A DNA stretch of 64,000 nucleotides, taken from an uncultured cyanobacterium. Lineage in GTDB: Bacteria > Cyanobacteriota > Cyanobacteriia > CAKZMO01. The notes below the pieces were generated by a model, which was given only the letters and a program-made list of their open reading frames with translations, was not told the DNA's origin and ran no database searches. Shown piece after piece: positions 1 through 64,000 of the stretch. The first letter of the stretch is position 1; every line of letters starts with the position of its first letter. Made by a program: the position numbers and the translations under genes. The DNA is taken from the NCBI GenBank assembly GCA_963719515.1, contig CAVRCJ010000003.1:448001-512000 (forward strand), in the 5' to 3' direction.

Positions 1-2
1 TT

Positions 3-2031
3 ACGACAGTATACGGGCAGATAGGAAACCCACAGCAGGCCGCAACGGTGTTTGAAGCGGCCCTGCAGGCTGCCGTCAGCATCAGTGATCCTGAGACTCG
101 GTCCAATGCGTTGAGTAAAATCGTACGGGCTGCGGCTCAGCTGGGAGAAGTTCAGCAGGCTGCCATGGTGATCAAATCAACGCTACAGACAATTCTTATC
201 GATGAGTCTAGCTTTGATATCGAGATAATAGATGATTTTGTAGGTGCCGTTGAGCAAATAGAGGATAAGCAGAAGGCCGCGACGGTGCTTGAAGCCGCTT
301 TAGAAGTGACTGGTACTGTTAATGAGCCTGCTACCAAAGCCCTACTGTTGAGCACTATTGGGTACGCGTATGGGCAATTGGGAGACGCGCAGCAGGCGGT
401 GACGCTGCTCGAAGCCACCCTGGCGATCGCGATCGTAGAGCCTGAGTATAAGTCCTATCTGTTAAGCACTGTCGTAAGAGCCGCTGAGCCATTGGAAGGC
501 TTGCCGCAGGTGGCACCGATCCTTGAAGCCGTGCTAGAGGAAACTTCTGGCCTGGAAGCGCCTCGCGACCAGCTGGGGATTTTAACCGCCATCCTGCATT
601 CGGCTGAGAAATTGGAAGACGCGCAGCAGACAGAACTGCTGCTCGAAGCTGCGCTAGAAGCTGCGGCTGGGTTTGATGACCCTGAGCATAAATCCTCTGC
701 GTTGAGCGAGATTGCGATCGCCTATAAGCAATTGGGAGACATCCCGCAAGCGGAGATGGCCCTCGAAGCAGCCCTAGAAACCGCAAGCGGCATCGATAGG
801 TCAGCCAGTTCTAGGGCCCATGTGCTGATTGCTATTGCCAGGGTATACGGACAGCTGGGAGACTCGCAGCGCGCCGCAGCGCTTCTTAGCGCGACGCTAG
901 AGGATGCGGTCAATGCTGGTGCGCCTCACAACGAAACCTCTACCTTGAGCTACATCGTGAGTGTGGCGGGACAGCTAGAAGACGTGCAGCAGGCGAGAGT
1001 AGTGCTCGAAGCGGCCTTAGCAGTAGCTGACGAGAGGGATTCTCACACGCTGACTGCGATCGCGGATGCCTACGGACAGCTGGGAGAGCCTCAGCAAGGG
1101 GCGACGGTGCTCCAGGTAGCGCTGCAGAGCACTGCAAAAATGGATGACCCGTTCTTCACAGAGGCGGTCAGAAACGGTTCGTTTCTCCTACACCCTAAAT
1201 ACGAGGCGCTCAAGCGCATTGCGGCATCAGCCCGAAAACTGGGAGATGTCGAGCAGACGACGCTCATTCTCAAGGCTGCTTTAGAAGCTGCAGCCAGTGT
1301 TGATACGCCTTACTACACAGTCACTACAATACTTGAGATTCTGAATCCATTTAGGCCAGAGCTGCTGTTCGTTCCCCCACCGGAAGGCGCGAAAGAAGCG
1401 CAGGCAGAAGTGCAGGTGGCGACAGTTCTTGAAACTGGGCTGGAAATTGCCGCCGAAATGGAGAGTCTTAGCAATAGATCCCGCGTGCTGGCCGCTGTTG
1501 CCTACGCCGCACGGAAGCTAGAAGACCCGCAGGAAGCCGCAAGGATTCTTGAAGCCGTACAACAGGCCACGAACGACATCACTGTGCCTTATTCAAGAAC
1601 GTCGCCCTTGATCAATATCTCAAGGGCGTATGCAAAGCTGGGAGATTCTCAGCAGGCGGCAGTGGCTTTCAACGACCGTGGTACAGGCCACCCTCAACGT
1701 CGATGACCCCGATGCCCAATCCTCTCTGTGGAGTTCGCTCGCGTCGTACTGCATCGCGCGAACAGACGAGCCCCAGCCGATGATTCTCGAAGCTGCGCTG
1801 CTCGCTAGCTCCAACATCGACCAGCCCAGCACCAAGTCCTACATGCTGGGCACCATTGCCAACTCGGCCGGAGACCTGAGAGATGTGCAGCAGGCGGCGA
1901 CGCTGCTTGAGGTAACCCTAGAGGCCAGCACCGATCTCAACGAGCCCAGCGATAAGTCCTCCGTGCTGCAGGCGATCGCGATCGCAGTGGGTCAATTGGC
2001 AGCTGGGCCGCTAGCGGCAAATCCGCTGTAG
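3..2031 (+). CDS. Alpha-helical repeat (TPR/HEAT-like) protein, C-terminal part; starts upstream of the window; frameshift near 1668
   Basis: Frame is open from the window edge (TTVYGQIGNPQQAATVFE). It carries recurring ~40-aa units of the type AYGQLGDxQQAxxLLEAALxxA, which continue in the 1630..2031 ORF (TLLEVTLEASTDLNEPSDKSSVL). Confidence 0.7.
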
Positions 2032-2037
2032 CGCCCT

Positions 2038-2520
2038 TTAGCGCCAGCGCAGCGTCAAATGACCCAGCTCAGGCCGCGCCATCTCCTGCTCATCCACCCA
2101 GTCCACCGCCTTGTAGGTGCCAAACACGTGGTCCCACCAGTCCACCGCCAGCCCAAAATTGTAGTACCACATGTTGTACTTGTGGTGGACATAGTGCACC
2201 GGCATCTTCATCCAAAAGCACTTGGACGGGTTCTCGTGCTGCAGCTGGTGCGCATAGGCCGAAAAAGCCGCAAAGCTCACCGCGCCCAGCACCCAGCCCA
2301 GACCCGCTTCAATTGAGATAAAGAACGGCGGCACCATGGCCACGGCCCCACCCTTCACATAGTCCAAAAACTCCCACAGCACCCCCTGCCCCTCATTGCG
2401 GCGATGGTGGTCGCGGTGCCGCTGGCCCACCTTGGGCGACTTGTGCATCAGCCGGTGCATCCAATACTCCACCAGGCTGGCGAAAATAAAGGCGACAACA
2501 AAAAAGAGAATCCCAATCAT
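2038..2520 (-). CDS. Sterol desaturase / fatty acid hydroxylase family membrane protein
   Basis: Histidine boxes HRLMH, HRDHH, HQLQH and HYVHH, plus NFG...WWDHVFGT. Confidence 0.85.
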   Translation of the reverse strand: MIGILFFVVAFIFASLVEYWMHRLMHKSPKVGQRHRDHHRRNEGQGVLWEFLDYVKGGAVAMVPPFFISIEAGLGWVLGAVSFAAFSAYAHQLQHENPSKCFWMKMPVHYVHHKYNMWYYNFGLAVDWWDHVFGTYKAVDWVDEQEMARPELGHLTLRWR

Positions 2521-2729
2521 AGCGTCCTCAGTTCACACCACAGGTCACGAAGTTTTACAGGTGATTCTATATTGTAAAGATGGTTTGAGGGTTTGGGGAA
2601 CAATCGGTTTATCAAGTGGACTAGCCTAAGCTCCACAGACCAGACCAGCCGCACTGGAAACTGCGCGCGTCACCTTGTGTGCTAGGCATGAAGATTGGCC
2701 TTCCGACTCCCCCGATAATCTGGCTGGGC

Positions 2730-2750
2730 TGATATCATAATGCGATATAG
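2730..2750 (+). promoter_or_regulatory. Putative promoter/autoregulatory palindrome upstream of hicB
   Basis: TGATATCA palindrome and ATATC-N7-GATAT inverted repeat overlapping a CATAAT -10-like hexamer, about 30 nt before the ATG. Confidence 0.35.
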
Positions 2751-2780
2751 AACCTCCCCGCCTTTCACTGCTGTATCCCT

Positions 2781-3146
2781 ATGCTCACTTACAAAAGCTA
2801 CACTGCGGAACTCAACGTTGACGTCGATGCAGGGCTACTGCGGGGCCAAGTCCTCGACATCAAAGACGTGGTTACCTTTGAGGGCAAAACCGTTGAGGAA
2901 GCGGCTCAGGACTTTCACCGCTCAGTGGACGAATATTTAGCTTTCTGCAAAGAGCTGGGGCAAAAGCCAGACAAGCCCTTTTCAGGGCGGCTGCTGTTTC
3001 GCACCTCCCCCGACATTCACCGGAGCATCTACCTCGCCGCCAACAAGGCGGGGAAGAGCATCAACTCTTGGATTGAAGAGGTGGTTAAGCGGGCGGCTCA
3101 GCACGCCCTGGGCGATCGCAGCGACTCCCAGCGGCGCTCGGCCTAG
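2781..3146 (+). CDS. hicB: HicB family antitoxin (no adjacent hicA)
   Basis: MLTYKSYTA...G.V.DIKDVVTFEG.TVEE...F..SVDEYL..C...G..P.KPFSG followed by a ribbon-helix-helix-like tail. Confidence 0.85.
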   Translation: MLTYKSYTAELNVDVDAGLLRGQVLDIKDVVTFEGKTVEEAAQDFHRSVDEYLAFCKELGQKPDKPFSGRLLFRTSPDIHRSIYLAANKAGKSINSWIEEVVKRAAQHALGDRSDSQRRSA

Positions 3147-4633
3147 AGATTCGGCGACTTGGGCACAATTTGAGCGATCGCCTGCGCCACAAACCGCTTC
3201 AGAAACTCCTCTCGGCGCTCTAGGCCATACTGCTCCTGCACCACCGCCATGATGCCGCCGTCTCCCCAAGTTTGCTGACGGCGAAAGTACTCCGCAAAGC
3301 TCTTGCCCGCAATCCGCGTCAGGTAGGCCGCCGTCATTCCCTGCACCCCTTGGCCAATCAAAATCGTGCCGGGATTGAGCCGCATGGTTATCGTGAGCAG
3401 CTCTGTCGCCCCCTTGACGATGCCCACGCCTCCCAAGGTTCTCGCCAAAGAGAGGGCTAGCGCCTTGGCCTCTTCAACCGACACCTCACAGCCATACACC
3501 CGCCCCAGCTCAATCACCATCTGCGCATTGACGGCAGCTGCCGCCAGCAGATCGACCACGGGCAGCGGCATCACCGCCACCACGCCGCCGCTAATCCACT
3601 GATAGCGCTCGATGACGGCGTCGGCCTGGGCCTGCCGCTGCTGGGCCACCACAGCGCGGGCCTCCTCCCCCAGCTGCCGCGACTGCAGCAAAATATTGTC
3701 GGCAATCAGGTCGTCTCCGTCCTGCCTGAGGATGGCCGCAATGCGCTTGAGCAGGGGCAAAATCTGGGGCGGCGGGGTGACCTGCTCGCCGTCTACCCGC
3801 ACCGGGGCCGGGGCTGCGGCGATCGCCACCACATCTTCAGGGGCCAGGTCTCCGACCCGCTGCTGCAGCTGGGCCACAATCGCCTCCCGCTCCGCGTTGG
3901 GATAGCGGTCCGCCTTATTGAGCACCAGCACCAGCCGCTTGCCCACCGCCAGCAGCGATCGCAGCAGCCCATATTCCGACTGCTGCAGATCGTTGTCCAC
4001 CACCATCAAAATCAGGTCGGCCTCAGCCGCCAGCTGCAGCGCTGTCTGGCCGCGCTCTTCCCCCCAAAGGCTCGCCTCTGACAGTCCTGGCGTGTCGATC
4101 AGCTTGATGTAACGAGAGACGCCGCGAAACCGCAGCCGGTAGGCCTGGCTGGCCGTGGTGGTGCCCATGGCGACGTCGGTGTCCCCCACGGGACGACCGA
4201 CAATCGCGTTAATGGTCGAGGTCTTGCCCGTGGAGCCGGTGCCGAACACCACAACCCGCAGCTCGTCCCCATCGAACCGCTGCGCCACCCGCCGCGATCG
4301 CTGCTGCAGAGCCTGCCGGGCGACTTCGTCCTGCACCTGGTCAATCTGCTGCTGCAGGGCCTGCAGCGTTTTGTCAGCAGCTTCCACCGTCGAGCGGGGG
4401 GCAGCGGGCCGGGCGGGCGATCGCGAGCGACGGAACTGAATCGCATAGTAAGCAAGCAGGCCCACCAAGACGGCGATCGCCACCCCTAGCAAGCCCAGCA
4501 GCAGCTGCGCCAGCAGTGGAGACACCGCAGCGACGCTGAGATAGAGCTGCTGCACCGAGGCCGTAAACCACAGCAGCAGTAGTAGGGTCAGCACAACCCC
4601 TAGGCAAATTAACAGGAGACGCGATCGCGGCAT
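3143..4633 (-). CDS. YcjF/DUF697 family protein with Era-like GTPase domain and N-terminal TM helices
   Basis: G1 GTGSTGKTS, G3 DTPG, G4 NKAD; C-terminal PLPVVDLLAAAAVNAQMVIELGRVYG. ATG at 4633 preferred as start. Confidence 0.85.
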   Translation of the reverse strand: MPRSRLLLICLGVVLTLLLLLWFTASVQQLYLSVAAVSPLLAQLLLGLLGVAIAVLVGLLAYYAIQFRRSRSPARPAAPRSTVEAADKTLQALQQQIDQVQDEVARQALQQRSRRVAQRFDGDELRVVVFGTGSTGKTSTINAIVGRPVGDTDVAMGTTTASQAYRLRFRGVSRYIKLIDTPGLSEASLWGEERGQTALQLAAEADLILMVVDNDLQQSEYGLLRSLLAVGKRLVLVLNKADRYPNAEREAIVAQLQQRVGDLAPEDVVAIAAAPAPVRVDGEQVTPPPQILPLLKRIAAILRQDGDDLIADNILLQSRQLGEEARAVVAQQRQAQADAVIERYQWISGGVVAVMPLPVVDLLAAAAVNAQMVIELGRVYGCEVSVEEAKALALSLARTLGGVGIVKGATELLTITMRLNPGTILIGQGVQGMTAAYLTRIAGKSFAEYFRRQQTWGDGGIMAVVQEQYGLERREEFLKRFVAQAIAQIVPKSPNL

Positions 4634-4808
4634 AGGTGGCGTGTTCAAGCGCCCAGTTAGACTTAGCTCAGGCTAGCCTAAGTATAAACCTCGTCTAAGT
4701 TGGCAAGTGAAGCTCTCCCCTCCAGGGGAAATCTCCAGCTCCCCAAATAAATCTGGTTTAGAACGCTTGAATAGGCCCAGTTCGAACTAGAGCAATCTAG
4801 TAGCTCGG

Positions 4809-5060
4809 TCAACGCTGCTCGCGGGGCTTTGCTTTATTGAGGCGTATCTCTCGGCCCATCCACTCCGCTCCATCAAGCTCTTGAATGGCCGCTTCTTCCT
4901 CAGTATCGCTATCCATATCGACAAAACCAAATCCCCGCTGCCTGCCGGTTTCTCGGTCGGTGGGCAAGCTAATGCGCTTAACCGTCCCATACTCGACAAA
5001 AACACTCCGCAAGTCATCTTCAGTCGCCTGAAACGACAGGTTACCAATGTAAATAGTCAC
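4809..5060 (-). CDS. rbp: RRM RNA-binding protein (Rbp family, no Gly-rich tail)
   Basis: RNP2 IYIGNL and RNP1 RGFGFVDM; GTG start at 5060 preceded by GGAG. Confidence 0.92.
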   Translation of the reverse strand: MTIYIGNLSFQATEDDLRSVFVEYGTVKRISLPTDRETGRQRGFGFVDMDSDTEEEAAIQELDGAEWMGREIRLNKAKPREQR

Positions 5061-5187
5061 AATTTTCTCCAACCAATCTAAATCGATTCCGTAGAAGCTA
5101 GTTCTGTTGACTTATGCAGCTCGATAGCTGTGCCATCTCACTGACATCGCCGCCATAATAGCCGATTTATCGAAAAATATCAGTTGC

Positions 5188-6543
5188 CTAAGCATCACGC
5201 TCGGCCCATGCCCTCATTTTACCTGGATTCATCAAGCCGTAGGGGTCTACCTGCTGCTTAAACCGAAGCTGCGCCGGGTTTATAGTCTTACGTCCACCAT
5301 CTTCCAAAATGTAGGTGTGGGGGTTGGCGATGAACGCGCCTTTGTCCTCGTGATACACGATAATCTCCTGCAGTCGCTCCTGGGTTTGATAGCGCACCAG
5401 CTGCAGCGCGGCGGGAATAACTTTCCCCCCGACTCGGAAAAACTCTAGGTGCATCATTACTTCGTCGCCAAAGCGGTTATACATATGCTCAACAAGGTCC
5501 AGACCTCCCTCAACAAACAGGGTCTGTAGATAGGTGAGACTGGGGTCTACGTTGCGGGCATGGAGGGTGGTGTGATTCCAGGTATATTCCATCAGCAAAG
5601 TGCCTTTTCCAGCCTCCTGGGCGGGCCTCTCGTAGGTGAGACGGCCGCCAAGTTCTTCCACTAAATCCCTGAAGGCCTGCTGGTCGGCTTCCGACACCAT
5701 GAGTAGGGCCGCGTGGCAGCCGTCCGGTAAATAAGGTTTGAGAGCTGCGAAGTACTGAGGCACCGGGTCGGCGCAGACGCAAATTAGCTTTTTCGCGATG
5801 CCGTCGGCGTCTCCTAGCGCTTGGCCGAAGCGAGCTGCCGTCATGAAATCATCAAAAACAGCGATCGCCTCCTGCCAGGGATAGGCCGGAGCTAGGGGAA
5901 TTTCCAGCTGGGTGATGATGCCGTTGGTGCCGTAGGCATGGTTCACCTGCTGCACGGCGTCCCCCCGCAGCTCAATAACCCGGGGCTCATCTTCTAGGGT
6001 GACCACCCGCACCGCCTGCAGGTTGCCGCGATCGCGCAGCTGCCCGTAGGTAATCGAGCCAATGCCGCCGCTGCCACCCCCGATAAAGCCGCCGATGGTG
6101 GCGGTGCGGTAGGTGGAGGGGGTCATGCGAATTTCCCATCCCGTGGGGCGGGTTTGTTTGTCGAGGGCGGCCAGCTTTACCCCCGGGTCCATGCAGGCCC
6201 GCCCCGGCTGAATCCAATGGATGGTCTGCATGGCGCTCAAGTCGAGGATGACGCCGCCCTCTAGGGGCACACACTGACCGTAGTTTCCCGTGCCGGCCCC
6301 TCGCACCGTGAGCGGCACGCGGTGAGCCACGCAGACTTGGGCCACGCGCAGGACTTCTGCTTCTGAGGTGGGGCGCACCGCTAGGTCACCCCGGCAGCCC
6401 TCGAGCTGGGGGGTGAGGATGGGGCTGAAGGTGTAGTAGTCCTGACTCAGCTTAGCGAGCTGGTTGGGATCGCGAATCACGGTGAGGGCGGCGAGATCCT
6501 GGGCGATCGCGTCCCAGTTGGGGGTCGAAGTGGCGACGGTCAT
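5188..6543 (-). CDS. FAD-binding oxidoreductase (VAO/PCMH, GlcD-like)
   Basis: RGAGTGNYGQ, ATIGGFIGGGSGG and C-terminal KQQVDPYGLMNPGK. Confidence 0.85.
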   Translation of the reverse strand: MTVATSTPNWDAIAQDLAALTVIRDPNQLAKLSQDYYTFSPILTPQLEGCRGDLAVRPTSEAEVLRVAQVCVAHRVPLTVRGAGTGNYGQCVPLEGGVILDLSAMQTIHWIQPGRACMDPGVKLAALDKQTRPTGWEIRMTPSTYRTATIGGFIGGGSGGIGSITYGQLRDRGNLQAVRVVTLEDEPRVIELRGDAVQQVNHAYGTNGIITQLEIPLAPAYPWQEAIAVFDDFMTAARFGQALGDADGIAKKLICVCADPVPQYFAALKPYLPDGCHAALLMVSEADQQAFRDLVEELGGRLTYERPAQEAGKGTLLMEYTWNHTTLHARNVDPSLTYLQTLFVEGGLDLVEHMYNRFGDEVMMHLEFFRVGGKVIPAALQLVRYQTQERLQEIIVYHEDKGAFIANPHTYILEDGGRKTINPAQLRFKQQVDPYGLMNPGKMRAWAERDA

Positions 6544-6691
6544 GGTGCTTGGGTGATGTTAACTTTTGGAAAATTTTTGGCCAGTGGAGCGGCCCACAAG
6601 GTCTCAGCAGCGCTAGCTTAAATGCGATTCTGCGCTGAGCCCAAACCAACGGTGGACCCGTATCATTACTTGACCGTACTTGGCCGTGCGC

Positions 6692-6742
6692 AGATAGGCC
6701 GGGCGTAGATAGGCCGGGCGTAGATAGGCTAGGCGTGGATAG
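6692..6742. repeat. Tandem 15-bp repeat, about 3.4 copies
   Basis: AGATAGGCCGGGCGT x2, then AGATAGGCTAGGCGT, then GGATAG; no spacers. Confidence 0.85.
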
Positions 6743-6931
6743 ATTACTGAAATTCTACCCCACGGGTTTCAGCTCACTGCGTTCTCAAAGCCTGTTTTCT
6801 GCGGGGTTAAACTTTGCGGCGACACCAGCGTTGTCATTCTGCCTCGAGGCCGCCCCCCTCACCCCCCAGATATCGGTATAATTCAACAGGACTTGAGGCG
6901 GTGAGTACCCCGTCCTGTGCGATTGTGGCCT

Positions 6932-7723
6932 ATGTCTTCAACGTCATCATTTCGTCCCCGTAACCGTTCCATCGTCACTGCTAGCACCGTTTTGGTGACG
7001 TTCTTGGTCAACGTTTGGTCAAATATTGCACCTATAAACGGCCAAACTATTGGTGATATTTCTAACCAGCAGTTCGCCGATATCCTAATTACCCCTGCAA
7101 GTTACGCCTTTGCCATTTGGGGTTTGATCTATATCGGGCTGTTCATCCTAGCGGCCTATCAGCTCCGGCCTGCACAGCAAGGCAATCCTCGATTCCACGG
7201 CACCTACTGGCTCGTAGCGGCCTGCCTAGCTCAAATTCTTTGGGTGTTTTTGTTTTTGACGGAGCAGTTTGTCGCCTCGCTGGCGGCGATGGTGGCGATT
7301 TTGGTCCCCCTCATTGTGTTCTACATCGATCTGCGCCGCGAGGGGCGACCCTCTGCCGTCGAGAAATGGCGATCGCAGCGCCCCATCAGCCTCTATCTGG
7401 GATGGATTTCCGTCGCTACGATTCTCAACGTGGCCATTGCCCTCGAAAGCGCCGGGTGGCGGGGCTGGGGAGTTCCTCCGGTGGCGTGGACGGTGCTGAT
7501 GATAGCTGTGGCGGCGGCGCTAGGGGCGCTGATGCTGTGGCTGCAGTCGGACTGGGTTTATACGGGCGTTGTCATCTGGGCGCTAGTGGCGATCGCAGTT
7601 CGGCACAGCGATCGCCCTGTTCTGGGGGGTGTGGCAGCGGTGGGGGCGGGGCTGCTGACGCTGCTGGCGAGCTGGCGATATTGGCGGGCGGGCGCAGCAC
7701 CATACCGACGCAGGTCGCGGTGA
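6932..7723 (+). CDS. TspO/MBR-like tryptophan-rich membrane protein
   Basis: ITPASYAFAIWGLIY and PISLYLGWISVATILN; multiple TM helices. Confidence 0.8.
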   Translation: MSSTSSFRPRNRSIVTASTVLVTFLVNVWSNIAPINGQTIGDISNQQFADILITPASYAFAIWGLIYIGLFILAAYQLRPAQQGNPRFHGTYWLVAACLAQILWVFLFLTEQFVASLAAMVAILVPLIVFYIDLRREGRPSAVEKWRSQRPISLYLGWISVATILNVAIALESAGWRGWGVPPVAWTVLMIAVAAALGALMLWLQSDWVYTGVVIWALVAIAVRHSDRPVLGGVAAVGAGLLTLLASWRYWRAGAAPYRRRSR

Positions 7724-7819
7724 TGGTCCAGTCCACAACTGACCCACACGAGATCGCGCAATTCGCCTTAAAATTCAGGCAGGGGAGTGCCCCAAAGCAG
7801 CAGTAACGGAAGCATCAGC

Positions 7820-8809
7820 ATGGATATCAAAGACGGGTTTGTCGGTACCGTAGGCAATACGCCCCTAATTCGGCTTAACCGGGCCAGCGACGAAACTGGG
7901 TGCAGCATTCTAGGTAAAGCCGAGTTTCTCAACCCTGGCGGTTCCGTCAAAGACCGGGCAGCGCTATTCATCATTCAAGATGCCGAAGAGAAGGGGCTGC
8001 TGAAGCCGGGGGGAACCGTGGTGGAAGGGACGGCGGGCAACACCGGCATTGGCCTAGCCCACATCTGCCGCGCCAAGGGCTACAAGTGCCTGATCGTGAT
8101 TCCCGAAACCCAGTCCCAGGAAAAGATGGACATGCTGAGGATGCTGGGAGCTGAGGTGCGCCCGGTGCCTGCGGTGCCCTACCGCAACCCTGAAAACTAC
8201 GTGAAGGTGTCGGGGCGGCTGGCGAAGGAGATGGACAACGCCATTTGGGCCAACCAGTTCGACAACTTGGCCAACCGACAGTCCCACTATGAGACCACCG
8301 GGCCGGAAATCTGGGCGCAGACCGACGGGAAAGTGGACGCCTGGACGGCGGCAACGGGGACGGGGGGCACCTATGCGGGGGTGGCCCTGTTCCTGAAGGA
8401 GAAGAACCCCGAGGTGAAGTGCATCGTGGCTGACCCCATGGGGAGCGGGCTATATAGCTATATCAAGACGGGGGAAATTAAGCCCGAGGGCGGCTCCATT
8501 ACTGAGGGCATTGGCAACAGCCGTATCACCGCCAACATGGAAGGGGTGCCCATTGACGATGCGGTGCAGGTGCATGACGACGATGCGCTGAAGGTGGTGT
8601 ACGACCTGCTCTATGACGAGGGCCTGTTTATGGGGGGCTCGGTGGGCATTAACGTGGGGGCGGCGATCGCTCTGGCGAAGGAGATGGGGCCGGGACATAC
8701 GATTGTGACGGTGCTGTGTGATGGGGGCGGGCGGTATCAGTCGCGGCTGTTTAATAAAGAGTGGCTGACCGAGAAGGGATTTGACTTGGAGGCCATCGGG
8801 ATTGCCTGA
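7820..8809 (+). CDS. cysK: Cysteine synthase A (PLP-dependent)
   Basis: KAEFLNPGGSVKDR, EGTAGNTGIGL, GTGGT and TEGIG. Confidence 0.92.
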   Translation: MDIKDGFVGTVGNTPLIRLNRASDETGCSILGKAEFLNPGGSVKDRAALFIIQDAEEKGLLKPGGTVVEGTAGNTGIGLAHICRAKGYKCLIVIPETQSQEKMDMLRMLGAEVRPVPAVPYRNPENYVKVSGRLAKEMDNAIWANQFDNLANRQSHYETTGPEIWAQTDGKVDAWTAATGTGGTYAGVALFLKEKNPEVKCIVADPMGSGLYSYIKTGEIKPEGGSITEGIGNSRITANMEGVPIDDAVQVHDDDALKVVYDLLYDEGLFMGGSVGINVGAAIALAKEMGPGHTIVTVLCDGGGRYQSRLFNKEWLTEKGFDLEAIGIA

Positions 8810-9095
8810 GGCTGAAGGTCGCTCAGAGCGGCAGGTGCTGGTGTGCCAAAATCGCACCTGCCGTAAGCAGGGGGCGGCAGAGGTGCTGGCGGCGTTTCGC
8901 GACCAGCCGGTTCCGGGGGAGGTGATGGAGAGCGGCTGCCTGGGGCAGTGCGGCAATGGGCCGATGGTGCTGGTGCAGCCGGATGAGGTGTGGTATTGCG
9001 GGGTGCGATCGGAGGAGGTGCCGGCGGTGGTGGAGCGGCATTTGAGAGAGGGGAAGCCGGTGAGGGGGATGCTGTATTCGAAGTTTCATGGGTGA
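8802..9095 (+). CDS. Thioredoxin-like [2Fe-2S] ferredoxin
   Basis: VCQNRTC...GCLGQCGNGP...WY..V....V..VVERHL..GKPV; TTG start with GGAGG 9 nt upstream. Confidence 0.85.
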   Translation: MPEAEGRSERQVLVCQNRTCRKQGAAEVLAAFRDQPVPGEVMESGCLGQCGNGPMVLVQPDEVWYCGVRSEEVPAVVERHLREGKPVRGMLYSKFHG

Positions 9096-9167
9096 TGGAG
9101 GGCGTGCTGCTTGGGGGCTTGGGGGCCAGCGGCCCCCCGCATAGAACGGTATCTGTTAGCAGTTGGA

Positions 9168-9204
9168 GCGGTAGGGTTGGGTGAAGGCTAGCGCAACCTA
9201 CCGC
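9168..9204. repeat. GTAG-type REP-like palindrome
   Basis: GCGGTAGG(G)TTG...CAACCTACCGC between convergent genes. Confidence 0.55.
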
Positions 9205-9218
9205 CACGGGTTGAGCGA

Positions 9219-9530
9219 TTACCCTGTGGGTACGTCGAGCGATCGCAGCCGCATTAGGTAAAACAGCACCTGTCCCTGGCTCTGGGTGATGTTGACGCCG
9301 TTGGGGCCAATCTCGATGGGGCCGGTCCACATGGCCTGCTCCACGTAGCGCTTTAGGTGCAGCCGGTGGATGGTTTCGCGGACGGCTTCGGGGGAGCCGA
9401 TGATGATGTGGTGGACCACTTCGCCGCTGGGGCCAGGGTCGGGGGTGGTGATACGGGTGGGGGCGGCTTCGGTGGCCAGCGCGTCGGGTGCGGCCTCGGG
9501 TTGAGGTCGCTCGGGATATAGAAATGTCAT
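9219..9530 (-). CDS. Hypothetical 103-aa protein (IIGSPEAVRETIHRLHLKRYVE..W motif)
   Basis: ATG at 9530 downstream of a canonical promoter and structured leader. The motif resembles a small uncharacterised cyanobacterial family (from recall, not searched). Confidence 0.65.
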   Translation of the reverse strand: MTFLYPERPQPEAAPDALATEAAPTRITTPDPGPSGEVVHHIIIGSPEAVRETIHRLHLKRYVEQAMWTGPIEIGPNGVNITQSQGQVLFYLMRLRSLDVPTG

Positions 9531-9750
9531 GGGTTTTCTCTTTTTTTGGTGGTAAGAAAACCCAAAAATCGGGTCGATCCCTTGTCTTGGGCGTCTGGGA
9601 TGGCTGCAGATATTGGATAATACCTGCAGCTCATCGACAGGCTGACTCTGTCGAAGGGTCAGGGTGCGGCTGGTGTGTCTCAGCGCCAGTCGCGCCCGTT
9701 TGACCAAATTTTTGGGGTTTGTGGTTAAAGCTGCATCAGGTAACAGCTTC
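9531..9750. ncRNA. Structured 5' leader (- strand) with candidate SymR-like cis-antisense RNA (+ strand, ~9628-9700)
   Basis: Hairpins at 9577-9601, 9603-9630, 9634-9654, 9662-9697 (14 bp, three G-U pairs on + strand) and 9728-9749; long-range pairing 9557-9577/9700-9720. Confidence 0.55.
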
Positions 9751-9759
9751 TAGCAAATG

Positions 9760-9788
9760 AGTGTATCGGCAATGGGGCTTAAAGGCAA
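9760..9788 (-). promoter_or_regulatory. Sigma70-type promoter
   Basis: On the minus strand TTGCCT-17 nt-TACACT. Confidence 0.6.
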
Positions 9789-9912
9789 GGTTGATCTAGA
9801 TATTTTCTTGCCCGTGGTGGGGATTACCTTTGGGCTGAGCCAAGGCAAAGGAGAGCGATCGCCCCGTAGGGTGCCGTTACCGTGGGGTGGCGCACTACCC
9901 AGAGGAGCACGG

Positions 9913-11661
9913 CTAGAGGAACAGCCAGCCGATGATGAGCACGGCGACTAGTAGCCCGACTAAACCCAGGCAATTAGCGGTATCCCGTCGCCGCTTCCGC
10001 GCTACGGGCGTATCATCGCCGATGGCGGGGGCTGAGCGGCGGATTTCTAGGTGACTCTACCTAGATCTTGAATTGCTGTCTTGCATTTCTCTACTTCCTT
10101 TGGCAGCCCTAGCTCCTGAAATAGAGCCTGTGCCGCCTCGTAGCAGGATTGGGCTTCTAATTGCCGATCTACTTTAGTAAGGGTGAGGGCTTTGTTGAAT
10201 AGAGAATTAGCTTCCCCTTGGCGATCGCCAATCTCCCGCGCGATTTCGAGGGATTGCTGATAGAAGTCTATGGCCTGCTGATACTGCCCCAGGGAATGGT
10301 AGGCATTCCCTAGATTGCCGAGTGAGGTTGCCTTCCCCTTGGCGATCGCCAATCTCCCACGCGATTTCGAGGGATTGCTGATGGAAGTCGATGGCCTGCT
10401 GATACTGCCCCAGTGAATTGTAGGCATTCCCCAGATTGCCGAGTGAGGTGGCTTCCCCTTGGCGATCGCCAATCTCCCGTGATTTCGAGGGATTGCTGAT
10501 GGAAATCGATGGCCTGCTGATACTGCCCAGGAATGTAGGCACCCCAGATTGCTTGCCTCCCCACAATCGCCAATCTCTCGTGATTTCGAGGGATTGCTGA
10601 TGGAAGTCGATGGCCTGCCGATACTGCCCCAGTGAATAGTAGACATTCCCCAGATTGTTGAGAGAGTTTGCTTTCCCTTTGGACTCACCAATCTCTCTCG
10701 CGATTTCGAGGGATTGCTGATGGAAGTCGATGGCTTGCTGATACTGCCCCAGAGACTGGTAGGCATTCCCCAGATTGTCAAGTGAGTTTGCTTCCCCTTG
10801 GGGATCGCCCAGCTCACGATACAGCACCAGCGCTTGTTGATAATAGTCAAGACTTTGAAACGGACGCCCGCAATGCCGCAGCGAATCTCCCAAATTGCGC
10901 AGCGATCGCGCCTGCCCAGATACGTCCTTTTTGCGTTTTGCCAGCCCCAGCGCCTTCTCATACTGCTCCAGGGCCATAGAGTAGTCATACTCACTCTCCC
11001 AAGCCTTCCCCAAGTCGTTGTAAAGCGTAATCAAAAGTGGCGAATCTGACTCTATATCCGCAATTTGCTGCTGCAGTTCCTCAATAGAGAGCTGCCCTTT
11101 CCGGTCCGCCCGGTCTGTCTCCTGCATCTGCGGCAACTGCCCCTCTTGCCCCGCAGCCACCACCGACTCCGCCACAAACTCAAACACCCCGCTGCGCCAG
11201 CTCCAAAAGTCCGGTGCCGCCCGCGAAAGCCGCGTCGCAATCGAATCCGCCAGCCACAGCACAATAGGGAACTCAAACTGCCGCAGCGCCTCCCGCGTCC
11301 ACTGCAGCGAAAAGAAAAACCGCTCCTGCTCTGACTGCTCTTGGTTTAGCCGCACCCCCAGCAGCTCGCTAGCATTCACTATTGTCACCATCGCCGTCCC
11401 GTCCCGCAGGGCAGGCTCGCGGGCTACCATCGCCTCCAGCGTTGCCCGCAGACTGGGCTGCTTAGGGTCGAGTCGTGCCCGCAGTGGGGTGATGCCTGCC
11501 TGATTTAGCTCCGCCTCGTAGTTCTCAATCAGCTGGGCCTGCAGGTTGCGATCGTCGCATATGGCTAGCAGAAGGTCGAGCTGCTGGGCGCTGGCCTTGA
11601 TGGATACTAGTAGCTTGCGGTATTCGCGCTGGTTGAGGCGATCGAGGTCGGGGGGCGTCAT
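9913..11661 (-). CDS. TPR repeat protein with conserved N-terminal domain and C-terminal TM anchor; several frameshifts
   Basis: N-terminal LQWTREAL..FEFPIVLWL...APDFWSWRSGVFEF; 40-aa (120-bp) repeats EANSLxNLGNAYxSLGQYQQAIDFHQQSLEIAREIGDRQG; shifted tail ...RKRRRDTANCLGLVGLLVAVLIIGWLFL* ending at 9913. Confidence 0.75.
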
Positions 11662-11736
11662 AGAGGTTGCTTTCAAGGGACGCCGATCTAGAAGCAGAGC
11701 TCAATGTGACAAAGAGCTTTTGCTTGTGCATCCTGA

Positions 11737-11990
11737 GATCCCCCCGCCTCCGGCACCCCCCTTGTTAAGGGGATGTTTGAAAAGTATCGGCTGGAGGGTT
11801 ACCTCTTGCCTCACCCCCCTCAATCCCCCTACGCCCTTTGGGCACGCTGCGCGAATGGCAAGGGGGGAAGTTGGAGTTCTCCCCCTTGAGCTTTGGCGTT
11901 AGCTTGCCCGCAGGGCGTAGGGGAGTTAGAGGGGGTAATGCAGCACTTTTGTGGCTTTTCAAACGCCCTCTAGGGGGGGCGGGGGGGATC
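11737..11990. repeat. Cyanobacterial C/G-rich palindromic repeat interrupted by a MITE
   Basis: GATCCCCCCGCC...CCCCCCTTGTTAA | insert | GGGGGGCGGGGGGGATC. Confidence 0.65.
11769..11970. mobile_element. ~200-bp MITE with 16-bp imperfect TIRs, carrying inner short dispersed repeats
   Basis: Left GGGGATGTTTGAAAAG and right CTTTTCAAACGCCCTC (13/16 match), flanked by TAA/TAG. Confidence 0.65.
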
Positions 11991-11994
11991 GCCT

Positions 11995-13307
11995 TCAAAT
12001 CAACTTTTTCCGCTTCAGCAAATCCACCACAATTGGGTGCAGGTCATACCACAGATCATCATTCACATATTCCAGCACATACAGCCCGTGCAGCAGATTC
12101 CAGAAAAGTCAATCGCTCTTAATATCCGCTGGCGTAAAATCCCGGTACGTCTCCACCAGCAAATCATATAGATTACTGCCCAGCGTCCGGGCGAACTGAT
12201 TCCGCAGCGATCTCACCGACACTTCAAGACATACTGGCATCGATTTTAACGTCAGGCGTCTCCTCCGTTTCCAGCTCTATCATGCATTCCCGAATGCACT
12301 CCTGGGCCAGCCGCACCAGCTCCCGCAGCACCCCGCCGCTCAGCAGCACAATTTGCCGCTTCATCTCCGGCTCAATTAGCTTATCTGGAACGCGCTTCTC
12401 CAGCAGCGCGACCAGCCGCTGCACATTTTTTTCAAGGGGCGCGGCCCCTTCTTGATGTGCCACTGCCTGCGGAAAAAACTTAGTCACCGGCAGCATCACG
12501 ATGCGACTATCAGACTCCAGGGTTGTAATCAGCCGAGGCTCTCGAATCACGGCGATGGGGATGGTGAACACCACGCGGATATTGGGAGAGAACAGCGCCT
12601 TGATATTGTCCTGAAAGATGGTTCTGACCACCGCTAGGTCGAGCTTGTCTAGGTCATCAATAATCACCAGCACGGGCTTTTTGAGTTGCGGCCTGAATCG
12701 CCGCCGCAATTAGGTCAATCTGCCGCGACAGATCCGATACTCGGCGCTCATAGGTCTGCTTAATTTCCTCTCGAAATGCCTCTTCCTTCTGCAGCTTTGC
12801 CGTAAATAGCTCAAAGAACTTCCCCCCCAGCCCCATTTCCTGCTTGAGCTGGTCGCTGTAGGTGCGGGATTTGGTTTCGGTAAACCAGGTCATCAGCGTC
12901 GTCTTGAGTGCGACTCTGGAATTGGCACCTGTAGCTTGGTGGCCTGACTAAGCAGCTTCAGGGCGATCGCATAGAGAATGTTGATGTGGTTTACGTCCGA
13001 CATCTCCACCATGTCGGCAATGGAGAATAGGGCCACAAAGTGTCCGTCCTCGCGCAGCCGCCGCACGAGCTGGGCCAGCAGCGTAGATTTGCCGCAGCCC
13101 CGATGCCCCGTAAAAATTAGCTTACCTGCCTTATCCGAGGCCAAGATGTCGCTGCGCAGCTTGGCCAAGGCCCGCTGACCGTAGGGCACGCGAAACTTTT
13201 CGATGTCCTCCGCCGATAGCAGCGGAAACAGCCTTCAGATTGCGGTACGTCTCAGTCAGTTTCTCGGAGCGCTGACGAAATTGCGCAGTGCGCTCGTCAT
13301 GGTCCAT
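11995..13307 (-). CDS. P-loop ATPase (KAP/STAND-like), split by at least 5 frameshifts
   Basis: Walker A GHRGCGKST, Walker B LVIIDDLDK, SGGVLRELVRL, C-terminal LHGLYVLEYVNDDLWYDLHPIVVDLL; pieces are contiguous across ORFs 13131..13331, 12893..13189, 12657..12893, 12224..12709 and the tail. Confidence 0.75.
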
Positions 13308-13386
13308 CGGCGAGGGTCCAAGACCAGCCATAGGCTAACGCCTCCAAAAATCTGCACTCATCATACCGGAGTTAGAAAACGAAGGC

Positions 13387-13855
13387 TTAAACAACCCACA
13401 AATACACCGTCGATTCCTCCTCAGACTCCGGCAGCTTCACCACGCGCTGCGGCTCCCAATCCCCCATATCAAACTGGTGCGACACCACACGACTCCCAGC
13501 CCGGAGCTGGCGTAGCTTAGGCCGCAGCCGCACATTTAGGTGGGGCAGCAGATAGACAAACACCACAGTCGCCTCATCAAAAGACTCCTCATACAAATTG
13601 CCCACCCGAAACGAAACGCGATCGCCCACCCCGGCCCGCTCCGCCAGCGATCGCCCCTCTTCCACCCGAACCGGGTCAATATCGATGCCCACCCCCCGAG
13701 CCCCGTAGCGCTGCGCCGCCTGGATCTAAAATCCGCCCGTCGCCGCTGCCCAGGTCATACACCACGTCCTCTGGGGTCAAGGCCGCTAGCTCTAGCATCA
13801 CCTCTAGCGCATCCTGCGGCGTGGGGATGAAGCCGATGTCGGGGGAAACCCGCTG
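13387..13855 (-). CDS. Class I SAM-dependent methyltransferase; lacks its own start, +1 frameshift near 13725
   Basis: FIPTPQDAL..ML.LA.L...DVVYDLGSGDGRI, then GIDIDP...ATVVFVYLLP..N..LRPKL...G.RVVSHQFDMGDWEP. Confidence 0.8.
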
Positions 13856-15019
13856 GGTAGAGGTGCGGTCGCTGAACAGGGCAAGCTGGTGTTCCTTGAT
13901 GCGATTCTCCATATCGCCCCTGGGGCAATAGAGGTCTTGGTGAAGCGCTGAAGGAAGCATCTGGCTCGCGGGAATCGAGGTGACGACATAGTGACGCTTG
14001 GGGCCAGCCTCTGAGTAGGTGATTTTGCTCACCACGCGCCGCCGCCTTGTCCAAGACGATTGGGTGCGGTAGTAGACGGTACGATACCAAGCGGTGGTGG
14101 GCAAGGGAGGCTCGACGCTACCGCAGCGCTCGAACTCAGCTTTAGCCTTGGCTTCAAGCGGTTGGCTCATGCGCTCCAAAACCCCATTGCCCGCTAGCCC
14201 CAGCACATAGTCCACACTTGGCTGCGCCTCGCACCAGCTCATGATGTCCTCTCGGCCATAGGCGCTGTCGCCCCGCACGATGATTCTCACCTCAGGCCAG
14301 CGCAGACGCAGCTTGGGAATGATGCGCTGCAGCTGCTCCAAAGCGCCTTGAGCTGGGTCCACGTTCGAAGGGCGCAGTTGCGCCGCCAGCAGGTGATGTC
14401 CGCAGAAAATCAACAGCGGCGCGTAGCACTCATGCTGGTAGTAGCCATTGAAGAAGCTATCAATCTGGTTGCCATGGGTAGCATCATCGGTTACGTCCAA
14501 GTCCAATATCAGCTCCTTTGGAGTGGGCTCTGATAGCTGAAAAAATAGGTCAAGAAACGTTTGCTCTATCGCCTCCCGGTCCATGCTGATGCGCACGTAG
14601 CGCCCTGGCTTTTCGCTGTCGTAGTGCGGCGAGCCCTCGAAGCGATTCAGCGTACTCTTGCCTGACAACGGCGCGCAGCGGGCGTGATTGCTCTCAAGCT
14701 TCCCAACCGCCGCGCAGAAGCTCAGGTCGTGGCGCAACTGCTCATGGTCATTGAGATCCTCATATCCCTGCACCAATCCATACAGCCGCTGGCTCAACAG
14801 ATGCTCTACGCTATGCTGCACCCGTGATGGGTCTCGGTGGTCCGTGAAGCACTCCGCAAACTTACCGCTGATGCCAAAGTGGCGATCTACTGCTGCCACT
14901 AGCGCTAGCCCACCGTCGTGGCTCAGGTGCCCACCATCAAAATCCACGACAACCTTGCGCTTGTCGATGCGATCTACAACGATGGGTTTTCCGCTACACT
15001 CTGTAATTGTTGGGGTCAT
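13856..15019 (-). CDS. tnp: IS1380-family DDE transposase, C-terminally truncated and fused in frame to the methyltransferase
   Basis: FDGG.LS.DGGL, GYEDLNDH..LR.D, LDLDVTDD..HG.Q, VRGDS, YCPRGDMENRIKE.QL.LFSDRTST. Confidence 0.85.
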
Positions 15020-15104
15020 AGGTTAAAGCTGCCAGAAGCTTTGTGGTATCTGCATTCTCGCAGTTCTTTGACCCCAACTTCTACCTCTTGGTGAGATATC
15101 CGGG
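13856..15104 (-). mobile_element. IS1380-family insertion sequence, 3'-truncated
   Basis: Putative left end CCCGGATATCTCACC begins directly after the aac(3) stop codon; carries the transposase ORF; no right IR found and no HIP1 site seen inside. Confidence 0.8.
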
Positions 15105-15741
15105 TTATGACCCATAGTCGCGCTCCATCTTCTCTAGTTTCTGGCATTGCTGACACCACGGGCTCGCTGGTATCGAATTCCTCCACCTCGACCGCAGCTA
15201 CCCCATTAACAGAGCGCACCTTGTAAACCCGTCGGATAATCCGCTTGGGCGGCAGTTTAGCACAATGCTCGGCGTAGTGAAGCAGGGTGACGTTGTTGTG
15301 GTCTGAACCTAGCGGCAGGACTTTGCCGCCGCAGTCAATGAGCTTACCGAACGGTGAACGGGGGCCGTAGCCGTAGGATAGGGGGTGGTCGGCGCAGAGC
15401 CACTCCGCCTTAGCGCCGACGGCTACGATAGATGCACCAGGATTAAGCGAGCGCACGGCACCGGGCCACTGCCGGATGATTTCGGGCAGGACGCCGTATT
15501 CTGACCGCGCGGGCGATCGCTGGGCATCGAAGTTGGGGACCGATTCTGTAGGCTCGAAGTCGACGTAGGCCATCAAGGTACCCCTGCTGCCAAGGACGGA
15601 TAGGAGCCCTGAAATTAGCCCTGCTGCTCTATTTTCGACAGGGCCGATGGCTCGCATAGAGGCGTGCACCATAAGAGTGTCGCCGGTCGTGATGCCAAGG
15701 TTCTTAATCTGAAGCGCTAGCGTGGTGAGGAGTGTGGCCAT
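15105..15741 (-). pseudogene. AAC(3)/YokD family (Antibiotic_NAT) N-acetyltransferase with internal deletion near the 3' end
   Basis: LGI..GD.LMVHASMRAIG, RS..P..S..A.G..A..L..DHPL.YGYG..SPF.KL, TLLHYAEH. After MPE the terminal LEKMERDYGS* lies in another frame. Confidence 0.7.
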
Positions 15742-16077
15742 ACTGTGAGGCTATTGAGACCTAGGCGCTCTAGGCCCCGAACTTGACATCATATAGCTAA
15801 GCAATTAAACCGGTGAAGGGTAATGCTCTCTAGGGCGATCGCCTCGCCTTTGCCATCAGGCTGATACAGCCAAAAGCACTCCCCATTCACCTTCTCACCG
15901 CTAATTATTCAGGACTGCTATAGGTGAGAATTAACTGCAACATCTTGACTGACGACGAGATACCGAAACCGTAGAGTGGGTATATCGCCATAACTTACCT
16001 TGAGTTAAGGCTATAGGCAAAAAATAATAGATCAACAGCGCGCTAACGCTATTGCTCAAGGCAGAAGGTGAACACCA

Positions 16078-16926
16078 ATGAGCCAGTCTAGATTGTTTTT
16101 GTCGAGATTTTTGCTGTGCGTTTGGGCTGTTCTGTTTGCGGCATTTCTCTCTCTAGTTCTATTTGAAGCGCGGGGCGGCGGCGTGGAGTCGCCGATGGCG
16201 GGGGTGTATCTCAACGCTGAGCCCACGGCTATCCACCTGCCAAACCGCATCTTTACCTGCACCGAGCTAGAGCAGGGCACCCAGTGCCAAGCAGAGGTCC
16301 AGGGTCACCCGCTGGTTCTAGATTTAGTCTCCAACAGAGACTCCAGCATCGCGCTGCGGGACTGCCAGGCCCAGTATGACGGGCAGCCAGTGGCCTGCAC
16401 CAGCGTAACGCTGGACTACGCGCCAGCCCTTTCAGAATCGGTTGAGCTTGGCCCTTTGGGGCTGACGCCCCAGCAGCTCCAGGCGGTCCGGCAGCAGTAC
16501 TGGGGCGTTAACGCGCTGCTGTGGGTAGGGGAGAGAAAGCTGCTGAGGATTACGCTGGGGCTGTCGATGGCGGCGGGGGCGATCGCGGCGGTTTGGGCCT
16601 GGTGCTATCCGAGCTGGCTGAGCAAGGGCTGGACCGGCGTGACCTGGGGGTTTGCGGCCTATAGGCTGACGTGGATGCGGCTAGCTAGCGTACAGTACGA
16701 TGCGGTGACGCCTTACGGGTTTACGGCGAGCAGCTGGGACCAGGTGGTCACCGGCGGCGCGATCGCGGCGGGTGCTGTGGCGCTGCTGGCGGTGATTTGG
16801 TTCCTGCGCGGGTGGGAGCACCGCGCTGCAAGGGCTGTGGTGACGTTGAGCAGTGGGTTTGGCGCGATGGCGATCGCGGGCTATACCTTGATGCTGATTC
16901 TTTTGGGGGCGGGGTTTGTGGACTAG
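16078..16926 (+). CDS. Hypothetical membrane protein
   Basis: 282-aa ORF with an N-terminal TM helix, a Cys-containing soluble domain and four C-terminal TM helices. Confidence 0.7.
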   Translation: MSQSRLFLSRFLLCVWAVLFAAFLSLVLFEARGGGVESPMAGVYLNAEPTAIHLPNRIFTCTELEQGTQCQAEVQGHPLVLDLVSNRDSSIALRDCQAQYDGQPVACTSVTLDYAPALSESVELGPLGLTPQQLQAVRQQYWGVNALLWVGERKLLRITLGLSMAAGAIAAVWAWCYPSWLSKGWTGVTWGFAAYRLTWMRLASVQYDAVTPYGFTASSWDQVVTGGAIAAGAVALLAVIWFLRGWEHRAARAVVTLSSGFGAMAIAGYTLMLILLGAGFVD

Positions 16927-16955
16927 ATTTAACGAGACCTATGTATTAGCTATTT

Positions 16956-17171
16956 TTACTGAGGACCTTTTTGCTCAAAGGCTCGAATTTTTTGGGCAAG
17001 GCTTTCTACCGTCTCGTTGACGAACAGTCCCTCTCGATATTTGAGCGTATCGCCACCATCACGCCACCAGTGGCTGATCAAGATGACCATTTGAGAAGGC
17101 GTCATGGTTCGGCTAAGAATTTGCATTGCTTCTAGCATGACGACCTGCTCATCGGGAAGGGAGATGTTCAT
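16956..17171 (-). CDS. Small hypothetical protein, probable antitoxin partner of the PIN gene
   Basis: 71 aa, ATGA overlap with the PIN fragment; W..GGD..K.RE.LF..ETVESL...I pattern. Confidence 0.55.
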   Translation of the reverse strand: MNISLPDEQVVMLEAMQILSRTMTPSQMVILISHWWRDGGDTLKYREGLFVNETVESLAQKIRAFEQKGPQ

Positions 17172-17365
17172 TCAGTGACCTCTGTAAGTTCTAGAACGAA
17201 GCTGACGGGATTTACCGCTTTAAGTAAACCTCTGTAGCGACGGAGTAGCCGATCGTCGCAAGCGAGAAATGCGTAACATTGGGCTTCTTCAGCAGAAGTA
17301 ATATGAAGAGCATCAAGGGGCTTTATCGCCCTGCGGCTCAAAGGCATGCTTTGCCCGGCGCTCAT
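17168..17365 (-). pseudogene. PIN-domain (VapC-like) toxin, N-terminally truncated
   Basis: IKPLDALHITSAE....AFLACDDRLLRR...NPV matches the C-terminal half of a PIN domain; the N-terminal xLDT motif is absent. Confidence 0.65.
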
Positions 17366-17797
17366 CTACTCAGGTAACCAATCTTCCGCTAGAATCTGCG
17401 TCAGGGAGTAGGGACAAGCTTCTGGGAAAGTCGAGATGTCCAGACTGGTTTGCTTTGCCGCCTGCCGCCGCGATCTTTGGTAGCTCTTGTCTAACGCTTC
17501 AGCTAGGTAGCCAGTAAAGCTGGGGCTGTCTTCAATAGCTAGCTCAATTTGGGTACGGGCGTCGGTGATTGAATCTAGCCAGCTATCGGAGCGCCGCTGG
17601 GGTTGATAGTGCCATTTGAGCAGGTGGAGCAACAGCCGAGTGAGTTGGCTAGCGATCGCTCGTCGTTCGCGCTTGCCCAAGTCTTCAACCTCATCGATTA
17701 GGCTAGGCAGATCAATGTCTTGCCAACGGCGCTCCCGCAGCAGTTGGGCAGTCTCACTAATCCACTGGTTGAAGTCTGTTGCATACGGTTTGCTCAT
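17366..17797 (-). CDS. DUF29 family protein
   Basis: Y..DF..W......LL......D...LI.E.EDLG.RE......L..LL.HLLKW.YQP.RRS.SW..SI...R; ends FPEACPYSL.QIL...WLP. Confidence 0.9.
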   Translation of the reverse strand: MSKPYATDFNQWISETAQLLRERRWQDIDLPSLIDEVEDLGKRERRAIASQLTRLLLHLLKWHYQPQRRSDSWLDSITDARTQIELAIEDSPSFTGYLAEALDKSYQRSRRQAAKQTSLDISTFPEACPYSLTQILAEDWLPE

Positions 17798-17818
17798 ATA
17801 GAAATCCTACGTGATTTA

Positions 17819-17855
17819 TGAGAGGGGGGGCAGGCTGAGCCCGCCCCCCCTCTCA
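17819..17855 (-). terminator. Strong hairpin downstream of metH
   Basis: TGAGAGGGGGGGC...GCCCCCCCTCTCA 13-bp stem, 15 nt after the metH stop. Confidence 0.55.
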
Positions 17856-17869
17856 CTTCACATGCTAGA

Positions 17870-20800
17870 TTACGCACTAAAATACTTCGCCGTCGGGTGA
17901 TACGCCACGATCGCCGTCGTCGACTGCTCCGGATAGAGCTGCTCGCTCTCATCCATCGTCATGCCAATGCGCTCCGTCTGCAGGAGATCCAGCAGCGTAT
18001 ACTGGTCCGCCATATTGGGGCAGGCCGGGTAGCCAAAGCTATAGCGCGAGCCCTGGTAGCGCTGGGCCAAGACATCGCGGATACCCGCCGGGTCTTTGTC
18101 CGCTAGCCCTAGCTCCCGGCGAATGCGGGCGTGGTTCCACTCCGCCACCGCCTCCGCCATCTGCACCGAGAAGCCGTAATAGTAGAGGTAGTCGGTATAG
18201 CGATCGCTCTCAAACAGGGTTTTAGCGTGCTCCGTCGCCACCTCGCCCACCGTCACCGCCTGCATCGGGAAGACGTCTACCACGCCCGTTTCGCGCGGGG
18301 CGAAGAAGTCGGAGATGCACAGCCGCCGCAGGGACTTTTGGCGAGGGAAGTCGAAGGTGGCCACAGGCGCGAGCCCGTCGGGCAGCTGGGCCGCTCGCTG
18401 CATCACCGCCGGGTCGTAGAGGTGGAGGCTGTTGCCGTCCGCTTGACAGGGAAAATAGCCATAAACCACTTGGGGGGCTAAGAGCGTATTGCTGAGCACC
18501 TGCTGCTTCAGGTCTTCCAAAATCGGGTAGGCCTTCTCGGCTAGGAATAGGTCATACTCTTGTCGGGACTGCCCTTGAGGCTTGCGGAACTGCCACTGCC
18601 CCGCAATCAGAGCCTGCAGGTCCAGGAACTCGAAGATCTCTTCTAGGGGAATGTTCTCCGGCCCCAGCACCCTGCTGCCCCAGAAGGGCGGGGTGGGCCG
18701 GTCGATGGCGATGTCGACTGCCTCAGAGCGCTGGGTATCGACTACCGTCTCCTTGAGGACGGCGGCTTCAGGCGTCTCTGCACTGGGTACCTTCTCTACC
18801 GAGGCGATCGCGTCAGCATGCTGGCCGTTCTGGCCATTTTGAGCCCCGTTTTGCTCCGCCTCATCCAAGAAGCCCCCCAGGTCGTTCCAGTTCTCCTCGG
18901 CCTTGGCCGCCATCAGCTTGTCCATAAAGTTGAGGTCGCTGAAGGCATCCCTGCCATAGATCACCCGACCTTTATAGACGCCCTGACAGTCGCCGTTGAC
19001 GAATTTCGGCGTCAGCGCCGCGCCCCCCAAAATCACCGGAGCCGTGATGCCCCGCTCGTTAAAGGTGGCCAGATTCTCTTTCATGAACGCCGTCGACTTC
19101 ACCAGCAGACCGCTCATGGCGATGCAGTCCGCGCCGTGCTCTTGGTAGGCGTCGATAATGTTGTCCACCGGCTGCTTGATGCCCAGGTTGATTACCCGGT
19201 AGCCGTTGTTGGACAAAATAATGTCCACCAGGTTTTTGCCGATGTCGTGGACGTCGCCCTTCACCGTCGCAATCAAAAAGGTGCCCTTGTCGCTGCTGGC
19301 GGCGTCCTTGTCCATATGGGGCTCTAAAAAGGCCACCGCCGCTTTCATAGTCTCCGCCGACTGCAGCACAAAGGGCAGCTGCATCTGCCCGGAGCCAAAC
19401 AGCTCGCCCACGGTTTTCATGCCGTCCAGCAGATAGACGTTGATGATGTCCAGCGGCGGGTACTGCGCCATGGCTAGGTTGAGCACCTCTTCTAGGCCCT
19501 GGCGCTCGCCGTCGATGATGTGCTGCCGCAGCCGCTCTTCTAAGGGCAGGGCCGCCACCGCTGAGCGATCGCGCTTGGTGGAAACGCCCTCAAACAGCTG
19601 GGTTAGCTCGATCAAGCGGGTCGTAGGTGCAGACCTCCCCGTCGAAGCGGCGCTGGTCGTAGATCAGATCGCGGCAGATTTGCTGGTGGTCGGGCTCGAT
19701 TTTGGCCAGGGGCAAGATCTTGGCGGCGCTGACGATGGCGGCATCAAGGCCCACCTGCATCGCCTCGTATAGAAATACCGAGTTGAGCACCATGCGGGCC
19801 GCTGGGTTGAGGCCGAAGGAGATATTAGAGATGCCCAACAGGCTGTGGACGCCGGGGAGATTTTCGTGGATGCGGCGGATGGATTCCACGGTTTCCCGTC
19901 CGTTTACCCGGTCTTCTTCGATGCCGGTAGAGACGGGCAGGGCCAGCGGGTCATAGAAAATTTCGTGGGAAGGAATGCCGTATTCCACGATATCGCGGTA
20001 GGCCCGCTGGGCGATCGCAAACTTTCTGTCGGCGGTGCGGGCCATGCCCTCTTCGTCGATGGTGCCCACCACAATGCCCGCGCCGTAGGCTTTGGCCAGC
20101 TCCAGCACCTTAAAGAAGCGCTCGTCGCCGTCCTCGTAGTTGGTGGAGTTGAGGATGCACTTACCGCCAGCGGTTTTTAGCCCTGCCTCCATCTTTTGCC
20201 ACTCGGTGGAGTCGAGCATCAGAGGTAGGGTAACGTTGGTCACCAGTCGGGACACCAGCTCCCGCATGTCGTGTACCCCATCGCGGCCCACGTAGTCTAC
20301 GTTCACGTCCAGCACGTGAGCGCCTTCTTTCACCTGGGCCTTGGCCAGAGATACTAGCCCGTCCCAGTCTTCGTCGTTGAGCATAGTGCGGCATTTTTTG
20401 GAGCCGCTGGCGTTGAGGCGTTCGCCGATGATGAGGAAGGAGTTGTCTTGGTCGTAGGGCTGGGCGGAGTAGAGAGAGGCCGCCGCCGGGGTGTATCCCA
20501 GGGCGGGGCGGGGGTCGGGTTGGGGTAAATGGCCGTTTGTCTGCAGGTCGGAATGGTCATCTGCTACGGAATGGGCCGTATTGTCCGAGGGCGATCGCCT
20601 CACGGGGCGGTCCTTCGGCGTCAAATCCTGCGCCACTTCCGCTAGCTGCGCGATATGGTCCGGGCGCGTCCCGCAGCAGCCGCCAATCACCTGCACTCCC
20701 AGGTCTTCCACGAAGTGCATCAGCGCCATGCGCAGCTCCATGGGCGTCAGCTTGTAGTGAGCGTGCCCCCCCACGTTTTCCGGCAGTCCCGCATTGGGGA

Positions 20801-21554
20801 TGCAGGACACCACAAATGGGGAATGGGCCGACAGGTAGCGGATGTGGTCCGCCATCCGGTCTGGGCCCGTGGCGCAGTTGAGCCCCAAAATATCGATGGG
20901 ATAGGGCTCTAAAATCGTCAGCATTGCCGCCGCATCCGAGCCCACCAGCATCGTGCCCGTGGTCTCCATGGTCACCGACACCATCAGCGGGCGGCGGTCG
21001 CCTTTTTGCTCAAACACCTGCTCTATCGCCGACAGGGCCGCCTTGATCTGCAGCACGTCCTGACAAGTTTCAACGATGAATAGGTCCACATCGCCGTCGT
21101 ATAGCCCTTCGGCCTGCTCGACGAAAGAGGCCCTCATCGTGTCGAAGTCGATATGGCCCAGGGTGGGCAGCTTGGTGGTTGGCCCGATAGACCCGGCCAC
21201 AAAGCGGGGCTTTTCCGGCGTGGAAAATTCTGCCGCTACCGTTTTGGCCAGCTTCGCGGCCTTGACGTTCAGCTCATAGGCGCGATCGCCCAGGTCGTAT
21301 TCATCCAGGACAATGGAGGCCGCACCAAAGGTATCGGTCTCGATGACGTCGGCCCCCGCCTGCAAAAACTCGCGGTGGACCTGCTCCACCGCTTCGGGCT
21401 TGGAGATCACCAAATACTCGTTACATCCCTCGTACTGCGGCCCGCCAAAATCATCGGCGGTGAGGTTCTGCGTCTGCAGCGACGTTCCCATAGCCCCGTC
21501 AAAGACAAGCACTGGGCGATCGGGGCTGTGGAGCGTTTTGAGGAAGGCAGTCAT
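17870..21554 (-). CDS. metH: Cobalamin-dependent methionine synthase (one apparent +1 frameshift near 19615)
   Basis: [56 protein letters not shown]. Removing one T in CCGCTTGATCGAG restores [10 protein letters not shown]. Confidence 0.93.
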
Positions 21555-21719
21555 AGGGCGTTTCGGGGGTGAGGCAGATAAACCGTCAGCATCTAGGCTG
21601 ACTCGGGCAACCCGCAGGCTGCACAATCAGCCTAGCAAGCCATCAGCCGCTAGAGCCACATCCGGAGCAATAGCTCCCTCTATTCTAAATTTTTGTCAAC
21701 CCAATTTCCATGCCTGAAA

Positions 21720-23039
21720 TTAGATTTGGGCAAACAGCGACGTGTCTAGCTGCCCGAAGTTGGTGGTTAGCGCTACGTTGAGCAGCTCTAGAGCATGGAC
21801 TAGCCAGCTCACCGCATCGCGGCGGTGGGTTTCGTAGTGGTTAAATAAAATCGAGAACCGACGCTCAAGGTAGGGGCGGACCCGGCGACAAAGCAGCACC
21901 AGCTTCAGCAGCAGCCCCATGGTGCGCACGGGGCCGATGTTGTTGAGCAGGTCTACGAAGACGAAGTGCTGCGGATTTCTGGGTCCGTCAACCACCAAGA
22001 AGTTAAAGAGATAGCTACAGGTGCGAACAATGAGAAAGTCGTTGACTAGCACCGAATCGCTCTCGGGTAAAATCGCCTCTAGCTGATTGCACAGCTGCTG
22101 GTTGAACTGACGGCGGCCATAGCCTTGATCAACCCCATCAACTAAGTAGTGGTAGAGGTCTTTTTTAAAGGACAGGTAGGGCTGCGCATAGCCGCTGCTG
22201 GCCATAAAGTTTTGCGCCAGATCCTGATAGGTGCGTCCGGGCGAGACAGAGCAGGCGTAGTGCTTAACGGCCTGGTTGAGGGCGCGATCGCTCAGCAGCG
22301 TTGGGTTGAGAATGCGAGACCTGTAATATCTGTTGGACTCAGGGTCTTGAGTCTTGACGCTCCGCACCTGGGCCGTCAGGTATTTAGAGAGGGCAATCTC
22401 AAACTCTGATTGGGCGCTGACCTGAATATTACGAACCGTGCGCCGATGTTCTTTAGGGCTATCTTCGCTGACAAGGCAGTGGGGGTAGAGATAGGGATAG
22501 CGGCAGATGAGCGTGCCGAGCAGTCGGCTGCTGCTGCCGGAGACGTTGGCCCGCAGCAGTTCGGCCAGCCGCCGTAGGGTAAGGTACTGCTCTGTGGTCA
22601 CGAACTGGCGCATCAGCTCCCGCAGTCGCCGGACGTAGTGGTGACGCCACACGCCCGCAACAGGGGCATCGGGAACCCGCTGAAAAAGATCGATGAGCTG
22701 GATGATGTTTGCTTTGGCTTGGGAGCGCGACTGCCAGCGGTTGATCAAGATGTGGCAGCAGCGGTTGACGATGTAGCGAAACTCCTGCGGCGCTGTCGGC
22801 GAGGCCGTTATTGTGTCGAGCGCTTTGGCCACTGCGGTATCGGGGTAGTGATACCCCTCGATGAATAGAGTTTTAAACCGACAAAGCATCTGCTCTGGAG
22901 ACTCCTTGTCGATCCAGAAGAGTAGATGATTGTAGATGAGCTGTTCATCCGTTGTGATGAACCGGCTGTAGTGCCCCTTAGATAAAACTGCCACCTGGTG
23001 GTCTTCCTCAAAGTTGAGCGAGGTATAGTAACGCAGCAA
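21720..23039 (-). CDS. Hypothetical protein, apparently of a conserved cyanobacterial type; function unknown
   Basis: 439-aa ORF with motifs NRCCHILINRW, RYPYLY.HCL and L.VRTCS.L.NFLVV; start uncertain. Confidence 0.7.
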   Translation of the reverse strand: MLRYYTSLNFEEDHQVAVLSKGHYSRFITTDEQLIYNHLLFWIDKESPEQMLCRFKTLFIEGYHYPDTAVAKALDTITASPTAPQEFRYIVNRCCHILINRWQSRSQAKANIIQLIDLFQRVPDAPVAGVWRHHYVRRLRELMRQFVTTEQYLTLRRLAELLRANVSGSSSRLLGTLICRYPYLYPHCLVSEDSPKEHRRTVRNIQVSAQSEFEIALSKYLTAQVRSVKTQDPESNRYYRSRILNPTLLSDRALNQAVKHYACSVSPGRTYQDLAQNFMASSGYAQPYLSFKKDLYHYLVDGVDQGYGRRQFNQQLCNQLEAILPESDSVLVNDFLIVRTCSYLFNFLVVDGPRNPQHFVFVDLLNNIGPVRTMGLLLKLVLLCRRVRPYLERRFSILFNHYETHRRDAVSWLVHALELLNVALTTNFGQLDTSLFAQI

Positions 23040-23525
23040 GTGCGATTGTTTCAGATCACCTTCCGAAACCTGTAATCCCTACCTATTATGGCCCAAGACC
23101 TGACCGTTGAATCAGTGATTATCGTCACGGTTGTCCCTAAAGATTCAGTAAACTTACTGCCGAGTTGAACAAGGTAACGTTAAGTGCTGGTTAGGGTCGA
23201 AGAACCGATCGCCCGACGGCTGCGCTCAAGCGATCGCTCAAATCATAGCGTCTCCAGTAAAGAACATCTGGCTTATCGGGGACAACTGCTTCAGCGGCAC
23301 AGGAGTTCATATTGCCACAGACCAATTGCCGCGATCGTGAGCTAGTTCTCTCAGGACTTTCAAATTGAGAATTTGTTCCCCTCGCAGCTCTCGGGGCACC
23401 CTCCCATCCGTTTAATTGTGGCCATCTACTTATAGGAAACGCCGTAAGACCCATCCGCTTTAGCGGTGGGATATAAGGCGGTGAGCGTAGCAAACATATG
23501 CAAAACCCCTGCTGTGACTGGGATT

Positions 23526-23534
23526 TGCTATAAT
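23526..23534 (+). promoter_or_regulatory. Extended -10 promoter inside the element
   Basis: TGCTATAAT, a perfect TGnTATAAT. Confidence 0.7.
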
Positions 23535-23537
23535 AAA

Positions 23538-23700
23538 GGCGGTCAATGACCCACCCGAGACGCAGACGTAACAGACAGCCTAACGTGACGAAATCGGTAA
23601 TCAGCTGATGGCGCGGAAAGCTCGGTAGACCGGGAAAAGAGGATAGGGCAACGGAAACGACCCTAGAATCAACAATCGACATAGAATTCCTTGAATTCAA
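23538..23700 (+). ncRNA. Candidate structured ncRNA of unknown class
   Basis: Stems GGTC/GACC, CCGAG/CTCGG, GCC/GGC enclosing CCTAAC/GATGG, TAGGG/CCCTA with inner CG-GAAA-CG, and GAATTC/GAATTC; no credible + strand ORF. Confidence 0.5.
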
Positions 23701-23708
23701 CAAAGAAG

Positions 23709-23867
23709 AACCGTAGGGCTTGCGGGGATAGTCTGTGGAGCGATCGTAAGACCGGAAAGGTTTAGGCCTCGAAGGCAGATGCTACGAAGCAGAAACCTCC
23801 TCGGGTGACCGGGGAATCCCACGTGCTTTAGCCGTGGGAGTAGTCAATTTCTATCGTTAGGTACGAC
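23709..23867 (+). ncRNA. TnpB omegaRNA/reRNA-like scaffold plus flanking guide (23848-23867)
   Basis: ACCGTAGGG...TCTGTGGAG...GAAGCAGAAA...GAATCCC...TCAA layout typical of tnpB 3' ends; vestigial TVGLAGIVCG translation. Confidence 0.7.
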
Positions 23868-23870
23868 CCC

Positions 23871-24794
23871 ATGACCGTCCCCTCCCTAGCTGGACGTGAC
23901 TTCCTCCGTATGGCCGACTTGAGCAGTGCTGAGGTCATGCAGCTGCTCGATCTTGCCGCTCAGCTCAAAGCTGGAGAGATTCGTCCTCAGTGCCATAAGA
24001 TTTTGGGCCTGCTGTTCAGCAAAGCCTCCACACGCACTCGGGTTAGTTTTTCGGCAGCCATGTATCAGTTAGGGGGGCAGGTCCTAGATCTCAACACCAA
24101 CGTCACCCAGGTCAATCGGGGTGAACCCCCACAGGACACAGCCCGCGTGCTGGACCGCTACCTCGATGTGCTGGCCATTCGCACCTACGCCCAGTCCGAG
24201 CTAGAAACCTTTGCCCACTACGCCAAGATTCCGGTAATTAACGCGCTCACCGACCTAGAGCATCCTTGCCAAATCCTAGCGGACCTGCTAACCATCCAGG
24301 AGGCGTTTGGGAGCTTGGATGGGCTGACCCTAGCCTACTTAGGGGACGGCAACAACGTTGCCCATTCCCTCATGCTGGGATGCGCTTTAGTGGGCATCAC
24401 CATCGTGGTGGCTACGCCGGAGGGCTACCAGCCTTCTCCGGAGGTCGTCGCCAGCGCAACGAAGCTAGCGGGAGACCGCGCTCAGGTTAAGGTCACCACA
24501 GAGCCTATCGACGCGGTGAAAGGGGCTCATGTCCTCTACACGGACGTCTGGGCCAGCATGGGCCAGGAAGCCTCCGCCTCCAACCGCGTGCCGGTGTTTC
24601 AGCCCTACCAAATTAACGCCGACCTGCTGGCAAATGCCCACAAAGATGCCATCGTGCTGCACTGTCTGCCCGCCCATCGGGGAGAAGAGATTTCAGAAGA
24701 GGTTATGGAGGGGGAACGCTCCCGCATTTGGGACGAGGCCGAGAACCGGCTTCATGCTCAGAAGGCTCTGCTCGTGGCGCTTCTAGGGGTATAG
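23871..24794 (+). CDS. argF: Ornithine carbamoyltransferase
   Basis: STRTR, HPCQ, GDGNNV, YTDVWASMG and HCLP. Confidence 0.96.
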   Translation: MTVPSLAGRDFLRMADLSSAEVMQLLDLAAQLKAGEIRPQCHKILGLLFSKASTRTRVSFSAAMYQLGGQVLDLNTNVTQVNRGEPPQDTARVLDRYLDVLAIRTYAQSELETFAHYAKIPVINALTDLEHPCQILADLLTIQEAFGSLDGLTLAYLGDGNNVAHSLMLGCALVGITIVVATPEGYQPSPEVVASATKLAGDRAQVKVTTEPIDAVKGAHVLYTDVWASMGQEASASNRVPVFQPYQINADLLANAHKDAIVLHCLPAHRGEEISEEVMEGERSRIWDEAENRLHAQKALLVALLGV

Positions 24795-24819
24795 CTAGCT
24801 GCCGACGCTGAAAGGTACG

Positions 24820-25251
24820 CTAGCGTTTTGCGTTCGAATCATTGCGGTGGACAATTCCCCAAAGGGGGTGAGATGTCCCCTGCTGGTTAATGCTCTGCAG
24901 CTGTCGCTCCAGTCGTTTTTGCTCCCGCCTTGGGAGCCCCCAAAGAATGTTGCGGCTTTGCCAGACCAGCGTCGACGCAATGAGGGCGACGCACAGCAGC
25001 AAACCTATCGCTGGGGCAGGGTTGAACGCCAACGCATAGCGCAGGGCCGGCCAGGTGAAGTAAGTTTGCAGCATCTGCACCTCGCCCCGCAGCGCCCACA
25101 GACTGGGCAGGCCAATGAACAGGCAGCAGCCTCCCACCAGAATCCACCGAGCCAAAACTAACAGGCCGTGCAGCTGCATCAGCTGTTGCCAAAATTGGGG
25201 GGTGTATCCCTCTGGAGAAATGACGAATTCGTTTCGCCGGTCTCCTAACAT
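24820..25251 (-). CDS. Hypothetical membrane protein
   Basis: Two TM helices; LVWQSRNILWG and QG.SHPLW motifs. Confidence 0.7.
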   Translation of the reverse strand: MLGDRRNEFVISPEGYTPQFWQQLMQLHGLLVLARWILVGGCCLFIGLPSLWALRGEVQMLQTYFTWPALRYALAFNPAPAIGLLLCVALIASTLVWQSRNILWGLPRREQKRLERQLQSINQQGTSHPLWGIVHRNDSNAKR

Positions 25252-25303
25252 TTAGGGTCGTAAGCCACGCAACATATCGGTTTCGTTGATGAGCTGAGAG
25301 GGT

Positions 25304-25855
25304 CTAAAATCGCAGGCCCACTCCGCCTTGAAGTGCCGCCGCCGTGCCGCCGCCCTGTTCGTAAGCATCGAAGGCGACGATGGCGTTGCCGAAGACGACA
25401 AGGCGACTGTTAGGAATGCTGTAGTCAACGCCAGGCTGAATCACAAAGGCCGTTTCATTGCCGATGGGGGACGCAGAGTCATTGTCGTCTTGGAGAGCCA
25501 CGCCGGCGCCGATGTAGGCGTCAGTCTGCCAGTTGATGGGAAAGTCGTAGGACACCGTGGGCACGAAGGCATCTGTATCGGTGAACACTAGCGCCTGGGC
25601 CCGAACGGAAATGGGAAGCCGTAGGAAGTGGTAGCGGGCCGCAATCACGCCGGCAAAGTCTTGATCTTCTCCCAGGTCGCTATCGCCGCTCGTCAATCCG
25701 ACTGACGCCCCGACGCCGACATAGCTGCCGTAGGCCGCTTGGGCGACAGCGCTTTGCTGACCCAGGCTCATCAGACCGGCGATCGCTAGTCCAGCGGCGA
25801 CGCCAAGTCGGACGGCGGGTTGGCGTTCCGGCTGCTGGCGAGAAGAAAGAGTCAT
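25304..25855 (-). CDS. Outer-membrane beta-barrel-like protein
   Basis: Signal peptide, AQAAYGSYVGVG, alternating beta strands and C-terminal GVGLRF. Confidence 0.75.
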   Translation of the reverse strand: MTLSSRQQPERQPAVRLGVAAGLAIAGLMSLGQQSAVAQAAYGSYVGVGASVGLTSGDSDLGEDQDFAGVIAARYHFLRLPISVRAQALVFTDTDAFVPTVSYDFPINWQTDAYIGAGVALQDDNDSASPIGNETAFVIQPGVDYSIPNSRLVVFGNAIVAFDAYEQGGGTAAALQGGVGLRF

Positions 25856-26037
25856 GGGCGGGGCCTCGCGGTTGTTCTAGAGGATTTTGGCTTAGGAGCG
25901 CGCACTTCAGGCAGTTTACCTATTTTATTGCCCATTAATATACATCGCCTGTCCCTAAAAGCCTAGGGGTCGCTCTGCGGGCGGAGCTGAAATTCAGGCG
26001 ATTTTAGCACTTCGACGGCTTAGGCAAAATGTACAGA

Positions 26038-26068
26038 GCCGCCGACTCCCTTATCAAGAATCGGCGGC
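26038..26068 (-). terminator. GC-rich hairpin (terminator or sRNA 3' end)
   Basis: On the minus strand GCCGCCGATTC-N9-GAGTCGGCGGC followed by TCTGTACATTTT. Confidence 0.4.
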
Positions 26069-26226
26069 CCCGCAAGCATTCACTCGTTTATCTTCAAGGC
26101 CTTTATATCGGCTGGCCTCTATTTATCTTTACCTAGAATGCCAGAAACTAGCGCCAAGTCTGTGTCCCGTAATGTTTTCTTTATGTTTCAGCTTTGTTGC
26201 CTCCAATGACGTCCTATGTACAGTTG

Positions 26227-26496
26227 TTAAGCTTGAGGGCGATCGCGCCTCAACAGCCAAACCATCAGGGCTACGATGCCAACCTGCAGCGCCAGATTCG
26301 GTACAGCTTGGGCGAGATCTCGTCCGGCGAGCGTCTGAAAGAAAAAGACAACGGCTCCAATGAACCCAGAGGCCGCCACCGAACCGTAGACAAAGCGCCT
26401 CAGGCCTCGATAGGGCGCTTTAGATTCTTCCGTCAGTCGCCGGTAGAGTTCTGGGTCAATTTGACGCGATCGCTTAGGGCGATTGGGGTTGCTCAC
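26227..26496 (-). CDS. DUF3493 family protein (LPA1-like)
   Basis: RL..E..APYRGLRRFVY....ASG.IG...F motif; two TM helices. Confidence 0.8.
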   Translation of the reverse strand: MSNPNRPKRSRQIDPELYRRLTEESKAPYRGLRRFVYGSVAASGFIGAVVFFFQTLAGRDLAQAVPNLALQVGIVALMVWLLRRDRPQA

Positions 26497-26530
26497 AATA
26501 AGTTGCGAAAGTGAATAGCTGCCTAAGACT

Positions 26531-28141
26531 CTACCACGGTCCTCTTTTGCGGTGTGGGTATGTCGTCTTCCAGTTGGTCCGAGCCCCCTTCAGCTGGCGT
26601 TCTGAAATCTGCGCCCCCGTCAGGTCAGCGCCGCTGAGATTGACGCCTCTCAAGTTGGCGCTCGTTAAGTGGGCATAGCTCAAGTTGGCCCCCCGGAGAT
26701 CGGCGTTAGTTAGATCGGCGTTGGTGAAAGAAGCGCCAACCAAATTGGTATTTCGCAACACGGCTTCCCGAAGGTTGGCTCGACCAAAATTAGCGCCGCC
26801 CAGGTCTGATTTTTGAAAGTTAGTTTTGATGAGCTTCGATTGCTGGAAATCGGCGTCGTGAAAATTGGCCCCAGACAGGTCGGCCCCCTGGAGGTTAAGC
26901 GAACCAAGGTTGCGGTCAGCAAAGTTTCGCTGACCATGAGAGTAGGCGTTCAAGAGCTGCCTGGCGCTGGTGTAAGAAACGCGATTGCTGTGCGGGGTTA
27001 TCGCCTCAATTCGCCCAGATAGCGGCATTGAGGACCTATCTTTATCGGTATTGGTAGAGCGAAACTGACTGTTGTCAGCGGCCCGGCGAGCCTTACGGGC
27101 TCGAATCTGGGCGGCAAGCTTTGCGGTGGGTGAAGAGAGGGTGCCGCTGGAGTTATCGAACTCTGCCGTGTAGAGCGTCAGCTTGGGGCGAGTGTCAGGG
27201 CGATTAGTCGTTGTCATGCTTTCTGCCAGGCTGTCCATGTAGGGGACAAGGTCTAAGGCCCGCAAAACCTCGATTGCCGTTTGGTAGCGATGCTGCACCG
27301 AGAATTCCAGCATGTGCTTGATGACGTTGGCAAAATGATCGCTCACGTGCACATGCTCCCGCCACAGCACTTCCCCTGTGGTGGGGTTATAGTTCATGTC
27401 GCGGGGAGATCTGCCGCTGAGGAGATAGACGCAGGTGATTCCTAGCGCGTAGATGTCGCTCGCGTAAGTGGGCCGCATCGACATTTGTTCAGGCGGAGCG
27501 TATCCCGGGGTGCCGACGGCGTAGGACGTCAGGGCCGTATTTTCAGAGGTCATCGACGCTAGCTTGGGATTGACTTTATCCTTAACCGCACCAAAGTCGA
27601 TGAGCACCAGCTTCTTATCCTGCTCGCGGCGGATTAGGTTGGCCGGCTTGATGTCACGGTGAATGACCTGATTGCTGTGAATGTACTGCACCATCGGCAG
27701 AATCTCGCTGAGAAACTGCTTCGCCGCACCTTCTGTAAGCGGCCCCGTGCGCTTTACCTCTTGCTGTAGCGTGTTGCCGCTAATGTACTCTTGAACCAGA
27801 TAAAATTCTTGGTTCGTGTCAAAGTAGTCGAGGAGTCGGGGTACTTGAGGGTGGTCGCCAATTTTCCCTAGGGTTTTGGCCTCTCGCTGAAACAGCTCCC
27901 GCGCCATGTGGAGAACCTCAGAGGAGGTAGCAACGGGGCGCAGCTGTTTGATCACGCAGTTAGGGTGTCCCGGTAAGGACTCATCGATGGCCAGAAACGT
28001 TGCCCCAAAACCGCCGTGCCCGAGCTGCCGAACGATCCGATAGCGATCGTTCAGCTTCATTTTGGACCCGCACGCCTGACAGCGCTGGTTTACGTCTGGG
28101 TTTACCGGGTGAGGACACATCGGATTTAAGCAATAGCCCAT
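26531..28141 (-). CDS. spkB: Ser/Thr protein kinase with N-terminal zinc ribbon and C-terminal pentapeptide repeats (SpkB-like)
   Basis: YCLNP.C...C..CG, GHGGFG, HRDIKPAN, DFG and GTPGYAPPE; A(D/N)LxG repeats. Confidence 0.88.
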   Translation of the reverse strand: MGYCLNPMCPHPVNPDVNQRCQACGSKMKLNDRYRIVRQLGHGGFGATFLAIDESLPGHPNCVIKQLRPVATSSEVLHMARELFQREAKTLGKIGDHPQVPRLLDYFDTNQEFYLVQEYISGNTLQQEVKRTGPLTEGAAKQFLSEILPMVQYIHSNQVIHRDIKPANLIRREQDKKLVLIDFGAVKDKVNPKLASMTSENTALTSYAVGTPGYAPPEQMSMRPTYASDIYALGITCVYLLSGRSPRDMNYNPTTGEVLWREHVHVSDHFANVIKHMLEFSVQHRYQTAIEVLRALDLVPYMDSLAESMTTTNRPDTRPKLTLYTAEFDNSSGTLSSPTAKLAAQIRARKARRAADNSQFRSTNTDKDRSSMPLSGRIEAITPHSNRVSYTSARQLLNAYSHGQRNFADRNLGSLNLQGADLSGANFHDADFQQSKLIKTNFQKSDLGGANFGRANLREAVLRNTNLVGASFTNADLTNADLRGANLSYAHLTSANLRGVNLSGADLTGAQISERQLKGARTNWKTTYPHRKRGPW

Positions 28142-28595
28142 TCCAATCTCAAGAACATATGGCGTTGTTTAGGACAAACTCTGGTTTCTCTCGTCTAATC
28201 TATCGAGATTAGGCGGCCTAGCTAGGCCTCTTTGATGAGGCGTAGGCTGTGGCTTTTGGCTATCATTTCTACATTAGATGATTTCCCTTGGGATACTGGA
28301 CAAAAAACACGCTGCTATATATGGCTCTGTTAAAGAATTGCTAAAGTTCCATTGAATTGTCGACTCTGCAGCAGAGTTATCCGGATACCGTAAATCCTGG
28401 TGGAAGCACTGTGCAGCATCGGCAGTCAGGCTCTTGAGCGGTCTCTTGAGCGTTGGACTTTCGGCGGCGATCGCTAGAGTCGCCCTAAGGCGGCAGCATT
28501 CAGAGGCCTGTATTAAGTCCATTTGAGACTGCGATCGCCATGAGCGATAGAATGAGGGGCGACAGCTAGGAGAATCATAGGGACAAAGACGCGGC

Positions 28596-31097
28596 ATGCG
28601 AATTTCACTGGAATGGCTGCAGGAGTTTGTTGACTTCTCGATGACGCCCGTCGAGATCAGCGATCTCTTGACGATGGCTGGCTTTGAAGTCGAAGACATT
28701 GAAGATCGCCGCAGCTGGGCCGACGGTGTCGTCATTGGATATGTCTCTGACTGTCAGCCTCATCCCAATGCCGACAAACTGCGGGTGTGCACCGTAGATG
28801 TCGGACAGTCTGAGGCATCTACCATTGTTTGCGGCGCGGCGAACGTAAAATCCGGAATATTTGTGCCAGTTGCCACGGTGGGAACCTATCTCCCCAAGAT
28901 CGATATCAAGATTAGTCCTCGTAAGCTGCGGGGGGTCAAGTCCCAAGGCATGATCTGTTCCCAGTCAGAGCTGGGCTTGGAGAAAGATTCAGAGGGAATC
29001 TACATCTTTTCAGAAATTGACCAGCCTAAGGGGCCGTCCGATGGCGGCACCGCCGGCCAAGCAGCGCAGCCCGAATTTACGCCGGGAGAAGACGCCCGTC
29101 CGTATCTGGGGCTCGACGACGTGGTTCTAGATGTCACGTCAACGGCCAACCGCGCTGATGCCCTCAGCATGATTGGCATTGCCCGAGAGGTCGCGGCATT
29201 GACCGGAGCATCCCTAACGCTTCCAGAGTGCCCCGATATCGATGTCCCCTCTAGCCCCAAACTGACCCTATCCGTCCAAGAGCCCCAAGCTTGCCCTGCC
29301 TACATCGGCACCGCTATTGAGGGAGTGACCCTCGGGCCCTCGCCTAAGTGGCTACAGCGCCGCCTCCAGGCCGCTGGGGTGCGGCCCATCAACACCGTAG
29401 TAGACGTGACTAACTACGTGCTGCTGGAGTGGGGACAGCCGCTGCATGCCTTCGACTACGAGCGGCTGCAGACCTGCGGTCAGGGGGACAATCTCACGGT
29501 TGGGGTGCGCCTTGCCCATGAGGGGGAAGCCCTGAAAACCCTAGACGGGCAGGAGCGAAAGCTGCAGACTCAGGCGCTGCTGATTACCGCTGACGATGTG
29601 CCCGTGGCGTTAGCCGGCGTCATGGGGGGGGAAGAAACCGAGGTGCACGACGGCACGACAGCGGTGCTGCTAGAGGCTGCTCTGTTTGACTCGGTGGCCA
29701 TCCGACGCTCGGCCCGCAGTCAAAGCCTGCGCACCGAGGCCTCCTCTCGCTACGAGCGCGGGGTTAACCAGGCCGAGGTGGGGCGAGCCTGTCGGCGAGC
29801 CCTCCACCTGATCACCACTCTGGCGGGCGGAACCCTGCGGTATCAGGCGATCGCCAACACGATTTCTGACGCCACTCGCACCATCAAGCTGCGGCAGACA
29901 AGAATCAATCAGATTCTGGGGGCGGTGGTGAAGGAAGACGAGAGCCTGGGCACTTTGGGCGCTGAGGAGATCGAGCGCATTTTGGTGGCGCTGGGCTGCG
30001 AGCTAGAGGCTGCTTCTCTAGACTCTGGCGCTGAGGGGGACCGCCAATGGCAGGTTACCGTTCCGCCCTACCGCTACCGCGACCTAGAGCGGGAAATTGA
30101 CCTGATTGAAGAGGTGGCCCGGCTCTACGGCTACAATCGCTTCGATACCACGCTTCCCGGTAAAAGTGAAGCGGGGCGCCTCTCGCCGCAGTATGCCGGT
30201 CGACAGCGCGTCACGGCAGCGCTGAGGGGGGAAGGGCTCACCGAGCTGGTCCACTACTCCCTTGTTAAGCCGGAAGACGAGCGCCAAATTAAGCTCGCCA
30301 ACCCGCTGTACGCGGAGTATTCGGCTCTGAGGATGGAGCTGTTCTCTGGACTGATCGATGCGTTTCAATACAACTTGGAGCAGGGGAACGGCGCGCTGAA
30401 CGGCTTTGAGCTGGGGCGGGTGTTCTCGCAGCAGGACGGATCGCGCTCAGAGCGCGATCTGATCGCCGGTATTTTAGGCGGTGACCCGAAGCAGGGCCGC
30501 TGGGTCAGCGGTGGACGCGATCGCCCAATGGACTGGTTCGAGGCCAAGGGCGTTTTGGAGAGCGTCTTTCGGCATCTGGGGGTGACGGTTGAGTATCGGA
30601 CTCACGCCGATCACCCTTGGCTGCACCCAGGACGCACCGCAGCCCTTTGGCTAGGAAAGCAGGAGCTGGGCCTATTTGGGCAGCTGCACCCCCAGCTGCG
30701 GCAGCAGCGCGACCTGCCGGAGGCGGTGTATTTATTCAATCTCAATTTAGCGATACTGTTGAACGAGACTACCCAAGAAGGTGCAGACGTGCCGCTGTTT
30801 GTCCCCTACTCCACCTATCCCGCCGCCGACCGAGATATTGCGTTTTACGCGCCCTTGACTCTGCCTTTGGCCAAGATTGAGGAGGCTATGCACTCTGCAG
30901 GCGCGCCGCTGCTGTCGTCAGTGGAGCTGTTCGATGAGTATCGCGGGGAGGGCGTTCCCGAGGGGCAGCGTAGCCTGGCGCTGCGGCTGGTGTACCGCAC
31001 CGAAGAGCGTACCCTGACGGATGAGGATGTGGACCCGGTGCACCAAAAGGTGCGGGATGCGCTGGTTGAGACGCTGGGGGTAACTCCCCGGAGCTAA
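28596..31097 (+). CDS. pheT: Phenylalanine--tRNA ligase beta subunit
   Basis: [56 protein letters not shown] and FDX-ACB tail. Confidence 0.97.
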
Positions 31098-31233
31098 ATT
31101 CCCCATTAAGATCTCTTAACCTACGGCTGCTACGCTACGGTTGACCGAGCGCTGCTAGAGCAGGAAATACTCGCATGGGCATAGGAGCCTAGGCTTTTGA
31201 TGTCGTCAGCGCCGCTAGTCAAGGGTCTGACAT

Positions 31234-32439
<1,206 letters not shown>

Positions 32440-32493
32440 ATAAGTGCGCTCTGACAGGCGGTTATAGGGCTGTATGCCCTTAAATCATCAACG

Positions 32494-33174
32494 CTAGACC
32501 GCCGGTACCGCCGAGTAATCTGCGTCTTCACTGACGCGATCGCCCTCACCCTTAGGGGCGACACGATGCTCGATTTCGGCAAGCTTACCGTGGACATGGC
32601 CGTTACCGTTGCGGGGCTGCAGCAGGCCATAGCCGCCGTGGTTACGCTCGTAGATGACGTTGATTTCGTCGGTGCTGGCGTTGCGGAACATATAGAAGTC
32701 GTGGCCCACGAGCTGCAGCTGCTCTAGGGCTTCTTCTACAGACATGGGAGGCGTGGCAAAGTACTTGGTGCGCACCACATCTTCGGGCAGGGCAGGGGCG
32801 CGGTCGCCCAGCAAATCTGGAGAGACCGGGGTACGGGCGATCGCGGTAGCAGTCTTGACGGGAGTATGGGCCTTGGCCTGACGCTTCTCCTTAAACTTGC
32901 GCATCTGGCGCGCAATCTTGCTGGCGACCAAATCGATGCTGGCGTAGAGATTCTCGCTGCTCTCTTCCGCTCGAACCACAAAGCCATTGGCGTAAATCGT
33001 CACCTCAGCAATATGTTTCGACGTGATTCGAGGGTTGCGGGCCACCGATAGATGAACATCCACTTCTAAGGCTAACGTTTGGAAGTGGTTGACGGCTTTG
33101 ACGATCTTCTGCTCCACGTAGTCGTGAATCGCAGGCGTAACGTCAATGTTTTTACCTTGGATAACAAGCTTCAT
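32494..33174 (-). CDS. lrtA: Long ribosome hibernation promoting factor (LrtA/HPF)
   Basis: [21 protein letters not shown] and [21 protein letters not shown]. Confidence 0.95.
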
Positions 33175-33368
33175 ATAAGCTGCCTCCCATATCTTGGATG
33201 CCCACAGCGTAGCCCAAGATGTGTTCTAGGTGACACTAACATTTATAGTGTGTTGCATCTCTTGAGAATTCTTGACGTCGGCGCTGCGACAACGGCCCCT
33301 GCATTCCTCTGATGTTTGAGGAGAATGAAGGGGCCGCGGCTTAAGCTCTGCTGATTTCAGTTTGGAAA

Positions 33369-34169
33369 TCAGTCGATGCTGATGCGCGTTGGGCTCGTAC
33401 CCGCAGTGGGCGGGGTGGAGGTTGCCGCTGGCCCTGCGACTCGGTAGTCGGCGTAGAGGCGATCGCGCCAGTCAAAGACCGCAGCGTAGGCCGGATTGTC
33501 TACGATACCGGGGACGCCGCGCTCCTGCAGCGATGTGGGCAGGTCTACGTAGGCCGCAGAGGGAAATTTGATGTACATGGTCATGGCAGCTACGGCGAAG
33601 TCCGCCAGAGTGGGCTGGTCGCCAATGAGGTAAGGGCGATCGCTCAGCAGCAGCGTCAGCGCTTCTAGGCTTTGCTCGATGGCAACCCGCGCCGCTTTGA
33701 CGACGTCAGGGCCAAGCCCCACCCCGGTGCTTAAGAGGTCGAGGGCCTCACGAGGCACCGCACCCACTAGCCCTTTGAGAAAGTCAGGGGTCTGGGTGGG
33801 CAGCAGCGCCGTCCGCAGGTCCGAGTTTTGTCCGAATGCTCCCAACATCACCTTGCGGGCGTTGAGGCCAATGGAGTCGTCAGCCCAAGCTTCCAGGGCT
33901 AGGCAGTAGCCGCGCTGGGCGGGGTCTGCAGGAATAATTGGGCGATCCGGGTAGGTGGTCTCCAAGTATTGGGCGATCGCCGTGGAGTCGGCAATCACCT
34001 CAGCGCCGTCTTGCAGCACGGGAACTTGGCGTTGCCCAGACAAGCGGTAGACATCGAGCTGACCGATACCGGGGGTAACCTCTACCTTTTTATACGCTAA
34101 GCCTTTGTAATCTAAGAGGAAGCGGACCTTTTCGCAGTAGTGAGATAGCTCAAATTGATGCAGTTCCAT
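33369..34169 (-). CDS. Glutathione S-transferase family protein
   Basis: LHQFELSHYCEKVR, GQRQVPVL, DSTAIAQYL and PTLADFAV. Confidence 0.9.
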   Translation of the reverse strand: MELHQFELSHYCEKVRFLLDYKGLAYKKVEVTPGIGQLDVYRLSGQRQVPVLQDGAEVIADSTAIAQYLETTYPDRPIIPADPAQRGYCLALEAWADDSIGLNARKVMLGAFGQNSDLRTALLPTQTPDFLKGLVGAVPREALDLLSTGVGLGPDVVKAARVAIEQSLEALTLLLSDRPYLIGDQPTLADFAVAAMTMYIKFPSAAYVDLPTSLQERGVPGIVDNPAYAAVFDWRDRLYADYRVAGPAATSTPPTAGTSPTRISID

Positions 34170-34361
34170 AACGTCTCCTAGACAAGTGATCGCTTTAGCG
34201 GCTGACCAAAGTGCCTGGTAGGCGTCAGCCGAGCATTCCCCCCTGAGTCTGCCACAATCCACATCGGGCTGCTGAGACCAAAAGAGAGAACCCGTCTCTA
34301 CGCTGGGGACTGTATATCCGAGCAAATTTTTCCAGAGGCGGGCGGTTCGCTATGATAGCTG

Positions 34362-35282
34362 ATGTTGTTCTTCAGGCGTATTGTCCCCGTGACTGAGATT
34401 ATTCAGGCCGCTAGAGATGCCTTGCTGAAGATGGTTGAGCAGGGCGTTGCCACGCTTCCTGCGCTAGTAGCGGCGATCGCAATCATTGCGGTTACGTCGT
34501 TTATCATCAATCCAATCCGCCGGGTGGTTGGGGCGACAGCTGACCGTCTGTTCAACAGCGAATCACTGCGGTCTCTAGCGACCCAGATGACCACGGTGAC
34601 CGTTTGGGTCTTGGGAATTCTGATCGCCGGAGCCGTCCTGTTCCCAGGACTGGAGCCGGGTGACCTACTGGGCCTATTGGGGTTGGGGTCCGTTGCCATC
34701 GGTTTTGCGTTCCAAGATATCTTCAAGAACTTTCTGGCCGGGATCCTGCTGCTGCTCAACCAGCCGTTCCAGCTCAACGATCAGATCATCGTGGCCGACT
34801 ACGAGGGGACAGTGGAGGAGATCACCATTCGCTCAACCCACATGCGCACCTATCAGGGGGAAAAAATCGTCATCCCCAACTCCATCGTGTTTACTAGTCC
34901 CATCAACGTCTTGACCGAGCGCGATTTTCGCCGCACCGATTTGGCCATTGGGCTAGACTACAACACGTCGCTGCCCAGAGCGCGGCAGGTTCTACAGATG
35001 GCTCTTGTCGACGTGGATGGCGTCCTCTCGCAGCCGTCTGTTGAGGTGGACATCGTTGGGTTTGGCGATAGCGCTATCGATTTTATGGTCCACTTTTGGA
35101 CCCGCCCTGAAAAGGTCCACGTACGGCAAACCCAAACGAAGGTAATCCTGGCGCTGAAGCAGGCCTGCGATGACGCCGACTTCAATATTCCCTACCCCAT
35201 CCGGACGGTTTATCATTTCGACCAGGAAAAGTTTAGCGACCATTTCGAGACGGATAGGCTGTCGAGTCCTAACGGGGAGTAA
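34362..35282 (+). CDS. mscS: Small-conductance mechanosensitive channel family protein
   Basis: GLGSVAIGFAFQDIFKNFLAG, PF..D.I, G.VEEI.IRST and IPNS; start may be GTG at 34389. Confidence 0.9.
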   Translation: MLFFRRIVPVTEIIQAARDALLKMVEQGVATLPALVAAIAIIAVTSFIINPIRRVVGATADRLFNSESLRSLATQMTTVTVWVLGILIAGAVLFPGLEPGDLLGLLGLGSVAIGFAFQDIFKNFLAGILLLLNQPFQLNDQIIVADYEGTVEEITIRSTHMRTYQGEKIVIPNSIVFTSPINVLTERDFRRTDLAIGLDYNTSLPRARQVLQMALVDVDGVLSQPSVEVDIVGFGDSAIDFMVHFWTRPEKVHVRQTQTKVILALKQACDDADFNIPYPIRTVYHFDQEKFSDHFETDRLSSPNGE

Positions 35283-35443
35283 GACGGCGTCCTATTGCCG
35301 GCTAGATCTCTAAATTTTCAGTAAAGTTGGGTCGGGTTGGCCTATCATCTTTGATATAGAACGAAGATCTTGGGAATATATTTTGTATTGAATTGCGTGA
35401 ATTGCGCAGTGAGCGATTTCAGCTCAGAAAAGGCGGGGCTTAG

Positions 35444-38239
35444 ATGGTGTCGCCGGCCCAATGTGTGAGGAGTTCAGCTTTGATCAACATGCGCGTTCCA
35501 CTCAATTCTGCTAGGTCTATGGGCAGGCTGCACCAGCGCGTCTTCCTGTCCGCTTTTGGCCTCTGGGTTACGGTGGGCGCCCTGATGGGGTTGCCGGGTC
35601 CCACTGGGTTTGGTGTTCCTGGTGCAAGGGCTCAGTCGAGCGCTGTGGCTCCTCAATCTCGTCAGACGGTTCTAGTGCTGCACTCGCCGCTCGGCATGCC
35701 TTTATCTGAGCCTCAGCTTGCTGCGCGTTTTGGAGCAGCTGGCATTGACTACCAGCTGATTCGCTGGTCCCAGCTCAGCGATGTGTCTCTCTCTGGGGGT
35801 GCGGTCGGTCGTACCGACGAGGCTCCCATCTTGTTCCTCCCCAATGCCGAGATGGTGTCTCGTCAGCAGGTGGCTGCCCTGAGTCGTTTTCTGGAGTCGG
35901 GGGGACAGCTGGTGGTCACTGGCCGTATCGGTCTCGCGTCGCCCGATACCGTTCAGCAGGAGCTGCGATCGCTGCTTGGGGCGTACTGGGCGTTTCCGCT
36001 GCTGCAGCCGGCTCAGATCACCCCCGTCGCCGACCGCATGCCCGAACGCGCCGATACGATTGAGGGGGGCGTCGTTGTACCCCACAGTTCAGCAAGCCAC
36101 GTCATGGCAACTTGGCACAGCGACACTACCGCTGCCACCCCGCGCGACGCGCCTGCCGTTGTCAAGACCGGTCAAGTGCTGTTTTTAGGGTGGAACTGGG
36201 GAGAAGAGTCTGATCTGAATATGGACAGCGCCTGGCTGCAGGCCGCAGTCCTTCAGTTTGACAGCGACTTTGCCGTGGGTGGCCCTGCCGGCGATGGCGA
36301 TCCTGCCAGCGTGGAGGCTGGCGATACTAATGTGGTCCCCACTCAGCCCAGTCAACAGGCCAGAGCGCCTCAAATTGCCCCTAGTTCCCCTCCCGAGACT
36401 GCTGTGTCCGAGGCTCCCCTGGAGCTAGCGCAGGCGTCTGACGTCCTTCCGATTTGGCCTCGGGAAGCTAGCTTGATGGTTCAAGAGCTGGAGAGCCTGA
36501 TGGGGCGGTTCGAAAGCGCCCTGCTGATGGCAGATTCAATAGCGCCGTCTCTCAACGCCCAAGAGGCTCCTGGTGACGGTTCTGTCTTGGTGGCCTCTGC
36601 CTCGCTGGACTCGGCAGAACAGGTGCAAATTGCAGAACGCGATCTTCCTGCCGACACGGTCGACGGAAGATATTCCATTCTCGAGCAAACGCGGCAAACC
36701 CTCGACGAATTTCCGGTACTGGTCGCGCGGCGGGACTATGAAGCCGCGCGGCGGGAGTGGTTTGAGGCTCGGAAGCTTCTGTGGGACAACTTTCCCACCG
36801 ATCGCCCTGTCGCCCAGTCCGAAATTCGCGCCATCTGGCTCGACCGGGGAACCATCGTCACCGCGGGTTCCCACGACGAGCTCGCCCGTATATTTGATCG
36901 GCTGGCTCAGGCTGGGATCAATACCGTCTTTTTTGAGACCCTCAATGCAGGGTACACCGTCTATCCCAGCCGCGTTGCGCCCCAGCAAAATCCTTTAATT
37001 TCAGAAGATTGGGATCCCCTAGAATCTGCTGTCGAGCTGGCTCACGACCGGGATATGGAGCTACATGCCTGGGTCTGGGTGTTTGCGGCGGGCAACCAGC
37101 GTCACAATACGCTGGTGGACCAGCCCTGGGACTACCTTGGCCCAGTGCTAGCGCGTCGCCCCGACTGGGCCAATACCGACCATGAGGGAAACGCTATTCC
37201 CAAAGGGCAGACCAAGCCCTTCCTCGATCCTGCCAATCAGGGAGCGCGGCGCTATCTGCTGCGGCTGTTCGACGAAATTTTGACTGAGTATGATGTCGAC
37301 GGCCTTCAGCTCGACTACATTCGCTATCCGTTCCAAGACCCCAGCGCGGGTCGCTCCTATGGCTATGGCACAGCGTCTCGCCGTGCGTTCAAGGCTCAGA
37401 CGGGCGTTGACCCCACCACCATTTCCCCTAGCGATCGCGCCCTGTGGGAGCGCTGGACCGACTTTCGCATTGAGCAGGTCGACTCGTTTGTCTCAGCGGT
37501 GTCGCGCCTCGTCGAGCGCCGTCGCCCAGAGGCTATTTTGTCGGCAGCCGTTTTTCCAATGCCGGAGCACGAGCGCCGCCACAAGCTTCAGCAGGGCTGG
37601 GAGCGCTGGGCTCGGTCGGGGGAAGTCGACATCATCGTGACCATGAGCTATGCGATCGATACTCCGCAGCTTGAAGCGCTGGTCAACCCTTGGCTTGACC
37701 CAAGTCTCTCACCTGCGCTAGTTTTGCCCGCAATTCGGCTGCTGAATCTGCCCAACACGCTGGCGGTGGATCAGATTCAGGCACTACGAGATTTGCCCGC
37801 AGGGGGATATGCCCTGTTTGCGGCTGAGAACCTGACTCAAAACGAGTCTTTGCAGCAGGTCTTTCAGCGGACTCAGGGCAGCGTCGATGCTCCGGTGATT
37901 CCCTACCGGAAACCGTTTGAAGCGGCAGCAGCGCGCTACGAGGTTCTGCAGCGGGAGTGGGCCGTAACCTTAGGCAGCGGTAGACTTTATATCTCTTCGG
38001 AGCAGCAGGAGGAGCTGACGGAGCGAGCGATTGACCTCGAAGATGAGCTAGGAGATCTGGCGAGAAATCCGTCATCTAGAAATCTGCGTCGGGCAAAGCG
38101 AGAGCTACAGAGCTTCCGCCAAGATTTCTCCCAGTGGATGGATCTGCAGTCTATCAACGGTCGATATCGCGTTCAGGCTTGGGAGAACCGACTAGCGGCG
38201 ATCGATAGCCTGTTGGCCTACGGGGAAGAGCGGCGTTAG
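35444..38239 (+). CDS. Glycoside hydrolase-like family 10 (DUF187/YddW) protein
   Basis: EIRAIWLD, GINTVFFET, DPL...V..AH.R.MELHAW and YDVDGLQLDYIRYP; start uncertain. Confidence 0.85.
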   Translation: MVSPAQCVRSSALINMRVPLNSARSMGRLHQRVFLSAFGLWVTVGALMGLPGPTGFGVPGARAQSSAVAPQSRQTVLVLHSPLGMPLSEPQLAARFGAAGIDYQLIRWSQLSDVSLSGGAVGRTDEAPILFLPNAEMVSRQQVAALSRFLESGGQLVVTGRIGLASPDTVQQELRSLLGAYWAFPLLQPAQITPVADRMPERADTIEGGVVVPHSSASHVMATWHSDTTAATPRDAPAVVKTGQVLFLGWNWGEESDLNMDSAWLQAAVLQFDSDFAVGGPAGDGDPASVEAGDTNVVPTQPSQQARAPQIAPSSPPETAVSEAPLELAQASDVLPIWPREASLMVQELESLMGRFESALLMADSIAPSLNAQEAPGDGSVLVASASLDSAEQVQIAERDLPADTVDGRYSILEQTRQTLDEFPVLVARRDYEAARREWFEARKLLWDNFPTDRPVAQSEIRAIWLDRGTIVTAGSHDELARIFDRLAQAGINTVFFETLNAGYTVYPSRVAPQQNPLISEDWDPLESAVELAHDRDMELHAWVWVFAAGNQRHNTLVDQPWDYLGPVLARRPDWANTDHEGNAIPKGQTKPFLDPANQGARRYLLRLFDEILTEYDVDGLQLDYIRYPFQDPSAGRSYGYGTASRRAFKAQTGVDPTTISPSDRALWERWTDFRIEQVDSFVSAVSRLVERRRPEAILSAAVFPMPEHERRHKLQQGWERWARSGEVDIIVTMSYAIDTPQLEALVNPWLDPSLSPALVLPAIRLLNLPNTLAVDQIQALRDLPAGGYALFAAENLTQNESLQQVFQRTQGSVDAPVIPYRKPFEAAAARYEVLQREWAVTLGSGRLYISSEQQEELTERAIDLEDELGDLARNPSSRNLRRAKRELQSFRQDFSQWMDLQSINGRYRVQAWENRLAAIDSLLAYGEERR

Positions 38240-38295
38240 AATCGGCATCACGCCAAGGCGCACGGTCCGTACGCCCTGCTGGTGTAGGTTGAAGC

Positions 38296-38454
38296 CTAGA
38301 GCGCCTGACGGCTGGCTCGCGATTCGAGGTAGGGATCGCCCTCAAACGGCTGCACTCCAACCAAAGGATAGACGCCATCGTCAGGGCTAAACAGACGAAC
38401 CACGCCTTCCCAAACAAACTGCAGCGCTCTCTGTAGGCTGTTGGCGATGATCAT
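38296..38454 (-). CDS. Small 52-aa protein, NirP1-like
   Basis: EGVVRLFSPDD..YP..GVQPFEGDPY motif; AGGAG RBS before the ATG at 38454. Confidence 0.65.
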   Translation of the reverse strand: MIIANSLQRALQFVWEGVVRLFSPDDGVYPLVGVQPFEGDPYLESRASRQAL

Positions 38455-38591
38455 AGCGATCTCCTGTTGTAAGTGTTTCAAGTCAGCTTGTGTAGCGTCA
38501 GCTGTTAACTCTATCTTTACCCACTTCACCTCAGATTTACCTTAATTTTTGTGGATAGCCTTCACCGTACTTAATTGAGTTTCTTGAAGAC

Positions 38592-39665
38592 ATGCAGCCG
38601 ATCCTATACGTTGCCATCACAGACCACGGCTTTGGTCACGCTACTCGTACCGCCGCCGCCGTCGCCGAGATTCAGCGGCAGCGTCCCGACATCACCCTGA
38701 TTTTGGCGACCACTGCCCCCCGCTGGCTGCTGGAATCTTACATCCCCGGAGACTTTATCCACCGGCCCCGTGCTTTTGACCTGGGGGTGGTGCAAAGCGA
38801 TAGCGTCACCATGGACAAGCCCGCTACCCTGGCGAAGCTGCAGCAGCTGCGCGACAGTCAAGCCGCAACGATTGCCAGCGAGGCCGCTTTCCTCAAGCAA
38901 AACCGCGTTAGCCTGGTTTTGGCCGACATCCCGCCGCTAGCTGCCCCCATCGCCCGCCGGGCCGGGGTGCCCTGCTGGGCAGCCAGCAACTTTGGCTGGG
39001 ATTTTATTTACCGGGACTGGGGCGGAGAGTTCACAGCGATCGCCGACTGGATTTCCGACTGCTTTTCCCAATGCGATCGTCTGTTTCGCCTGCCGTTTCA
39101 CGAGCCTATGTCCGCCTTTACGAATGCCGAAGACGTTGGCCTAACGGGGGGAACGCCGCGCTGGTCAGTGGAGGAGCTGCGCCAGCGGTTTGACCTCAAG
39201 CTTGAAGCACAGAAAACGGTGCTGCTCACCTTCGGGGGGCTGGGGCTGGCTCAAATTCCCTATGGAGGTTTGAAGCCGTTTGAAGACTGGCAGTTCATTA
39301 CCTTCGACCGCACTGCCCCGGAGCTGCCTAACCTGCTCAAGGTAACCGATAGAACCTATCGCCCCGTGGATATGTTGCCCCTGTGCGACGCGCTGGTGGG
39401 CAAGCCGGGGTACGGCACTTTTGCCGAGGCCTGCCTGCAGGAGGTTCCCATTATTTCTATTACCCGCGAGGGCTTTGCTGAAGCGCCGATCCTCATTGAG
39501 GGTATTCGGCGAGTCTCCCGCCACAGCATCATCTCCCCCAATAGCCTGATAGAGGGGCACTGGGACTTTCTTAAGGATCCGCTGACGCCGCCTACCGCCC
39601 AGACCCCCTTGTCTAAAACTGGAAATCAAGTGATTGCCCAAGCTGTAATCGACGCGGTGACGTAG
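38592..39665 (+). CDS. GT-B glycosyltransferase-like protein
   Basis: HGFGHATR, DIPP, SNFGWDFIY, TFGGLG and KPGYGT..E. Confidence 0.8.
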   Translation: MQPILYVAITDHGFGHATRTAAAVAEIQRQRPDITLILATTAPRWLLESYIPGDFIHRPRAFDLGVVQSDSVTMDKPATLAKLQQLRDSQAATIASEAAFLKQNRVSLVLADIPPLAAPIARRAGVPCWAASNFGWDFIYRDWGGEFTAIADWISDCFSQCDRLFRLPFHEPMSAFTNAEDVGLTGGTPRWSVEELRQRFDLKLEAQKTVLLTFGGLGLAQIPYGGLKPFEDWQFITFDRTAPELPNLLKVTDRTYRPVDMLPLCDALVGKPGYGTFAEACLQEVPIISITREGFAEAPILIEGIRRVSRHSIISPNSLIEGHWDFLKDPLTPPTAQTPLSKTGNQVIAQAVIDAVT

Positions 39666-39732
39666 CCTCAACGCCCGGAGCCCCGTCACCAGGCCATTCC
39701 GGCAGGCGTCGCCTCCACGGCCCCCCGCTTCG

Positions 39733-41466
39733 CTATACTCCTTTGTCCGCCAATGCTTCGAGCTGCTTTGCCGCTTTCTCGACGGCCTCATACTGGCGCT
39801 TAATCGGCTCTACCGCCGCTGCCTCCCGCTGTACGGTGTCGAAAAACGGCACAAACAGCCGCTCGATCTCTTCGTACACGACGTTCAACTTCGACGTCAG
39901 GCGATCGCTGATGTCGTCCTTGAACCTGCTGCGCTCATTATCTAGCGCCCGATCAAACTTGCGGATGACCTGGTTGCGCTGCCACAGCAGCCCCATGCCC
40001 AGCACCAGCACCCCTACCCCAGCAAAGGCAATGCCGATGGCGTTCAAGATCACTTCGCCGATGGCAAACTCAACGGCATGGAGAATGATGCCCGTGATCG
40101 CTGCAAATGCGCCTCCCACAACCTCTACCGCAATTTCGTCCGCGTCTGCCACCAGGGAGTTAATCATCCGCTCATCCGTAAGCAGGTCGTCCAGCTTGCG
40201 GCGAATATCTTCGATCACCTCCTGCCGCCGCTCTAGCACCTTGATAGTGATGCGATCGCCCACCAGGTTTTGCCGGGCCTGAAGCTCGTCTAGCTCCTGG
40301 GCTAGGCCGTCTAGCAGCTGATAGATGCCGTCCATGAAGTGCTTAGCCCCTTCGTTAGAGGTCTCTTCTAGGGAAGAGCTGAGCTGCTGCTGGCAGTAGG
40401 TCTTAAACTCGTCTACCCAAGCCTGGATAGACTGGTCCTTATTAAAAATGCCGAGGAACGATCGCTTGGTGAGCATCAGCACCGAGAAGCTGTCGCGGAA
40501 ATCTTGCTTGATGCGGGTGGCGATGCGGTCATAGCGGGCCAGCAGCCGGTCAGCTAGGCTCTCTACTTCGTAGAGCGATCGCGATCTGGCGGCGCTGATC
40601 TTACTGTGGATAGTCTCCACCGCCCGGATGTCGCGGGCCAGCTGCTCGTCTAGCAGCGCCACGTCTTCCGCCAGTCGCTCTACGATGCGGGTGGTGGTGG
40701 TGCTTGTGGAGCTGAGCTTGAGGCGGTAGCTTTCGCCGCTGGTCACCATGCGGTAGATGTAGTCCCGTACGGCAATAAAGCCGCTGTGCTCGGTATCACC
40801 CTCTTGCTCTTGCTCCGCAGAGGTCGCAAACACTGTGGGGTCGTCGATCTGCTTTTGGCGGGCAAGCTCCTTGACCCGCTCAACGTTGCGCAGCAGGTCG
40901 TCGGGCTTTACCAGATCTGCCTGCTGCAGAATGAATACCACCTTTTTGCGCCAGTCCGCGTTGACGTAGTCTAGAAGGGTCCAGGTGCTCTGCTGGTAAG
41001 GATTTTTGGCAAAGAAGACAAAAAACACCAGGTCGCTGTTGGGAATATAGCTCTCGGTAATCGTTTGGTGCTGCTCGACGATGGTGTTGGTTCCCGGCGT
41101 GTCTACGATAGAGATATCTTTCAAAATTTCAATGGGGCGGCCAACCTTCTTGATGTGTGGCCCTACAGCCTGCTCAAAGGATTGCTCAGCAAAAATGATT
41201 TGCTGCACGGTATCGGTGCAGGGCTCGACGTCGGTGCCGCAGACTTCGGCCCCCAAAAGGGCATTGACGAAGCTGCTCTTTCCCGCCTTGACCTCGCCTA
41301 CAACAACAAATAAGAACGGCTCACTGATGGTCTGCTGTAGGCCTTTTACGGTGCCCTGCAGCTCACTGTTTTCCAGGGCGATCGCCAGTCCATGAAGATT
41401 CTGCAGCAGGTCGTCCAGCTTTTGCTGATACCGCTGTAGCTGCTGATTGATGACGGGGCGGCTCAT
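39733..41466 (-). CDS. Bacterial dynamin-like GTPase
   Basis: GEVKAGKSS, T at G2 (PCTD), DTPG, QQAD; long helical region with a C-terminal hydrophobic paddle. Confidence 0.85.
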   Translation of the reverse strand: MSRPVINQQLQRYQQKLDDLLQNLHGLAIALENSELQGTVKGLQQTISEPFLFVVVGEVKAGKSSFVNALLGAEVCGTDVEPCTDTVQQIIFAEQSFEQAVGPHIKKVGRPIEILKDISIVDTPGTNTIVEQHQTITESYIPNSDLVFFVFFAKNPYQQSTWTLLDYVNADWRKKVVFILQQADLVKPDDLLRNVERVKELARQKQIDDPTVFATSAEQEQEGDTEHSGFIAVRDYIYRMVTSGESYRLKLSSTSTTTTRIVERLAEDVALLDEQLARDIRAVETIHSKISAARSRSLYEVESLADRLLARYDRIATRIKQDFRDSFSVLMLTKRSFLGIFNKDQSIQAWVDEFKTYCQQQLSSSLEETSNEGAKHFMDGIYQLLDGLAQELDELQARQNLVGDRITIKVLERRQEVIEDIRRKLDDLLTDERMINSLVADADEIAVEVVGGAFAAITGIILHAVEFAIGEVILNAIGIAFAGVGVLVLGMGLLWQRNQVIRKFDRALDNERSRFKDDISDRLTSKLNVVYEEIERLFVPFFDTVQREAAAVEPIKRQYEAVEKAAKQLEALADKGV

Positions 41467-41615
41467 GGAAACTCCTTAATGACCATCACGGGTGACGGGC
41501 TAACGCTCGCTCACAGGCGCACTCTAGCCTAAGGTAATTCGGCAGAGCGTATGCGATCGTACTAAAACGGTCACACTAACTAAGATGGACAGTCGCTGAG
41601 GATTCGTCAATCTGT

Positions 41616-41645
41616 CTTCGGTGGTGGCTTCGGTGGTGGCTTCGG
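41616..41645. repeat. Tandem 12-bp repeat, 2.5 copies
   Basis: CTTCGGTGGTGG x2 plus CTTCGG. Confidence 0.75.
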
Positions 41646-41694
41646 CTGAAAACCATCAACGCGATACCGCACCGGTACCTGAACGCAGTGAAGT

Positions 41695-42357
41695 CTAGCG
41701 CTCAATCAAGATGCCGTAGAGCCCAGCAGCGATCGCCCCTTCGTAGTCTTGGGAAGCGCTGTCGCCAATGTGCCAAGCTTTCTCAGGCGGGCAACCGTGC
41801 TTCTTGAGCGCGGCTGCAAAAATGTCGCCGCTGGGCTTGGCGGCCCCCACATCGGTAGAGATGGTTATCGAATCGAAAAAGCGGTCTAGGCCCAGGGCAG
41901 GCAGCACGTGGTAGAGGCGGGAGTCAAAGTTAGAGATCACCCCCAGCTCGATGCCTTGGCGCTGCCAGGCCTCAAGGGCTACCGGTACATCGGGGTAAAC
42001 GATCCAGGGCTCCGCCGTCGCGAAGTGGCGATAGAGGTCGTCAAAAAAGTCATCGAACTGGCTGAACTGGTCTAGCAAGTTGAGCCGTTTGAAGGTGTCT
42101 TGGGCAACCTGCTTCCACCAGACGAATTCCTTCTCAGGGATGACGGCCCGCTCAGCCTTGGGAAATGCCATAGGGGGCGCGGCCCCAAAGCTCTCAAAGA
42201 AGGCCTGCTCCAACGCCTCCGCCTCTGCCACGATGCCAAATGAGCGAGCAAGGGCACTATAAACCTCGCCAACGCCGCCTTTAACGCCAAAGAGCGTACC
42301 AACGCCGTCAAGAAAGATAGTTTGGGGAGTCGGGCGAATCGAGTTGGCGGTAGCCAT
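41695..42357 (-). CDS. HAD-IA family hydrolase
   Basis: FLDGVGTL, ISNFD, KP and HIGDS...D. Confidence 0.9.
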   Translation of the reverse strand: MATANSIRPTPQTIFLDGVGTLFGVKGGVGEVYSALARSFGIVAEAEALEQAFFESFGAAPPMAFPKAERAVIPEKEFVWWKQVAQDTFKRLNLLDQFSQFDDFFDDLYRHFATAEPWIVYPDVPVALEAWQRQGIELGVISNFDSRLYHVLPALGLDRFFDSITISTDVGAAKPSGDIFAAALKKHGCPPEKAWHIGDSASQDYEGAIAAGLYGILIER

Positions 42358-42395
42358 TCAGCAGTGGCGGTCTGCGGTGAGCCTCTACAGCGCTT

Positions 42396-43589
42396 CTAGA
42401 GAGCCAGCAGATCGCGTATAGGTCGGGTAACCCAGTTTAGACCGACCTTGACCTGGTGATCAAGCGTTGGCATTCGGTAGAGGTAGGCCAGCCGACGCGC
42501 CACGTGGGCCATTGGACCTTCTAGAGTGACGCCTAGCCCCGTCAGCGTGGCATTGTCCGTACCCAGAGACAGCATTTCTCCTAGATGTTGGTAGCGGAAC
42601 GGCAGCAGGGGCCGTCCCGTAGCCGACGCCCAAATATTCCAGGCGGCGAACTGCGCCTCCTGCAGCGCGGCCTGGGCGGTAATAGGGACGAGATCGCCGG
42701 AGGCATCGTGAGTGACAGCCACATCTCCCAAGGCAAAGATTTCGGGGTGATTTCGAGTTTGTAGCGTTGGGGTTGTCAGCAGCTTTTGCTGCTCGTTTTT
42801 CTCCAAAGGCATATGGGTCACCATGTCGCTCACTTTCGTGCCCACGGTCCACAGCACCACATCCACGGGAATTTCGTCCACCTGCCCCCGATACTCTAGG
42901 GAGATGCTTTCGGCCTCGACTTGGCTCACCTTGGTTTCTGTGTCAATCCACACCTTGCGGTCTTCCAGCGCCTTGTTGGCAGCGGCGCGGTTGAACTCCG
43001 TAGACGAGCCTAAAATCTTATCGCTTAGCTCGATGATGCGGACCCGGCCCCGCTCCCCTAGCCTATCCGACAGCTTACAGGCTAGCTCTACGCCGCTGTA
43101 CCCGCCGCCCACCACAGCAACGCGGATGCGATCGCGCTCCGATTCTTCAAGCTGCTGAATCTTTTGTTTCAGCCGATAGGCATCGTCCACGGAGCGAAAA
43201 GGCAGCGCGTGGTCTGCTGCCCCGGGGACAATATCCAGCGGTGTTTCGCCACCTAAAGCCAGCACTAAGTAGTCGTAGGGACGGGGGTCCGCGCCGTTGA
43301 AGTAGACCATCCGGTTATCTACGTCTACGCCAGCGACGGAGAGCTGCTGAAACTGAACGCAGGTATTGGCCAGCAGGTCAACGTACAGCGGCGCAATTTC
43401 CCAAGTTTCTAGCTCGCCGGTGAGCAGCTCATAGAGCAGGGGAGCAAACACAAAGCGATCGCGCTGATCGGCGAGCAGGATACTGGGCTTTTCCTCCCAG
43501 GCCAGCTCGTCAATTTTCAGGGCGGCGTAGAGGCCAGCAAAACCACCGCCTAAAATCACGACGCGGGGAGACGATGCGGGTTGAGTCAT
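42396..43589 (-). CDS. Type II NAD(P)H dehydrogenase family flavoprotein (NdbB/NDC1-like)
   Basis: GGGFAG, F.F.PLLYELL, GGGYSGVELA, FALGD and TAQAA.Q. Confidence 0.85.
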   Translation of the reverse strand: MTQPASSPRVVILGGGFAGLYAALKIDELAWEEKPSILLADQRDRFVFAPLLYELLTGELETWEIAPLYVDLLANTCVQFQQLSVAGVDVDNRMVYFNGADPRPYDYLVLALGGETPLDIVPGAADHALPFRSVDDAYRLKQKIQQLEESERDRIRVAVVGGGYSGVELACKLSDRLGERGRVRIIELSDKILGSSTEFNRAAANKALEDRKVWIDTETKVSQVEAESISLEYRGQVDEIPVDVVLWTVGTKVSDMVTHMPLEKNEQQKLLTTPTLQTRNHPEIFALGDVAVTHDASGDLVPITAQAALQEAQFAAWNIWASATGRPLLPFRYQHLGEMLSLGTDNATLTGLGVTLEGPMAHVARRLAYLYRMPTLDHQVKVGLNWVTRPIRDLLAL

Positions 43590-43756
43590 AGGAGCCAAGG
43601 GGGGAGTGCAGAGTGCTGGTAACGCGGCGATTTGCCACTGGTAAAGGCTGAATCTTCTCAATCTTTAAGATAACAAGTCCAAGCAAAACTGCACCTCAGA
43701 TGCTTATGCCAAAGGGTACAAAGTTCCCCAAGAGTCTCGCAAGCAGAGCGCCAAGA

Positions 43757-44293
43757 TCAAAGTCCTAGATCCTGAGCCGCCAGGCGAATTTGCTCTAGCC
43801 GCCGCCGATTGACCCCTAGGTCAGACTCCCCCACGCGAGCGGCTGAGCGCATGTGAATCACGGTCTCATCAGAAGGAAAGTAGAATTCCACGTCGTCTAC
43901 AAATCCCATCAACCGACTGCTGGATTCAGCCCGGATGTAGTTCTCTGTGCGCTCCACAATAGTTGTGCGAGGGACCACAGACAGAACGTCAATCAGCGTT
44001 GTATAGGCGTTCTCCTGCGGAATTTGGTAGGAGAGAGGAGCGATCGCATGGTCAGGGTCGGGGGTCTGGCTGACGACGCAATTGGGTGAGTCAGGGCAAG
44101 GCAACAGGGCTCCGTTCTCAAGGCCTAGCGGCTTGGGAGTGCCGGCGAATACCCTTTTGAGCCCTGGCAAAGCGGCTAGAGACGGCGTGTGAAGGGCGGC
44201 CTGTCGGGACAGGTCCGTGGGGTCATCGGCTAGGCCCGCCACAGGGCCTGTGATGGCGATTAGTCCTACGAGAATCCAGGCAAAAATTTGCAT
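43757..44293 (-). CDS. DUF1499 family protein
   Basis: CPDSPNCVVSQ, GFVDDVEF and RSA.R.G.SDLGVNR.R. Confidence 0.9.
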   Translation of the reverse strand: MQIFAWILVGLIAITGPVAGLADDPTDLSRQAALHTPSLAALPGLKRVFAGTPKPLGLENGALLPCPDSPNCVVSQTPDPDHAIAPLSYQIPQENAYTTLIDVLSVVPRTTIVERTENYIRAESSSRLMGFVDDVEFYFPSDETVIHMRSAARVGESDLGVNRRRLEQIRLAAQDLGL

Positions 44294-44567
44294 GATTGCG
44301 ATTTTAAAATTACAGCTTATTGCTCAGTCACAATCAATGGTAGTGGATTCCGGCAAGCGGGTTTAATAGTGACGTGTGATGCCAGTCTGATGAAACTTAG
44401 GTGAAACCTCTCCCCATAATTTTGCGTCAATTGGGACAACCCTTTGTCTCCCATCGATAGTAATTTAGAGTACAGATCGCCCGATATTACGCCGTTAGGG
44501 TAATGCTCATCGTCGTCAAAAGTTTTTACAATCACTATCATCGTGCGTCTCCGTAGCTCCCAAAATT

Positions 44568-46100
44568 ATGAAACGTATTCGCCTCTTTATTGCTGCAACA
44601 CTCTTCATTTTTACGCTGGTCACAGTGCTGTTTTTACAGCCGGAGAGGACTAAGCTGGCATCAGCCTTCGTGCGATCGCAGCTAAATTTGGGAGAGACGC
44701 TGACGGACGAGCTTGTTCTAGCGGAAACCTCCCGCGCTGCTCGAGCGGGCGCGGGCGTCCAGCGTACGATGCAGTGGCTGCATACCAGTACCCCAGAGCA
44801 TCCCAACACAGTCCGCATTCTGATTTACGGCCAGTCTATTAGCAAGCAAAGCTGGTGGCTCGATGTGGCCGACAATTTAAACAGCCGGTTTCCTTCTGCA
44901 AATGTATTAATTGAAAATCGCGCCATCGGGGGCTTTGACAGCTCTAGGCTAATTCGTACAGCCGAACACGATTTATATTCTTTCTATCCTGATTTACTGC
45001 TCTTCCACGTCTACGGTAGCGAAGAAGATTACGAGTCAATTATCGCTAGGCTCCGGGCGCAAACGACAGCAGAGATAATGCTGATTTCTGACCACATTAC
45101 GTGGCTCCCTTCGGGCACCTCTGAAGATAGTTTTGATGAGCTCAAGCGCTTTCAATGGCATAACCAGCATTCTTTGGAGTGGCTCCCGGCGATCGCCGAC
45201 AAATATGGCTGTGAGCTGTTAGAGCTCCGTGCCCCTTGGACGGCCTATCTCACAGAAAACTCTCTTGAGCCCCAAGACTTACTGAAAGACCAGGTTCACC
45301 TCAACGAGCGCGGCAGCGAGCTGATGGCGTCTTTGATTGAAAAGCGCCTGACCTATGATCCATCGCTGAGCCCCGCGCTGCCTGCAACCACCGTCCAGTT
45401 TCAAAAGACTTTTCCCCCATCCCAGTGGCGCGACGGCAAATTCGAGGCGACGTTTGAGGGCAACCGCGTCACCGCGTTTCTTCATCAGTCTGCTGCGTCG
45501 TCTCCCAAGGTTGAGTTTTTCATTGACGGCCAGCGACCCTCACAGTATCCAGACTCCTACGCCGTGACCCGCTCAAGCAACACCGTGGGCGTCGAGTGGC
45601 CCGCTATTTTGCAGGTTGGTCACCAAAACCCGCTGCTGCTCGAAGAGTGGAAGGCTGTGATTACCGAGATTGACGATCGGGCGGAAGCGTTTACCTTCAC
45701 GGTATTCGGCTCCCTAAGCGGGTTCGACGGCTCGGGCCGCAGCGACCAACCGTTTGTCTCAAATTCGGGACGGGTGGTGATCCAGCCTCAGGATTGGTGG
45801 CTAGCCAACGCCCAGCGGTTTTCCGAAGTGCCGACCCCAGAGGGCTTCCAAATTACCTGGGAGGTTGAGCCCCTATTTGCGGATGGGTATTTTTCTTCAG
45901 GCATCAATCCCGCCCCCAATCCCGCAGCTCTGACAGAGATCCTTGTGAGCCAGCACCTCGACAACGGCAGTCATACCTTGGAAATCGTGACCGATTCTCC
46001 CGATCTCGTCGCCGAAATTCGCACCGACCACCCGCCGTCGTTAGATGAAATTTCAGCGGCGTCAGCGAGACAAACTGCTAGCCCAGCTGCAGCGAGCTGA
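44568..46100 (+). CDS. SGNH/GDSL hydrolase-like secreted protein
   Basis: Block I-like YGQSIS, NRAIGG and D.VHLN..G; N-terminal TM/signal. Confidence 0.7.
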   Translation: MKRIRLFIAATLFIFTLVTVLFLQPERTKLASAFVRSQLNLGETLTDELVLAETSRAARAGAGVQRTMQWLHTSTPEHPNTVRILIYGQSISKQSWWLDVADNLNSRFPSANVLIENRAIGGFDSSRLIRTAEHDLYSFYPDLLLFHVYGSEEDYESIIARLRAQTTAEIMLISDHITWLPSGTSEDSFDELKRFQWHNQHSLEWLPAIADKYGCELLELRAPWTAYLTENSLEPQDLLKDQVHLNERGSELMASLIEKRLTYDPSLSPALPATTVQFQKTFPPSQWRDGKFEATFEGNRVTAFLHQSAASSPKVEFFIDGQRPSQYPDSYAVTRSSNTVGVEWPAILQVGHQNPLLLEEWKAVITEIDDRAEAFTFTVFGSLSGFDGSGRSDQPFVSNSGRVVIQPQDWWLANAQRFSEVPTPEGFQITWEVEPLFADGYFSSGINPAPNPAALTEILVSQHLDNGSHTLEIVTDSPDLVAEIRTDHPPSLDEISAASARQTASPAAAS

Positions 46101-46101
46101 G

Positions 46102-47175
46102 CTAGAGCGAATTGGAGTCGAGTATAGGCCTAATTGCGTTGATGGGGACTGCGAAGCCAAGCCCCTGAGTGCCCTCTAGCACCGCTGTATTGATGCCGAT
46201 GACCTCCCCCGATGCATTCAGCAGGGGGCCGCCAGAGCTGCCGGGGTTGATAGCCGCGTCGGTTTGAATGAATGGACCCGGACGATCCGTGAGCTGCAGC
46301 TCTTTCCCCTGACGATTGATGGCGCTGATGATGCCCACCGTCACGGTGTTGCTCAAACCCATAGGGCTTCCGATGGCGATCGCCCACTCTCCTGGCCGCA
46401 GGCGATTTGAGTCTCCGAGAGTAACGGCGGGATAGTCTCCCTCTGCCACGCGCACCAAAGCGACGTCGAGGCTGGGATTACGGTAGACTACCTGTCCCAT
46501 CAGCGGGCGGCCCTGCTGCAAAATAATTTGAGCCTGTGGGTTGTTGCCGACAACGTGGGCATTGGTCACAATCAGTCCATCGGAGCGAACGAACATGCCT
46601 GAGCCGGAAAACGGCGAGGCGGTCTGTGGACCAGCCTGCGGGACAGTAGGCGCTCCTGGCTGCGGCTGATAGCCTGCTGGCCGAGCCACTGGGCGCACCT
46701 GAACAATGGCCGGACTAATATATTCAACTAGATCTGCGATTGAAGCGGGCGGGTGGAAAGCGTCAGGCGGCAGAGGATGGGGGGCTGTGGTGGGTGCAGG
46801 TGCACGAGGGGCAGTGACTTGGGGAGCCGCAATCTGGGGAGCAGCTTGAGGAGTGATGGCCTGAGGAATATCGCCCTGAACAGGGGACGACGGCAGGGGG
46901 GACATCGGGGCCGCTGTGGAAGGGCTGGGGAGGGGTGATGGGGCGGCTTTAGGCAAATTGAGCGATGCAGCCTCACGCCTGGGCTCTGCTGGCCGGGGTG
47001 CCGTAGTGCTGCGATCGCTCAGCAGTACCACAGCGGCGACGACGACAAGACAGTAGAGGAGCCGCGCGGCGGGAGTCGCCACAGGCACGGCAGAAGGCTT
47101 ACCTTGAGTCGTTCTCATCTGAGGCTCTGGCGGCTTTGATGGCGGACGAGATGACGGCTGAGGCGAATACGTCAT
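46102..47175 (-). CDS. Deg/HtrA-like trypsin serine protease lacking a PDZ domain
   Basis: GSG, TNAHVV, DVALV and [16 protein letters not shown]; ends right after GLGFAVP; Pro-rich linker and TM helix. Confidence 0.85.
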   Translation of the reverse strand: MTYSPQPSSRPPSKPPEPQMRTTQGKPSAVPVATPAARLLYCLVVVAAVVLLSDRSTTAPRPAEPRREAASLNLPKAAPSPLPSPSTAAPMSPLPSSPVQGDIPQAITPQAAPQIAAPQVTAPRAPAPTTAPHPLPPDAFHPPASIADLVEYISPAIVQVRPVARPAGYQPQPGAPTVPQAGPQTASPFSGSGMFVRSDGLIVTNAHVVGNNPQAQIILQQGRPLMGQVVYRNPSLDVALVRVAEGDYPAVTLGDSNRLRPGEWAIAIGSPMGLSNTVTVGIISAINRQGKELQLTDRPGPFIQTDAAINPGSSGGPLLNASGEVIGINTAVLEGTQGLGFAVPINAIRPILDSNSL

Positions 47176-47456
47176 AGGTCAGTCGGCAACCCAAGATAAG
47201 TATATCAGTACCATAGCGCAGCGCCAACCGTTCCGGCAACTGCTGTTTGCCGAATGCCCTGGACTCCTCTACCGGAGGGACATTGCGGCGCATCTCCTAA
47301 TCTATTGCAGCCCCGCCGAGGATTTCGACCCGGAAAACCATCCCGTAAGATCACGGAAATTTCGCTAAAATGAGCCTGCACTTTTCAGCAATTCCCCGTA
47401 CTAATTTCCGTAATTTTAACGACGTAGAATGCTGTCAAAAGCGCCACAATAGATTC

Positions 47457-47590
47457 AACTGCTAAAGAACACATCCAAGCGGTCAAGCAACTGAGGGGGC
47501 ATTGTTGCTTCTGTCCGTCCCTGGATGAGTTACTTAAGCCAGAAGCCTGGTCATCCTGGGGGCTTATCAGAGACCAGGCTTTTTTCTTTT
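47457..47590 (+). ncRNA. Candidate small RNA with intrinsic terminator
   Basis: Long irregular hairpin 47461-47539, then terminator AAGCCTGGTC/GACCAGGCTT + T-tract; CACAAT -10-like at 47445. Confidence 0.55.
47543..47590 (+). terminator. Rho-independent terminator
   Basis: 10-bp stem followed by TTTTCTTTT. Confidence 0.75.
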
Positions 47591-47789
47591 AAACTTTTAA
47601 ACTGCTTTGGCCCTGAGGGGGCTTTAGCTCGCTGCCCTATAGGTATTGAAGCAGCTATTTGAGCCTAGTTCTAGGGTGGGCCAGTACGGAAAGCCGTCTA
47701 CTGTCGGGCAAAGTGAGCAGAGTCGAAGCCGCTAGAATTGTGGGACAAGCTCGCGTAGCGTAGTGTCTCTCACGATTAGACTCAGAGCA

Positions 47790-48956
47790 ATGCAGAAAAA
47801 ACGTTTGGTTCGATTGTTTGCGGTAGTGCTGGGCGCGCTGCTGATATTGCCGGCGGTAGCCCTAGCGCCAGCGCAGGCTTCTCCCTTGCTGCCTTTGAGG
47901 CCAGGTCCGGCTCTGCTAGCTCAAATTCCGCAAAATCAGAATTTTGTCGCTAGCGCCGTTGAGACGGTGGGCAAGGCTGTCGTTCGCATCGACACGGAGC
48001 GGACGGTAACGCGCCGCTCTAGCAATCCCCTTTTTGAGGATCCCTTCTTTCGCCCGTTCTTCGGTGACCAGATGCAGGTCAATCCGTCTTTTGAGCAGCG
48101 GTTGAGGGGCCAGGGTTCGGGCTTCATCATCGATGGCGATGGCCTCATCTTGACCAATGCCCACGTGGTTGATCGGGCAGACCGGGTCAGCGTTCGGCTC
48201 AAGGACGGTCGCACCTTCAACGGTGAGGTGCTGGGGGCAGATGAGGTGACTGACCTGGCGGTGGTGCGTATCGTCGGTAGCTCTGACCTACCCGTGGCGT
48301 CGCTGGGAGATTCGGACCAGGTGAATGTAGGAGACTGGGCGATCGCCGTCGGTAATCCTCTCGGTCTTGACAACACCGTGACGCTGGGGATTGTGAGCAC
48401 TCTCAATCGATCCAGCAGCGCCGTGGGCATTCCCGATAAGCGGCTGGAGTTTATTCAGACCGATGCGGCCATCAATCCGGGCAACTCCGGAGGCCCACTG
48501 CTGAACGATCGCGGTCAGGTCATCGGCGTCAACACCGCCATTCGCGCTAACGCTAACGGTATCGGCTTTGCCATCCCTATCAATAAGGTAAAGGAAATCA
48601 CCCCTCAGCTGGCGCGAGGTGAGCAGGTGGAGCATCCCTACATCGGGGTGCAAATTGCCACGCTGACGCCACGAATTGCGCAGGACAATAACAGCGACCC
48701 CAATTCGACGGTAGTGCTCCCTGAGGTAAACGGGGTGCTCGTCACCGGGATTCAGCCCGGTACGCCCGCCGCCTCTTCGGGGCTTCGTCGAGGAGATGTC
48801 ATTGTGTCCATCGACGGCCAAGCGGTGACTTCTGCAGCAGACCTGCAAAACCGCGTCGACGATGCCCAGGTGGGTCAAAATCTACAGCTGCAGGTCCGCC
48901 GAGGAGAGCAGGCGGTTCGCATATCGGTGAGAACAGCGAACCTAGAGAACACCTAG
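47790..48956 (+). CDS. hhoA: HhoA/HtrA-family serine protease with PDZ domain
   Basis: [32 protein letters not shown] and C-terminal PDZ (PA...GLR.GDVI). Confidence 0.88.
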
Positions 48957-49064
48957 AGCTTGCCCAAATCTTTACTCTTAGCTCCGTACATTCACTCTGA
49001 GTTTATGTAATCTATGAGACTTAAGGGTCACAATTAAGAGGAGTGTTGCACAGCTCGTCTCTCT

Positions 49065-49097
49065 AAATCCCGGCCTCACCGCCGGGATTTTCCTTTT
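49065..49097 (+). terminator. Intrinsic terminator between convergent genes
   Basis: AAATCCCGGC-N6-GCCGGGATTT followed by TCCTTTT. Confidence 0.7.
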
Positions 49098-49115
49098 CTG
49101 TGGGCAGGACTGTGG

Positions 49116-49391
49116 CTAGCCTCCGGCAACGGCGGGCACAATGCTAACTTCGTCGCCTTCGTTGAGTGCAGTCTTTTGCCCTTCTAAAAAGCGAATGTCT
49201 TCGCTGTTGACGTAGAAGTTGACAAAGCGCCGCAGCTTCCCCTCATCATCGCAGAGGCGGGACTTAATGCCGGGGCACTGCTGCTCTAAGGAATCGAGCA
49301 GCGATGAAATGTCGCCACCTTCACAGTCAACCGTGGCCTGGTTTTTGGTAAATTTTTGCAGCGGGGTGGGGATGAGAACTTTAACGGTCAT
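49116..49391 (-). CDS. MoaD/ThiS/CysO-like sulfur carrier protein
   Basis: V.IPT.L, FVNFYVN.EDIRFL and C-terminal PAVAGG. Confidence 0.92.
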
Positions 49392-49495
49392 GGATTTTTA
49401 TAGGTCAGAAAATTAGTGACTAGAAGAGTTTTAGGTTGAACCCATCGACGGTAATACGCGAAGGGCGTACGACGTCGGCGGTGTTGAACACGTTT

Positions 49496-49524
49496 GTAGG
49501 GACATGGCATCGCCATATCCCTAC
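49496..49524. repeat. GTAG-type REP-like palindrome
   Basis: GTAGGGACATGGC-ATC-GCCATATCCCTAC. Confidence 0.65.
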
Positions 49525-49553
49525 GAGGTTTGAAGGATGATATCGTCTGCGAT

Positions 49554-50864
49554 TTACACGATGGTTTGCTGCCACTCCAGGCGGCCCAGGGTTTGCGCCC
49601 GCTCTAGCGCCCGCTCAAAGCTGTCGAGCTTCGGCTCAATGAAGAACGGCTCGCCGACGTGATCTTGAACGGCTTCTTGAGTTTTGAGACCGTTACCCGT
49701 GATGTAGGCCACCGTTGTCTCCTCGGAATCAATTTTGCCGGCTTCCACCAGCTTTTTGAGCACGGCAATAGTAGTACCGCCCGCCGTCTCGGTGAACACG
49801 CCTTCGGTTTCCGCCAGCAGCTTCATGCCCTCCACGATTTCCGCGTCGGTCACCGCCTCGATGTTGCCGTTGGTCTTGCGGGCCAGCTCTAGGGCATAGA
49901 CGCCGTCAGCCGGGTTACCGATAGCAATAGACTTGGCAATAGTGTTGGGCTTGACGGGGGTGATGAAGTCTCGCCCTTCTTTAAAGGCCTGGTAGATGGG
50001 GGAGCAGCCTTCTGCCTGAGCGCCGCTAAAGCGCACCGGCTTATCGTCTACAAGGCCGACTTTGACAAATTCCTGGAAGCCTTTGTAGATTTTGCCGTAT
50101 AGAGAGCCGGAGGCCAGGGGCGCAACGATGTGGTCGGGGAGCTGCCAGCCCAGCTGCTCAGCCACCTCAAAGCCTAAAGTCTTGGAACCTTCGGAGTAGT
50201 AGGGGCGCAGGTTAATGTTGACGAAGCCCCAGCCGTGGGTGTTGGCCACCTCGGAGCACAGGCGATTGACCTGGTCGTAGTTGCCTTCCACCGCCATTAG
50301 GGTAGGGCCGTAGATGAGGGTGCCCAGCACCTTACCGGATTCTAGGTCAGAGGGAATAAAGACGCAGCAGTCCAGTCCGGCGTGGGCCGCGATCGCCGCT
50401 GTAGAGTTGGCGAGGTTGCCGGTGCTGGCGCAGGATACGGTGGAGAAGCCCAGCTCCTGGGCGCGGGTGAGGGCCACGGAGACCACCCGGTCTTTAAAGC
50501 TCAGGGTGGGCATGTTGACCGCGTCGTTCTTGATGTAGAGATTTTTGAGACCCAGTCGGCGGGCCAGACGGTTGGCCTTGAGCAGCGGCGTCATGCCCGT
50601 CCCCACGTCGATGGGGGTATTGGTTTCTACGGGCAGAAAGGGGCGATAGCGCCAGATGGAGTTAGGGCCAGCCTCAATCACCTCGCGGCTCGTCAACCGT
50701 CGGATAGCATCGTAGTCGTAGCTCACCTCTAAAGGACCAAAGCACTCTTCGCAGACGTGCAGCGCCTTGGGCTCATACTCCGTCCCACATTCTTTACACT
50801 TCAGCGCGGTGAAGGTAGCGCTGTTGAGGCGAGGGTCGGTGATGCGGTTGAGGGACTGGGTCAT
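49554..50864 (-). CDS. thrC: Threonine synthase-like PLP enzyme with N-terminal zinc ribbon
   Basis: CKECG...CEECFGPL, PTLSFKDR, CASTGNL, EGSKT and TGNGLKT. Confidence 0.85.
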   Translation of the reverse strand: MTQSLNRITDPRLNSATFTALKCKECGTEYEPKALHVCEECFGPLEVSYDYDAIRRLTSREVIEAGPNSIWRYRPFLPVETNTPIDVGTGMTPLLKANRLARRLGLKNLYIKNDAVNMPTLSFKDRVVSVALTRAQELGFSTVSCASTGNLANSTAAIAAHAGLDCCVFIPSDLESGKVLGTLIYGPTLMAVEGNYDQVNRLCSEVANTHGWGFVNINLRPYYSEGSKTLGFEVAEQLGWQLPDHIVAPLASGSLYGKIYKGFQEFVKVGLVDDKPVRFSGAQAEGCSPIYQAFKEGRDFITPVKPNTIAKSIAIGNPADGVYALELARKTNGNIEAVTDAEIVEGMKLLAETEGVFTETAGGTTIAVLKKLVEAGKIDSEETTVAYITGNGLKTQEAVQDHVGEPFFIEPKLDSFERALERAQTLGRLEWQQTIV

Positions 50865-50910
50865 GGGTTGCTCTCTCTTGAAAGTGGTTTCTTTTTCCTA
50901 GGTTGCTCGA

Positions 50911-50968
50911 AGTGTATCACGGCTAAAAAATTGGCGTCAAACATACCCGACCTAAAGAGTCGGGTATG
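50911..50968 (-). promoter_or_regulatory. Promoter of thrC-like/moaD with an upstream Rrf2 (IscR type-1-like) palindromic operator
   Basis: On the minus strand TTGACG-18 nt-TACACT; perfect inverted repeat CATACCCGAC-N7-GTCGGGTATG at 50942-50968. Confidence 0.65.
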
Positions 50969-51212
50969 CCAAATCTCTCTTTGTGTAAGGCTCTGAGGCG
51001 ATTCTTCTGTAGCGGGCTTAAAAGAAACTCAGTTTTGAGGCCACAAGTTGACGGTCTATTTGGCCCAAAGCTTGACAAGGGCTACATCCAAAAGCGATCG
51101 CACTATAAGAAATCAACACCGTTAATCTGTCCGGTATCAGGGTCCCGTTGGCTATCGTGGATTGGCAGTGAGTCTGTTTGACAAATTTTATGCCCTTCTG
51201 CGGAGCTAACCC

Positions 51213-52037
51213 ATGATTAACCCTGTTGTTTGCCCCGAAACCTCCGCTAGTCTATGGGCCAGTTTTAGCTGGCAGACGTTTGGCTGGTTCAGCGACATCA
51301 AGCTGGTTTTAACGGCCCTACTCTCTCTCACTGTTTTGCCCTGGCTCATCAAGCTACCGTTCAGACGCTGGATCAGCGGTTTCAGCCTCGCTCTTCTGGC
51401 GCTCTATTTCATCGCGGCGTCTCCCACAGTGACAGCGTTAGGGCTGCAGGGGCTGACCCTACCGCTCGCTGCACCCCAGACGACCAGCGCCGACGCTATC
51501 GTTGTTTTGGGCCGAGGGGCAAATCTACAGACCGCTCGGCTCGAAACGGCATTTTCGCTGTGGCAGAGCGGGTATGCCCCCCGAATTTTTATCAGCGGTC
51601 GCGTCGATGCCCCCCAGATGGTTCAAAAGCTCAGAGCTATGGGGGTGCCAGAGCGCGCTGTCGACGGCGAGCCTTGCTCTAGCACGACTGAGGAAAATGC
51701 TCAGTACAGCGCCAGCATCCTGCAGCCCCAAGGCGTCAGCCGGATTGCCCTGGTGACAGACGGTCCCCACATGCTGCGATCGCTGCTGACCTTCCACAGC
51801 TTAGGATTTGACGTCACGCCTTACAAAACACCGCTGCCCAATACTCTAGGACAGTCAAGGTCCAAGTTTCTCATCGCCCGTGAGTATCTAGGACTAGCCA
51901 GCTACGGCGCTTTGGGGCGCTTCTTTCCGCGTACGGTTGCCTCGATGCCAGCGGTTCCCACTGACATCTCAGCTTCGCCGGATAGCGACGCTTTGCTTAA
52001 GAGCATTTTTGATAGCGCTGCAGCGCCCCGAAGCTAA
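51213..52037 (+). CDS. YdcF/DUF218 (ElyC/SanA-like) protein
   Basis: DAIVVLG.G, R...A..L, ISG, E..S..T.ENA, LVT...HM.R and REY. Confidence 0.88.
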   Translation: MINPVVCPETSASLWASFSWQTFGWFSDIKLVLTALLSLTVLPWLIKLPFRRWISGFSLALLALYFIAASPTVTALGLQGLTLPLAAPQTTSADAIVVLGRGANLQTARLETAFSLWQSGYAPRIFISGRVDAPQMVQKLRAMGVPERAVDGEPCSSTTEENAQYSASILQPQGVSRIALVTDGPHMLRSLLTFHSLGFDVTPYKTPLPNTLGQSRSKFLIAREYLGLASYGALGRFFPRTVASMPAVPTDISASPDSDALLKSIFDSAAAPRS

Positions 52038-54100
52038 TCCTCTCGCCGCTGGCTGGCGCTGACCTGCGCTTCGAGCTGCTCCACTGAGCGAGCAGGCTCC
52101 TGGCAGCTTAGCCCCTGGCACACCAGTCCAATCGCGCCCTCTGGCAGCGGCGAGATCTGAGCGACCAAAGTGGGAGCATACCGAACCGCTAGCTTGACGA
52201 GTTCAGGTGTTGTCTTGAGCAGGATATGGGTTTGATACCAGTCTAGGGCCGCAAATAGACTCGGGCAGCTCTGGGGCGATCGCGCCATTACGCCAGCAAA
52301 GGCCTCCAAGGCCCGCTCGGCTCGATCTAGGTAGTCCAATTTTTCCTGCCGCAGGGCCAAGCGGACGAGACTGGCGATCGCCACGCCGTTGGCTGATGGC
52401 GTGGCGCTGTCAGTGTAGCTGCGCTCACGCACCAAGACATCGTCGCTCACATCTTCAGCGGTATTAAAATACCCCCCCGCCTCACTCCCAAGCTGCCGGT
52501 CAAATTCCTGCTGAACGCGATCGGCTAGGGCTACCCAGCTTGTGCTTTGGCCCTGCATGTCTTGGCCCAGCACTAGCGCCGCCTGGTCAAGATCCAGCAG
52601 CGCCTTGATAAATAGCGCGTAGTCTTCAGATTGGGCAGGGATAGTGGGAACCCCGCCGTAGTTGAGGCGGTAGAGACGTTCGTCCTGCCACTGGTGAGCC
52701 AAAATAAAGCGGGCAGCTCCGGTCGCCAGCGCGTAGAAATCGGGCCGGTCAAACACCGCTGCCGCTCGCGCCAGCCCCGAGATCATCAGGCTATTCCACG
52801 CCACAATCATCTTGGTATCGGTCACGGGGGGAATGCGCCCCGGCCCGAGATTCTCCTTAGCTTCTTCGGCAGTGGTGGCCGGGGGAAAGCTTGCGCCAGG
52901 CTCAACGCCGTAGCGCTGCCGAAATAGGGCATCAAAGGCGGGCTGCAGCGCCGGATCAAGCTCGCCGCCGTGCTGCCGCTGCAGCACGATGTTGCCCTCA
53001 AAATTACCACCTGCGGTGACGTCGAAAGCATTAGAGAGCTGCACTAGCTCATGGTCGGTGAGAAGTTCCGACAGCGCGCCGTAGTCCCACACATAAAACG
53101 CCCCCTCTTCCGGCTCAGAGTCTTCTGGGGTGACAAAACTGTCGGCATCCTGAGCGGCGTAGAAATAGCCCTCCGGCGCAGTCATCTCTCGCCGCAGCCA
53201 GGCCACGGCCCCATCAATTGCCCGCCGGTATGCGGGGTCGTGCTCACCAGCACTCCACAAGTTGGCCAAATACTCTACGATTTGTCCGTTGTCGTAGAGC
53301 ATCTTCTCGAAGTGGGGGACGGTCCAGGTGGGGTCGACGGTGTAGCGGTGAAATCCGCCTCCCACATGGTCACAGATCCCCCCCAGCGCCAGGTTGAGGC
53401 CGCGCTGCTGGGCCAACGCCATTGAGTCGTAGCGGCTTTCAGGCCCAAACTTGGCCCCTCGCAGTGCCGCGTCCGCATAGGGAATCATGGGAAACCGGGG
53501 GCCGGCTCCCGAGGCGGACAGGACGCCAGCGCTGTAGCCCAGACCTGCTTTTAGAAGCTCTGGCGTCAACGCGCCTGTGCCTGCCGTAGACGTCAGCTGG
53601 CTAAGCTGCTGCAGCTGCGTCAGCATCTGGCTCGTCATCGCCTCTAGCTCACCCGCTTCGCTGTCGTAAAACCGGCGAATGGCCTGCAGCACTTCCAAAA
53701 AGCCAGGTCGCCCGTAGCGCGGTTCTACGGGGAAGTAGGTGCCGCCATAAAAAGGCACGCGACCAGGCGTTAAAAATATGTTGAGCGGCCACCCCCCTTG
53801 CCCCGCCATCATCTGCAGCGCCTGCATATAGATGCTGTCTAGGTCAGGGCGCTCTTCCCGATCCACCTTGATGGGGACAAAGTTGGCGTTCATGTAGGCG
53901 GCGATCGCCTCATCTGAAAACGCCTCTCCCTCCATGACGGTGCACCAGTGGCAGCTAGAGTAGCCGATGGATAAGAAAATGGGCCGGTTTTCGTCTACGG
54001 ATAAAGCCAGCGCCTCGTCGCACCAAGGCCACCAGTCGATGGGGTTGTGAACGTGCTTGCGCAGATAGAGGCTTTGGGAGCGGGCAAGATGGTTGGGCAT
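52034..54100 (-). CDS. YyaL/DUF255 thioredoxin-domain protein (SSP411-like)
   Basis: N.L....S.YL.KH..NP.DW, SIGYSSCHWCTVM, KVDREERPD.D, GGWPL and PHFEKMLYDN. Confidence 0.92.
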   Translation of the reverse strand: MPNHLARSQSLYLRKHVHNPIDWWPWCDEALALSVDENRPIFLSIGYSSCHWCTVMEGEAFSDEAIAAYMNANFVPIKVDREERPDLDSIYMQALQMMAGQGGWPLNIFLTPGRVPFYGGTYFPVEPRYGRPGFLEVLQAIRRFYDSEAGELEAMTSQMLTQLQQLSQLTSTAGTGALTPELLKAGLGYSAGVLSASGAGPRFPMIPYADAALRGAKFGPESRYDSMALAQQRGLNLALGGICDHVGGGFHRYTVDPTWTVPHFEKMLYDNGQIVEYLANLWSAGEHDPAYRRAIDGAVAWLRREMTAPEGYFYAAQDADSFVTPEDSEPEEGAFYVWDYGALSELLTDHELVQLSNAFDVTAGGNFEGNIVLQRQHGGELDPALQPAFDALFRQRYGVEPGASFPPATTAEEAKENLGPGRIPPVTDTKMIVAWNSLMISGLARAAAVFDRPDFYALATGAARFILAHQWQDERLYRLNYGGVPTIPAQSEDYALFIKALLDLDQAALVLGQDMQGQSTSWVALADRVQQEFDRQLGSEAGGYFNTAEDVSDDVLVRERSYTDSATPSANGVAIASLVRLALRQEKLDYLDRAERALEAFAGVMARSPQSCPSLFAALDWYQTHILLKTTPELVKLAVRYAPTLVAQISPLPEGAIGLVCQGLSCQEPARSVEQLEAQVSASQRRED

Positions 54101-54148
54101 AGGCCAAGGGATGGAGTTGCAGATCAGCCTGAGTCACTGCAACCAGCA

Positions 54149-54209
54149 TAGTGCGACCCGCCTCAAGAGATTAGTGCGACCCGCCTCAAGAGATGGTCTA
54201 TCTTGAGGC
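54149..54209. repeat. Exact 23-bp tandem duplication overlapping an inverted repeat
   Basis: TAGTGCGACCCGCCTCAAGAGAT x2 (54149-54194); GCCTCAAGA-N9-TCTTGAGGC. Confidence 0.8.
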
Positions 54210-54267
54210 CACTGTTGGGGAACATAGCGTAGCATAGCTACGGAATGATTCTTATTTGACTTCAACT

Positions 54268-54567
54268 ATGAGCATGTTTACCGGCCAAAACGGCCACACC
54301 ACCACGGGCAATCTCGGAATTGCCGTGATCGCAGGCGTTGGCGGCACCATCACCTTTCAGGGCTTTGAAACGGATGCCGAGGGAGATCTGCAGGCCTGTC
54401 TGACTATCAACGGTAACCTGTCAAAACGGACCATTGACCTGGGAACGCTGCCCGAGACCAGCGGCACTTTTAACGTTTCTTTCCCCGACGGCACTGACAT
54501 GAGCCTGTTCGATACGCTGGTGGTAAAAGCGGGAGACGATGCTGTGGGCAAGGCCCGTATCTCTTAA
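54268..54567 (+). CDS. Small DM13-like domain protein
   Basis: F.G..GH.TTG, DLG.L....G.....P...D.S.FDTLVV pattern. Confidence 0.55.
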   Translation: MSMFTGQNGHTTTGNLGIAVIAGVGGTITFQGFETDAEGDLQACLTINGNLSKRTIDLGTLPETSGTFNVSFPDGTDMSLFDTLVVKAGDDAVGKARIS

Positions 54568-54578
54568 GTCATTGAGCC

Positions 54579-55772
54579 TCAGACCGTCCAGCCCATTGAC
54601 TTCAAGACGTCCCGCAGTCGCTCAGCCTCGCTAGGGTTATCGTGGCGCTGGTGGATCGCGATCGCCTGCCGAAAGGCTTTGAGGCTCTCCTCGATGTAGC
54701 CCAGCTTGAGCAGCGTCACCCCCAGATTTTGGTGCGCCTCTGCAAACTCAGGCTCTAGGGCGATCGCCCGCTGGTAGGCGGCGGCAGCCTGTGGAAGCCG
54801 CCCCATTTGCTTGAGGGTGAGCCCCAGGTTGTAATAGCCTTTGGTAAAGCTAGGATCGGCCTGAAGGAGTGCCTGGTACTGGGCGATCGCCCCCTCTAGG
54901 TCGCCCTGACTCTGCTTGAGAGAGCCCAAATTCAGCCAAGCGCCAATCTTCGTCAGCGGGTCCACCGCCTGAGCAATCGCCTGCTCGTAGGCCGACATTG
55001 CCTCAGCAACGCGCTGCTGCTGCCGGTAGCCGATGCCCAGGTGGTAGTAAATTTCGTAGGCCTCAGCAGGGCCAGGCTCAAGCCTGAGCCCCTGTCTCAG
55101 CAGCTTTAGGCCGCTCTCAACTTGCCCTATCTGCAGATACAGCCCTCCTAGCTTGGCGCGTACGTAGGCATCTTCGGGGTGAGCGTCTCGAAACGCCTCC
55201 ATAGCCCGCCTCGCCCGCTCTAGCTTATTGAGGCGGACGATCGCGTCGGCCCCGTAGCCGTCATGGGCAATGGCCACGCCGGGCAGCTGGCCGATTTGCC
55301 AGTGGGGCTCCCGCGCCACCAGATCGCTGACGCTGTCGTCGACCATGGCGTGATAGGGGCGACTAAAGTGGATGTCGCTGTGGCGGCGAAACAGCCGGGA
55401 CACCAGGGAGTAGGGAGACTGAGCTGCACCCAGTTCCTGACGTAATAGGTTGATTACCAGTCGGTCCTCGGGGGCGATCGCCGTCGGAATTTGGGCGATC
55501 GCCTTGGGGGTCAAATACTCGTCGGCATCTAGCACCAGCGCCCAGTCTTTCGTGGCGCGGCGCAGGGACTGATTACGGGCCTCAGCAAAGTCATTGTTCC
55601 AGGGCACATGGTAGAGGCTTGCCCCAAACCGTTGGGCAATGTCGGGGGTTTTGTCCGTTGACCCCGTGTCGACCACGACAATTTCGTCGACGATAGCTTG
55701 AGCGCTGCCCAGGCAGGTCGCCAGTCTATCGGCTTCATCTTTAACAATCATGCACAGACTAAGCGTTGCCAT
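54579..55772 (-). CDS. Family 2 glycosyltransferase with TPR repeats
   Basis: LSLCMIVKDE, VDTGSTD.T, DFAEARN, LDADE and H.GY, followed by TPRs. Confidence 0.92.
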   Translation of the reverse strand: MATLSLCMIVKDEADRLATCLGSAQAIVDEIVVVDTGSTDKTPDIAQRFGASLYHVPWNNDFAEARNQSLRRATKDWALVLDADEYLTPKAIAQIPTAIAPEDRLVINLLRQELGAAQSPYSLVSRLFRRHSDIHFSRPYHAMVDDSVSDLVAREPHWQIGQLPGVAIAHDGYGADAIVRLNKLERARRAMEAFRDAHPEDAYVRAKLGGLYLQIGQVESGLKLLRQGLRLEPGPAEAYEIYYHLGIGYRQQQRVAEAMSAYEQAIAQAVDPLTKIGAWLNLGSLKQSQGDLEGAIAQYQALLQADPSFTKGYYNLGLTLKQMGRLPQAAAAYQRAIALEPEFAEAHQNLGVTLLKLGYIEESLKAFRQAIAIHQRHDNPSEAERLRDVLKSMGWTV

Positions 55773-55873
55773 AGGGTCAATGGGTGAGCTTTCTTTCACC
55801 AAAGGTCAAATGTAACGGATTGCAACAAGGAGATTTATAATTTAGGCTATTAAAGCAATAGATGGATTTTTAA

Positions 55874-57304
<1,431 letters not shown>

Positions 57305-57455
57305 CAGTAAGCTAGATATGGGACTGTCCCCGCATGCATTACGGTGCGGTGCCTAAGCGATATGTCTTGGGTATCGCCGTGTGAGTGCGAGCCAGCTGTA
57401 AACCTGTTGGAGAAATTGGCTGCTTGCTGTAATGTCTGAATTTTCCCGCAACGCA

Positions 57456-58382
57456 ATGCTGCAACTGACTAAGCCTATCTCCATGACTACACTGGCTCCA
57501 CTGGAGGACGCTTACGAGTTCTGCCGGCAAGTGACGGCTAAATACTCAAAAACTTTCTACCTCGGCACGCTGCTCATGCCTGAGGCTAAGCGGCGGGCGA
57601 TATGGGCCATCTATGTCTGGTGTCGCCGCACTGATGAGCTTGTAGACGGGCCAGATGCGGAGTCTACCACTCCCGAAACCCTAGACCATTGGGAAGCCCA
57701 ACTCGAATCGATTTTTGCAGGTCAGCCCCTCGAAGATCCCGATGTGGCGCTGGTTGACGCGCTGCAGCGGTTTCCCATCGACATTCAGCCCTTTAGGGAC
57801 ATGATTGCGGGACAGCGCATGGATCTGTACCGCAGCCGGTACGAGACTTTTGAGGAGCTGAATCTGTATTGCTATCGGGTGGCGGGTACCGTTGGGTTGA
57901 TGTCGAATAGCGTCATGGGGGCGGATACCAGTCGAACGACAACGCCCTGGTATCGGGAAACCACCAGTAACCCTGAAGAAGAGGCGATCGCCCTCGGCAT
58001 TGCCAATCAGCTCACGAATATTCTGCGGGACGTAGGGGAAGACGCTCGCCGAGGCCGCATCTATTTGCCCCTAGAGGACCTATCGCTGTTCGACTATACC
58101 GAGGCTGACCTCATCAACGGCGTCATCGACGGCCGCTGGCGGGAGCTGATGCGGTTCCAGATTCAGCGGGCGCGCAAGTTTTACGCTGAGGCAGAAAGCG
58201 GCATCTGTCGCTTGAGCCCAGACGCTCGCTGGCCGGTGTGGACGGCGCTAATGCTATATCGGCAGATTTTAGATGAAATTGAGCGCAACCAGTATGATGT
58301 GTTTACCCGGCGAGCCTATGTGCCGAGCCTGCGAAAGTTAGGCACGGTGACTCTAGCCCGCATGCGGGCAGAAGTGCTTTAA
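57456..58382 (+). CDS. crtB: Phytoene synthase
   Basis: KTFYLGT.LM, CRRTDELVD, YCYRVAGTVG and QLTNILRDVGED..RGRIYLP. Confidence 0.96.
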   Translation: MLQLTKPISMTTLAPLEDAYEFCRQVTAKYSKTFYLGTLLMPEAKRRAIWAIYVWCRRTDELVDGPDAESTTPETLDHWEAQLESIFAGQPLEDPDVALVDALQRFPIDIQPFRDMIAGQRMDLYRSRYETFEELNLYCYRVAGTVGLMSNSVMGADTSRTTTPWYRETTSNPEEEAIALGIANQLTNILRDVGEDARRGRIYLPLEDLSLFDYTEADLINGVIDGRWRELMRFQIQRARKFYAEAESGICRLSPDARWPVWTALMLYRQILDEIERNQYDVFTRRAYVPSLRKLGTVTLARMRAEVL

Positions 58383-58445
58383 CGCAGAGGCAGTTAGGGG
58401 GCAATCCTTGTCGGCTTACACCATCAGTCAGTAGGGAGTTCAAGT

Positions 58446-59231
58446 TTGGTGAGCACTGCTCAGCAGCTTATTCAGTACAAGCAGGACGGAACGCCCATTG
58501 TGGTGTTGACGGCCTCCGACTATCCCACAGCGCAGCTGCTAGATCAAGCGGGGGTCGACGTTATCTTGGTGGGGGACAGCCTGGGCATGGTGACCCTGGG
58601 CTACGACACTACGCTACCCCTAACCCTCGAAGAGATGCTGCACCACGCCAAGGCCGTACGCCGGGGCGTCAAGCAGGCTCTGCTGGTGTTTGACCTCCCG
58701 TTTTTGAGCTACCAGGCTAGTTTAGAGCAGGCTACCCTAGCGGCAGGGCGGGCGCTCAAAGAGGCAGGCGCTCAAGCCGTGAAGCTAGAGGGGGGCTACC
58801 CTCGACTGGTGGAGACGGCCGCCCATTTGGTGCAGGTGGGCATTCCGGTGATGGGGCATCTGGGTCTTACGCCCCAGTCTGTCCATCAGCTAGGAGGATT
58901 CCGCAAGCAGGGAAAATCCCCCGAGGCCCAAGACGCGCTGATTTCGCAGGCAATTGCCCTTCAGGGGGCAGGCGCATTTTCCATCATCTTGGAGCATATC
59001 CCAGCAGAACTCGCCCAGCGGGTCACCCAAACTCTGGAGATCCCCACCATCGGCATTGGCGCTGGGCCCTACTGCGATGGGCAGGTGCTGGTCACCTCCG
59101 ACGTGCTTGGTCTCTCAGAGTGGCAGCCTCCCTTCGCCAAGTCCTACGCTGACCTACGGAGCGTTATTGCTGAGGCAGCGAAGGCCTTCTCGAATGACGT
59201 GCGGCAGCGTCAGTTTCCCCCCTTGCCTTAG
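58446..59231 (+). CDS. panB: 3-methyl-2-oxobutanoate hydroxymethyltransferase
   Basis: [23 protein letters not shown] and IGIGAG..CDGQVLV. Confidence 0.95.
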
Positions 59232-59236
59232 CTGCC

Positions 59237-59878
59237 GTGACCCAGCTCGATCATCCTATTACCCTTGAAAGCTTCGCCATCATCGATCGGGAACTGGAGC
59301 CGCATTCCTTCACGGCTTCGGAATACGCGGTGGTCCGTCGGGTGATCCACGCGACGGCGGACTTTGAGTTTGCTAAACTCATGCGCTTTAGCCCAACGGC
59401 GATCGCCAGCGCTATGAGAGCCCTTCAGGCGAAAGAGCCCATCGTTGTGGACGTCAATATGGTGCATCAGGGCATCCGGCGGCGGGTGCAGCAGACGTTC
59501 CAAAACCCGATTTGGGTGGCGGTCAATGAAGCTGAGCGAGCCGCCCCCGGACTGACTCGCACCGAGACAGGGCTGCTGGAATGCTGGCAACGCTGCCCCC
59601 AAGGCATCTACGTCATTGGCAATGCCCCTACGGCGCTGCTGGCCCTGTGCCGCCTGCTTGAGCAGCGTCCTGCAGCGTCCCCCGCTGTAGTCATCGGCGC
59701 GCCGGTCGGCTTCGTTGCGGTGGAAGAGGCGAAGGCCGCCCTTTCCGAGCGCGATATTCCCCAGATTTTGATCGCAGGGCGGAAGGGAGGCTCTGCCGCC
59801 GCTGCCGCCATCGTGAATGCGCTTTTGGGGTTGGCCTGGGCCGAAGAGCGCGATCGCCCCCTGTCCTATGAGCGCTAA
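59237..59878 (+). CDS. cobH: Precorrin-8X methylmutase
   Basis: SF..ID.E, RVIHATAD, IGNAPTAL, PVGFV and GRKGGS..AAA.VNAL. Confidence 0.93.
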   Translation: MTQLDHPITLESFAIIDRELEPHSFTASEYAVVRRVIHATADFEFAKLMRFSPTAIASAMRALQAKEPIVVDVNMVHQGIRRRVQQTFQNPIWVAVNEAERAAPGLTRTETGLLECWQRCPQGIYVIGNAPTALLALCRLLEQRPAASPAVVIGAPVGFVAVEEAKAALSERDIPQILIAGRKGGSAAAAAIVNALLGLAWAEERDRPLSYER

Positions 59879-61160
59879 TTCATCCAATTTTTCCCTAATT
59901 CACGTCGTGGGCATTGGCCTAGACGGCGCGCCAGGGCTGTCTGAAACCAGCCGTCAGTACGTTGCAGCGGCTACGGTGCTGGTGGGCAGCGATCGCCAGC
60001 TGAGCTACTTTTCCGAGCACCCTGGGGAGCGCTGGTCCTTAGATACCCTGCTGCTGCGGCTTCAGCCCGTAGCGGATGCACCGGACCCTACGCAAGCGTC
60101 AGCCAAAATTGTTGTTCTCGCCTCCGGCGATCCCCTATTCTTTGGCGTTGGCCGGCTCCTGCTCCAGCACGTTTCTCCCCAACGTCTCGTATTTCATCCC
60201 CATCTAAGCGCCGTGCAGCTCGCTTTTAGCCGCGTCAAGCTGCCCTGGCAGGACGCTGAGGTCATCAGCGTCCACGGGCGATCGCCAGATGCCTTGATCA
60301 CTGCCCTGCGACGAGGGGCCTCCAAGCTAGCGGTACTCACCGACGGCGTCACTACACCTGCCGCCATCGGTCAGCTGCTTTTGAGTCTAGGTTTGGGCGA
60401 TCGCTACAGGGCCTGGGTTTGTGAGGCTCTTGGCAGCCCCGAAGAGCGACTGCTCTGCTGCTGTGCTAGCGAGCTGGCCCAAACAGACCACACACTGCTC
60501 AACGTCGTTATCCTTCAGCGCCAGACCCAGCCGTCTGCCTTAAACCCACCCAAGATTGGCATTCCCGACGAGCAGTTTGCCAGCTTCCCCGATCGTCCGG
60601 GCCTGATTACCAAAAAACCGGTGCGGCTTGTTGCTCTGGGCCAGCTCGAACTCCAGAATCATCAGGTGGTGTGGGACGTTGGCGCTGGCACCGGATCGGT
60701 GTCCGTCGAAATTGGGCGATTGTGTCCCCAGTCAAAAATATACGCCATCGAGAAAAGCGCCGCGGGTGCGTCGCTAATTCGCGAAAATCTGGCGCGTTTT
60801 AACGTCAAAAATGGCGTTCTCGTTCGAGGTCGAGCCCCAGACTGTCTTGTAGACCTTCCTGCCCCTCACCGCATTTTTGTGGGAGGAAGCGACGGCAACC
60901 TCGCTGAGATTCTTGAGCTTGCCCAGTCCAAACTGCTCGCAAACGGGGGGCTTGTTGCGGCCTTAGCCACCCTTGAAAGTCTCGCGATCGCAACGCAGTG
61001 GTTGGGCGATCGCGCGCCAGAAATTGTGGCTCAGTGGCATCACCAATTTTTACAGGTGCAGCTCACCTACTCGGTTCCAGTCGGCCCACTAACTCGATTT
61101 TCTCCCACAAATCCCGTCGCCCTACTGACCCTGCGTCGCCAGAACTGGGCCCCAAACTAA
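59868..61160 (+). CDS. cbiET: Bifunctional precorrin-6Y methyltransferase/decarboxylase CbiE/CbiT (CobL)
   Basis: VVGIG.DG, LASGDPLFFG, SVHGR, ITK..VR and WDVGAGTGSV. Confidence 0.92.
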   Translation: MSANSSNFSLIHVVGIGLDGAPGLSETSRQYVAAATVLVGSDRQLSYFSEHPGERWSLDTLLLRLQPVADAPDPTQASAKIVVLASGDPLFFGVGRLLLQHVSPQRLVFHPHLSAVQLAFSRVKLPWQDAEVISVHGRSPDALITALRRGASKLAVLTDGVTTPAAIGQLLLSLGLGDRYRAWVCEALGSPEERLLCCCASELAQTDHTLLNVVILQRQTQPSALNPPKIGIPDEQFASFPDRPGLITKKPVRLVALGQLELQNHQVVWDVGAGTGSVSVEIGRLCPQSKIYAIEKSAAGASLIRENLARFNVKNGVLVRGRAPDCLVDLPAPHRIFVGGSDGNLAEILELAQSKLLANGGLVAALATLESLAIATQWLGDRAPEIVAQWHHQFLQVQLTYSVPVGPLTRFSPTNPVALLTLRRQNWAPN

Positions 61161-61939
61161 TGGAAGGTGAGCCATAGCGTTCCCGCAGTTCCCAGCAAAA
61201 AGAAGAGCGACCCCACGCCCGTTAGAGGCAGCCCTTCCTGACCCGTAATCCAGAGAGAAACTTGCCCTGTTGGGGAGAGCGCTCCCCAGATTTCAGACAG
61301 CGCCATCCCAAAAATCCAGCCTGAATGCAGCCCCCAAGGGAGCCCCACTGAAAAGCCGTCTACGGTGTAGGCTAACGCCAGCACCATTCCCATAAGCCAA
61401 AGGCCGGGAAGCTGCAGTCGAGTATTGCGCCAATCCCAGATTAGGTGGAGAAACGCAAATGCTAAACTACTGATAATCGCAGAGAGCCAAAGCGAAAAAC
61501 TGCTCGAAAGCTGATCGATCAAAAAAACTCGAAAAATTACCTCTTCAATCAACCCCACCCCTATAGCCAAAGCGCCACTCAAGCAGACGGCCTTAGCAAT
61601 TGTTCTAGCCGTGGTGGTGGCTGGCTTTAGCTGCAGCCAAGACAGCTTCACCTGAACCAAAAACAAAATGGCCAGACCGAAGAGCCCAAGCACAAAACCT
61701 AGCCCTGCCGACATCAAAACAGAGGATTGAGCTAGTTCACCGAATATGGTACGAGCGGCGATCGCTTCGACCGTGAAAAGCGCCAGTGGAGCCGTTGCGT
61801 ATAGCGTCAGCAGCAGCGGCAGCTTCTGACGAAGAGTAGCCGATTGAAACGGTCGCCAGCGCAGTCCAATCGCTAGGGGCAGCGCAATGGGCAGCCAATA
61901 AGCTCCCCAAACCACTAAAAACAGGCCTACATGACGCAT
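61157..61939 (-). CDS. CPBP (CAAX/Abi) family intramembrane metalloprotease
   Basis: EEVIFR, FAFLH and GLH.GW motifs. Confidence 0.88.
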   Translation of the reverse strand: MRHVGLFLVVWGAYWLPIALPLAIGLRWRPFQSATLRQKLPLLLTLYATAPLALFTVEAIAARTIFGELAQSSVLMSAGLGFVLGLFGLAILFLVQVKLSWLQLKPATTTARTIAKAVCLSGALAIGVGLIEEVIFRVFLIDQLSSSFSLWLSAIISSLAFAFLHLIWDWRNTRLQLPGLWLMGMVLALAYTVDGFSVGLPWGLHSGWIFGMALSEIWGALSPTGQVSLWITGQEGLPLTGVGSLFFLLGTAGTLWLTFH

Positions 61940-61966
61940 AGGTTACCGCAGCTCGCAGACGGCCCG

Positions 61967-62383
61967 CTACTCGGCTGCCGGACCTGAGCCATTGGTATCC
62001 ACTTCTGACGAATCTAGCTTGATGAGCTGAATATGCTTGTATCCCAGCTTAATTTCAAACTCATCTCCAGGCTCTAGCCCCATTTTTTCGGTATAGGTTG
62101 AGCCAATCACAATTTGACCATTCTTGTGAACGCTAACGCGATAGGTCGGTTCACGTCCACGGCCATCTTTGGCGGCGTCAATACCAACGGGGACGCCGCT
62201 GGCGGTCAAGATCGCTTCGGTAAAGTCAGACAGGTTGACCCGAACCTGCTCGTCTTTCCCAACAGTGTAATAGCCACACAGCCTTGCCTTTTCACGGCGC
62301 GACAGATGGGAAAGGTCTTTAACTTTCTGTAGCAGTGCTTTACCTGTCAGGGGAGTTGTTGCGGCCTCAGTCATCACAGTCAA
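61967..62383 (-). CDS. Cyanobacterial AbrB-like transcriptional regulator (cyAbrB)
   Basis: LTG..LL.KVK.L, CGY, GRGREP.YR.SV..NG.IVIG..YT..M.L.PGDEFEIKLG.K.I.L. Confidence 0.92.
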   Translation of the reverse strand: MTVMTEAATTPLTGKALLQKVKDLSHLSRREKARLCGYYTVGKDEQVRVNLSDFTEAILTASGVPVGIDAAKDGRGREPTYRVSVHKNGQIVIGSTYTEKMGLEPGDEFEIKLGYKHIQLIKLDSSEVDTNGSGPAAE

Positions 62384-62753
62384 AATGCCCTCACTGTAGT
62401 TTTAAAGGATAGCAGAGAGATAAACGGAGCTTCTGTATTAAGCCTAAACGCAATGAGCCTAAACGTATAAGAATAGATTTTAGCAATAAAAGAAACGCTT
62501 TAGCTAACTCTAGAATAATTGAGTTTGACGCATATGAAGCTTCTAACTATATTTAGTTCGTCGCTTTCTGATAATCTGACGAAATTATTTAACTGAACTT
62601 GATTTTATGTTGGGTGAGAGCCCCTTTGCACCCGCCTCGATTTCCTTTACTCTCTCAAGCTAGGCTGAACGGGGTTCTAAAAGCGGCTGTTTGCTCAGCA
62701 AAAGTACCTTGGTTATGCTGTAGGAGAGGGCTCGCACATCGGCGAGATTAATT

Positions 62754-63875
62754 ATGCACGTTGTCTTCAATATTGTTCGCAAGACTAATCAGGCTCCTTA
62801 TCTGGCGCGCTATACCCTAGAGGTTGAAGCTAGCACCACAATTTTGGACTGCTTAAATCGAATTAAATGGGAGCAGGACGGCAGTCTGGCGTTTCGGAAA
62901 AATTGTCGAAATACGATCTGCGGCAGCTGCGGTATGAAGATCAACGGTCGCTCTGCTTTGGCCTGCAAAGAGAGCGTCGGGGGTGAGCTGTCTCGGCTCG
63001 CTAGCGGAATTAGCGGCGGTAGCGACTCTACCGCCGATCTGTCGACAGCTACACCAACAATTACGATTGCGCCGATGGGCAATATGTCCGTCATTAAAGA
63101 CCTGGTCGTTGATATGAAAAGCTTTTGGGACAACCTCGAAGCGGTCGACCCCTACGTTAGTGCCCAAGCTCGTCAGCCAGCATCCCAGCAGCCAGTAGCC
63201 CAGCATCCAGCATCCCAGCAGCCAGTAAGCAGCCCATCCTTAAACTCCCGCCCAAGCGAGTCCCTCCAGTCGCCAGAGGAGCGCGATCGCCTCAACCAGG
63301 CCGGTAACTGTATTTTATGCGGAGCCTGTTATTCAGAGTGCAACGCCAGGGAGGCCAACCCAGAGTTTGTCGGTCCCCACGCCCTCGCCAAGGCGCAGCG
63401 GCTGCTGGCCGACCCCCGAGACGAGCGCACCACTGAGCGTCTCGGAGCCTACAGCGGCGGCAAGGACGGCAGCAGCACCAACGGCGTCTGGGGCTGTACC
63501 CGCTGCTATTACTGCAACACGGTTTGCCCCATGGACGTCGCGCCTATGGATCGAATTGGTGAAATTAAGCAGGCCGTCCTGTCGCGGGAAACGGCTGAAA
63601 CGAGTCGTCCCGTTCGGCATCGTAAGGCGATGATTGATCTCGTCAAGCGCGGCGGCTGGGTGGACGAGCGCCAGTTTGGCCTCATAGTCGTCGGCAACTA
63701 CATGAGAGACCTACAGGGTCTGGCAAGTCTGGGACCGCTGGGGCTAAGGATGCTGCTGCGCGGAAAGCTGCCGTGGCGGTTTGAGCCCTCCGAAGGAGCA
63801 CAGCAGGTGCGATCGCTGATTGAATCGGTTCAGCGCTGTAGCGCCGCAGCCCCCATCGATAGGCTTCAAGACTGA
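62754..63875 (+). CDS. sdhB: Succinate dehydrogenase/fumarate reductase iron-sulfur subunit
   Basis: CRNTICGSC...ING...LAC, CILCGACYSEC and CTRCYYCNTVCP. Confidence 0.93.
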   Translation: MHVVFNIVRKTNQAPYLARYTLEVEASTTILDCLNRIKWEQDGSLAFRKNCRNTICGSCGMKINGRSALACKESVGGELSRLASGISGGSDSTADLSTATPTITIAPMGNMSVIKDLVVDMKSFWDNLEAVDPYVSAQARQPASQQPVAQHPASQQPVSSPSLNSRPSESLQSPEERDRLNQAGNCILCGACYSECNAREANPEFVGPHALAKAQRLLADPRDERTTERLGAYSGGKDGSSTNGVWGCTRCYYCNTVCPMDVAPMDRIGEIKQAVLSRETAETSRPVRHRKAMIDLVKRGGWVDERQFGLIVVGNYMRDLQGLASLGPLGLRMLLRGKLPWRFEPSEGAQQVRSLIESVQRCSAAAPIDRLQD

Positions 63876-64000
63876 CGCAGCGTCGATTGACCAGAATTTA
63901 GATTTGGGCTACAAGCTCAGGGGTATTGAGTCTGATGTGCTCCTCGTAGAGGACGCGAGCTTCGTCAACGTTAGCGACGGGATACTGGGCCTTTGCGCCG

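What the first reader, a model, noticed from the sequence alone, without database searches (positions are those of the whole stretch)
23434..23847. Protein-free IS200/IS605 element carrying a promoter and an unknown folded RNA in place of tnpA/tnpB
Seen: intact-looking LE (after TTAT) and RE (GAAT-hairpin-TCAA), a perfect TGnTATAAT promoter, then ~160 nt (23538-23700) that does not look like decayed transposase or TnpB coding sequence. It forms nested stems: CCGAG(23555-59)/CTCGG(23621-25); GCC-TAA-C(23578-84)/G-AT-GGC(23607-12); TAGGG...CG-GAAA-CG...CCCTA(23644-65); GAATTC-CTT-GAATTC. Established: CCUAAG/UAUGG is the 11-nt receptor for GAAA tetraloops in group I/II introns and RNase P, and CCUAAC/GAUGG keeps its core. 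GAAT/TCAA are the IS608-type right-end guide and cleavage motifs. Inference: one transcript joins a tertiary-folded, ribozyme-like RNA to a TnpB omegaRNA. This would be an RNA-only cargo transposon, analogous to IStrons but without a recognisable group I core. It could process the omegaRNA 5' end, remove the element from host mRNA, or bind a protein supplied in trans. I cannot assign it to a named family.
Basis: partly seen in the sequence, partly recalled or inferred. Interest (0 to 1): 0.85.

Follow-up and report, generated by a model that had tools for sequence, protein, structure and literature searches.

The report
Protein-free transposon carrying a long guide RNA
This is a small mobile element with no genes that only makes a TnpB guide RNA with a conserved, folded extra 170-base front part, and it is found in many cyanobacteria.

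Summary
Window 23434-23847 is a 414-bp protein-free IS200/IS605 element, inserted after TTAT with no target duplication. Three congeners have the empty site. This genome holds five copies.

It has a left end, a conserved -10 promoter and a 307-nt RNA gene (23541-23847). The last 137 nt are the omegaRNA scaffold and right end, shared with resident 1.35-kb tnpB-only IS copies. The first ~170 nt match neither tnpA/tnpB nor any Rfam family.

The whole RNA unit recurs at 70-88% identity in many cyanobacterial genera: 73 of 80 fetched loci, and 11 of 151 sampled genomes. It never has tnpB in cis. Its helices covary.

In relatives the promoter sits where the leaderless tnpB promoter sits, so the RNA domain replaces the ORF.

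The window copy is a mosaic of local IS ends around an imported RNA module.

Not supported: the GAAA tetraloop/11-nt receptor, the outer pairs of the CCGAG/CTCGG stem, and any ribozyme or IStron likeness.

Best reading: a PATE-type element that borrows TnpA and TnpB in trans and expresses its own extended omegaRNA. The role of the 5' domain is unresolved. Expression rests on promoter conservation only.

The parts
23430..23433 (+). TTAT target / transposon-adjacent motif directly 5' of the element
   Evidence: 5 of 5 copies have TTAT here. The empty site in G009 reads TTAT followed directly by the window's right flank.
23434..23502 (+). Left end (LE) with subterminal hairpin (arms 23450-58 / 23463-70)
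   Evidence: 84% identical to the LE of the local 1.35-kb tnpB IS copies, against a median of 29% to foreign RNA units. 79% identical to the LE of the autonomous tnpA+tnpB IS at C16.
23503..23540 (+). Promoter region: extended -10 TGcTATAAT (23526-34), plus a remnant of the foreign family's LE hairpin
   Evidence: TAnnnT lies at -12..-7 from the RNA start in 54 of 54 foreign units, and TGn precedes it in 27 of 54. The same position holds the leaderless tnpB promoter in relatives' full-length IS. The strict two-hexamer scan finds 0 sites, so there is no good -35.
23541..23710 (+). Conserved structured 5' RNA domain (inferred TSS at 23541). Helices: P1 23541-51; H2 23578-80/23610-12; H3 23594-98/23604-08; CCCG 23554-57 with CGGG 23631-34, or a local hairpin 23622-33; H5 23645-48/23661-64 with inner 23652-53/23658-59; H6 23684-89/23693-98
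   Evidence: Homologous at 70-88% in many cyanobacteria. 97.3% of cells are paired, 10 pairs show double changes, and 0 of 500 shuffles reach this. No Rfam, Pfam or TnpA/TnpB likeness.
23711..23813 (+). TnpB omegaRNA scaffold core (CCGN hairpin 23711-25, GUCUGUGGAGCG...GAAGCAGAAA core, terminal GUGA-capped stem 23800-13)
   Evidence: 76-85% identical to the tnpB 3' end of local full-length IS. Helices covary. Weak RAGATH-18 match of 20.5 bits at 23732-95.
23814..23847 (+). Right end: GAAT, hairpin 23818-38, cleavage motif TCAA 23844-47
   Evidence: 98% identical to local IS copy C11f over 23793-23847. Homology with congeners resumes exactly at 23848.
23848..23863 (+). Inferred guide segment of the omegaRNA, transcribed from flanking DNA
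   Evidence: Inference from the TnpB/omegaRNA model. The flank differs in each of the 5 copies. TTAT plus this flank equals the empty donor joint.

Best explanation
A non-autonomous, protein-free IS200/IS605 element (PATE type). It keeps the left end, the former tnpB promoter, the omegaRNA scaffold and the right end of a tnpB-only IS. In place of the tnpB ORF it carries a conserved, structured ~170-nt RNA leader.

Shown:
- It is mobile DNA, inserted 3' of TTAT without duplication.
- Intact Y1 TnpA genes and cognate TnpB genes lie elsewhere in the genome.
- The RNA unit is conserved, with compensatory changes, across many cyanobacterial genera.
- The unit has been recombined onto different IS end types.

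Inferred:
- Transcription starts at about 23541 and runs through the 5' domain, the scaffold and the RE into the flank, giving a long omegaRNA whose guide matches the empty donor site.
- TnpB supplied in trans uses this RNA to cut the vacated site, so that the element is recopied by homologous repair. This is the homing and retention model of Meers et al.
- The 5' domain acts in cis for the element's own benefit. Most likely it raises the level, folding or TnpB loading of the omegaRNA when there is no tnpB mRNA context. It starts with a hairpin exactly at +1 and holds an invariant purine-rich SD-like stretch, GGGAAAAGAGGA. I recall both as known 5' stabiliser types; no call tested this.
For: - Copies and boundaries.
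- Empty sites in 3 of 3 congeners aligned.
- Shared ends and scaffold with eight 1.35-kb tnpB IS copies, 4 of 8 with an intact 413-aa TnpB. That TnpB matches Pfam OrfB_IS605, Cas12f1-like_TNB and HTH_OrfB_IS605.
- Nine full-length Y1_Tnp matches, and an autonomous tnpA+tnpB IS with similar ends.
- Family spread: 24 genomes with E<=1e-6 in the 401-genome phylum sample; 73 of 80 fetched genome-contig loci, where the 7 misses are non-cyanobacterial chance hits; 11 of 151 class genomes by covariance model.
- No TnpB in cis: 0 of 24 and 0 of 80 loci. Two of the 80 have an unrelated, oppositely oriented tnpB nearby.
- Covariation. H2 is GC in 62 and CG in 26 of 90 sequences.
- -10 box conserved in 54 of 54 units, at the site of the leaderless tnpB promoter in relatives.
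- Close TnpB orthologues (68-77% identity) in 4 of 5 genomes that carry the unit.
- Mosaic make-up.
Against: - No transcript data. No RNA run holds the stretch, so the TSS, read-through and any processing are inferred.
- No good -35 box.
- Nothing shows what the 5' domain does. The high sequence conservation of its single-stranded parts fits a specific partner as well as it fits a generic stabiliser.
- One carrier genome (G147) has no TnpB closer than 41% identity.
- Other short PATEs with a different, shorter leader exist (G147), so the 170-nt domain is not needed for a PATE to persist.
Confidence: 0.6

Rival explanations
1. The 5' domain is an added scaffold or regulatory domain that contacts TnpB, a second protomer or a host protein, or that switches the omegaRNA fold. 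It would change TnpB activity or give the parasite RNA preferential loading, rather than merely stabilise it.
For: Long invariant single-stranded stretches, such as CGGUAGACCGGGAAAAGAGGAU, across genera. GUAGAC in the domain is complementary to the invariant GUCUGU of the omegaRNA core, which otherwise pairs with GCAGA. The domain always sits fused to the scaffold.
Against: Both partners of that alternative pairing are invariant, so there is no covariation test. No structural or binding data exist. I recall that the 5' parts of known omegaRNAs are dispensable.
Confidence: 0.2
2. The 5' domain is a self-cleaving or self-processing ribozyme that trims the omegaRNA 5' end or removes the element from host transcripts.
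For: It is a multi-helix conserved RNA with invariant junctions. By its name as I recall it, RAGATH-18 belongs to RNA motifs found near genes linked to twister and hammerhead ribozymes (no call or paper checked this). In the listing, PMC11061315 ties RAGATH-18-derived RNAs to IS607 TnpB.
Against: No match to any Rfam ribozyme or intron at E<=10, nor at gathering score in 12 related loci. The tetraloop-receptor is not conserved. No conserved cleavage-site-like junction could be named.
Confidence: 0.07
3. The 5' domain is a trans-acting small RNA or other cargo that benefits the host, or regulates IS genes, and merely hitch-hikes on the element.
For: Conserved A-rich single-stranded linkers could act as seeds. 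The element often lies just upstream of a co-oriented gene: 31 same, 16 opposite and 23 with no gene within 400 nt, of 70 units.
Against: No terminator separates it from the omegaRNA. Blastn found no complementarity to the local IS copies beyond the hairpins. Its patchy, multi-copy, variable-locus distribution fits a selfish element. The orientation counts include orthologous loci and are not independent.
Confidence: 0.08
4. The conserved fold serves the single-stranded DNA transposition intermediate, or the segment is a slowly decaying relic with no RNA role.
For: IS200/IS605 elements move as top-strand ssDNA, which has the same sequence as the RNA (established knowledge; Meers et al. passages).
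Against: A conserved promoter is placed exactly at the domain start in 54 of 54 units. Many G-U pairs and compensatory changes persist over 70-88% divergence. A relic would not keep 97% pairing.
Confidence: 0.05

Closest known systems
PATEs (palindrome-associated transposable elements): protein-free IS200/IS605 derivatives that carry an omegaRNA
   Same: LE and RE hairpins, no ORF, multi-copy, an omegaRNA at the RE, and dependence on TnpA and TnpB in trans. Meers et al. 2023 say such PATEs 'often encode omegaRNAs' (PMC10055086, passages).
   Different: This one is not a bare deletion product. It carries a ~170-nt covarying RNA domain and a fixed promoter, conserved across many genera and moved between IS end types. 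My searches found no paper describing such a module.
tnpB-only IS200/IS605 elements (IS1341-like) and their omegaRNA / reRNA
   Same: The same LE, promoter position, scaffold core and RE. Eight resident copies encode a 413-aa TnpB.
   Different: In the full-length IS the RNA upstream of the scaffold is the tnpB coding sequence. Here it is an unrelated non-coding domain.
RAGATH-18 RNA (Rfam RF03064), source of IS607 TnpB guide RNAs
   Same: The scaffold core at 23732-23795 aligns end to end with the model, sharing CUGUGGAG...GAAGCAG. The link to IS607 TnpB comes from the listing and abstract of PMC11061315.
   Different: The score is 20.5 bits against a gathering score of 44.9, so this is not a member. 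It covers only the scaffold, not the 5' domain.
IStrons (group I intron fused to IS200/IS605 ends)
   Same: An IS200/IS605-type element whose main cargo is a structured RNA next to an omegaRNA (Zedaveinyte et al. preprint, listing and abstract only).
   Different: No group I intron match, no tnpB, and no evidence of splicing.

Membership tests
IS200/IS605 non-autonomous element (PATE) | Subterminal LE and RE hairpins, no terminal inverted repeats | tested here: met
   Hairpins at 23450-70 and 23818-38, similar to each other and to those of local IS copies.
IS200/IS605 non-autonomous element (PATE) | Insertion 3' of a short target motif with no target-site duplication | tested here: met
   TTAT in 5 of 5 copies. 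The flanks join seamlessly to match empty sites in 3 of 3 congeners aligned.
IS200/IS605 non-autonomous element (PATE) | No transposase or nuclease gene inside; TnpA available elsewhere | tested here: met
   No TnpA/TnpB-like translation in element 70-277. Nine full-length Y1_Tnp matches in the genome.
IS200/IS605 non-autonomous element (PATE) | Actual excision and integration by TnpA | not testable with these tools
   Only the polymorphic presence or absence among congeners speaks for past movement.
TnpB omegaRNA | Scaffold at the 3' end of the element, overlapping the RE and homologous to that of tnpB-bearing copies | tested here: met
   Element 278-414 is 76-85% identical to C11f/C18f and 69-70% to the others. 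Helices covary.
TnpB omegaRNA | Guide read from DNA just outside the RE; TAM plus guide equals the empty donor joint | tested here: inconclusive
   The geometry fits, but read-through transcription was not observed.
TnpB omegaRNA | Bound and used by TnpB | not testable with these tools
   Cognate TnpB genes are present.
GNRA tetraloop / 11-nt receptor pair | Conserved GNRA tetraloop and CCUAAG...UAUGG receptor | tested here: not met
   GNRA tetraloop in 2 of 79. CCUAAG 0, UAUGG 0 and GAUGG 2 of 90. CCUAAC is kept in 44 of 90. 38 of 79 have GNRAA-like pentaloops.
IStron / group I intron; known self-cleaving ribozymes | Match to the family's covariance model | tested here: not met
   0 gathering-score matches in the window and in 12 related loci. 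Only 4 weak sRNA matches at E<=10.
RAGATH-18 (RF03064) | Score at or above the gathering threshold of 44.9 bits | tested here: not met
   20.5 bits, E=0.39.

The most novel reading that the evidence does not exclude
The 170-nt leader is a new class of structured RNA that makes a gene-less transposon a hyperparasite of TnpB. It would load TnpB preferentially, or gate the omegaRNA fold through GUAGAC/GUCUGU alternative pairing. It also behaves as a portable module that recombines onto whichever IS ends and TAM the resident TnpA and TnpB use.
Probability: 0.2. Interest if true: 0.8.

Novelty: new variant of a known kind. Interest (0 to 1): 0.62.

Why it matters
TnpB and omegaRNA are the ancestors of Cas12, and they are used as compact genome editors. 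How guide RNAs are made, stabilised and loaded outside the tnpB mRNA context is poorly known.

This family is a natural stand-alone omegaRNA expression unit: promoter, structured leader and scaffold. Selection has kept it across many cyanobacterial genera and moved it between IS subfamilies. That gives three things to work with.
- A direct test of whether gene-less elements compete for TnpB.
- A candidate natural 5' module for guide-RNA expression.
- A new conserved RNA motif that is missing from Rfam.

Tried and rejected
- RNA-seq support: no RNA holder is listed for the stretch.
- Earlier findings of this scan: nothing to show.
- Degenerate tnpA/tnpB: rejected.
- Small ORF behind the SD-like AAGAGGA plus AUG. 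The AUG is missing in the window copy, and the H5 loop length varies by non-multiples of three, so the conserved CCCUAGAAUC is read in different frames (read). Rejected.
- Phage carriage: 1 motif hit in viral contigs, which the covariance model does not confirm.
- Plasmids: only one scaffold-only hit, in an Acaryochloris plasmid.
- Divergent copies of the 5' domain in this genome: the model finds only the 5 known copies.
- Plain mutual information on 90 sequences was dominated by subfamily signal and was not used.
- Long-range 5'-domain/scaffold helices from a helix scan: a few candidates, none convincing after so many comparisons.
- The strict sigma-70 scan finds no two-hexamer promoter.
- A single-sequence fold of the RNA gives z = -1.9 only.
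- CCCG/CGGG long-range helix versus the local UCGG/CCGG hairpin: undecided. Three A-U double changes favour the former, and 2 A-G breaks count against the latter.

Full report
**What is at the coordinates**

- TTAT lies at 23430-33.
- The left end starts at 23434, with a hairpin of arms 23450-58 and 23463-70.
- An extended -10 box, TGcTATAAT, lies at 23526-34.
- The right end has GAAT (23814-17), a hairpin (23818-38) and TCAA (23844-47).

The element is repeated. The genome (G000, 21 contigs) holds five copies at 89-100% identity. One of them is split by a 1.7-kb insertion. All five begin right after TTAT, end in GTCAA and have unrelated flanks.

It is an insertion. Four congeners keep the flanking synteny without the element, and homology resumes exactly at 23848. 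Joining the window's two flanks reproduces the uninterrupted site in the three congeners whose junction I aligned. G009 reads TTAT followed directly by the right flank. There is no target duplication. This is the IS200/IS605 mode of insertion.

**Relation to protein-coding IS copies**

Eight 1.35-kb elements in the genome share the left end (element 7-69) and the last ~137 nt (element 278-414). Four of the eight keep an intact frame for a 413-aa TnpB. That protein matches Pfam OrfB_IS605, Cas12f1-like_TNB and HTH_OrfB_IS605.

The shared 3' part overlaps the TnpB C-terminus, which is where omegaRNA scaffolds lie. Its helices covary. Its core gives a weak end-to-end match to RAGATH-18: 20.5 bits against a gathering score of 44.9. 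By the listing and abstract of PMC11061315, RAGATH-18 is the RNA from which IS607 TnpB guide RNAs derive.

TnpA is available in trans.
- Nine matches cover the whole Y1_Tnp profile in open frames.
- An autonomous tnpA+tnpB element on C16 has an LE 79% and an RE 88% identical to this one.

**The middle is not a decayed gene**

Element 70-277 has no blastn similarity to the full-length copies at word size 7. tblastn with local TnpB and TnpA gives E=0.001 only in the omegaRNA part. The 170-aa minus-strand ORF has no Pfam match at E<=10. Relatives differ by indels that are not multiples of three.

**It is a conserved RNA family**

The middle alone finds homologues at 70-87% identity in 24 genomes (E<=1e-6) of a 401-genome phylum sample. 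Twelve further weak hits are probably chance. In 23 of 24 fetched loci the homology runs from just upstream of 23541 to the very end of the RE.

Of the 80 fetched:
- 73 match a profile of the whole RNA. Nearly all are titled as cyanobacteria (a few as 'uncultured bacterium'), among them Microcoleus, Moorena, Calothrix, Tolypothrix, Nostoc, Tychonema, Roseofilum and Crocosphaera.
- 7 do not match. These are the non-cyanobacterial records, a number in line with the ~17 chance hits I estimated for this pattern.

A covariance model of the 5' domain finds it in 11 of 151 sampled genomes of the class, in 10 of 80 genera. That is a patchy spread. The model finds only the five known copies in this genome.

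No locus has tnpB in cis: 0 of 24, and 0 of 80. Two of the 80 have an oppositely oriented tnpB nearby. No Rfam family matches in the window or in 12 related loci.

**Structure**

I used a MAFFT alignment that was not fitted to any structure (22 sequences, A2). On it, the 24 pairs of the 5' domain give these figures.

| Measure | Observed | Shuffled mean |
|---|---|---|
| Cells paired | 97.3% | 89.9% |
| Pairs with changes on both sides | 10 | 5.3 |
| Cells with changes on both sides | 46 | 13.2 |

None of 500 shuffles reach these three values. Sliding the 3' partners drops pairing to 20-51%.

The best-supported helices are these.
- H2 (GCC/GGC): GC in 62 and CG in 26 of 90 sequences.
- H3: all five pairs covary.
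- The H5 hairpin.
- A variable hairpin just before the scaffold, which forms in 87 of 88 sequences.

Those bases can instead form CCCG/CGGG, which pairs in 100% of cells with three A-U double changes among 90 sequences. That choice remains undecided.

The GAAA loop is a peculiarity of this genome: 2 of 79 parsed sequences have a GNRA tetraloop there. The receptor's 3' half is not conserved.

**Promoter and origin**

A TAnnnT box lies at -12..-7 from the first G of GGUC in 54 of 54 foreign units, and TGn precedes it in 27 of 54. The strict two-hexamer scan finds nothing. This fits -10-only promoters, which I recall as common in cyanobacteria.

In relatives' full-length IS the same position, right after the LE hairpin, holds the promoter of a leaderless or near-leaderless tnpB. 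So the RNA domain replaces the ORF exactly between the start site and the first scaffold hairpin.

Another short PATE type in G147 has a different ~80-nt leader.

**Mosaic make-up**

The window copy is a mosaic.

| Segment | Best identity to local IS copies | Identity to foreign RNA units |
|---|---|---|
| LE | 84% | median 29% |
| 5' domain | at most 29% | up to 88%, median 75% |
| Last 55 nt | 98% (copy C11f) | best 75%, median 53% |

Copies C15 and C5 carry the terminal stem of the other local IS subtype. Moorena and several other units likewise have different ends. The RNA module therefore moves between IS end types. Inference: this happens by recombination with resident copies.

**How it most likely works**

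Shown: a mobile, gene-less element with a conserved promoter, a conserved folded leader and a TnpB scaffold. Cognate TnpB and TnpA genes lie elsewhere in the genome. Close TnpB orthologues (68-77% identity) occur in 4 of 5 other carrier genomes.

Inferred: transcription from about 23541 reads through the RE into the flank. The resulting omegaRNA's guide plus TTAT equals the empty donor joint. TnpB in trans would cut a vacated site and so drive recopying, as in Meers et al. 2023 (PMC10055086, passages).

The leader most likely serves the element in cis, through the level, folding or loading of the guide RNA. It starts with a hairpin at +1 and holds an invariant SD-like purine run. I recall both as known stabiliser types; no call tested this.

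Rivals are a TnpB-contacting or fold-switching domain, a ribozyme, a trans-acting sRNA, and an ssDNA or relic role. Nothing here measures expression, because no RNA run was available.

**Novelty**

PATEs with omegaRNAs are known. A conserved, covarying, promoter-linked 170-nt module in place of tnpB, spread over many genera and swapped between end types, did not turn up in my five literature searches. Nor is it in Rfam 15.

I rate it a new variant of a known kind. The supplements of the papers cited were not read.

Noticed in passing
window 23848-23871: The RE ends 23 nt before the ATG of an ornithine/aspartate carbamoyltransferase gene (23871-24794; Pfam OTCace and OTCace_N), and the element's promoter points into it. 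The insertion may now drive or alter argF-like expression. Across the family, 31 units have a co-oriented gene within 400 nt downstream, 16 an opposite one and 23 none, of 70 units. These loci are not independent.
   Followed up: partly
G000:C20:68507-70233 (locus L004/L006): One of the five copies is split at element position ~326-335 by a 1.7-kb insertion that encodes a 476-aa protein, with a ~10-bp overlap of the split ends. By eye this looks like a DDE-type transposase of another IS. It was not scanned against Pfam.
   Followed up: partly
G000:C16:~8973-10646: An autonomous IS605-type element with divergent tnpA (153 aa) and tnpB (~420 aa), target TTAC, and LE/RE hairpins like those of the short element but a different omegaRNA scaffold.
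   Followed up: partly
G000 full-length copies C5, C19, C11, C18: Four of the eight 1.35-kb tnpB IS copies have split reading frames. The RNA-only elements (5 copies) are thus about as numerous as the intact TnpB genes (4).
   Followed up: no
L203, L204 (G147:C1:973040-973420; C3:160620-160990): A second kind of short protein-free element. It has the same LE and omegaRNA family but a different ~80-nt leader and an extra GGCUUAAGCC hairpin in the scaffold. G147 has no TnpB closer than 41% identity to the cognate one.
   Followed up: partly
alignment A1, columns ~426-445 (window 23796-23813): The terminal scaffold stem exists in two fully compensated versions among the five copies: CCUCGG...CCGGGG in C3 and C14, and UCUUGGAG...AUCCAAG in C15 and C5. 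Each version is identical to one subtype of the local full-length IS. This suggests gene conversion between RNA-only and tnpB-bearing copies.
   Followed up: partly
window 21720-23039 (minus strand): A 439-aa ORF upstream of the element has no Pfam family at E<=0.001. Its 3' flank is conserved in congeners.
   Followed up: no
L093 (Microcoleus sp. N3A4 contig, 307-3926): Two units in inverted orientation lie ~1.2 kb apart, one of them truncated after profile position 195.
   Followed up: no
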